NCBI GenBank assembly: GCA_000708835.1
Contig: DF237291.1
Location: forward strand, 1-64,000
DNA from: Klebsormidium nitens
Lineage: Eukaryota > Plantae > Klebsormidiophyceae
Direction: 5' to 3'
Length of the DNA: 64,000 nucleotides
Part shown: piece by piece, positions 1 through 64,000 of the stretch
How the letters are laid out: every line of letters starts with the position of its first letter
Position numbering within the stretch: position 1 is the stretch's first letter
Made by a program: the position numbers and the translations under genes
The notes under the pieces: model-generated
Seen by the model: the letters and a program-made list of their open reading frames with translations, nothing else
What the model was told of the DNA's origin: nothing
Databases searched by the model: none

Positions 1-138
1 TTGCGAGCGTTCATTTAACACCGAACTTCATTTGGTAGGCCCAGCCTCGATCTGAGCAGACGGTACATCGACCGCCACTGATAACGGTATGTGCGCGGTG
101 CTCAGGCTGGGAAAACTGCCGAACAACTCGGTCCGAAA

Positions 139-179
139 AACGTGATCAGGCCTGATCACGTTCTGATATCATGAGTCAT
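139..179. promoter_or_regulatory. Perfect 24-bp palindrome with two ACGT cores plus a GCN4/AP-1 motif
   Basis: AACGTGATCAGGCCTGATCACGTT at 139-162 and ATGAGTCAT at 171-179, about 250 bp upstream of the bZIP ATG. The sequence is certain; function is inferred. Confidence 0.45.
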
Positions 180-422
180 CTCTGCAGACTGCAGACGGCA
201 TAGAGCAAGCAACTACCGCCGGTATTGCCAATCCATTCTCCAGGCTAGCTGCCTTTGCCATGGGCCATGGCATGAGGTGGTTGCGTCAAACAATTCCTGC
301 TGCGGCTCAATGGGGGCTGGCTTGATGTGAGGGGTTAAGGACGTACTCACTGGAGTTGGTTGGCAGAAAGCATCGTTCATTCATGCAACATCCTTGCGAG
401 CGATCGGCAAAGTGTGGCATAC

Positions 423-1689
423 ATGGAAGGCGGGTTAGACTCTCTGTTTTTGACGGGATATGAGCAGCTTGGCTGGGAGCAGACAGACCCTGCTCTATGG
501 GAACCAGAGCCTCTCGTGGGCGGAAGGATACCTGCTCTTCCCTCGCCACCAAAACTCTCGCTGAACCTGGAGGCTTTCGGAATTCCCGATGCAGACTTTC
601 CGTTGCTGACAATTCCGCTGTATACAAGCACTGCTGACTCGAGCCATGTCTCAGCGGGTGAAAGACTTGATGCTGAAGGAGCCACGTCGTCCCTGGCCGC
701 AGCGGGCGCAGAAGGTAGGGTTTTTGACGTTGAAGGAAAGTTGCATGTAACACTAACTACACTCTGCCTGGTGTGATATTCTGCCACGAGCAACTCTGAA
801 CTGTTGCTAATGCATTTGAGCAACTACTACTTGTTATACTTTCCAATTACATGAGTTGAGTCCTGCTCCCTCACTTCTATTATCTTGCACCGGGGAATGA
901 TGTGATTATAGGAAGCTTGTAAAGTGACAATGTCCTTTGCAGGTCCAGGGAGGGGCAAGCGCGTTGACTCTAGCAAGAATGCGGAGAACAGTTCTTTGCC
1001 AACCGAACCGAAAGACCAGAAGAAGAAGATACGAAGGTATATTCAGGGAACAAGACAGAGTCTTCTGATTTGCTAGGATTGCTTAGTGGCAAGACATAGT
1101 GCACCTGAAGGTTGCGGAAAAGCGTGCCCCCCTTTCGTTGTTGCCCTCTTTCCAAACGTACTGCATCTGGTCAATATTGTGTTGCATTTGGTTGTCATTT
1201 CTAACACTGCGTGCCTGAGTGCTTTGACTGTACGTTCCCCTGCAGGAGGCTTTCGAACCGGGAGTCTGCACGTCGGTCACGAGCGCGGAGACAAAGCCAA
1301 CTGGACACGTTAGAAGTTCAAGTAAGGACCTTCTTCTCCAATGCTAAAGTCTGCTTCTTGTTGCTCAAGCCCGTCTTTGGCAACAGCCAGGTTCTTCTTT
1401 GAGTTTGTTTTAAGTTCAAGGGATGCGTTGAGGGTTAAATCAACATGATATGTTGGCATTTGATCTGGGACAAACCCTGCAGGTTGCGGAGCTGCGGGTA
1501 AGTAATGCAGCACTCTTGAAGAAAGCACAGGATGCTGCCCAGGGCCTAGCAGAGCATTCAAAAAACAACGAAGCCATGAGAGAAGAGATTGCCATGCTGC
1601 GACAAACATTAGACGAGTGGACTCGTCGAGGAGGCCATGTCGAAGAGTTGAAAGAAGTTGAATCTGTTCGGGTGAAGGAGGAGGTCTAG
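423..1689 (+). CDS. bZIP transcription factor, group C/S-like (~222 aa, 4 exons)
   Basis: Exons 423-714, 943-1036, 1246-1321, 1483-1689 with GT-AG borders, in frame. Spliced basic region and zipper: [45 protein letters not shown]. The ATG choice is inferred. Confidence 0.88.
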
Positions 1690-2993
1690 TCCATCAGGTC
1701 GTCGACAGCTACCCTCAGATTTGCTCTATTTCCATGGGATACATGTCTTTAGATCGGGATACACGTCTTCAGGATCGTTTCCACTTTCCAGACCAGTTCA
1801 TTCAGCCACTGTCGTAAGGTCTACTCTTCGTTGCTGACATATGTAGTCAGATATAGCAGAAAGCAAGATAGATATCAAGTGCTCGAGATCATTGGAGAAT
1901 GCTTAAACATGCAAGGCTCTGTAGATAGGACAACTACCTTTTGTGAAGCAAGCTTCGCGCGTATGTTGTGCTTGGAACTCTTCTAGTCAGATTCTTCTAA
2001 TCGTTTCATGGTAAGTGAAAAGTCGCATGCGATACCTTTTTCTCCTCCGATGTCAAGGGGTATGACGATTGGCTGGTGCGATGGGGTAGATGCCTTAAGC
2101 AAGCCTGGTACTACAATAGGAACAGCTTGCAAGCGGATCAGCATGCCTCTCCGATCAGACTTGCTGCCATGCAAATGTGTCCGCATAGTCTGTACGGGTG
2201 CTCCAAGACTTGCACTAAGTTTTGACAGCACGTTTCTTTTCGTTTTCGCCGTAGCTATAGCCACATGTAGGCCACAGACTTCTTATGGCTGGCATGTATG
2301 AAACTAATGCATGTCTGTCAATTGGGGCTACCATATACCACCATGGGCATTCCTGCAGGCTCCGGCGACAAAGAAAGCTATGCCAGATCCAGCTAATCGA
2401 TCTACATATCTGCAGTGCATGCTATTTTGTTCCAACGAGTGCGTGCTGGGCTTAAGACCTCTGGACCAGGATGGTAGCTATATCCATAGGTGCGCACGCT
2501 TGATGGTCTCTACAAAAGCTGTAGCCAACTTTCAACGCGGCCATATTTAAATACAGGCCGCCTTCTCGTCCTTAGCATTACACAACTATACCAGCTCAGC
2601 ACCGCAATTTGCCGTTCTGATACACCAATGGCGGCTGTGAAGAAGATTGCATGCATGGATGGACAACTACACCGGGGGCCGGCCACCTTGGGTACCGCCA
2701 AGGATCAAAGGTCCATGCCATGCCTTGTACAGATGCGGAATTGAGACTATGGCAGCGGCCGCCTCTTCTTCATCATGAGCTGGACCAGAGAAGCTTGTGT
2801 ACGCAGCTTTCCAAGCGGAAGTGCGACGAGGAAGGCAAACGCGGCCCACCAGCCATCAGTTTCCCTCGGCATCTTCCGTGACCAGCTACCATGTGGGGCA
2901 TGCAGGCGACCGAGCACACAGTTTTGATCACCACAAAAACAGTTTTGAATGCACCCCTTCGAGACACCTTTAAGCTCACAGCTCACCGAAATT

Positions 2994-5900
2994 TCACAAT
3001 TTTGAGGAAGTCCTATTGCCTACTGGTATCGCCCAGTGTTCCGCCACTCGATCGGGCCATGTCGAGTCCACCGCATCCCCCGAGTCCCCAAACCTGTCCT
3101 CCATAAGATCTTCCGATATGTGACTAGGGATCCTGTGGCGGCTCAGAATGCCTTCAGAAGCTCGCTTGGCTTCGTCAAAGTTCAACACCATGACCCTCTC
3201 GTCGTCTAAGTCGAAGCGCACGTGCTTTTCCGTACAACCCTCAACCAGCCGCCGCAGGTGCCTAAGATTCCTAACGTCTATGCCGTTTACCTTCTTTACC
3301 TGGAAGCAAGATTGTCTCATTGTCATTCAACGGAATTTGGACGCGTGCATATGGCGCAGGCCCAATGAGCAGGAACAAAAGGTGAAAGCTCAAGCAGCTG
3401 GTGATTGATCAGCGTTGCTGGGTCTTCGCATAAACAGTTGGCTAGTTCAAGACGAAAACGAGCAAATACGGCAAAATGCTCCATCTGGTGCACGCAGTCC
3501 ACGGAACCAAAAACGGACGAGGTCTGCACAACCCATGAGGAGGGCATGCAAAATTGGGAAGAAGTGGACGGCAAAAGATACAAACTTTCCTCCCTACCTG
3601 TAAATCTGCTAAAGTCTGGTAGCCTGAGTTGATGTCATCGATAAGGACCTGCGGGAAGAGGGATTTTCAAAGCTTTCTCAGGCCAATATAACGTCTCTTT
3701 TGCCATTTTCGATTTACGAGTCGGTTCATACAGTAAAGCACGCGGGCCTTCGAAGGCGTACTTATTAGGTGCTTTAAGCCCGCCAATACCCTCTAGCATG
3801 TCCTGTTAGAGCAGGCCTTGAAAGTATCGACCCGCTCTTGAGCCTCAAGTCGAGCTGCGGGTCCGCCATAAGGACACAAATACCAACCCGAACCGAAAAC
3901 AAGGGTTGTATTGCTGACACTCAACAACCCAACCCACTTTGAAACATGCTCTTCTGACCCAGGAACAAGAGAAGCACACAACCGAGGCCGACAGTCATAA
4001 ACTGCGCTGGTCTGCCAGAGGAAGTTCTTGAGACAACGCTTAACCAGCTTCAAGGAGGTCTACAGCAGCGATAGCCCCCCTGGCCGGCGGCGCGCCTGAC
4101 CTGCGAGAGGATGACCATCTGCTCGCCCTCCTGGGTGGGCAGGGAGCGCATGGCGCGCTCGCAGAGGCGGCGCGGGGACGTGTTGTACCAGTCGTCGCCG
4201 TACTCGTGCAGGTACGGCTGCGTCAGCGGCACGAACACCAGGCCCGCAAAGATGAAGTAGCTCGGCAGCTTGTCGTACTGGTGGATCGGGACCAGCGCCT
4301 TCACCTGCGCGGCACGACCGACGAGGTTCTGCGAATAAAAACCTTGGACACCGCTGTTGAGCCTTTGCCATGTCAAGAGCGCAGTACATTTCGCTTCCTT
4401 GGACTTGCTTACCCCGCCCAAAGTGCATTGCTACGACGTGAGCGGTGGACCACGGATAAGAAACCATGTTCGGTCTCTTGATTTCTTAGCTGATCGGAGG
4501 GGCAATAAACCAAAGCCCCGAATAATACAAACCTCCCTGGTCGGTCTACGACGTGGACTCGAGCACATTCTCGAAGATGCGCAGGCACCATGTCCGACCG
4601 CATGATCTCGGATAGCAGTAGAGGCAGGGCCGCAAAAGCAGGCTGCGGCGCTGGCATTCGCCCTTACCGGGTTGACCTCCACTTCGAGGTCGAGCTCTTT
4701 GCCGTCCCGCAGGACCTTGACCACCGCTGTCTCGCCCGCCTTCTTCATGGCCACCAGGTGGTCGAACGAGATGCGCTCCCGCTTGCGGAAGCTGACTGCA
4801 AAGCGAACAACAAGTGAGCAAGCCTTCAGAGTTTTAGAAACTACTTATCCGCGATGTCCGATTTGCCGCACGGGCTGGTCTTGCAGAATTACCGGCTTCC
4901 AGGACTTTCGGGATAAATTTCTGGGAATGACGGCAGCCAGTGATACCAAGTGATTCTGCCCCAGGCTAGGTAGGACTGTGGGCTCGACGGTGTCCAACAC
5001 CAGGTCACTCGAACAGACTTCGGGCCCGGCTTGTCGTCCTACCGGCACCATCTTCAATCGGCCGAGCGCTGGCAAACCTACGAAGGTCCTGAGCAGGAGC
5101 CTTGGCACTGCTTTCGGTTGGTGCTTCACCTGTTCCGTCGTTGGCGATGGGCACGCCGTCGAAGGCCATGAGGACGTCGTCCTTGCGGATGTGGTTGTGG
5201 GAGTCGGTGAGCGACTGCACCCGGTTGACCAGCACGCCCGTCATGCCGGGCCGCATGCCCAGGTGGTCGCGCAGCTGCGCGTTCTCCAGCTGCTGGCAGC
5301 TCAGGCCCAGGCCGCAGAAGCCGACGTAGTGCCCCGTCTCCTGGACGTCCTCCAGAAAGTGCTGGATCACCGGCACCGGGATGATGTACCTGCAGCGACG
5401 CACCAGCACGAGCAGCGCGCTCAGTATTGGTTAGGACGTATAGACGGAGAGTGAGAATAAAGATCGATCCAAAGCATTGGCCAGAAAGAACAATCCAGCA
5501 CACCGAAAGAAAAGTCTTCGCCAATCTGCCGTTTAGACTGCAAAAAGCTGTGTGATCGAGGGAGATCGGGTGCCCATGAAAGTATGTAAAGTGCACCACT
5601 TCGACGAAGCTGCCTATGACTGTCTAGCGTCTCCAAACGGAACTGACTGACTGAGATCGTCACAGGCCCGCAAAGAAGTGGATCGACGTTTTCATCGGAG
5701 TCGAATTAGAGCATGACTACCCTCGCTGGATGTCCGTCACGGCCAACGATAAGACCATCCTTCGTCCTCGAAAGAGAACCGACAGCTTGTGAAGCCTCCA
5801 TCGATCCTGGCAGCACCCTGTCTCGTCGTCGAAGCATGAACAAGGACCGAGGTGGTCACCCGCTCACCCGATGCTGTCTGCTTCCCGCAGATTTTGAAAC

Positions 5901-8088
5901 GCCACACCCACAACCTTCCAATTGGAGTTCATGCCCCCAGAGCCAAAGTCCATGACTGCGGGCCCTCCGCTGTTTCCCGGGTTGATGGCAGCGTCGATCT
6001 GGACCGCCAGTAGGAGGCCCGCCCCATGCGCGTACTGTGTCAGCTCCACGCGTGATACCACCCCTGCTGTCACGGAGATGTTGTCACCGCCTGAACAGAG
6101 AAGTTGAACATTCGTGATCGGCTACCCCCGAAATGCCACGAACGACAGAAGTTTTGACCAACGGCAAGTATTAGAGAACGGCTTTGTCCCTCGGCGAACT
6201 TGTTTGCCTCACATGCTCAATGGGAGGAATTTCTTGTCCGGACAGAATCGAACATCCTCTGTATACACAACGCATCAAAAGTGCTGCCCAATGGCTCAAG
6301 GTGCATGTGCCTTTCAAGCTCTCTGCTAATCCACCAGGAATCGTGAGACTATCCACATTGATGAACGCAGGTCGTTTCTAAGACCGGAACGAAGCAGATC
6401 TGACCCAAGACAAGTCGTCTTCGTTTTGTTACAGAATTGAACCTAGCAGTGTCTCCAGATTGTCTTCCAAACAAACACTCGGCACTCGGAACAAACTTTT
6501 CTGTCACGATTCTCGCAGAACAAGCCGCTCTGAAACCCCCACCTTGCGGGTAGCCCACAACGGCCACTTGTTCCTGCAGCTGCGGGATCTCCCCGAACTC
6601 AAGGGGGTGCATGCCCTCCCAGAAGTCGTCGTTGGGGACCTTGAGCACGGCCAGGTCACACTCATGCCCCACCGCCTCCACCTCCGCGCGGTACTTGGTG
6701 CTGGTGCCGTGCTTGCGCACCAGCACAAACGTCTGGTTGGCCACCACGTGTGCGTTGGTTAGGATGCGCTGCCCTGATATCACAAACCCTGCAGGGACAG
6801 AATGTGTGAGCAGGGGCTAATACGACGGACTCTCTGTGCAACAACGAAGTAATCTTTGCGACTTGATTGCATGGCGGCAAGATCACAGTTTCGAACACTG
6901 AAGTGGCCCAAGGGCCTCGAGACATTTGGCGTCCCAGAAACAGTAGCAATCCGAAATAAGACTGCCAGAACTGACTCGATGGGCTGGAACAATTCTTTTT
7001 TTTGAACTCTGGAATTGTATGGATGGGCCTCCTCAAGAATCATAATGAGAACTGCAGTTGATGAAGTAGTGGTGGGGTACTTCGAGTTGAAATCAGGCCC
7101 AAAGTAGAGTAGTCGATGCCCAATACTGCTGCGTGCAGGAACTTTTCTGAAAAATCCACGCACAATTCCCGTACGTTTGGAACGCAGAGTACCAAACGGC
7201 AATGAGCAGGGAACCGCGTAGCTCACCTGAGCCAGAGACTTCCCGCTGCGGCTTGTTTTGCCATGGCAGGAAGTAGTTCGGACTTGACGTGACGGTGAAG
7301 ATCTTGACGACTGCATCGAGTGGAGGGGGGCTGGCCAGGAAGGGCATCATGGCATTGGGGTAGCTGTGGAGGGGCACCGGGGGGCCAGTGTGGGCTGTCG
7401 GAACCAGGTCGGCTGCCTCGGGGGGGTCCACCAGCTGGTCCCCATCATCGCCAAGGAACCTGGTGTAGTGCGAGCGAGCGCCGGCCACTTTCCAGCAAGT
7501 GGCGCGAGCTGTGCGGAGCGGTTGGCTTGAAAAGGGCGACGGCGAGGTCAAGCTAGAAGAAGAGAGATACTTGGAGGAGGCTCCGCGAAAAAGTGTCCGG
7601 AAAGTGTCATGGCTGGCCCACGCTGAGCCGCTCGGTGGTAATGGTGGACGAATACTGAGCGCCCGCGTGCTCTTAGCGGCCACCGTTTGTATTGAATCGA
7701 AGACAGCCGGAGGGGACAATCCGTGCGAAGGGGCTTCGAGGAACATCTCCAGTGCAGGGACACCGCTTGCGCTTTCAAGAAATGGCGAATGCTCCACAGC
7801 AGGTCGGCTCACAGAAAGCCCCCAGCGCACCTTTGACTGAAGCGTAATTTCCAAAGGTCGTTTTAGCGCCGAGCCGTATGTCTGGTTGACGCTGCTTCTG
7901 ACGCCAGATGTATTCAGCGCTGACGCCAGTTCTCCCTTCAGAACAGAAGTAGCTGCAGAATTGTTGGAGACGTGCCTACCAGAGGGTGCACTCCCCTCCG
8001 CAAAGAAAGACAGCTCACGCAAAAAGCGACCGCCCCAAGGAAGTGCCCACTCGGCCGCAGCGCGCCTCCGGAGAACACCCGAAAGCAT
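2994..8088 (-). CDS. DEG10: Deg/HtrA serine protease, DEG10-like, with PDZ domains (~759 aa, 8 exons)
   Basis: Exons 8088-7227, 6788-6543, 6090-5868, 5389-5130, 4795-4668, 4304-4101, 3648-3598 (51-bp exon [17 protein letters not shown], absent from the ORF track), 3299-2994. Intact triad NAHVV / ECDLA / GNSGG. Motifs [22 protein letters not shown] and [23 protein letters not shown] match plant DEG10. Arg-rich N-terminus resembles a mitochondrial presequence. Confidence 0.93.
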
Positions 8089-8834
8089 GCTCTATGTGCG
8101 CGACACTCCTACGTAAGCCTGTTCTGGTCCGACCTCTTCTGTTTCAACTATCAAGGCGAGAGGACACACTTCAGTGCCACCCCATTGGTGCAATGGTGCT
8201 TGAGCAGCGAGTCAGAAAGTCCTAGGCAAAGTAGGCACAACGACGTCCCAATCAACTCAGCAGATTCTGAGCCGAGGCCCAGGGCCAGGGCGAAGGCCCA
8301 TGCCCAGGGGGTACCTAGGATACTCCAGCAAGAAGCTGAACCCTGACCAGACTGGTTAGTTTTTGAAGAACCGGCCTCCGGCCGCTGAAAGTGTCAGATC
8401 GATACTGGCGATCTTCCCCCTGGGCCTTAATCACAAAGTGCCGGTGAGCGGTCGGGTTCAAGGTACTCTGATGTCCGACAACAGAAGGCGTTCGAACCCC
8501 TAAAAAGAATCCCGAGGCAGGGGTTCAGGATCAAGTCAGGAATCAGGATCGAGCAGCTGCTGCTCAGGAGGATTAGCATGCAGGCTCAGCAGCTCACAAC
8601 TTTCTGTGGCAGCTACAACTAAGTGTTGCAAGCAGTGGGAGAGTGGCGCGCCCCTAGGCCTCGGGCCATCAAGCAGCAGTGCGCTGACTACTGTGTAGCT
8701 GGTTTGGTGATATATTCCTGCGGAGACGTGCAAGGGGAGTGTTTGATGTTCTCTGCATGCTACCACTCCCGCACTGGCAGCCTGTAGTGGGTGATTGACA
8801 TCAAGCGAAGACATCACCATATTCACTAGCTGCA

Positions 8835-9770
8835 ATGCATGCCACGGCACGGCTCCCCTCGAGGTGTTCATTTCAGAACTGCCAAAACGTAAGCTTCAGC
8901 CACGGCAGGCCCAATGTTGTTTCGTTTTTATGGTTGTCCTCCTTGTCACCGAATGGTTTGAAACTTAAGGCGCCTTTGTGCAAGGGCGAAAGCGCCACAA
9001 GGGGAAGTCCTCAACAGGTGGCAATTATAGCAAGCAAACACTGTTCTTACTCCAAACAGAAAGGTTTTCCCAGCAATTTCAGCCACCAGACACAAGGAAA
9101 CGGCTTGGCAACAACCGGGCGATACTTACAGTCACATTGGCAGCAAAGGCAGTCACGGGAAGGGCACACTACTGTTCCAGGGGCTACAAATGATAAGGTC
9201 GAAGGAGACGTCACATCTTTGACTGGCGAGGTGAGGCAACAAACACGACAATTTTCTATGCATCCAAAGACACCAAATGTTCCCGGTTGTGTTTCTAAGA
9301 ATTGAGTTTGCAACGCAGACTGCTTGTACGGAGCGATTTGGAAGGGGCACACTCTCGCCTCTTGAAGTCATTGCGGTGGGGTGATTCCTCGCTCATGAAG
9401 TTTGCTATTTGCCTTTGATCTTCGCAACAGCCATGATTGCCTGGTTTGGCCATCATCAATGGGTTTGGAAAGATAAGCAGATTCTCCTATTCATGTGATC
9501 AAGGCACAATAGAGCTGGCTGTCATCGCCGACAAGAGTGTGCCACTAGCTGGGTAGAAACTGACTTTCTAAACCTTGGTTGCAGGACGTCCAATACCTGC
9601 TCAAGTTGTTTGCCAGTTGCACTGTCGGCGCCATCGTTGTGAAGTATGGTAGCATTCTTTTGCCGGGGCTCACAACGCCCAATCTCGTTCAAGCAGTTTT
9701 TATGATCTTTGCTCCATGTCTTGTAGTCGCAATGTTACTACAAATACAAAGTAATAAAGGCTCCAAGTGA
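8835..9770 (+). CDS. Small plastid-type two-TM membrane protein of unknown function (~193 aa)
   Basis: Exons 8835-9230 and 9585-9770. Spliced junction SLTGE|DVQYLLKLFASCTVGAIVVKYGSILLPGLTTPNLVQAVFMIFAP resembles a conserved uncharacterised plant protein I recall. Ser/Arg-rich N-terminus. Start uncertain. Confidence 0.68.
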
Positions 9771-11733
9771 TGAATCCGCATATACCAACTCCAGAAGAGC
9801 CATGGGTGGGGGTGACCGTACTTGAACATGCTGAAATCCTGACTTGGTAAACATGAAGGCGTCGTCACCATCATCAAAAGCCAGAAACATGTCCCTCATC
9901 TTCGACAAAGACATGTCGTTGCCGACACTCCTTGTACGCCTTTGCACGAGGGCATGGGCCAATTGAGAGGCAACATAGTTAACCCTGCGGAAGTTAAGTG
10001 GACAGCGATCCCCATGCTCTCGAAGACTGCAAGGCTGCATTCAAGCCCTGCAGCACGCAACAAAAAGTGCAGATTCCATGAAAATCCATCTTAGGGAAAG
10101 GATTTTTTTGTTGGTGCAATAATCTGGCCACAAGCAGCTCATCATGTGGAGACTGCTGACTGGCATATGCGGCAGCCGCGAGGTGAGTTTTCCAAAGTCG
10201 AGTTTGAGGCGAAAATTTGGTTAGTAAGGGGTGAAATTTTATATAATCTGTGTTATCTGTCCCCGCGGCGGCCCACGGTGGGCGGGCCGCCGCGCCTGGG
10301 CACGCCGCACGGCCACGTTTCGGAACGTTCAATGCGTGGGGGGCCCATAGTCAGACTGGCTCTCTCTGGCCAGCCGACTTCGGCCCAGGGTTGTTTATGG
10401 GATGCCTGTATCAGGGCCGGTAATATCTTTTGCGTTTTGTGTCGACTGCTTTAGTGCCATACCTGTTTTGTGTGCGAGACGCAACGTAAGCTTATGTGTG
10501 CCCAAAGGGTTTATTCTGGATTCGAAGCCTCGTGGCTTCAAATCTTTGTGCCAGGATTATCATGTAGGGCAGAAGTTTCCGTTTTCCTCGCGGCCTTATT
10601 GGTTGTTCGTTCTGACGCGCTGCCTCAATGTGGTAGTATTTTCCAGATCCCACGTTAGGAAGTTGGGGGATCTGTTGCGTATTGTCATTGGCATCTCGAA
10701 CCGTGTGTGTGGTCTCAGCGGCAGGTTCTGCCAAGGGTGCGGTGCCGTCAACTTTCCTGGGGACAGTGGGATCGAGAGGGATCGCGGATTTTAGGGAAAG
10801 GATATCAGCAGTTATATCATGCATATTAGTGTTCTAATGCATTACTGTTCTAGTGTGTTTCATCCATGAATCCAGAATTGATTGTAGTAGCACTAGGGCA
10901 TGGTATTGGCCGGAACGCAATAACGACCCCAAGACATTGAACACGCAATGTCTTGGAACTTGCAGTTCTTTGAAGCAACTTTGACAATGTCAAAATTCAA
11001 GTGGTATCTGAGACATCCATTGATATGGGTTGAGCGCTGCACTAGATGACTTGCGGTTATGACATACAGAAGCCCGATGATTCAAGCCTAAGAACAACAT
11101 AATACGAGCATAATACGAAGAGCAGAGCTGATATTCGAGACATGTTGACTTCTCTACAAGCCCATGCACCATCAAAGGCATGGGGCTCTGGTGGGGCCGT
11201 TTTACATGCATCCAGGGGCATTCCACGACATGGTTGTGCCATTGTGCACCCGTCGTGCTGTACCACGTTACGTGCCTCACTTTATGCACTTAATGATGGT
11301 AACTTACGGTTTATTAACGCCCTGAGCCACATAGAGCCATCGGGCAAAGTCTGCCGGTGAGACCGGGACGGTACAATGAGTCGATTCTGCAGCTTGCTAC
11401 GGCTGCAAGTCATGTCCAGTATCCTAGAATCCTACTCTACGGCACCCACATGATCATTACCCTTGATAACATGCTTGTAGGTATAGAGTTTATCTGACTA
11501 GCGTGCACTACTGACTGTGGAGACCTAACGCGACGGATGATTGGAGTCTGCTAAGCTTGGCTGCTTGACAACACCTTATTGACTTGTGGGCCTTGGTTCT
11601 GTGAAGCAACTGCTTGGAGCTTGTTGCCAATGTTTGAACCTGACAGGATGTCGTCTGCAGTTGCTTGGACTCTCCATCGCCGCGCGGTCTCCACAGGGGC
11701 ATTAAGCCCAATGTCAGTGCACGCCTGCAAGGT

Positions 11734-11951
11734 AGTTGCAATGCTTGTTTTACATGGGCCATTAAAAACCTTCCTGGACGTGGAGAAGGAAAAGGTACCA
11801 TGCTTGAGTTGCAAAGAAGCAGATTGATGTGCTTAAGTCTGGAGTTGCAATGCTTGTTTTACATGGGCCATTAAAAACCTTCCCGGACGTGGAGAAGGAA
11901 AAGGTACCATGCTTGAGTTGCAAAGAAGCAGATTGATGTGCTTAAGTCTGG
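11734..11951. repeat. Tandem duplication, 2 x 109 bp
   Basis: Unit AGTTGCAATGCTTGTTTTACATGGGCC...GTGCTTAAGTCTGG starts at 11734 and 11843. I see one mismatch (CCTGG vs CCCGG). Confidence 0.92.
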
Positions 11952-13017
11952 TCATGCAAAGGCTTTCAAGAGCTTGATAAATGTTGGTGGTTGTCAGGTT
12001 GTTCAAGCCTTTTTGCTTTGATATGATGCACGTATTCACAATGCTTGAAGCCAAACCTTTGATTGAGTGGCAATTTTTTTGGGGGTTTTGCTCTATGCCT
12101 TTCAATAATCAGAATGAACATGCTCAGCAGGGCACAGCTGGCTTGCAATGATTTTTGGGTGGGCAACCAGACTTTTCTGTGCACGCCGACACAAATGAGT
12201 CTGGCAGATGTTTACTGATGCAAAGATGCACTTCCAGGACATGTGAAGTAGATGGACAAGGTTGCACCATCGTTGACTTGAATGCTTCAACAAGCAAGTG
12301 AATAAGCCGCCTTCCCCTCTGGTATTTGCTTAGCGTCAGATCTGCCGGTTGCAACATGGTTGGCAACTTGTGTGCACAGCAAAGATCAGCAAAGGCAGAA
12401 CCCAAGTGAATAGTGGAGAGAAAGGACAACTCCCCTTCATGCTGGCAAGCTCTTACATCGGAAGCACCCTTGTGTCCATTGTCAAGTGGAATGTCTGGGG
12501 CCCAGGTATGCGCACGCGTTTCAGAGGCTGCCTGCATCCCTTGAATCAGTTGCCAATTTGGAGCCATGAGCTCTGGAGCTGCACCACCTCAACCTCTGTG
12601 TCTTGCGGCTCTATACGCAATACTGAGGCGCCAGCAGGGCATTGCCACTAATTGGATGTGGCAGGTTCTCAATGATGCAAAGTGTCAGCGCCTTGCTTGC
12701 AGTGGCAGCTCCTTGCATCTCTAAGGTTGTAGGAGAGGCTCAGTTGCAGTTGGGCAGCCTGCTTGTATTTTTAATGATCGTAGGGGAGGCTCGAGGATTT
12801 CTTGGATCATCGTCAACAGTCTGTAGCCGTCCGTTTGTAAGATCGGTGAGTATCTACGCTCACATCTCAACAAAATCCAGAAAAAGTACCAGTCAGTGGC
12901 AGTCACCACTGACGCAAGAGCCTGAGGCACAAAGTTGACGAATAAAATTTGGGAGAATCGGACACGGACGCCATTGGTGGACGCCGGAAAAGTGCCCGGC
13001 TAACACCAAACCGAACG

Positions 13018-13161
13018 AAAACCCTAAGGTCAGTGGCTTAGCCGTTAGTGGGAACCCTAGTCTGAGAGCAGTCACAGGGAAGGGACGCGACCCTAACAAA
13101 CCGTCTCAGTAGTGGCGTAAACCTAACATACTGTCACTACCTTGTGACCTGTAAACCCTAA
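13018..13161. repeat. Five spaced telo-box-like ACCCTA motifs
   Basis: AAAACCCTAA 13018, GAACCCTAG 13052, GACCCTAA 13089, AAACCTAA 13119, AAACCCTAA 13153, spaced 30-36 bp apart. Confidence 0.5.
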
Positions 13162-13205
13162 TGTCACTCATAGTGCCCGGTTACTTCTGCGCTTGGCAAG
13201 GATGG

Positions 13206-13497
13206 GTACCGCACGCGATGTGAGGGTTGGTACCATCTGCAGCTATTGTGCGCCCGGTACCGTCCGACGAAAATTCTCCCAAACTTTTCTCGTCAACTTT
13301 GTACGTTTTGCACCACTGACCAGACCATGGTCGTCGGTGCTCTGCAATTTACATTATAATACCAAGGTACCGGTATATGACATATGTAACGTGCAGTACT
13401 TCTACAGACTAAGCAGTACAGTTTACCGTACCTAGTACATTTTAATAGTAGGTACCTCAGTAGCTGGGAATTCCACATAGGTAGGTACCTAGGGTAC
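13206..13497. promoter_or_regulatory. GTAC-dense block (12 copies) upstream of NADK2
   Basis: GTAC at 13206, 13230, 13257, 13301, 13367, 13396, 13416, 13428, 13435, 13452, 13485, 13494. About 1 is expected by chance. Confidence 0.45.
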
Positions 13498-13718
13498 ATT
13501 CTGCAGCCTATCCACCCATCATCAATGGCGATGGCAAGGGTTCAGCCCTAAAGTATCCTGGGCACATGAAAAGTGGAGCGCACTGCGGCTAGCTTCTTCT
13601 CTTTGAAAAACATTGAAGGTGCTGTCTGGCATTGCGGATCCTATACCACCTTCGAAGCTGCGCAATCACTCCTCATTCTTGCCATTTGGCATGCAGCTTG
13701 ACAAGGACCGGCCCGGAA

Positions 13719-16700
13719 ATGGACACGCTACGGTCGTCCGTAACCCGTGTGGAAAACGTTGGACAGTCGCTTAGGACAGGGTTGGGGATATGCAGAGCTG
13801 AGCCAGTTGTAAGTGCGGCTGAGATTGCTTTGTGCTTTGGCGCTCAACATAAAGGGCGTTGCAAGGCAAGGAATTCAAACAGCCTTCACATTGTAAGCCT
13901 GAGCCGCAGCGTCCGTTTCAGAGTTCCACAAAGCCATCTGCTGCAGGGAAGTTCCTTTTTCCAGGGTGGCCGAGTCCAGCTTGCGACAAGCAATGCCATC
14001 CGGAAAGGAGAAGCCAACGAAGGCAGGGGAAAGATTCGCTCTGTGTTGGACACTGCAATTGATTCTGACGATGAGGCCAGCTCCTACGATGCAATTGTCC
14101 GGAAACAGGTGAGGAGTATAATCAAAGCGCTCATTTCAAGCGCATGTTGATTACGGAAGTGCCCGGCAACTCATTTCCCGGTTACTTGTTTGTTCTTATA
14201 AGGTTTCTCCTTGGCCGCTTTCTCCATATGACATTTCCCTCTTGCCTATCGTCGGCCCAACGATGAAGCGCATACAGCTTCTTCCCGCAGCTAAGCTGGC
14301 TCAAGGTCGTGTATAAATTCAGAGTGTAGCAGAGTCCTGTGCAGACTCTTTCTCTTTCGAAATGTTTGAAGCCAACAATGGATTGATTACACGCAGGCTC
14401 AGGAGGAGGAGTCCCGCTTCTTCCGGCTTGGCCCCCCGCCTGGTGACGTTGCTGAGGTGGAGGCGTTCTGCCGCATCTACCGCCTTGCAGAGCAACTGCA
14501 CATTTCAGTGATGGATGTAAGGGAGCCTGCTTTCACAAACCAACCAAACTTAATGGGGCTCAATGCAGCGGCCATGTCAATGACATGGCCAGCTTACTTG
14601 TTGTACACTCCCTGTTCATGTTGTGATAAGAAGGGACAAAGCCTGATGATAGTTATGGCCACTGAGCCATTTGTGGGCTCCAATCCGTGATTCTGGGGTA
14701 CTTTTGCAAAAGCAACTGTTCGGTCTGTTGGCAAGTCACGCACATCTGTGGTCTCCTTCCAGCCCATCCACTCTTATCATCTTATGTTGCTGGGCTTGCC
14801 AAGACGGGGAGGATTGAATAGAAGCAGGCTTGTCGCAACCCGTTCTCTGCTGCGGTTGACCTGATCTTTCCCGTGTGGTGGTTGTTCCAGGCGCTGCGGG
14901 AGCTGGAAGATATGCAGCAGGCAGCCTCTGTAGCGGGGCTTAGCGAGGCTGCAGCGTTTGGCTACTGGGTGAACAAGGGGCTGGAGAACGGGGGCATCAC
15001 GGTGGAGGGGGACGTGCCGGAGCAGGAGGAGAAAGTGGTGGCGGGGCTGGCGCTCATTGGCAGCATCCTCCAGGCAAGCCATCAGTTGGACAGTCTTGGC
15101 TGGTTGCGACAAAGTGAAGGGCAAATTTGCGGACAGTGCTGTTGTGCTCACAGCAACATCAACATCGGGAGAATCTTATTCTCAATGAATTTGGGCAAGA
15201 AGTTTTTTCTTCAACAGCCCTTCAGCATGCTGGAGACTCTGATTGCTCTACCCACAACCAACTCTTGTCGGCAGAGCCTGCTTTTCCTGGTTATCCCCCA
15301 ACTTACCAAAGGCTTGTTCTTATGTGCAGCGCGGGCGCGAGCGCGTGCTTGGACGGCCCGGCATCTGGGTGGCTGAGGAGAAGAAGCGTTCACAGGCGTT
15401 GCGGGACGTTCAGGCCGGAGAGGAGACGCCCCCCCTGGCGCAGCTGCGCGCCGAGGTCCGCAACGCGTGCAGCCTCTTGCAGGAGTCGCTTGAGGCGCTT
15501 CTGCCCGAGGACTGGTCCCAGACGGAGCTAGTGAAGCAACGCTTGGAGCGGGTGCGGAACGTGTGCCTGGACGCGGGGTTCCCCCGCTCGGAGGGTGCCC
15601 CCGCGCATGCAGACATCCCAAACTTTGCGGAGGTGCGGCTGCTGCCGGTGCGTCGGCAGGGCCGGGAAATCATCGACTTAGCGGAGGATAGGGAGGCGGT
15701 TGTGTTCTGGCGGGGGGGCCAGCTGACGCAGCAGGGGCTGGAGTGGCTGCGGAAGAAGGGGTTCAGGGCGGTGGTAGATCTGCGGGCGACAGAGTGGGGC
15801 CGGCAGTGGGCGCGGTGGGACAGTGCGGCGGGGGACATCAAGCGGTACCACATCCCCATCCAGTTCGACGAGATGCCCGACCACGAGCAGGTGACGCAGT
15901 TCGCCAGGATTGTGGCCGACCCCGCGAACCAGCCCCTCTTTGTGTTCAGCACGGGGGGCACTGGGCGCACGTGCGCCATCATTGCCAAGTGGAGGGAGCT
16001 GGTGCAGAGTGCAGGCGGGGTCAAGGCTTTCGCGCCGTCGGCAGCAAAGGTGGGCGGGAACGGGAAGGCGGCAGCGGCCACGGTGGCAAGGGAAGAGCTG
16101 GACCGTGCAGAGAAGGTGATTGATGAACTGGAAGACGTGGCGCCCGTGTGCGACGGGTGTGAAGAGGATGAGGAGGACGGGGTTCTAGCAACTCCGGCTG
16201 ACGAGCCTGCTGCGACCGTCGGTGCTCTGGAGGACAGCTCGGGAGCAGAGGAGCAGACGACAACGGAACTGGAGGAGTCGGAGCCTAGCACTAGCGAAAG
16301 CCCTTCGTTTGAGGGCATCAAGCGGCTCTGGCAGGGGCGGGAATCCCCATTCGCATATAACGCGTTTGAGGCGCAGCGGCCGACCTCCGACGTGCTGTCT
16401 CGGCCGGCAATGCAGGAGTGGCTACGGCAGAACAAAGCTCGAGGGGTGAGCGCATTTGAGGCGCAGATGCGCGCATACCGGCAACCCGTGCAGCCACTGA
16501 GCGAGGTGAGGAACCCACCAGGACAGCTCAAGCCCTCCAACGGTTCTATCTGTAGGCATTTTGTCCGGTTGCATTAAGACGTCTGTAGGGGGTCACTAGC
16601 CGTGATGTGAGCCTGAGCGCTAACAGGGACAAATGTGCTGAAAACAAAAGCTCCCTTTGACATTTTTTGATGATATGCAAGCTCTTGTTGATTGTTGAGC

Positions 16701-19700
16701 AAGCCCTTGATAAGGGACCGATCAGAGAATCTTGCGAGTCGAAGGGCGACTCCGAGCAGTCCCGAAAGCAGAACGAAGATCTTCGACATCTTCGTGCTAC
16801 AGGTCGCTCGCAAGAAAAGGGAAGAGGAAAGCATAACTGGGGTGGCCGGTCGATGGGGGCGCCAGCGGGGCGGGGGAATCCCTCGCTCAGGCCCGTCGTT
16901 CGATCCGAACACGGAGAGCCTTCCCACGCCAAGCACAAACCAGGGGGTAAATGGAACCACTGAAGAACGGCTAGAAAGCAAAGACACGGTGCTCTCAGAC
17001 GAGAGGGATCGCATGGGGGCAGCGGAAGCTGCTGCCAGAGAGGCAGCCAGTGATTCGAAGCAAGCGGAGCATGAGAGCAGCGTGCAGCAAAATGACGGGG
17101 CGTCGCAAAACGGGTACGCATACGAGGAGGACGAGGAGATGAGCATGGAGATGTTCGGCGTGCACCAGGACGGCTCGGGCCTGTGGCGGGTGGACGAGAG
17201 CAGCCGCGGCGGGAACGGGCGTTCGGTAGCGTCCGACGGGGCTGCCGCGCCGGACGACGGCCGGGGGGACGGAATGGCGGTGGAGCGGCCGGAGGAGAGC
17301 AGCAGCGACGAGGAGGGGGGGGGCTTCCAGGGGGACATGTGCAGCAGCACGACGGGCGTGGTGCGGCTGCAGAGCCGGCGCAAGGCGGAGATGTACCTCG
17401 TGCGCACGGACGGCTTCACGTGCACGCGCGAGAAGGTGCGCGAGAGCACGCTGGCCTTCACGCACCCCAGCACGCAGCAGCAGATGCTCATGTGGAAGAC
17501 GCCGCCCAAGACGGTGATGCTGCTCAAGAAGCTGGGGGAGGACCTCATGAAGGAGACCGAGGAGGTGAGCGCCCGCAACCCGCCGCGCCTGCTCGGCACC
17601 AGGATTTGTTAAGTTTCGGTTTGAAACTGTGGGAAAAGCATGCGGCATAGTGCTGGCGCATGTATGGCCCCCAACCCGGAACTAAGGTTCTTGGCGCCCC
17701 GTCGCTTTTAAGTTGCTTCGGAATAACAGCCGTTGCATCCATTTTCGTCGCCCTTTTTCACGGGGCTTGCCTTGATTCTCTCAAGTTTCGCCGCACTAGG
17801 CGAGCTCAAGGAACCACCACACAATTTGCGGGTCCCTCTTCGGTCCTGTCTTGGCTCCCCTTGCCAAACAAGTCCCCCGCTCGCGCAGGTGGCGCTGTGG
17901 CTGCACCACCAGGAGGGCATGAACGTGGTGGTCGAGCCGGAGGTGCACGACAAGCTCGCGCGCACGCCCGGCTTCGGCTTCGTGGAGACGTACTACAACG
18001 CGGACATGAGCCGCCTGCACGAGCGCGTCGACTTCGTGGTGTGCCTGGGCGGGGACGGCGTCATCCTGCACGTCAGCAACCTGTTCACCGAGGCCGTGCC
18101 GCCCGTCGTGTCATTCAACCTGGGCTCCCTTGGCTTCCTCACCACCCACCAGGTGAGGCCTGGGGAACGGGGCTTGATAGCGGTGCTCGTGCCAATTGGA
18201 TGGCCTGGGTGGGGAGTGCTTCTGTCATTGCCCGCAAGGCAAGCTTGCTTCACTGTTGAGGACCTGCTTTGAGCTCGTGCCTGCTCTTGATCGCAGTTGC
18301 TTGAGGGTTCAGGGAGTCAAGTTTCTTTTTTGAAAAATGGAAAAGTTACACACTCCAAGAACGGTCTGTAGTCCCATTACTTCAACGACGTTGCAATCTG
18401 CGGCCATGCGTCCAGATAAGTGGGCCGCGTTCAGTTAATGTTAACAGACCCTCATTCCTGGGGTCGGTATCATCTCATTCAACGCCTGCAATCGTATGCT
18501 GAGCCCCATCTGACGCGTGCGTGTGCGCTGCGTGCAGTATGAGGAGTACCGCGCGGACCTGCTGGCGCTGATCCACGGCAACAGCAGCATGGAGGGCGTG
18601 TACATCACGCTGCGCATGCGGCTGCGGTGCGAGATCTTCCGGCGCGGCGTGCCCATCCCGGGCAAGGTCTTCGAGGTGCTCAACGAGATCGTCGTGGACC
18701 GCGGCGCCAGCCCCTACCTCTGCAAGATCGAGTGCTACGAGCGCAACCGCCTCATCACCAAGGTCAGAGCGCGCGTGCATTGTGCTCCTCTGTACAGACG
18801 TTTGTGAGAGTATTTGAAGCGGCTATGCGGAAGGGCGTATCGAAGGCCGCGTGATCGGCCAGGAAGTTGCTTGAGCATTCTTTCCCGGTTTGCAGGAGCC
18901 GTGCCCACAAATGAGTGAACGTCCGCTGTCGATTTGGGCAACTCGTCGGCCCTTTCTAATCGAGAATGGATTGCTGACTTGTCCCGCGTTCACCCGCGCA
19001 TCCAAGCCTCTTAGGGATGTCCTAGAGTCTCTTCTGACCCCTCGTCCCCTGCGGTGTGGCAGGTGCAAGCGGACGGCGTGCTGCTGGCGACCCCGACGGG
19101 CAGCACGGCCTACTCGGTGGCGGCGGGCGGCTCCATGGTGCACCCCAACGTCCCCTGCATCCTCTTCACGCCCATCTGCCCGCACTCCCTCTCCTTCCGC
19201 CCCGTCATCCTGCCAGACTCCGCAGAGATCGAGCTGCGGGTGCGCCGCTGCTCCCTTTGATTCTGTCTTCACTTATTGGGTTGTTTGTCAGCGCGGCCGT
19301 TTGCTGCTAACGCCGAGACCTGCGTGCTTCGCACGACCACGCGCTAAGAAGTTGGAGTGAGACTGAGGTATAGATACTGCCTTGTCAAGATGCGTTTTGT
19401 GATTGGTTTGCGCCAGCAATACGGCCCTCCTCCGGGTGCTCGGCTGACCCGTTGCCCGTTGCGCCCGCAGGTCCCCGCTGATGCCCGCAACACGGCGTGG
19501 GTGTGCTTCGACGGCAAGAAGCGGCAGCAGCTGATGCGGGGGGACAGCGTGCGCATCCGCATGAGCGAGCACCCTATGCCCACGGTAAGCCGCCTCCGAG
19601 TGCCGGACTGTTGCTCAATTAGAAATCCTCCCCTGTTTCGAGTTGGCTCCATTGAGGATTTTTATGTCCTGATTGCTCGTATGGCTGGGTCGCCTCTTTG

Positions 19701-20058
19701 GTCCTGGTCAGTGCAACATTGAGATTTGGCCGCTGGTTGCACCACTTAGGCTGTCGTGCCGCCCCTCCGACCAACACAATATCTGCCTCTTTCGTGACAA
19801 GGCTGTAACTTCGAACGTCTGACGTCAAGGCTTTGCAAGGCGCGATGTCTCAGACCTAAGGTGAGGCAGAATATGAGACCGTCCTGTGTTTGCGCCCCGT
19901 AGCTGACTCCCCTGTTGGTGCGTTGGCAGGTGAACAAGTACGACCAGACGGACGACTGGTTCCGCAGCCTGGTACGCTGCCTAAATTGGAACGAGCGGCT
20001 CGAACAGAAGGCCTTCTCCCTGCCAAATCTGGGCGGCGGGTATGAGGACGAGTACTAG
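13719..20058 (+). CDS. NADK2: Chloroplastic NAD kinase 2 (~1179 aa, 10 exons)
   Basis: Exons 13719-14108, 14397-14516, 14891-15073, 15330-16505, 16803-17564, 17889-18152, 18538-18762, 19063-19239, 19471-19584, 19930-20058. Kinase motifs [44 protein letters not shown]2-specific segments [24 protein letters not shown] and [34 protein letters not shown]. Confidence 0.95.
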
Positions 20059-21876
20059 GGACTTGTACACATGTGTTGACCGCTTTGCTAGAGAGTGCTT
20101 CTGCCGGTTGTCTTTCTTGCAGCTCTACTTGAGCGTGTTGTTGGTCAAACATTCTGACCTCTAGTGGCAGATTAAGTGCAAGGAAGAGCCGCATGCAACG
20201 TGGGATGTCAATTCCGACCTTTTGCAGATCATGGCTGTTTTTGCTTCTTGCACCACAGCCAGTGCAGCCAGCATATTCGCCGTTTGTTCTGGGTAGGTTT
20301 ACAATACTATATAGATGCACATCTGCGTGCATTCTTTGCTGTATTCGGTATTCGGCTCTGGTCGCCTTAGCGTGTTCCAATTATACCCGGTATAATTGGT
20401 CCAACATGTGCGGAAGTGCACTGTCAAGTCAATCGTTTCAGTGCATGGCCACGTAAACGCACGTACCAACATTGGTCATGGTAGGCTCATAACAATGGGC
20501 TGATCGACGCACGGCACATGGCTCTCACCTTCATGCACGCATGGTTGGCGATTGATCTGCGGCAGCGCTGACGCAACACACGCATGCTCTAGACGTCACA
20601 TGTGGCCACGCCCCGCCTTAATTCCAATTCGACGGTGACCAATCTTAGTTCCATATGCAACACCCGCGGCATCTTGGGAGTATCGTACTTAATCCATCTC
20701 AACCTGGTTCTGCTTCTTTGATATAAAAGTTCGTTCACTGACGCGGCTAGCTTTCTTCAAGCTTTTGTCCGCGTCTCTAATTCAGTAGCTGGCATTGCGG
20801 AAGATTGATCGATCAAATTGACGGCGTCTCATTGCCATTCACGTCTTCGTAATGTGCTGATTGACCAGCCGAAAGAGTCGAAACTGCTGGATGCATGTGC
20901 GACTCAGGGAAGACTAGCTCAGAGGAGCGCCCATGCAACAATTGTTGAAAGCCAGCTCAAAGCCCTCTTCAGTGTCAACAGACTCTGAGTTCGTACATCC
21001 TAGACGGCATTGTGCGCAGGGCCAATATTGAGATACGTGCAGCGGCGCTGCAACCAGGCGCCTGAAAGTGGCCACTAGTGAAAAAGGCTCGATCGTGGTC
21101 GATCAAGCTTTTAGCGTGCCTAGTACTTGGACCTCACTTAACAGAATCTATCCATATTGGAGCGCGAACGGTCCGCGAGCAAGCCCAGGCCGTCAGTCCA
21201 CTGCACAGCGGGCGCTCTTACGAGCTGCGGCACGTTTAGCAAGTGTAGAGCGACAATTTCACTTACGTGGCCTCTTAAACGACGGTTCATTCTGCCAGAT
21301 ATGAATGAGCAGGACCCACGAGATCCAGACGAATGAGCGTACCAGCGATGCCTACGAAGGCATTTTGAGACTCGGCTCGAGGGCTCGACTGATCACCTTC
21401 CCGATTCAGAAATGGTGCACCGTGGTGCGAATCAAAAAAATTCGTTTCGAGGTCCCTGAATGCTTTTCGCTTTGCTTGATGATGCATCAACTGGTTTCCT
21501 GCATGCAACTTGATGAAAGAGCATACATGATGATCTGGGGCCAAGTTTACATCGTGCTGTGAGACGCAACGGATGAAGTTCCAACCAGAACCGTTGGTGT
21601 GCTGCGATCAGCTTTCGCAGCACTTGCACAACTTGGCAGATGATGCGACGTATACGGCCCGTAAACAACCTCGCAGCGCACGCATTGACTGAGCACTGCC
21701 TTAGTGCCAGCTGCGACCTTCTAGTGCCAGCACCATCGGCCTCCGGTAATTGGATCAGCAGATAAAGCAATCATGCAATACGTGCTGTGGCCGCTTTTAA
21801 GGTTCCTTGCAGGAGATTGAGTCAAAAGTTCGATGATGAGCACCCCGCGGCAATAAAATCCGTTGATTTGTCACCC

Positions 21877-24665
21877 TCAGGGCAGCTTAAAAGCACTCGC
21901 GTTCTGGTCGTTCCGTCCGAGGCTCCCCAGCTTCCAGTTATCCTCGATAGTCTTTGGCACAGAGTAGTGCGTATAATAGGAGCCGTCTGCGCATGTAAGC
22001 GGGTCCCCTTTTGCCGAGCAGTTACTCGGGCTGCCGAGAAGACCGCCCACAAGCGCCGCATACACGTGATTGCCGGAACCGCTGACGCCGGACTCGTCAA
22101 ACGTAACTAGAATGACGGTACGATCGTTGTTGAACGCGGAGTCGTTCAGTTTGGGGTCCAGCCAGCCCTGCAGCCAGTCAGTTGCCTGGAAGACGTTGAA
22201 GCCGAAGCCGGTCGTGTGGCCGTTGTGGATCTGCGGAGACGGACAAAGAAGGCTTCCAAGATCCCGCCTTTGAGTTGCCAAACAATGGCTTTGCGACATG
22301 TCAGACCTTATAACATAGCATACTGAGCAAACGGAGCTTCTGAACAAACAATCAAAAGGAGATATAATTGTTGAGGAACTAAGAGCGATTGTTTAGCAGC
22401 TTTTCTCCGAACATTTGGCACCAAAGCTCACTATAAATGATAGCCCGGTTTAAAATCGTTGTGAGGCCACTTCGATCTAAAATCTATTCAGGTTTTCAGG
22501 CTATTTTGGCTATTTCTTAAACGTTGTGTCAGACCATTTTGATCTTAAAAGCTGAATTTCTGAGGTCAAAACGGCCTCAATCAGCAAACGATCTTAAACC
22601 GGTATTGATTTATAGTGGCTATGCTGTATTATCGTGCTTCTATCATCTCCGCACTTTTACCTCTGCTTGGCACATACTGCGAGACGACAAGAAGCAAATA
22701 TGAGTTTCTCACCTGGTTCGGAACGAAGTACACAAATTGAGGCACGCTTTTGCTGCTGATGTCCGAATCTAGTTCGTTGCCAGGGACTATCTTCTGACAG
22801 CGGCTCGCGCTCCCCAGGATGTTCGAAAAGGACACAAAAGGGTTGTGCTGCCTGCAGACGATGAAGAAGAATGAAAAAAGAGAGGAAGATTGCCGGACTT
22901 TCAGATTGCCCCTTTTAGTGACTTGATTAATCAGAGAACCTTTCTGAAAGTAAAATCAGTGTGCCATCAGAGATGTAAGAAGAAGACACGATGCGCGTGC
23001 CTTATGATTCAAGAAAGCTTTGTTGGCTCCTTTCATAAGGGATACTTCAAAACAAAGACTATGACGTCTGGACAGGAATATAGAGCATGTAAGCACTCTC
23101 ACCTCACGTAGAGACTCAGAGCGCCGTTGAACAATGGCAAGCCGCCCGCGTTACTGCCGTTAAAGCAGTCTCCCGGGTAGTCCCTGCAAGACGAGGATCA
23201 AGGAGACCGGGGGAGTCAGGGTTGGATGATACGAACAAGCTTGTGTAGGATCTACCTGAAAGTTTTGCACTTCATTTACAGCCGTGCTCGTTGCATGCTG
23301 GGATGCATAGGTGAAGCATTTGGTCTTCTCGAAGCTCCCTTCTCGGACGCCTGGAGATGTCCCGGGCCGACACATCCGGAGCCATATCGAAGTGCCAAGC
23401 TTTCAAACCCGGAATTTGTCCAGACATCGACATACTGTCAGCTCCAATTTTACCAGTTGTCCGCCGCTTGCTCTAGACGTTGCTGCCAGTCACCTTGTCT
23501 AACCGGGGCACTCACTCCATATAGGCTTTCCAGGTGATGTTTGCGCCGTCCAGCAGGTCGACCAGGTTCGTGGCGTCGATCTCGTGAGGATCATCGTCAG
23601 TAATGCCAAAAGTGTCGCCTCCGATCTGGCCAATGTAGTTCGGCTGCAGCATCAGTCGAAGACCCAGGCGTTAGCAAGTTCGACGAGAAAATTAGCTGCA
23701 GTGTTTCTTCAGTGAATTTCACTAGGCGTTCCGCCGAAGTGTCGGTTAAACGCAAATGGATGTGTGGTAAAGTGGTAGCGTAGCCGAAAATCTCAACTAG
23801 GGACCGGTCGTCTTCATCGTCGAAGATTCGGTGCTGTCCTTCAAACGATTAAGTGAGAAGTCTTCAGTCCAGAAACTCTGTCCTTAGCCGAGTTCGATAG
23901 TTTCAAAGAATCTCCGCAGATGGGATTTCCCGGGTCATACCAAACTTCTGGCACGAGTCTTTTTGATTGCTTTCTTTTCCTGGTCTGCTGTTCCCATAAT
24001 TGTTTCCAAGGATTTAAAGGCAGAATAGGGGGAACATCCCTTAGTGCACTCTTGAGTGGAGGAGAGCACCATGGTCTTTTTGAAAACTGACCCTGAAGAA
24101 GCATAAGAGCAGGTACCAAACCATGCTTCAACGATCTGATCTGAAAACTTGATGCACTGTCGAACAGACTTTAAGCCTGCTCATTACGTATAAAAGGAAC
24201 TGCACCGGATCTGCCCGGTTCTCTTCTACCTGATTCTCTTGTTTTCAGCATTGTAGGCACGACGGGGAGCAGCAAAGACCTCGGCTTTTCCGCCCCATGC
24301 ACCGTAACAGGACCTCCGTGCCGCCTTACTCCTGCCTTTTCGTGACTCCTGTCTTTCTTTACCTGCGAAGGGTGCGCGAGTCCGTGGTAGTCCGAGAGCA
24401 AGCGCGCGTCCGGCCGCGCCGCCAGCGATGCCAGATAGTCGTCGGCCATCGCTACCTCGAAGTCCGCGTTCTCCAGTATGACCACCACGAACCGGTCGAA
24501 CTGGGTGCCGTTCGCAGTGCACTCCCCCGCTCGAATCCGGCAAGCGGCGAGCAGAGAAAGCGACAGCACGAATGCATGGCGCCACAGCAGCCACCGCCGC
24601 CTCAAAATGACCAACCGGCCGAGCCGAGTTCCTCCGTGTGCAAAGACCTCTTCAGATCGCAGCAT
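21877..24665 (-). CDS. Phosphoesterase-family acid phosphatase, PhoA/SapM-like (~334 aa, 5 exons)
   Basis: Exons 24665-24363, 23643-23516, 23183-23103, 22851-22713, 22230-21877. Motifs FDRFVVVILEN, HPSQPNYI, YVRQHNPF, VTFDES, YTHYSVPKTIEDNW. Hydrophobic N-terminal signal or anchor (AFVLSLSLLAAC). Confidence 0.88.
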
Positions 24666-26222
24666 CTTGCAGAACCCGCTGGGCGATGCTTGTGCAGTTT
24701 TAAGATTCGGATTTACAAAGGCTTGCCCAGTTCTGGATAGACAGCGAGAGTCACCAAGGAGTCGTCACAGCAGAGTACCGCAAGTGGTCAAAAGAGCTTT
24801 TGCCGTCGCTTTACAGGACCAGCGGTTGCTGCACGACCAGAATTTTGATTCTGCTCTGACCGTACTTCATCTGCCTGCTCGTGGGGAAGTCATTCGAGAA
24901 GAGACTTCGCCGAGATCGAGTCTTACCAGTTAGCTCGTCAACTTCTCCCACCCTTGCCTAAGATCGATGCATGCCGCCACCTGGGCTGAAGGTTCACAGC
25001 GAGGTGGCCGGATAGACCCGGCGTGCCAATCTCTGTCTCAGGCAATCAGAAGCCACCGTCATGCACGGAGGCACTTCAGGAGTCCCACTGAACCGCTGTT
25101 AGCCGCATTAACCTGGGTCGTCTCTCACGGAGCTGAACGGTGCCCGGTGGAAAGTCTGATGCAATCTGTTCTGGCCGATCGGGGCACCAAACTGTTAAAT
25201 GGGCGGTCCGGTGGATTAACGCGTGGATACCCAAGTTGCACGTGCCATCTGGGCCGTGCCTACGGGACCTTACGCCTTTCTCTGCGTCGACAGCCCTTTC
25301 AACGTTGAGATTGTTACACCTAGCTATCATGCCGGCTGCACTATACTGCGGCGTCTACCTAGGGCCGGCCGTAAAGCAGTCGTAGGACTTGCACACAAGC
25401 CCACATGGAGCCACCATTGCCGGAGCGGCTATGCATGGTGCACTGGATTGTGAATGGTACGTGAAAGTATGCCTTATATTATGATCTAACTTACTGGCAA
25501 CTCAATCGATTACTGCCTATATGCTCGTACGGAGTAGGGATGCGTATCTGATCCTTACTCATAGATCCAGCTGACCTTGCCGCCCCGGCCATTTGAGTCT
25601 CCAGCTGCCAGCAGCTTCTTTGTGGCACGTTGCATACAACCCCCCCAATTGGCGCGCGACACTGGCATGGTACGCATGTGAAAGGCTGGAATGTCACCAT
25701 AGACCTATACCGTCAAACTGTGCCGCGGGCATGTGCAACAACGTGTAGTGTCAAAAGAGATTAGCGATAATGTGGTGGAACGCCTGGCAAGCTTTAAATA
25801 TTGCTGTACTTAGCTACGATGGTGGACTTGGCTTGAACGCCTGCTTCAACCTGCCGGTCAGTCAGACTAGCAGGTAGTTGCGGGCTCGTACTTTTGCAAC
25901 TTACACTCAAATGCCTCGACCATTTTATCTACACTTCCTGGATGACCTTGATTCCCCAGATGCAACAGTATACTGTATTCAAAACGTTCTTCACCTGGTG
26001 TTGCTGGACTGGACTATACTTTGGGCAAGCTTGCGGCTTTCCAATTTCCAGTCTTATGACTATACCGACTATACTTAAAACACTGTGGGGACCTTTGATT
26101 AATTTCATGAACCCTACTCTAATCTACTGACCTTATATACCTATCCCTGAAAGAATCTTGATATGCTGGCAACAACTGTGCGTATAGCAATCACCCAATG
26201 ATCGACGCATTCCGAAGGATCC

Positions 26223-28523
<2,301 letters not shown>

Positions 28524-29054
28524 GACGCCCACGCGCACACGGTTTGTATGCTCAGAGGCGATCCCCCGAAAAGCTGTCTGCCTTCTAGGAACTACGAAGC
28601 GTACCCTCTGGCATGCTAGCGCCCTAGTACCGTAGTAGTACTAAGTACTACTAGTAGCGCGCTTGCACTTGTTGCAGAGACCAGTGTGCATGATGGGCCA
28701 GCCTCATCCTGACAGTTCGACATGGGCGATCTCTCGGTTTGCAGGCCAGAACCGTTATCGGACACGAGCCTGAACGTTGATACCGATACTCATGAGTTGT
28801 GAACTTTGGACGGCTGACTGATGACAACCGTCTTTAATTCCGTGTTGCCCGTTTAGACGTTTCTCGAGCCGCAGCTAATACAATGAAGAAGTACCGTATT
28901 ACCGTTTGCTTCCGACTCCGTCGCCGTCGGAAGTCGTCGAAGCTGGGAATTCCCCAATCTTTATTGAAAAGGTATGCCGTGTGCACACTTGTAGGAAATT
29001 ATCATATACCGGTATGTGCTTTGCAGTGTGCTTTGAAATTGGTAGCAGCTAGAG

Positions 29055-30112
29055 ATGGCGCACCTTGCCTCGTGCCCGCACCCTGCTGCAAACATTGGTG
29101 CCAGTTTGCCTGGCTCAATTGCAGAGGCATGGCAGCAGAAGCAGGGGGGCAGTCGCCAATTATGGCCTGTGCAGCAGCAGCCTGCACGTCTGCGGCGCCA
29201 GCAACCTGCTGGACGACCAGCAGGAAGATTGTTCCATAATGCTGCCTTTGCTTCTGAGCATATTCCCTCCGTTCAAGAGTACCCTCTGCTACAGAAAAAG
29301 CAACGTGGAATTCAGCAAAGCACAGAATGTGAACTGGACTTGGAGCAAGCGTTCAAAGAAACAGGCCGGGCTGTAGTGGGGGCAAGCTTGGCTGCTGCGG
29401 CCCATGAGAGCAGGGGCGTCGCGCGCAAAGTATTGCAGGGGTTGCCAGCAGCTGCTGTCTTTTGGGCATCAGAAGTTGCACTCGCAGCGGGAGAGATCGA
29501 ACAGCCGGTTGTCATCGCAAACGAGGACGAGCTCCCTAACAAAATAATAGCTGTTCTTTTCACTTTGGGCGTCCTTGCCTTGTCAATTCTAACTGCGGGG
29601 GTAAGTCAGGAGCTCCCCTTTTGCCCCTTCTTGGAGACTGTTTGTCTTTTGCCAGCAGTGTTGAAACATGGCTGTCCAATTTGCTTACAAGTTGGTCGTA
29701 CACTGACCCCAATGGACGCAATCAAGGACAGAAAGGTCATGCACATAGTCTTGCCAGGCACAGAAGCTGACAGCAGGTCCGGTGGCTTTGTGCTTTCAAG
29801 CCGTAGCCTTGACTTTTTTTGAAGCTTGAAGTCACTGAGCCCCGAAAGTTTTTGAGGGAAATGGAAAATGTTCATAAGGAATGTCTTCTCATTGACGCGG
29901 TTCCTTTGCTGCAGGTAATATACTTGTCGCTGACGGAGTTCAAGGAGAAAAGGGATATTGCAAAACAAGAGTTGCTAGAGAAGCGAGCACCTAGACGTCG
30001 AACTGAGAAGGGGGTGGAGCCTGCAAAATCGAAGAGCAAATCAAGCCTTGACGTCTATGAAAAGATCCAGAAGAGCGAAACGCCGGGGACAAAGGTTGGA
30101 CCAAAACAGTAG
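29055..30112 (+). CDS. Single-pass, probably plastid membrane protein of unknown function (~247 aa)
   Basis: Exons 29055-29600 and 29915-30112 join in frame to give one TM helix (IIAVLFTLGVLALSILTAG|VIYLSL) followed by a Lys/Arg/Glu-rich tail. Long transit-like N-terminus. Confidence 0.7.
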
Positions 30113-31005
30113 ATAGATAGAGCTCAATGGCATGACCAAATGTGGGACTCGGCCCATACAACAGAACACTAGTGGTTCAATGGGCCTGTAGCTTGATTCA
30201 AGTTGAAGACCGCAAGTGAATACCGCAAGATGTCCAACTCAGGAGCAAACAGCCGAGTGCCTTCACCATACAACTTCTAGCTATAGCGCCCTTAGCCGCC
30301 TCAGGCCACCATGAGCAGGCCATCTCCGGCAGAACCGCATATCATGTATATTTATGCACGCATGCAATTGACTACGATAAATTGCCCGTCTGTCATTGAT
30401 CCGTTTGGCTTGATGACATAAACTTCCATCTGCAAGGTAGATGTACAAGTCTATATACCGGGCGGCTTAAAATACATCATTGCATTTGATTAGTGGACAT
30501 GGTGTATCTAGGCTCATAGACCAACGAGACTCTATGCAAGTATTTGTGTTTTAGCCCGTTGCATTTGAAGTATAGACAGGCGGCCGTGCATGCGCAGAAT
30601 GAATCTACAAGACAACTTCTCTAAGCCGAGGACCTCTCCAAATCGCCACGGTCGTATTCAAATTGTTGGCTTCCAAGCAATCAAGGATCACGCGAAACCT
30701 CATGCATGCTGTGACAAAATCGGCGCAATTTTGCCTGCGTTGATAAAGATGTCCACCAAGTGGAAACTTTCAACTTGCACAGGAAGTGCAGAGCGAGCAT
30801 TTGCATTCAGCCGACTGACCGTTGGAGTCAGAAGTACCTGCTTCTTTACTGCAAAGCAAGCTCACCAGAGAAAGGATGCGTGTTTCCAGAGCACCCGTGA
30901 CCCGAACCCCGAGCATCGACACAATCACAAACATCGCGTATTGAGATGGTAACAATCCGAAAAGCGCCAAAAGGTAGGGCGGTTTACAAAGGACGGCCTT
31001 TACGT

Positions 31006-34000
31006 TCACTTCGTCTTTGCCTTCTTGCCCTGCTTACTCTTCCCGTCACCTGCGGGCCTGGGCTCTGCCTTCTTCTTTTGACTCTTCTCCCCTTTCGACT
31101 TTCCGCCCTGCTTTCTATGCTCCCCCCCGCGTTCTTGGCCCTTCTTCCCCGCCCTGCTTTCGACCGGGCCCTCTGCTTCCGTGACCGGTTCCTTTGACAC
31201 CCCCGCGTCTTCCTCCGCCCCCCCATCCTCCGCGGCTGTCTCCGGCACCGGCCCCTCTTCGCGCTCCTCTTCCTCCTCGTCCTCGTCTTGCCCTTCTTGG
31301 CCCGCGGCTGTGTGCGCAGCAGAGGCCTTGGTCTCGTCCTTGACTCTCTTCTTCTTGTTGCTCAGCTTCTTCAGCTGCAGTAGGAACCTCTAGGTTAGCC
31401 TCGAGGACCGGTGCAGCAGGACCGCATGCCAATCAACCTTCTCAGAACTCTCGTAATGGAGCTCGGTTAAGCTGGAGGCATATATGTCAAAAAGAAACAT
31501 CCATCGACACCATTGCAGCGAAAGTCCGACAGAATCATGTACGAACTGTCCGTAGAGCACACTTGGCGCAGCTACAAGCAAAACCGAGGGGCCGGATAGA
31601 ATACCTTGGCAACGAAGAAGCCGTCGAGGTTGTGCGCATGCGGGAAGAACCTGCGCGTGTTGGCGATGGACGGGTGGAAGCGGTGCTCCCGGAACTTGGT
31701 GTACCTGTTACAGCGGGAACAGGTGCGTGAGCAAGGAGAAAACGGCGGCCGTTTCATATGCAGAGTGGGCCTTATTGTGAGAAAGCCAGCCAGGCAAAGC
31801 ACCGCACGATGTCTCTTGCAGCCAATCCACATGCATGCAAAGATGGGTGTATCGAGGCTAACCCCGCAAACCCTTTCCTTCTATCCGAGCCTTGAGCATA
31901 TTTGAGCGCCTTAGCCCGGAAGGTACTTCTAGAGGCAGGATCGAGTCCTTCGCCTCCCTTAAGACCCTCTCTTAAATGCTCTGTACGACTCGAGATAGGT
32001 AAGCACGGTGCTGCGTTCCATTGAGGAGCGGGGCGGCTGCTCACCCAGGGCGGCCGAAGTCGAGGCCGCAGGGGACGACCTTGACGTCACGCTTGCGGAG
32101 CGCATAATCGATAACGGACTCGTCCTCGATGACCATGACGGAGCACGTGGAGTAGACCACATAGCCGCCGGTCTTGCTGTTGGCGTCCACCAGGTCGATC
32201 GCCGCTATCAACAGCTCCTGCGCGCCAGCAGCCGGAGCGGAACGTCAGGACAAGCCAAGAAGACGCCCAAACTTAGAAGTCGAGTGGAGGCCAGGGAGGA
32301 GCTCGGCGAGCCAGCAGCGGGAAGAGCCGACAAGGAGCGACATCTCTGAAGACACGATGGAATAGTCGGTCGCGAAAGATCCTAGGAAAGGAAGGGCGCC
32401 TTCGCTCGAGAAAGCGAGCGGGAACTTGAGCGAGCGGGAACTTGAGCGACGAAGACCTGTCCAGAAGACGAGCGGTCGATTGAAGAAGAATCCAGGTCGA
32501 AGCAGACGGGGGGCTTCATCCAACCGTTACACTTGGCGCGCCGAGGTGGGGCTCACCTTTTGGAGGTGCGCACACTTGTAGATGTCATTCTCGGACTTGC
32601 TGACCTTGACCGAGGGGTCCTTGCCGATGACCTGCACCGCACGCGCACACCGCATTTCACACCGCAGCATGATGGAATTGGCCACTGTCAGAAGGAGGAC
32701 ACGGCTCCGATGCTGCATCCTCGAACCATGATGCATTCTTACGCCTGATATGCCAGCACTCAAAACCGGTGGCCACTGCCCTGGACAGCTCACGCTAGCC
32801 TCGCCCTGATGAAATCCAGAGAAAGTGCCCATACGGAGCGCTATGAGCCTAGCCGTCCTGAACCGAGTCTCCACAGCCCTGCAGGCAACTTACCCCTGTG
32901 CCGCTGCATGGCGCGTCGAGGAGGACGCGGTCCTGGGAGTGCGCGCCCAGGATCTTGGGCAGCTCGCGGCCGTCGTAGCTGCACACCACCGCGTTGGTCA
33001 CGCCCATGCGGTGGATGTTGCCTGTCAGCGACTTGAGTCGAGGCGCCTTCAACTCGTTGGCGAACACCACGCCTGCCGTCAGCGCAGCGAGAGGGGAAAC
33101 CGTCAGGCTTGGTAGCGACAGAAGCAACCGAGCAGCGGGGTCAGCAAGAGGCCCTTTCCTTCTTTTGAACGCCAGAATACCCGCTCAAATCGCGGTTTAC
33201 TACTGGAGCCCATGATCCCACCTGCAAGACTTCTCTTTCCAAATGCAGTTTGCGGATTGTGAGTTGACTCGGGAAAGCGCAGGGACTAGCAGTAGGACAA
33301 CAAGTCTTCCAAATCTGGTCCCCCGACCTGTGCCATCGTCTGGTATTACCTGTGTTGCGCATGAGCGCTGCTATGTATGTGGTCTTCCCGCCTGGCGACG
33401 CTGCCATGTCCACGATGCGCTCTTTCTCCTGGGGCGCTAATGCCATGACGGGCAGGAACGACGCGGCGCTCTGCAGCATGTACTGGCCGGCCATGTACTC
33501 GGGGGTGGCGCCCACGGGGACCTGCGACTCGTACACCACCAGGCCCACCTTGGACCACGTGCTCAAGGGGTCCAGGTTCACGCCCCGGTTGATCAGGGTC
33601 GCCGCCAGGTCGCGACGGCGCGCCTGCCAGTCAGGAGGCAAACGAAGATGCTAAGACGGCTTACAAGCAGGAAAGACAACTCACAGAATCCTCCGACAGT
33701 TGGGAAGAAGCTTCGCAATGCGGATCCACAGAAGCCCCGGTGATATACCAAGCATGTGCGAGAAACATGACGTGACCCTCTCCTATAAGCTCGTCCAGTA
33801 GCCCCTCCTCGTCCCCATGGTGCAGTCGGGTGGATGCCCCCTGCCTCACCTTGAGAGTGTTGGTCCGAAGTGTGACAGGCCGTGGCTTTTCGTTGGCCTC
33901 CAGGAACTCGAGCGCCTCTGCGACGGGGAACATCTGCAAAAACGCATCCAGCAGGAAATCGTTGTAGCCGTAGTAGGCCGCCAGGTCCGCCGCCAGGCGC

Positions 34001-35743
34001 GCCACATACTCGGAGCGCGCCACACCAGGCTGCCGCAGCACCTTGAAGTTGGACAGTACGCGCACGACGTCGCGGATGCGCGCCTGCAGCTTGGGCAACG
34101 GAGGGGCACCCTGCTGCTCCTCTGCCAGCTCCTGGACAAGAGAGGACAGGGGGTGAGACGGAGCGCGCTGCGGGCAGGGGTTCTGGTTCTATGGCGGCAG
34201 AATACCAAATCACTGGCAGAGGCTGACGGATTTTGAGTCGATTGAGAATAGAAGCTTTCCTATGAACTGACAAGCGCCCTACTGGCAGATCTACTGACAC
34301 TAGATCAGGGGACCGCCAAGGTGGTCAATGAGAAGCGAGTTCCAAGTATGAACGAAACTTCGTACCAATGGTCCATTGTGCTTCCATTGTGCTGCAAAGG
34401 TGGGCTGGGAGGCAGGTATACAGATGCAGAGAACATAGAGGCCGAGGCAATCAGTACCGCAAACACGAGAGTTAATGCCAAGGATTGAGCGCCAATGCCA
34501 GGATCAGTGGGAGTGCCCACCTCTTCTGTGGGCAGCTCGAACATCTCGGTGGTGTCCTCTATGTTGGTCTGCAGTTCAGCTGCCGCCTCCTCCTCCTCTC
34601 TCGCCCGCTGCGCATCAAGCTTCCTTGACTTCTTCTCCACGTCCATCTCCCCTTCGCTGTCCTCGTCAAATTCGTCATCGTCCATCCCCTCGTCACTCCC
34701 CTCGTCACTCTCCGCATCGCCCCAGTCATCCCCCGCCTTTGCTTTTAACCACTTCGCATTCTCATCGCTGAACCCCTTCTTCTTCTTCCCCCCGCCCAAA
34801 GGCCCCGTCTCCTCCTCCTCGCTTTCATCATCAAACAGGGCTGCTGCTTTCGAAGGCCGTTCTGGAACCTCGACAACATCCACATCGTCTTCCATGGGCT
34901 GCTCGACAACCTTGCTAGCCGCCTTTTTAGTCTTATTTAGCTCTTTGGTTGCCACTGGCACTTCCGCAGCTACCCTTTGTTTCTTGCTGGCTTTTCTTTT
35001 CTCAGGCAAGCCATCGTTGGCTTCTTCCTCCTTGCTTTCCTTCTTCCCTTTCCGTGCCTTCGTCGCCACCCCTAATCTGCCACCACCACCTGCATCGCTT
35101 TTAGGGCTAGTGCCAGCCAGCTCCTGCGAAATGCTGGGGGCCTCAACGTCCATGGCACCCAGGCCATCGCTGCCCGCCAGCTCGGAGACTTCTACCGCTC
35201 TTGTATCCTCTCCAACATTTCTGCGCAACATATAATGTCTCAATCACGGTCAGTCATACAGTCACAATAGTACGCCCACGCATTGCAGGTTAACTCCAGA
35301 GAAAATCTCTGTCTATAAATCAAAGAGCAGGATACTGAGGTGTTTGACGTGCACCACCATTACCAGAGGGGACCACTGCACTCAGGATGGTCTGATTATA
35401 TGCGATCAGAATGCAGTATGTTGTGCTGCCTGCCACCAAGATTTCTATCGTCCAATTGCCAATTGTCCGCTTACCTTTTGATCTTCTTTGCAGCTTTGCT
35501 TCCTTTCGCTTTCTTCCCCTCCAAGACATCCTTACTGCTGGTCTTCAGGACCTTGGTAACTGGTGCTTCCTTCTGCACGGCGGACCTTTTGGCAGGCGGC
35601 TCTTCTAGTGGCTCGACAGGGATATCCTTGCGCTTCTTCTGCCCTGAAGCCACCTTCTTTACGGCCCCTGGGCCATTTTTGCCTACCTTCGCTTTTGCAG
35701 CTGCTTTCGCCCTTGTGAGGGCGGGAGAGATTGTGGTAGCCAT
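31006..35743 (-). CDS. NOP2: 25S rRNA cytosine-C5 methyltransferase NOP2/NSUN1 (~806 aa, 9 exons)
   Basis: Exons 35743-35475, 35220-34521, 34131-33850, 33623-33350, 33072-32894, 32631-32557, 32217-32045, 31704-31605, 31374-31006. Motifs [49 protein letters not shown]. Acidic N-terminal and Lys-rich C-terminal tails. Confidence 0.95.
32414..32449. repeat. 16-bp direct tandem repeat in NOP2 intron 6
   Basis: GCGAGCGGGAACTTGA x2 followed by GCGA. Confidence 0.7.
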
Positions 35744-36674
35744 TCGCCACCCGGCCTTTTGCCAAACACGAGATTATGTTAACCAGTACAAAACACAACC
35801 CAGCAGCTGGAGAGACTACTTCATCTGCATAGGACGACGCCGAAAGCTCGGCCTTGGACAAACAGCAGCGCACAAGCACAAGCGCAGGCAGGGGCAAGTA
35901 AAAGCTCAGCAAAGCACAGCACCTGGCACCGACTCGCAATTACCAAATGGTAATGGTCAAGTGGCAGGCCCTGGAGCACGCCGCTACCGTTATCGCCCCG
36001 ATCAACGTCGCCGACAGTTGTTCGTTGCAATTGGTCGGTTGAGTGCACACGAGAATTTCTCACTATTAATTAAAGATAAGCTATTACTTAGAACCACTTG
36101 ATGACTTTGTCATAAGTTTATACCGTCCCGTTTAGGAAGTGCATCATGCAGCTTTGCAAGATCATCCAAATAATACTTTCCCAAGTATACTATGTCAAGA
36201 TGGCCAGATGCTGTTTAACATTGGCAAATGCCTAGGAAAAAATTGTAATGCCAATGGAGAGAAGTACCTAGTTCGTGCTGCAGGTTTGAATGCGCCTGCT
36301 TGCATGAGCTACCGGGCAGGTTGCAGGGGAACAAGGCACATCCATAGCTGCTTTAGTGTCTGTAGCGCCAGCTATGACATCAGACCGGCATCATTCAGCT
36401 CCACGTTGAAGCGTATTCGGACAGGGGGCCCTCCAGCTCCACAACCTTGAAAGCAGGTGATTGCGGACGAGCCGCGTAAAGATAGAAACGACAGTCCAAT
36501 AGTGAAGGTCAGCTAGCAAAGAGTACCTGAATTTTCACCAGCTCAATTTTATTCAGAATGTGCTACTTGGTTTACACTGCTCGCGTCTGAACCGGGCACC
36601 AAGAAGCGGTCGGCAGTTCGGTATTCGAGATAACAGAGCTAGTCCTTCGAGTACGCAAATCGCAGTTCAACGAG

Positions 36675-39600
36675 ATGAGCGCTCCTGGGGACAAGGCGGA
36701 TGCAGCAGAAACCAGAACTACGAGACAGCATTGTCTTGAGATCCTGACAAGCGGCTACCCGCAGGCATTCAAAGGTAGGCAGGACAACAAAAATCTTTTC
36801 GAAGTCCTTTTACCAGTAAGACGATGCGACGTCAATGATGGGACCTATCTATTTTCGAACAGCTCGTTTGCCTTGATCCACCACATGATATGGTAATCAC
36901 AAGTACCTCTGATGGTTGAGACATACTGGTTTCCTTGTGCCATGGGTAGACTTGAGACTGATTGCTATCTTGCAGAGTTCTTTGAGCTGACGCACATCCC
37001 AACCACTGAGGCAAGCGAGGGCAGGGGAACATATGGAGAGGCGCAACTGCTGGTAAGCTGGCATGCAGTTGGCCTTTCCCCCTGGATTTCATGTTCAAGC
37101 AGAAGCTTGAAGCTGGCCGGTCGGAAAACTTCCACCACTCTTAGCGAACTTATTGTAAAGCACAATCTCCTTGTATCAAGATTGCCAACTTTCAATTCAT
37201 TATTTTGTTGTTCTGTGAACCTGCATCTGTTAGTCTGAGAACAGTCAATGCGCGTGCAGCCCAGCATCAGCCTGGTGCTCCTGCGGGGGTACTTGGTGGC
37301 AGCCGAAGCAGCAGCGCGCAAAGGTCAGCCAGCGAACCCGCATACTGCCGGTTAACGTATCTGTCCCTTCGCAATCAGCCCCTGCCGGTTCCGAACTTAA
37401 GTCAGGCAAGAGAGATTCCACTGCATGTAAAGTTTGTCATGGCACAAAAGCTTCTTCCAAAGCGACTACTACAGGCTCTTCTAGTAGGGCGAAAGCCAGG
37501 CCTTTAATCTTTCATTTGCAATGATGCAGGAGAAATGGGCTCTGTGTATCTAGCTTATCGTGAGCTGGCAGAACACTTCGAGGCGTCAGAACAGGAACCA
37601 CCAGCAATTGAGTACTACCGCAAGTGCCTAGAGATAGCCCGGGATGCGAATCACAGGGGCCTGCAAATGGAGGTAGGCAAACCAGCATTGAAAACCCCAA
37701 GTAGTGGCACTACTTCGCCTACAGCCGTATTCCTTGAGCTCAATCGAATACGATACTCATCCAGCTTATGTGAAGAGGGACTTGAGCAGTGCGTAACCTG
37801 TCCCCATGTTTTCAGAGGCCTCAGTGCATGCAGATGTTGTCAAAAGTCCCTCCGTTTGGACTCTGTTGATGGACCAGCTCTTGTTTAGGTGAGGGGTGGC
37901 TCAAACACCCTTATGAATCACCTCGGGAGGAATGAATCTGGGGTGATTGTATACGTCTCGTTTGAGAGGTTCTTGTCACACAGTCATTCTGAAGGCCTGT
38001 GACTTGGCTCAGTCCGACCTAGTATGATGATCGAAAACGATGCAGATGGTCCAATATCTTCTCATGGACAGGTGCACTTGCGACGTGGGGCGCAACTGTG
38101 GTTGTTCTTTGCCTGCCCACCCTGGGCAGATGAAGAGCCAAGACCTGCCTTACATCATGTTCGCAGGCGTACGAGCGGCTGGGCTGCGCACACGAGCGAC
38201 ACGTGGACCTGCTGCAATCGATTGCCTTTTTCGAGAAGCAAGCCGCGCTGGCGCAGAGCGGGCCCGACATACAGAGGGCCACCACGCACCTGCGCGAGGT
38301 ACACTGGCGGGGCAAAGGGCCGCACATACTGCTGGATCTTATGCCATTAATTTCTTTGACGGGGCCTCGAGTGTCTCCATGTGGTCAATGATGATGTCAA
38401 GGAGCCTTGAAACCAACCTCAGAACGCATAAATACATGGTTGTGATCATCTTGCCTCACTTGCGGTGCAGGTGTACTGGAAACGAGCGGAGCAACTAGAG
38501 CGGGAGAAGGACTACCCAGGGGCGATTGCCGACTACCAAGAAGTGAGCCGGGAATTCGTTATTTTTTATCTACTCGGGGGTGTGAGCTGGCTGCCAACTT
38601 TTTCACTGATTCGCCAATATTTCCTTTGAGATTGTCTTCGGCTGGCCCCCGCTAAGTTACTCCGAGGCGCCGGAAGAAAGTCCCACAAGATTCCATGAAA
38701 ATGTTGCTCATTCTAGGTGCGCCGCGCAGGTGGTGGCGGCTGCGCAGACGCTGGGCGACGTGCGGTGGGAGGGGCAGGCGTGCTACCGGCTGGGTCTGGT
38801 GTTCACGCGCACCGGCGACCCCACCACCGCGCTGCCGCACCTGCACAAGTACCGGGACATCTGCCAGCATGATGGCGACCGGGTGAGCCGCAGCGGAACT
38901 GCGTGAAGTGGTGCTTGAAGAGGTCTTTACAGGGGCGACTTGATTGGTATTTTTGCATGCGCTCTGGGATAGCAAGGCGGAGCGTCAGAACAGACGAGCC
39001 CGCTCCTCTATGCTCCGCGAAGAAACGTCCGGTTCGGTCCGGCCAGACGAGGTCTACCAGATGTGAAAAGCAACAATGCTGCTGTGCTTGTAAGGCGAAA
39101 CCTTGTACGATGCTCGCTGCTTCCCGGTCTGATGGGCGGCCGGCTTGGTTGCAGGTGGGCGAGGGCCAGGCGTGCTGCGCGCTCGCCGAGGCGTACCAGG
39201 CGGTGGGCGACACCGGGGAGGCGCTCGCGCACCTGGAGGCCTTCCTCGCGGTCGCCAACACCGCGGAGCCCGCGCTCCAGGTCAGCTCTCACGATGCTGC
39301 CAGTCACAACGTAGATCCGCCTGAGCGTTCTGTTGCGATCTGGAGAGCGTTTGCTTTTGAAACCTCTGGGAAGCATGCCTCCCTAATTCTCCAATCCTGC
39401 TGGTAAGGCCTGCTCCTTTTCTCCGGCGCCTCTTCAATGTTGTTCCGTGGTGTTGGCACCCGAAAAACAGTCCCAAGCGGTGGAGGTCGCTGCCGGGTTT
39501 TCTTGCTAGCGTGCTGAGCCACGTTGTTTGCAGGCGCGCGCGTGCTGCAGCCTGGGCGTCATCTACGGGCAGCAGGGCGACCTGGAGCGCGCCCTGGCCT

Positions 39601-39806
39601 ACTTCGAACAGTTCTTCGCTCTGGCCACCACCACGGCCGACCGCGCCATGATTGATGCGGCCCGCACGCACCTGGGGCGCGCGCGAGCGCGCATGAACAT
39701 GGGCACCTTTATGAGTACCGTCGAGAGCGCAGACGGTAACGCACAGAGCCTCTTGGGGTGGAAGCTCGACCGGCTGCCGCTGCAAATGGCGGCGCAGTCA
39801 GGCTGA
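36675..39806 (+). CDS. TTC29: Tetratricopeptide repeat protein, TTC29-like (motile cilium; ~379 aa, 9 exons)
   Basis: Exons 36675-36774, 36976-37052, 37260-37323, 37530-37672, 38167-38298, 38471-38542, 38730-38882, 39155-39280, 39534-39806. N-terminal CLEILTSGYPQAFKEFFELTH and LVAAEAAARKG, TPRs EGQACYRLG, EGQACCALAEAY and ARACCSLGVIY, C-terminal LLGWK. Family assignment is from recalled similarity. Confidence 0.78.
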
Positions 39807-41788
39807 TCAACCGGGGGGGAAGTCCTTCTTGGAGCCGCACTAGTGCTACTTTGTTCTGATTATCCACTTCACTGCAGCGTTGGCGTTCTGCAGGAAAACT
39901 CTGAGAATCGTCTTTTTCGGAGACGAACTCGTGATGCAGCTCGTGAAAGCATCTGCCATTCACTCGCAGTGAATGTTGTCGTCGCTCGACGACATCAGAC
40001 TCAGACACAAATTAAAGAGCTTAAAAAGCATGGCATGGTTGGGACGACCAAACACAGATTGGCAAACATGATGAATGCGTCATTGGTTGCTCTCAAGTAC
40101 GTGAGTCCTTCTGAGTAGAGGATTCGCACGAGGCTGTGGCTTGCGAAATGGTGTGCGTAAAACGAAGAAAGTGAGCTTAGGGCTCAAATGCCAAGATTTA
40201 GAAGTGCTCTTTGCGCTCGACGTCAATCATAAGACGTTGACATTGATACTGTGTTCTGGAGTCCAGCGTGCCGAAAGCTGATCCAGGCAACGTTGAGACC
40301 TTTTCGACTCATGTATCGCTTGCTTATGCTTCCTTAACATGAACGAAAGGAGTTCTACGTGTCAGCTTGAAAGCGTTTTTCCAAGTTTGCTCGAACATTG
40401 AACATGCGCCAAGTGCGGCAAGGGTTCATTGGATAAGCTGATTCTGATTCAATCACGTCGAAGCAATTATTGTTATAATGCTCACATGCAATCTTTTTAC
40501 CCTTCAAACGCTCGTACGTCCAGCTTTGTGACCCATGGGCCAGCTATCGAGCTCCAGGCTTCAGTCGGACCGTATGCCAGTACTGGCCATGGTGCATAGT
40601 TATCCTTATGTATGACGTGTTCGAGCTTCAAAGCCTGCCTCACTGGCTAACTTACTTTTTTGTTGGCAAGGCGTGATTTAGTGAGATAGTACTGTTAAAA
40701 GCTACCGTCTCAGTGTAGTTACACTAGGCCGGTTGCCAGCTGGCAACCCCAGCTGATGTCATGACGTGGTTATGACGTTGGAGCAACTACAGTTCGGGAG
40801 CCGTCAAGCAGGGGGACCAAACACCCCAGGTACTATAAGAAAGTTAGCAACATGAACCATGTGCCAGCAGCTGAACGGCTAATTGCCCGGAACTGAAAAT
40901 TGTTGGGATTGAACCTCCACAGGGTCACCTTTCAAAACCCAGAGTTTGGGGTCCGGGCAACGCGCCGTTTAGGAGGAATCGGGGGCAGGTTTAGATAGGT
41001 TAACCAGCCAAGAAACTATTAACCTACCTCTAACACTCGTCTCAACCCTTTCCTCAGACCAAAGGGACATCCAATTTATGCAATCTCGACCGTCCAGATT
41101 GGGGAAAAAATCATCTGACGGTGCGGATCATGGTTCGCCCAGTGTCAGTGGTGTTTGGTCCCCCTGCCTCCAAGCCTCCTCTTCGCGTGCGTAGGGATTA
41201 CTGATTTCCCGATCACATATTTTTGATAACCGACGAGTATCTTCGAAGAGCTCGTCGGACTTCCATCGACGGTTTCAGAAGCATTGGCAAAAACAAGTAC
41301 AGTCGATCGACGGCTCAGATTGAGCTTCAACACAAAGTCTGCCAACGCAAATTCTAATGGTCTGAACTGCACTACGGCATCCCTCTGATCAATTGCAACC
41401 TTGTACCTATAATTATATGTAAACTCCACAACTATGTACTGCGTTCCAATTTTGGCTTTGTGTGCAGAACTGCAACCGCATGCACCATGCGAAGAATAGC
41501 TGGAGAATGCCAAGAGCCTGCACGTCACTATCTAAAAAGCAGGCGGACCATGCTGTAGCCGAGAGGCTTTTCGGATGATTTCATGGCTATGTGCCTCGTC
41601 AACATATTAGCATTTCTCCAAATTGAGGAATCCTTGGGAGACTGGAATTGTCGGCATTGTGCAACATCCGAAAGCTAAGAGCAGTCAACCTGCAATGTCG
41701 CTTCTGTGAGGTTGAAGGTCTGCCTTCAGATACGAGCGAAGCATGTAATGCTGAGGACAGGCGTCAGGGAAGTAGAGGGTCAAGGAAG

Positions 41789-44630
41789 ATGGATCCTTCC
41801 GCGCCGAACAACAGCTCCAGGAATGCAACTTCAAGCAGGTACTGAACCACAGCTTATATTTAAGAGGTAACGTGCTGGGCCATAGCATTGGTGTTTTGCA
41901 TGGAAGCGATGCATTAATATGTCATTCTCAGGCTCTTACGAGTGGCGCAATGCTGCTAATGTTTGGGTGCTTGCAGATTGCAATGCGTGCGCGAAGACCA
42001 GGTTCGACTGCCCAGTCTATCTTCATCCCAGGCAATGTTTGAACAACAGCTGTCTGAACGCTTGTCATTCTTTTGATGATGCAGCGCTTCTTCTTCTTAT
42101 TCTTCACCCCTGCGGCCCACCATGGGTGAATCGAACAAGGGCAACAGCTGCATGGATGAGGCCACCCCACAGATGCAAGGCTGTCCCACTTTCCGGCCTC
42201 TGCCAAGCTCCCTTGTCCGAGACATAGCAGAGTGGCGTCCAGAGGGGCTGAAGCAAGTGAAGGCACCCCTTGTTGAAACAGGGGATGTTGAGGATGATCG
42301 ATCCTCGGGGGTCCTTTCCTGGGCACACTCTGCCAGGGTACGGCTGTCAGACTCGTCGCAGACCGTGGCTGCAGGCGTTGCCAGCACCTCAGGACGCCCC
42401 TTTGAGCAGACCAGCTTCGCCTCCGCATCCCTGACACCTGTCCCAGACGAACCCAGTGCCTCTGAATCACAATACAGTGCCAGCTGGGCGGACATTGACA
42501 GCTGGCGCCCCTCGGGTCTCTCCCCACTGAAGGCCCTTCGCCCCGCAGTTCCCCCCCCAGCTGTTGAGATCCTTTGCAGGCAGCCTGTGTCTGCCCCCCG
42601 CGAGTTGCCCCTGGACCTGGTAGAGGCCATTGCCTCCTTCCGGCCTTTTGGCCTGGCCCCCATCCGTGTGCAGGCACGTGATGATGACAGTGAAGCGGAC
42701 TCCAGCAGCAGTGCCGGCGGGACCCCTCAGGCGCCCCATGCCAATGACAGAGCCCCCACCACAGCATTTGAGGTTGAGAGGCAAGCTGCAGACTGGCGGC
42801 CAGCTGGCTTGAAGCCCATTCGCATCAGGCGGGCAGCCATAGATGAAAGCCAGAACACCCCCACTGCACCCAAAGCTGCGGGCGCCAGCCTCCGCTGCGT
42901 CTTTGGGTCTCCAGAAATGGACAGCCCGCGTGCCCCCCCCACACCGAACGAAGCAGACAACAGCCTATCGCCCACGGTCATCCCGGACCTGACTGCCTGG
43001 CGGCCGGGCCTCTCCCCCCTGCGCATGTCCAGCCCGCCCCAGCCAGGCAGCGGCGAGCCCTCCCCCCGCTCGCAGGCCAGCCCGCTGCCGTCCCCGCACT
43101 CAGGCTCTCCTCGCCCGCGCTCGCGCGACACCGTTCGCCTGGAGCGCGACCTGGGGCCCCTCCCCGCACTGCTGGCGGAGGGCAAGCCCAGCGGCGCGGC
43201 GAGCGGGCGCAGCAGCCCAGGCACGCCGCGGTTCAAGAGCCAGGCGCAGCGCAAGGGCCTCACCATCCAGAGCCGGCTGCGCCGCGACGACGCAGACAGC
43301 AACGCGGACAGCGAGAACACGCCCCCGGGCAGCATCACTCCCAGCGTCACACCGGGGGCGTCCACGCCAAAGGCTTCCACCCCGAAGTCGCCCGGGCCGT
43401 CCCCACTGGTACCCTCCAACAGGCAAAGGGCAGCGCAGGCAGGGCGGTGGGGGGAGAAGGAGGCCAAGAAGAGCGGGGCAGAGAGCACGGCAAAGGACGA
43501 GCTTGCTAGCGCTGTGCAGGTGAGCCTCGGCTCTAGCTCTTAAAACGGCCGCACGACGACCCCTCTTTGTCATATGCCGCATGCTCTGACCAGTCTCAGA
43601 ACAGTCGTTTTGGAAAGGTTTCAGCTGCCAAATACCAGACCATCGCATCTCAGGACCAGCTGACCATATCTTTCCAAATCAAGAGTCTCGACAGTGCGGA
43701 ACAATTCCAAGCTTAAATCATCATCAATCAGCTTCGAAAGGACACTCCCTGAAAGAAAACCAGCCGAGCTTCTCACATCGGCTTCGCTTTGCGTCTTCAG
43801 CTGCTGGTTGCCCTTCCCTCGTTGGCGATGCTGGACCGTTCAAGCCTTCAGGACGTGGCGGGAGCGGCGAAGCTGCAGCGGTATGGACCGTCCGAGACCG
43901 TGGTCCACCAAGTAAGCCGTTCCTGAACCTACTAGGTAGCTTCCCAGCCTCCATCTGTGCTCGCATGTATTTAGCAAAACACAGCGTGCAGCTTTGCTGG
44001 TTGTGGAAATTCATCCAGAGTGCGACTATTCAACAAGCTGTTCCGAAGGACGTAGGACCGAGCTTATGCGCGCTGCGTCCTTTCCCTGAGACGGGCGACG
44101 TCACTTGTGCAGGGCGCTCCGGTGGACACTCTGCTCCTGGTGGTGCGCGGTACGCTGGCGGCCTGGCAGGACGGTACGGCCACGCCGCTCTTCCACCTCT
44201 CCGAGGGCGCCGCCTGCCCGCATCGCATCTCAGCGGGTGAGGCACAAGGCACACGCAACCGCTGTCTTAGTCGAAGAAACCCTCATGCTCGCGGACTGAT
44301 GATCCGTTGGGATCGCTCGACACAAGCAACACTATCCTCTGGTACAGAGATGATCTCTGCAAGCGTAGACATTTTTCCAACTGAACATTGGGACCGATTC
44401 AAAGCGCTGTGTTCCTGTGTTCTGTCCCTTACGAGTGATCCGACACTCGGTGGCCCTCTGAGTTTGCTTCGGTGTGTGCAGCATCCCTCCCCGGGTGGGC
44501 TGCCAGCATGGTGGCCGGCGAGCAGGGCGCCAGCTGCCTGCTGGTACCGCTGCACGCCATCCACAAGAGGGCCACGCCGCCCAGCGCGGGGCCGCCCGAC
44601 CAGGGCCTGGCATCGGAGAGCGTGTACTGA
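41789..44630 (+). CDS. Uncharacterised protein: long Pro/Ser-rich disordered region with WRPxGL repeats plus C-terminal degenerate cNMP-binding domain (~622 aa)
   Basis: Exons 41789-41838 (tentative), 42085-43519, 43801-43911, 44113-44236, 44482-44630, in frame with GT-AG borders. Spliced C-terminus LPSLAMLDRSSLQDVAGAAKLQRYGPSETVVHQ|GAPVDTLLLVVRGTL...ASMVAGEQGASCLLVP. Confidence 0.72.
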
Positions 44631-46132
44631 AGGAACAAGCGGCTCTCAGCTGTGGATATTAACCTTCAAGTTGATGCCAAAATCTATGTTGTTGCTGACT
44701 CGTGTTTTGGAAAATTCACAATCCGGGTCCTTCATCGAAGACGTGTGTTGGATGCAAAGAGTTTCGTCCGACCTGGTTCTAAGAAAGACAGCTTTTAAGT
44801 TGCAATTATCCGCGGTGGTGAATGAGCGTTGGGAGGACGAGTAGCTGCAGAGATTGAAGACGGGTAGACAATTTCTGACGTCGAACAAAGGCCTTGGTCG
44901 ACTGGTGCACGCGGCTGTATAATAGACTATTAGATTGAAGTTAACGTATATGTGAGACTCCGTTTAAATACACTAGCAGGTCCAATGCAAGAGCGTCTTT
45001 GACGGGCGGTGCGCATGGTCACTAATGAGGATCGATCTTCGAAAGGCAAAGATGCATGATAAGAATACCAAGCAGTTAAGAAGTCAAGTTGTCCTGATTC
45101 TCAGTGAGTCAACGGGCAATAGGTTCGTAACTTGCTTCAAGGCGTGCCCCATGGGCCCCGGCCATAATGCAGCCTGGCCCTAGATCCGCTTAAATTTATA
45201 ACCCGAGCATGCTCTAAATCGAGGGCACATGCATGTGCAATGGATTGATGTGCACATTGCAATGCCAGACCGAATCACGTACGGCCGCTCACGTGGAGTA
45301 TATATGTGAACTTGGCAACTTCAATTGACTGGCGGCCGCCCAGAATTTACAATCTTCCGGGGCATGCATGGTTTTAAGGGGACGTACCGGACTCGAACCT
45401 GATTCCTTGTGCGATATCGAATATAGTAAGTTGCAGCTGGAAGGGTTCCCATCAGGTCGATCCGACACGTACAGTCGCGCCGCCATTTTCAAGTCAGGTG
45501 CTAACACTCATAGAGTGGTGGCAGCTGGCATGATCCACCGCGTGATCGTAGATCGGACTGCAAACAATCTCCAATGCATGGCGGTCACCATATAATGAGG
45601 ATCCAGCGACAACGTACCTCTTCGTCCGCATATGTTGGATTACTTAAAAATAGCTGTAATCACTTCGCCAGAACTGATACAGTCAACAACTGGCGGAATG
45701 TTTTGTACATCGTTTTTGATGCCGACAGGCCGGCAGAAAGCTCGCTAGCTGGAAGCCGATTTTCGGCGCCCATGGCTTATTGGGCTGATCTAGGCTAAGC
45801 AGGGTTTACGTTTGACGCTTCGGACGCGCCCCACCGTCACTTCGGACTCATTGTACATAGAGTGGTCCTAGATCGACTGCGAGTCCAGGTCCCAGCTTCA
45901 GTGCTTCAGTACGTTTGAACTACGGTAAGAATTGCCTGTAGGATTTGACGACAAAAACCTGATACCTTACATTTGTAAAGGAGGCTCCTACAGCGCTGCA
46001 CATCTCCTGTACATGCCTTAAATTTGGGCAGTGGAAAAGCGGCGAGCAACTAGGCGAGCAAGCAGAAACCGTTCCCCCGCGAGGACTGGCAAAAGCCCTT
46101 TCCGAAGTACGCTTCTCTTCGGTGGGGCTGGC

Positions 46133-49100
46133 TCAGCGGATGGCCAGCTGCGTGAGGTGCGTCCATGTGGGCCGGCGGTAGCGGCGCAGCAGCAGGCTGG
46201 AGCAGACGACCGAGACGGACGAGAAGGCCATGGCGGCGCCGGCCACCCACGGCGGCAGCCGCACGCGCGCGGCCGGGTACAGCGCGCCTGCCGCGATGGG
46301 GATGCCCAGCAGGTTGTACCCGACGGCCCAGCCGTAGTTGAGCAGGATGCGCCGGAAGGTGGCGCGCGCCAGGTGGATGGCGGTGACGACGTCCTCCAGG
46401 TTGCTGCGGATGAGCACGCAGTCCGCGGCCTCGATGGCGATGTCCGTGCCCGCCCCGATGGCCAGGCCCACGTCCGCGGCCGCCAGCGCGGGGCTGTCGT
46501 TCACGCCGTCCCCGACCATGGCCACGCACGTGCCGCGCGCCTGCAGCTCGCGCACCAGGGCGGCCTTGCCCGCGGGGAGCACCTCCGCGTACACCTCGCC
46601 GATGCCCACCTGGCACGCGGGAGGAAGCGCAGAGTGAGCAAACACAGGTGCGAACATTGGCTCCTCGGAGTGGTTTTGAGGAACGGGGACGCGAATTCGA
46701 GGACCTAGCCGCCCTTGTAACAGCTTTCAAATCAGATCGTGTCTCCTCCTCTTGGCGACTCAATGAAACAGTGAAAAGGTAGGTGGCCGTACGAATTGAA
46801 CAAAGACGCCTTCTTAGATCTACCAAAATCAGTCCTGATTCCAACGTCAAGCGCTAGTCGCGCACCTCGTGTGCGATGCCCCGAGCGGTGCTCCAGTTGT
46901 CGCCCGTCATCATGACGCTGCGGATGCCCATGCTGCGCAGCGCCGCCACCACTGCGGCCGCCTCCGGCTTCACCGGGTCCGACACGGCCAGCCCCGCCGC
47001 GAGCTGCCCGTCCACCGCCACCAGCAGCCCCGTGCGCGCCGCGAGCTCGCCCGCCGCCAAAAACTCCTCCGCGCCCAGGCCGATCCGCACGCCACGCGCG
47101 TCCATGAGCCGGCGGTTGCCCACCAGCACCTCGCGCCCCTTGACGCGCCCGCGCACGCCCTGCCCCACGATCGCCTCGAACTCGTCCGCGCGCTGCATCC
47201 AGCTCGTGTCCGTCACGCCCGACGACGACAAAGCGGGCGGCAGCGCCGGGCCGCTCGCCGTGTAGCGCGCGTGCGAGAGAATGGCTGTTGCGAGGGGGTG
47301 CTCGCTGTGCGCTTCCACCGCGGCCGCCAGCGGCAGCACGTCCGACAGGCGGTGCAGGCCGAACTCGCGGGAGGCGGTCACGGTGGGACGGCCCACGGTC
47401 AAAGTGCCCGTCTTGTCGAACACCACGCAGCGCACCTGCAAAAAGGGAAAGGACGGCGTTATAGATGTTTCGAGGGCCGGGGGAGGACGGCAGAGATTGA
47501 CAAGCGCCGTATTAAGGAGGGCAAACTGAGGAAGTCCGCGGAGCTGTGCCCAAAGCCACAAGCAAGTCGATCACGGAACCTCCTGACACCTCCATCTTTG
47601 AGCCTTGGCTCGCAGAAGCAGGAAAACATCTCGATGTCGCAGCATGGCGCCAGACAACATGCAAGGCATTACTATATGAACTTTCTTGAGTGCATGTGTC
47701 CTCAAAAGTAGCCAGGTGCCCCGTTTTCGTACGCAAGTGTCGGGCCAGCTGGGGCTTACGTTGTGCGCCTTCTCGAGCGCCTCCCCGCCCTTGATCAGTA
47801 TGCCATTGGTTGCGCCGATCCCCGTGGCGACCATGACGGCGGTGGGCGTGGCCAGCCCCAGCGCGCACGGGCACGCGATGACCAGCACCGAGATGCCGAA
47901 GAGGAACGCGAGCAGAAAGTGGTCCGTGGAGGCCGGCAGCCACGCCGCGGGGTAGCCGCCCGTCACGCCCGCCACGTACCAGCCCAGCCACGTCAGCACG
48001 GCCGCCAGCACGACGAGGGGCACGAAGATGGCGGACACGCGGTCCGCAAACTTCTGGATGGGCGCCTTGCTCAGCTGCGCAGCGGTGACCAGGCGCACAA
48101 TCTGGGGAGGGGGGGGAGACGGCAGTGTCTTTCACTTGTGCCGACCGCTTCACATCAACACAGGCTTGGCTGCTTAGGCAATCACGTATGTCAGCTTTTT
48201 CCTGGACGAGGAAAAGTGTTTTGACGCGACAATTTCTTGTGTTCATCCTGCTATTATGCACGTGCCAGCAAGCTCGATGCACAGGTGACCTAGGCGTCCG
48301 TGTGTGTCAGCCCGGCCGCTTCCCCGCCCTCCCTTGCTGCCGTGGCCTAGTGCCTCACCTGCGCCAGCGCCGTGTCCCCCCCCACATGCACCGCGCGCAC
48401 GTGCAGCGCGCCATGCGTGTTGAGGGTACCCGTGATGACGTTGTCGCCCACGTGCTTGGACACCGGCCGCGCCTCGCCCGTAACCATGCTTTCGTTCACG
48501 TGACTACTCCCCCACTTGACCACGCCGTCAGCAGGAATCTGCAGAATAGAAACTTTAGCTCGAAGGTTGGGCTTGGCACTTGGGGTACTTTATATGTTCG
48601 ATGAGAAGCGGGCTCAACAGCGCCTCATCAAGAGGTGTCCATCGTGTGAGCTTTTGCGTTTCTAGCGGGGCAGCATATCAGTATAATCAGGCATAGCGAC
48701 AGGACCACTTTGGAAGCCGAAATGATTGATCTTACCTCCCTTATGACACGTCGTGAAAGTGCCCTGCGAAGAATTGCCTCAAATTGAACGGCAAGAAGGT
48801 TCCCTCAAGATAATCACTCAGTCATGAACCCGATGTCCGCACGTTATGTTTCTGACTACTTGCTAAAGGAGAAAACAAAAGTCGAACCACCCGTCCAGCC
48901 TGGTTCATCGTGTGGGATTTGGATCTCAACCTCTCGTGCGCACCCGTGCGTGCTCACCTTGGCCCCTGGCGGCACCTTGAGCGTGTCCCCCCGTTGGATG
49001 AGGAAGGCCTCGATCTCCTGCTCGCTCACCCCGCGGCCGTTCGCGTCCAGCGTCAGCAGCGTGGCCGTCGACGGGGCCAGCCGCAGCAGCGCGCTGATGG

Positions 49101-52100
49101 CGGACCCCGTCCGGCCTGGACACACAAGCAGACGGCGGCAGACATCATCGCAGGAAGAAGCGAAGTCCGCAACAGTCCGCAAAAGTCCGCAGACAACTGT
49201 TTGACGGTGGCACAGGAGCGTGAAAGCCTTCTGGACGTCCGAAACAAAAAACTGCCTTTTTAAACTTCGGGCTCTTGCCGGGCCGCTGGTAATCTAAACC
49301 CTGCCCATGAAGACTGCCCGTATGTCAGCATAGGTAGTCCGCATGTTAAGTCCGCATGTTAAAAAAAGGCACAGCTGCAGATGGGTTTCCGCTAATGATG
49401 TCGGAACTTTCCAACATCACATACACCCTCGATCTGATGTTGGATATTTCCATCATCATTTAGAGCCAAAGCGTTGAGGTTGTGAGTTTCCTACTTCGCA
49501 CTATATTGTTGATTGTAATGTTGGAACTTTCCAACATCACATACAACCAGATTTCTCATGTTGGAACTTTCCAACATCACATACACTCTCAATCTGATGT
49601 TGGATGTTTTAACATAAAATTAATGGTTCACAGTCATGTCAAGGAAATATCCAACTTCAAAAAGCATCCATCCACATTTGATGTTGGAATTTTCCAACAT
49701 CAAGTACAGCCGAAGAATCCACTTATGTTGGAACTTTCCAACTGAGTTTTTGAGGCAACCCGGTGAATTTAGAATTTCCCAATTCTACAAAGTATCTAGC
49801 TAGACGTAATGTTGGAAGTCCCAACCTCATTTAAAGCCAAAGCAAACTCCATCTTCATCAAATGTCCAGCCGAATCTGATGTTGAAACTATCCAACATCA
49901 CGTACACCCTCAATTGCTCACCAAAAGCTTGTGTTCACGGTGAGGTTGAGATTTTCAACTTCAAAAAATATCCAGCCGCAACTGATTTTGGGGCTTTCCA
50001 ACATCACATACAGCCAGATAATCTGAAGTTGGAACTTTCCAACTTCACTTAGATCCAAATTGGTGAATCTCAAAGTTTCCAACTCCACAAAGTATCTAGC
50101 TAGATGTACTGTTGGACAATTGCAACCTCATTTAAGCCAACGCAGTTTCCATCTTCCCGGTGATTATAGCACCGAACAGCAAGTCAATACTAGCTAAAAT
50201 CAGCGATCAGAGGCTCCAGAGTCGTGCAAAACACTACGATCTTTTGCCAGAGTCGCTTCTTAAGACACCCTATGACAATCTCCATGCAATCAAGCACCGA
50301 GCACCACCAACTGGTTAAGAGAATGGCCAACGCTCAGGATCCTGGTCTTTTCAGGAACCGCTGCCGCTGGCTCGGCTGGTTGTGTGGTGCGCGCTCACCC
50401 TTGGCGAGCACCTCGAGGTACTTGCCGAGCAGGATGAAGGTGATGAGCATGGCGGCCGTCTCAAAGAAGTCGGACGCGTGGAACGACGGCCGCACCGCCG
50501 CGTACACCAGGCTCCCCACGCTGTACCAGTAGGCCGCGTTGGTGCCCAGCACGATCAGCACGTCCATGTTGGCGCGCCCGTGCCGCAGGCTGCGCCACGC
50601 GCCGCGGTGGAAGCGCCACCCGATGCCGTACTCGACGGGGGTCGTGAAAGCCCAGCGCAGCCAGTCCCCCACCGTGAAGGCCCACACGCGCGTGCGCAGG
50701 GCGGCGTCCACCGCCGGGATGCGCGGCAGCACCATGGCCAGCAAGAACACCGGCACCGTGAGCGCGAGGCTCGCCAGGAACAGCCGCCGGTGCTTCATGA
50801 TCTCCGCGGCGCGGTCCACGCCCTGCCCCTGCGCGGGGTTGTGCAGTGCCACGCGGAACTGGCCTGGCCCCTGCTCGCCAGCGCCCTTCACTGCCTCAAA
50901 GATGGTGCGCAGCCCCGTGCGGTCGGGGTCAAACACGACCGCCACCCGGTCGCCGGCCTCGGGGTGCACGCACGCCTCGCGGATGCCGGGGCTGGCCAGC
51001 AGGGTGCGCACCACGGCGGCACGGTCGGCGTCCGAGTCCATGCCAGCAACGGAGAGGGTGACCTTGTCCTTCTGACCCGTGTCCAGTACAGCCGCCTCGT
51101 ACCCGGCGTCTTCCACCGCCTGGATCAGCGCCCGCTCACTCACCACCCTGCGGCAGAAGGAGGCAGTGAGGACCAGGGCATAAGACCCCTGAGACGGGTA
51201 CACGGTGTGATGGTGCACTTCATGGACAGTGTTGTGGCTCTCAGAAAGGGGGCCCGAGGACAGGCGCATAAGTAGTCAACAGGTTTTATCGAAGATAAGG
51301 CAGCGCTTGGGGAGTTGGCTTCAGAACCGTGGCAATGCTGTGGCCCAAGCATTGTGTGGCCAGCCGCACAGGCAGGGCGAGCAGCCCACCTGGAGTCATA
51401 CTCGACCTCTGCCTCCGCTGTGGCCAGCGCCACCACCGCTTTGCGCACTCCGCGCACCCCCGCCAGCGCGTGCTCCACCGCTCCCACGCACGTGGAGCAG
51501 GTCATGCCCTGCACCCGCAAGCGGGCCAGCACCACGCGGAAGCTGCGCCCTGCGTCCAGCTCTTGGACGTGCGCCTCGTAGCCCATGTCGTCCAGGGTCT
51601 CCACCAGATCCTCCTCCTGCAATGTGGAGCTCACCGTTTTGTTGCGACTGGAACGTGTTGGGTGCGAGGATACTGACGTGATACGAGTGAGCACGAGAGT
51701 TGTCCCAATGGGAGAAAGGGTAGCCACACTTATTTCACAATACAAGGTACTGACACAGTCACTTGATGTCTTTCTAGTACTAGCGCCTTGGGAAAGAAGC
51801 TTCTTTCAATGAGTAATATGAGGGACGCGAGGTGCTTTTGCTGTGATTGGAAGGAGTGATTTAGACCTGATTTGCCTAAAGCATCTTAGCTGATTCAAAC
51901 AGTGGGGTGCAAAAACGGTGATCAAGATGCACCACACACTACGTGCCTTTCCAACTCGACCTCTTTTGCAACAGCTCAAGATGCAGTTGACGGCTGCGTG
52001 CCCCGTACCATGACGATGTTTGCATCAAAGACCACCTCCGCCAGGTTCTGCATCAGCGACACCGACGCCGCCTCCACCCCCTCCACCTGCCGCAGCACTT

Positions 52101-52338
52101 TTTCCACGCTGGACGAGCACGCGGCGCACGTCATGCCGGACACGCTCAGGTACCGCGTCACCAGATCTTTGCTGGCGCTGCCGCTAGGGCCCTCATAAGG
52201 GCGCGTGCCCGCACTCGGCGATCGACCACTACCCAAATGCTGCTCGTTGGGACGTTGCGTGATTACAGACTGTATTTCGATGTTGGGGAGCAAGTGGTGG
52301 CCAGACGGAATGCGGTGCAACTCCAGCAATTGCTCCAT
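46133..52338 (-). CDS. HMA5: P1B-1 copper-transporting ATPase, HMA5-like (~1010 aa, 8 exons)
   Basis: Exons 52338-52009, 51616-51390, 51147-50399, 49115-48958, 48538-48359, 48101-47760, 47435-46866, 46609-46133. Metal-binding domains GMTCAAC and GMTCSTC plus a degenerate third (GMDSDAD). Also [49 protein letters not shown]. Start codon tentative. Confidence 0.94.
49393..50157. repeat. AT-rich array of palindromic 24-bp units (consensus TGATGTTGGAACTTTCCAACATCA) in HMA5 intron 3
   Basis: About 17 recognisable units at roughly 40-44 bp spacing. Near-consensus copies at about 49396, 49516, 49556, 49679, 49877, 50024. Higher-order duplication of exactly 300 bp (CAAAGTATCTAGCTAGA at 49788 and 50088). 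Confidence 0.9.
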
Positions 52339-52914
52339 ACTTGTCAGGCGTCAAATCGGACCACACGGTGTGTTCCGTGTTGTTTAGAAGTCCGGCCTCC
52401 TTGAGGCCAGTCCGATGCAATATGCGGCTCATGTATGAGAGACTTCTCCGTGTCCACCAAGCACGCCCAGGTGTTGCAGGAATTCTGCTACCGTATCTAC
52501 CGTTCCTAAGACTTGAGTAGCAGAAGTCTGCAAAAATAGCTGAACCAGGCCGCCGAGCTGCCCGCTGCGGACGCCGTCTGCATGCTGCACCTGCAGGCCT
52601 GCATTCTGAGGGGGTCCCCCTTGAATAGGTATATTGCTCGAGCATTGCACTGGGCGCGGACTCTGGTCACCGGTGGACTCCGGGGCGGACGAACTCGCAT
52701 GCAATAGACTTAAACTAGCGGGGCATATGCCACGACATGGCGGCACGCAGCGTGCGCGTGACATGTGGCACCAAACGCCAAGCCTACAGCAGGTCGAACG
52801 GTCTACATTGCATCCAAGATTTTAATCGACGGCGAAATGGCTTCTGGACGTTTCACAGAAGTCCAAGCGATTCAAACATGGTGAGAAGTTGAGAACCTTC
52901 CGACAAGTTACGAT

Positions 52915-52982
52915 ACTACGGTACAACGGTACTACGGTACAGTCTACGATCTGGGTATGGTGTACCTACTACGGTAGTACTG
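52915..52982. promoter_or_regulatory. GTAC cluster (5 copies in 60 bp) between HMA5 and UTR2
   Basis: GTAC at 52921, 52929, 52937, 52962, 52977, the first three as tandem (T/A)ACGGTAC. Confidence 0.45.
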
Positions 52983-54088
52983 TCCAAGGCGGCAAGCCTC
53001 AAGGCCTGATGGACTCCCCCGAAAATTGGGGACCGGCCCAGCGGGGCGCTAGTCTCGCCAGGCGCTTCAATCGGTAACGTCCATGTAGTCCATCGGACGG
53101 ACCTGCAATGTTCCGAAGACTCCGCCACAAATCAGCTTGCGCCATCTTGTTTTGCGCGCCGCGGAAATACAGCGCACCGCCCTAGCTGGCCCCCCCTGCA
53201 TGGCCCCTGGGCCTATCCCCGGACCGGGCCCCAAATTCCAGAACAGAGTCGGTCGCAATTCTGAATCTACCCAGGTCCTACCTTGATTTGACAAATCCCG
53301 GCCAGTTTCGTTGTGGATAGTGCAGTCGTTGGTGGTCGCCCTGTTCGCATCGTCTAGTCTTGAAAAGACCGAATTGCCACCTACCGTACCCAGCTACGGT
53401 ACATTCAAAGGCTGGAACAGCAGCTTGTCTTCTCGCCAGTGCTTGTTGCCTACTTTTCAAGTTTTGCCTTACATAATACAAGTTGCTTTTCCGAGGTTCT
53501 TCTCCAAAACCAATCCGTTGGAAAAAGAGACAAGTAGGGGGTGCGAAGTTGCTTCGTGCCTGGGTATTGTCCTCTGTACTAGTCGTTGTTGTGCGTTGGC
53601 CCAGTAAATTGTGGAGCGGTGTCTGTAGCTGACAGATCTTAGCATCTTGAATCTCTCGGGTTTGTTAGAGTTAAAGCGAAGAGCGCTCCTTATCGATCAG
53701 GGAATTAGATCTGGAGCATTTGTGGACGACATTGGGAGAAGGGTCTTTAGACCCCGCTTGACATCTGTGCCATCCTCTTGGAAGTGTTTGTCAGAGATCT
53801 CAGGTACTTGCCGTTTGTCTCCTGTCACATCTTATGGATGAGATCCGTAGTGCTTAATATATTGCCTGTGTTCTGGTTTTGCACAGCGGCCTTAAAAACA
53901 TGCCTTATATGAGTTATCCCAATTGTAGATCTGATTTGAACATAGTGAACAGAGTGCTAGTTGGTTTACTGTCAGTGCAAGTGGGGACGCTCTCATTGGT
54001 TTGGTGGTTTGTGCAGGTAACTTGAAGCCTCTTGCCACCCTTGTCCACCCTTTGATCAGTCAGGGGAGATCAGGGCTCCCCGTGGACA

Positions 54089-56895
54089 ATGTTTGCCCTG
54101 CTGAGCCAACCTGCGGAGCAGCTGTTTGACACCCTGGGCTTGACCAAGGTGGGCCAGCAGGTGGCTGCCTTTCTGGGGGGGGCGCGCACCCCTGCCAAGC
54201 TGCCGCACAGCCCGCCCCCGCCTAGATCTGTCCAGCGAGCAGGCCCGGAGATGAAGCCAGCAGAGCCTACCGACGTGCGGCTACTGGGGATTAACCTGAC
54301 GCGCCAGCCGCGCTGGATCCAGCTGGTCGTGTGCACGGGGGGCTTCTTCTTTGGCTACATCACTAATGGCCTGGCGGAGGAGTATGTCTATAACAGGGCC
54401 GGCTTCAGGTGAGGCACTTCATGCGCCGCAGCCCCCCAGAGCATGCATGCGACAGGCTAGGCGCTGCCAGCGGGGTGGCCATCAAAGACACCTCCCACCT
54501 TTACTAGTGTCCCAGGAATGCTGTGGCCAATTGTGCAATTGGGGTTCTGCGAATTGGCCGAATTAGGATCGCAAGTGGATTAACTGCATGCACAGTGGTA
54601 CCTCTGCGGAGATAGGTGCCATCAGAACTTAAGACTTGCAGAGGTCAAAAAGGGGGCTTGGAGGCCGCATGGTGCAGAGCATGCTGACTGGACCATGCAC
54701 AATCAAGTTAGCTCGATGCAGCTGGTCAGACGAATTGCACAGCTGCCAGTGCCCTGAGAAGTCAATTGGATGTGTCTTGCCGGCCTGCTATCCACTCCAC
54801 TCTGGGCTGCCCGCTGCGGTGAGGTCCCCTGCTGGCTGGGCAGGTCTGTCCCCCGCTTCTCGGGATTCCTTGGCTGACGTTCGGTGTCGGTGTGTGCAGC
54901 TACGGGTGGTACTTCACATTTGTGCAAGGCTTTGTGTACATTGGCCTCATCATGGCGCAGGGCTTTCGCCCGAAGCACTGTGTGAACCCGTGGGGCCTAT
55001 ACGTCAAGATCAGTGCGGTGCTCATGTTCTCCACCGGCCTCACCAAGGGCTCTCTCGCCTACCTCAACTACCCGGCGCAGATCATGTTCAAGTCCACCAA
55101 GGTCAGTGCGCCGCCCGCATTACCGCAGGCACCCCCACCATCTTTTTACCCACAGCATTGTCTTGTTTGCAAGCCACCTGGACGCAGCTGCCCCTTCGCT
55201 TGGTTCGCCTGTCCCTGCTCGGTAATTCTTATGGGGACTACCTTCGGGGAGGACCTCAGCCACAGGAAGAGCCTCGCATGTTATGCCCCTTGCCTGCCAC
55301 CGCCACTATGAAGCGCGCTCTGCCCCTTCTTCTCAACATATTTGCTGTGTGTCGTTGCGCCAGCTGTCCGCATCCTGACGGTGCAGAGCTGCGCTGGTGC
55401 AGGTGCTCCCGGTGATGCTGCTCGGCGCGATGGTCCCGGGGCTGCGGCGGCTGTACAACCTGCAGGAATACGTGTCGGCGCTGCTGCTGGTGCTGGGGCT
55501 GATCCTGTTCACGCTGGCGGACGCGGCGTCGTCGCCCAACTTCCAGATGGTGGGCGTGATCATGGTGTGCACCGCGCTGCTGCTGGACGCCATCCTGGGG
55601 AACATGCAGGAGGCCATCTTTGCGGTCAACCCCGCCACATCGCAGGTCAGCGCACGCATGCTTGCACGGGCCAGCTTCTTGAAGCAAAGCTGGGGCTCAT
55701 TCTGAGGGCGGCCCGCTTGAAGCAGTGGGAAGGAGAGTGCGTGGGCAGGGAGAACTTTCCTTCTTGTTGGGCTGGGTGGTAAGAGAGAGGAGGCTTTGTG
55801 AAGACATGTGGAAGCTCAAATCAAAGGGACACACCCCTTTGGTTTTCAGTTTACCACATCAGTCGATGCCCTGGTGACTGTATGTACAGTGGGCTCCTCT
55901 GATTGCCGTTTGAGTTTCGAATTTTATCAGACTGTGCCAATCCTTGTGTACTCTCAGGGCCGTGCCCCTTTTGAAAGGTTTCCTCCGAGAATCGGTTTCT
56001 AGAGAGCTACCTGGATGGCTGCCTTGCTTGTCTGGCCCCCAAAGTAAGCGTGTGGCGTGGGCGTGCGGTGCAGACGGAGCTGCTGTTCTGCACGACCATT
56101 GTGGGCATGCCCTTCCTGCTGGGCCCCATGGTGGCCACGGGGGAGCTGTTTGAGGCGTGGAGCGCGGGGATGGCGCACCCGTACATCTACGGGGTCATCA
56201 TCTTGGAGGCTTTTGCCACCTACATCGGCCAGCTGTCCGTGCTGTCGCTAATTGCCCTCTTTGGCGCGGCCACCACCGCCATGGTGAGGACCACACTTGC
56301 CAAAACCAGTGGATGATCATTAGCATAGTCGTTGAAGTCAGCTGTGCGCGATATGTTGGTGAAACGGCTGAACAGCATGATTGCACGATTCTAGTCTTCT
56401 GTTGACCACTAGTTCGAAACGTTTGGCACTGCCTTCCAGGTGCCGCTTCCCACAATCGGGGTTGGTTGTGGTGCCACCATGTGTATTGGTCAGAAGTGGC
56501 TCTAAAGAATAGTAGACACGAATCGCTGGAAAGCAGTCGGCAGGCAGTTTCCGCAGGATACCACCTTCTTTCGGCGGGAATCTACAGCCTCCGGCTGGTG
56601 TGCTGATGTGGGCTGGGCCGGTGTGCTACCTGCGCAGGTGACGACGTTGCGCAAGGTGTTTACGCTGCTGCTGTCGTACCTGATCTTCACCAAGCCGCTG
56701 CTGGGGCAGCACTGCGTGGGGCTGCTGCTCATCTCGTCCGGCATCGGCCTCAAGATGACGCCCGACTTCATGCCCACCCCGAGCTTCATGAAGCCTGCGC
56801 GGGCATCCCCGTCCAAGCCGGAGGTCCGGTATTCGCCCGTAGAGGACGAGAGGATGGAGGAGGGGCGCGAGAAGGAGGGGGACAACACCAGGTGA
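54089..56895 (+). CDS. UTR2: UDP-galactose/UDP-glucose transporter 2/4-like (SLC35B3 family; ~410 aa, 5 exons)
   Basis: Exons 54089-54408, 54900-55101, 55403-55645, 56074-56283, 56638-56895. Motifs [76 protein letters not shown]. Confidence 0.93.
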
Positions 56896-58057
56896 TGGAG
56901 CCCGGCCAAGCAAACGTCAGTGTCCCCAGTCTCCTTGCCTAGAAAGGCGGGGCGCTCAGTCGGCCTCTGAGTCGGTATAGAGGTGTCTAAAAAGTCGGAG
57001 TTGTCGTCTTTAGAGTCTGTGCCGCTGCGTAGTTAGACTGTAGTGGGGCGTACTTAGAGTCGGCTTACAGCCACTGCTTGGGGACGGTCATTACACTGGT
57101 GAACAGGAATAGAAAAGGGTGGGTGCTAACAGTCAATACCCTGGCTCGCAATCAGAGCCAGTAACACAACGAGGCCGAACATAGGACGCGGTAGATCCAT
57201 AACATATTGCCTTCGGCATCCTTGGGTCCTAATCAACGCGAATTGACTTAGAAGCGCTCGCCAGTAGTGCACATAGGAACACTTGGAGGAACAGAAATCG
57301 TCAGCGGATCATCTGATCTGCTGCACGATTACGCAACAAATCAGCCCAACAGCCGCATGAGTCATGCAGCTTCGCAACATGCATGGCCTGCAGTTGTAGA
57401 GTGCTTCGACTGAGCCTGGCGTGGCCTGCAACAGGCTTGTATGTATCTGCAATGGGAGAGTAGAATTTGCGAAATGGGGATTGCAGCCTAATTGGAACAT
57501 ACGCGTGGGGGCCCTAGAGCAGGCTGTACTTAACTGCATAAATTCCGTACGTTTCTCCAGACTCGCGTTAGCCTAGAACCTAGTCACATATGCGGCGGGG
57601 CGGCCATGCGGCACTACTGAATCTCATGCCATATGCAACCCATGAGCACAGTCCAATCTCATCTTATACTTCAATCGAGTCCGGGTGCATATACACAGAA
57701 TGCGGATGTTGTGCATCGCGGCTATATGTCCACGATTATTCTTCAAGCCATGAATCGCATTTTTGAACGTCCATTTTCAATTCCGCGGTCAAGGAAGGCT
57801 TGAAGACATGCAGCTACAACCACCTTGGAAATTGAGGTGAGAACTGCCAGAGAACTTAGACCGCAACCTCAGGAAAAACCTCAGTGCTCGTTTGCCTCAC
57901 TCAAAGAGTCGCTTCGTACAGCGTGCTTGACATGACAACGGTCTCAGCTTGCGTCAGTAAGTTAACGGCGGAGAACTGCGTATGGTGCCAGCTTTGGCTG
58001 CTGACTGACATCACAATCGCGAACAACCGCCACTTGAATTTCGATGCTTAAAGGGCA

Positions 58058-63506
<5,449 letters not shown>

Positions 63507-64000
63507 CTGCCACGGAGTCGAATACCGCTCAGAGAGTCGGGCTCCACGAGCATTCGCGGATAACACCGCAGATGGACATTTGAACTACCACCCGGAGCAA
63601 AGAATCGGGCAAACTCGGAAAGGCTGACGTGGCATTCTCAAAACGGCCACCAAAGTCCAGAATCGTCGAGGGACCACAATCGCGAACTTCGCCAGATTTG
63701 ATGTAATGGCGCAAGAATTCTCGACCGTTTCTTCACCATTTTCCCGGTGCCTTTTATGGCAGCAATCCCGACGATTATTCTTTTGGCACCTTCGCATGAC
63801 AACCGCCACGAGAAACAACTCGAAGACCTTTAGTTCCATAGAGCAGAGGTGTTCTCATGTAGAAACGCCATAGTTCAAATCCGGGGTTCCGAAATCTGGA
63901 ACTAACGGAATGTGGGGACCCAAACCCAGGGTGGTGGTCTAACAGAAGGAGGAGGCCAGGGCTACGAGGCTTGGAGTGGCGTGCAACAGGCAACAAACAA

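Follow-up and report, generated by a model that had tools for sequence, protein, structure and literature searches.

The array described here lies in a 64,000-nucleotide window of the streptophyte alga Klebsormidium nitens (contig DF237291.1, positions 1 to 64,000), inside a gene on the - strand whose annotated product of 1010 residues carries HMA, E1-E2 ATPase and hydrolase domains. Pfam and protein searches of this gene, run on the separate exons rather than on the joined protein, recovered exon by exon three HMA domains, an E1-E2 ATPase domain and a HAD hydrolase domain, and plant HMA5-type copper ATPases were the closest named relatives of the host protein. The ORF at 47571-48098 encodes a CPC membrane motif. 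An exact-protein look-up of the exon ORF adjoining the intron returned no other record. The ORF at 42122-43540, near the host gene, is 100% identical to KFL_003420100 of Klebsormidium nitens, and positions 31789-54630 of the NCBI record (GCA_000708835.1, DF237291.1) match the same positions of the window letter for letter.

46133-52338, - strand: host gene, P1B-type copper-transporting ATPase (HMA5-like), from the annotation, Pfam and the CPC motif
49116-50397, - strand: host intron of 1282 bp, from splice sites and relatives, with orthologous introns of 430 bp (relative L005) and 421 bp (relative L006)

The intron is delimited by GT at 50397-50396 and AG at 49117-49116. The reading frame resumes across it after LEVLAKG, and GT and AG are found at matching positions, in the same codon, in three related sequences. 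Splice sites, Pfam and annotation agree in placing the array within an intron of a copper ATPase gene, where the original prediction had put it.

A scan with the 24-mer, combined with manual segmentation, resolved the array into head-to-tail units, numbered U1 to U20, with a spacing of 39-44 bp.

49396-50171, + strand: degenerate tandem array of about 20 units, from core matches, the 24-mer scan and segmentation
49396-49555, + strand: partial block U1-U4, 82% identical to U5-U8, from segmentation and alignment
49556-49876, + strand: block A, U5-U12 (8 units), from segmentation and alignment
49877-50171, + strand: block B, U13-U20 (8 units), 78.3% identical to block A (K2P 0.26, offset 300-321 bp)

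Each unit comprises a 24-bp palindrome, with 11-bp arms on either side of a 2-bp asymmetric centre, followed by a linker of 15-20 bp, for a period of about 41 bp. The palindrome is still recognisable in 17 of the 20 units, U12, U14 and U20 being truncated. Searched on both strands with up to 3 mismatches, its 20-mer core gave 14 matches, all between 49398 and 50045, against none in shuffled sequences, and no match in the remainder of the 64-kb window. In GC content, the array (0.37-0.41) stands well below the exons (0.65-0.75) and other introns (about 0.46-0.54). Its 0.78 kb contains 8 of the 53 strong palindromes of the window, about ten times the density found elsewhere in the window. The array escapes Tandem Repeats Finder at both thresholds used, its copies having diverged too far (20-40% between units). 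Rfam and tRNA scans of the window gave no match, and a protein search with an 87-codon ORF running through the array was blank, which is weak evidence since gene callers seldom call such ORFs.

The asymmetric centre of the palindrome made it possible to orient the units. It reads CT on the + strand, where core matches carry 0-3 mismatches, whereas each match on the - strand has at least 2 centre mismatches; in units with an intact centre, the + strand matches better than the - strand by exactly these 2 positions. Since the + strand is favoured throughout, all units have the same orientation and form a direct array, on which the foldback element that had been proposed fails. The class I linkers also share one orientation.

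Above the level of the unit, the last 16 units are two copies of an 8-unit block of about 300 bp, with U1-U4 as a partial third block. The best partners of U10, U11 and U12 are U18, U19 and U20, respectively, each at exactly +300 bp, and the alignment of block A with block B spans 290 columns with 36 gap positions. The most recent growth step of the array was a tandem duplication of the 8-unit block, a kind of event produced by unequal exchange or replication slippage. The original prediction had described about 17 palindromes of 24 bp with 11-bp arms, an AT-rich island in a GC-rich gene, a block repeat at 300 bp and, overall, a palindrome-bearing satellite-like array in an intron; these descriptions hold.

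To place the array in time, relatives were retrieved through the exon ORF adjoining the intron, yielding two Logan contigs (L005 and L006) and one JGI metagenome contig (L007).

L005 (SRR23617307, syntenic over 20 kb): sister lineage, exon identity 91.3%, orthologous intron 430 bp
L006 (SRR14092358): outgroup, exon identity 78.2%, orthologous intron 421 bp
L007 (JGI metagenome, 97.4% identical to L006): outgroup, exon identity 78.2%, orthologous intron about 390-400 bp

Exon identity to L006/L007 is 78.2% for K. nitens and 77.0-77.2% for L005, and the exon tree pairs K. nitens with L005 and leaves L006/L007 (77-78%) outside. The 24-mer found no match in the orthologous introns of L005, L006 and L007 at up to 7 mismatches. 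The introns of K. nitens and L005 are homologous in their flanks, over 50397-50209 and 49258-49116, and differ in what lies between.

49259-50208, no strand assigned: K. nitens-specific intron segment of 950 bp, from flank alignment; L005 has an unrelated 127 bp at this place (L005 10544-10670)

No homology was detectable between this segment and the 127 bp of L005. By parsimony, the 950-bp segment was gained on the K. nitens branch, since the array is missing in L005 and in L006/L007 at a conserved intron with conserved flanks. The comparison of orthologous introns that the original prediction had proposed thus finds the array absent from all three relatives. A candidate seed or remnant in the L006 intron (one 17/18 match) was rejected, as it is not kept in the near-identical L007 and shared-word statistics give it no backing.

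The same intron also harbours much shorter repeats.

49164-49362, + strand: two small arrays of the 8-mer AGTCCGCA (three copies at period 10; two copies at period 13)

All five copies of AGTCCGCA in the window belong to these two mini-arrays, at 49164-49191 and 49336-49356, and L005 has a single related copy. The mini-arrays show local slippage, by which short repeats do expand in place within the host intron.

The divergence among units separates two layers in the history of the array. For the younger one, blocks A and B stand at a K2P distance of 0.26, equal to the 0.24-0.27 that separates K. nitens from L005 in the intron flanks, and palindrome columns (81.3% identical) are not clearly better kept than linker columns (75.6%). 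This agreement with the flanks, together with palindromes no better kept than linkers, shows palindrome arms and linkers drifting at about the neutral rate since the block duplication, like ordinary intron DNA. The two arms of each palindrome mutate independently: arm complementarity is 7.82/11 within units and 7.67/11 between units (permutation P 0.27), and symmetric non-consensus arm positions number 5 against 3.5 expected (P 0.24). With no excess of symmetric changes, the perfect double change in U17 falls within chance.

The older layer, seen in unit pairs outside the block relationships, presents another picture. Here, identity is 73% for palindromes, against 53% in the shuffle null, and 51% for linkers, against 48%. 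The linker classes of the original prediction exist, but linkers that are not related through the block pairs are hardly more similar to each other than shuffled sequence. As a neutral minisatellite should decay evenly along its unit, the much better preservation of palindromes hints that, before the block duplication, the palindrome may once have been under constraint, or homogenised, with the linkers free to vary. The arms are about 18% off consensus, compared with a per-lineage divergence of roughly 12.5% since the L005 split, an age argument that is soft because the neutral rate comes from alignable intron only and palindromic AT-rich repeats may mutate faster. The palindrome/linker contrast, and an arm divergence exceeding that of the lineage when the sister lacks the array, favour the arrival of a pre-formed, already diverged array.

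On the basis of these comparisons, we read the array as a decaying minisatellite, a tandem repeat restricted to one lineage and organised in a higher-order block, that would be spliced out and would have no sequence-specific role today; we give this reading a probability of roughly 60%. The array is most likely inert and removed by splicing. It is a new example of an already known kind of sequence. Hairpin-forming AT-rich minisatellites are known from the human FRA16B/FRA10B type. Like minisatellites with higher-order structure, AT-rich ones included, the K. nitens array consists of units of tens of bp set head to tail, shows tandem duplication of whole blocks, and is self-complementary and non-coding. 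It differs from them in that its copies are old, at 20-40% divergence, and in that the palindrome is much better kept than the linker in the older layer. Taken alone, the repeat is of low importance: it is confined to one lineage and makes a single intron of a housekeeping copper pump gene three times as long. Because the empty state is seen in both the sister lineage and the outgroup, the gain can be dated, which gives the locus modest value as an example of how palindrome-bearing repeats enter introns of a streptophyte alga and decay there.

Within this minisatellite reading, two origins can be considered. The one we somewhat favour, at about even odds, is that the array would have reached the intron already formed, instead of growing from local intron sequence. 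It would be what remains of a series of sites at which a dimeric protein bound a mobile element, and would be comparable to the repeat arrays that lie subterminally in Mutator, CACTA or hAT transposons. A putative array of binding sites would explain both the preservation of palindromes over linkers in the older layer and the spacing of about 41 bp, close to four helical turns, so that the sites could all look to the same side of the helix. The palindromes are well kept and the linkers near random, which hints, in a testable way, that such arrays may begin as mobile-element protein-binding platforms. The AGTCCGCA mini-arrays in the same intron count against a pre-formed or transposon origin, as do the lack of transposon hallmarks and of a second copy in the DNA searched, both described below. 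Expansion in place, from a seed that is no longer recognisable, is the other candidate origin and keeps a smaller, still substantial share of the probability.

Several known elements bear on the origin from a mobile element. The TnpA sites of En/Spm are another subterminal repeat array of a DNA transposon. Arrays of the Muta1 and En/Spm type have in common with the K. nitens array a conserved short motif that is repeated many times between variable linkers. In Muta1, a type 2 foldback MULE, the short motifs are conserved, differences accumulate in the linkers, and more repeats lead to stronger transposase binding (PMC5499845). Its 12-bp repeats, separated by linkers of 3-4 bp, form two inverted terminal arms, accompanied by a terminal motif and target-site duplications of 8-9 bp (PMC5499845). 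The K. nitens units, in contrast, form one array in direct orientation, made of 24-bp palindromes and linkers of 15-20 bp, and no inverted arms, termini or target-site duplication were found. HINE/DINE-1 elements, non-autonomous and Helentron-derived, are non-coding, contain palindromes and sometimes large internal blocks of tandem repeats, and are often intronic (PMC4067079). In the array, by contrast, neither subterminal inverted repeats nor a 3' stem-loop nor a T-rich insertion site was recognised.

A bolder proposal supposes a class of mobile-element arrays spread through K. nitens, of which this one would be a stranded member; each family of the class would have a private palindrome docking an element-encoded dimeric DNA-binding protein. 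An undescribed family would be represented at this locus by a non-autonomous or solo copy, and hairpins of the pre-mRNA could feed the silencing of that family. We regard this as rather improbable. If it were true, the autonomous partner could be findable by the 24-mer, and, once the 24-mer was tied to such an element, the locus would help to define a new transposon family in Klebsormidium.

A somewhat less probable reading, which we consider unlikely, holds that the array is a non-autonomous member of a dispersed and recognisable transposon family, of the MITE, MULE, foldback or Helitron type, mobilisable in principle and with palindromes acting as putative sites for its own transposase. The segment is indeed lineage-specific and insertion-like, the regular spacing of about 41 bp suits an array of binding sites, the palindromes outlast the linkers in the old divergence layer, and Muta1 offers a precedent for motif arrays with variable linkers (PMC5499845). 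The edges of the segment tell against it. The best local alignment of the left edge with the reverse complement of the right edge reaches a score of 14, where shuffles average 14.4, and no terminal inverted repeats are present at the termini that the original prediction had hoped to define. Neither a target-site duplication nor a clean empty site was found, as the 127 bp of L005 are replaced and not interrupted, which leaves no exact junction. The direct orientation of all units excludes a foldback structure, and no Helitron-type ends were seen by eye, contrary to another of the types first proposed. With units 20-40% diverged and arms decaying independently, any element would be long dead. 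No second copy of the array came to light elsewhere in the 64-kb window, in L005-L008 or in the related contigs examined, which total about 45 kb. With no terminal inverted repeats, clean empty site or target-site duplication found, no second copy in the DNA searched, a soft age argument and local slippage in the same intron, we do not call the array a transposon.

Wider searches gave the following results. The viral collection contained no match to the 22-mer and none to the two-palindrome pattern, and the prokaryotic collection no match to the 22-mer. Four metagenome contigs matching the 22-mer were judged to be chance hits, since in each of these low-GC contigs a single palindrome stands alone and its flanks show no similarity. 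The sole match to the two-palindrome pattern, in a Ruminococcaceae contig, is a terminator-like duplication of about 40 bp that shares only a 16-bp core.

The folding of the array raises the question of a source of small RNAs, in which neighbouring palindromes would pair into hairpins of miRNA-precursor size, be processed by a Dicer-like enzyme and release small RNAs acting on the host gene or on related repeats. As anticipated in the original prediction, the pre-mRNA is predicted to fold into hairpins: the whole array as RNA reaches -267.8 kcal/mol against -200.8 for shuffles (z -9.3). Single palindromes form stems of 10 bp with loops of 4 nt, at -4 to -9 kcal/mol as DNA and -11 to -13 kcal/mol as RNA. 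Neighbouring units can pair with each other instead: U4+U5 gives a predicted RNA hairpin of 72 nt, in which 13+9 bases pair on the two sides of a small internal loop (-30.7 kcal/mol, z -6.6), and the hairpin of U1+U2 is similar, at 71-72 nt (-28.8 kcal/mol, z about -6.5). With about 22 paired bases, U4+U5 has, in silico only, a stem of at least about 21 bp, the threshold taken for a miRNA-like locus. Such folding follows from palindromy, would be found in any palindrome array, and is no evidence of function. Moreover, few unit pairs are still intact, no compensatory changes preserve the pairing, the array is absent in related lineages and Rfam has no match. We therefore consider a small-RNA source to be quite improbable.

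Least probable among the functional readings, and very unlikely in our view, is a co-opted intronic regulatory array, in which a dimeric transcription factor, such as a heat-shock-factor-like protein recognising GAAnnTTC, would bind the palindromes as putative sites and tune the copper ATPase gene. Six of the 24 GAAnnTTC cores of the window do lie within the 0.78 kb of the array, a spacing near four helical turns would suit such sites, and the palindromes are better kept than the linkers in the old divergence layer. A functional heat-shock element consists of at least three contiguous alternating nGAAn units. The core, intact in 6 array units, contains two of them only (GGAAC/TTTCC), and the flanking pentamers ATGTT and AACAT match 1/3 core bases each, so that of the likeness to a heat-shock element noted at the outset the two-unit core stands and nothing beyond it. 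The sister and outgroup genes lack the array, and since the block duplication there has been no constraint specific to the palindromes, whose arms decay independently; co-option, one of the roles first suggested, is thereby made unlikely. Finally, the array looks like a CRISPR array, with short spacers placed at regular intervals between partly palindromic repeats, but, as the original prediction had recognised, it is not one: it lies in a nuclear eukaryotic intron without cas genes, its repeats are 73% identical pairwise, and its spacers recur in classes and in the duplicated block, being inherited unit variants duplicated block-wise and not unique acquisitions.

The 8-mer AGTCCGCA occurs five times in the 64-kb window, always within the intron that hosts the palindrome array (49116-50397, minus-strand P1B copper ATPase gene), where its copies form two mini-arrays:

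Window 49164-49191: three copies, period 10
Window 49336-49356: two copies, period 13

Analysis of the orthologous, array-free intron of the sister lineage (contig L005) revealed only one related copy of AGTCCGCA at the first mini-array site; the short tandem duplications within the host intron therefore arose in the K. nitens lineage.

Outside the alga, a 24-mer identical to U8, the eighth unit of the array, was detected once each in L001 (4177-4200) and L003 (7425-7448), metagenome contigs of low GC content derived from sister samples. In both contigs, the surroundings of this 24-mer contained no repeat, and its flanks displayed no similarity. We judge it to be a chance palindrome. A Ruminococcaceae contig (L009) harbors at 7545-7625 a terminator-like pair of palindromes of about 40 bp, duplicated in tandem; the 16-bp core GTTGGAAnnTTCCAAC is the sole sequence it has in common with the algal repeat, to which this duplication is unrelated. 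In the 64-kb window, the palindrome TGACGTCA showed no enrichment, with only two sites (19820 and 32082) versus 0.8 expected matches.

Elsewhere in the window, an uninterrupted ORF of 473 codons (42122-43543, plus strand) is 100% identical, across 99% of its length, to the longer NCBI model KFL_003420100 (622 residues), named cyclic nucleotide-binding domain protein in UniRef. Its relatives in the sister (L005) and outgroup (L007) lineages are 84% and 62% identical, respectively. A 109-bp unit is also present in tandem at 11734-11951 (2.0 copies), and the 99% identity between its copies marks it as a local and very recent duplication.
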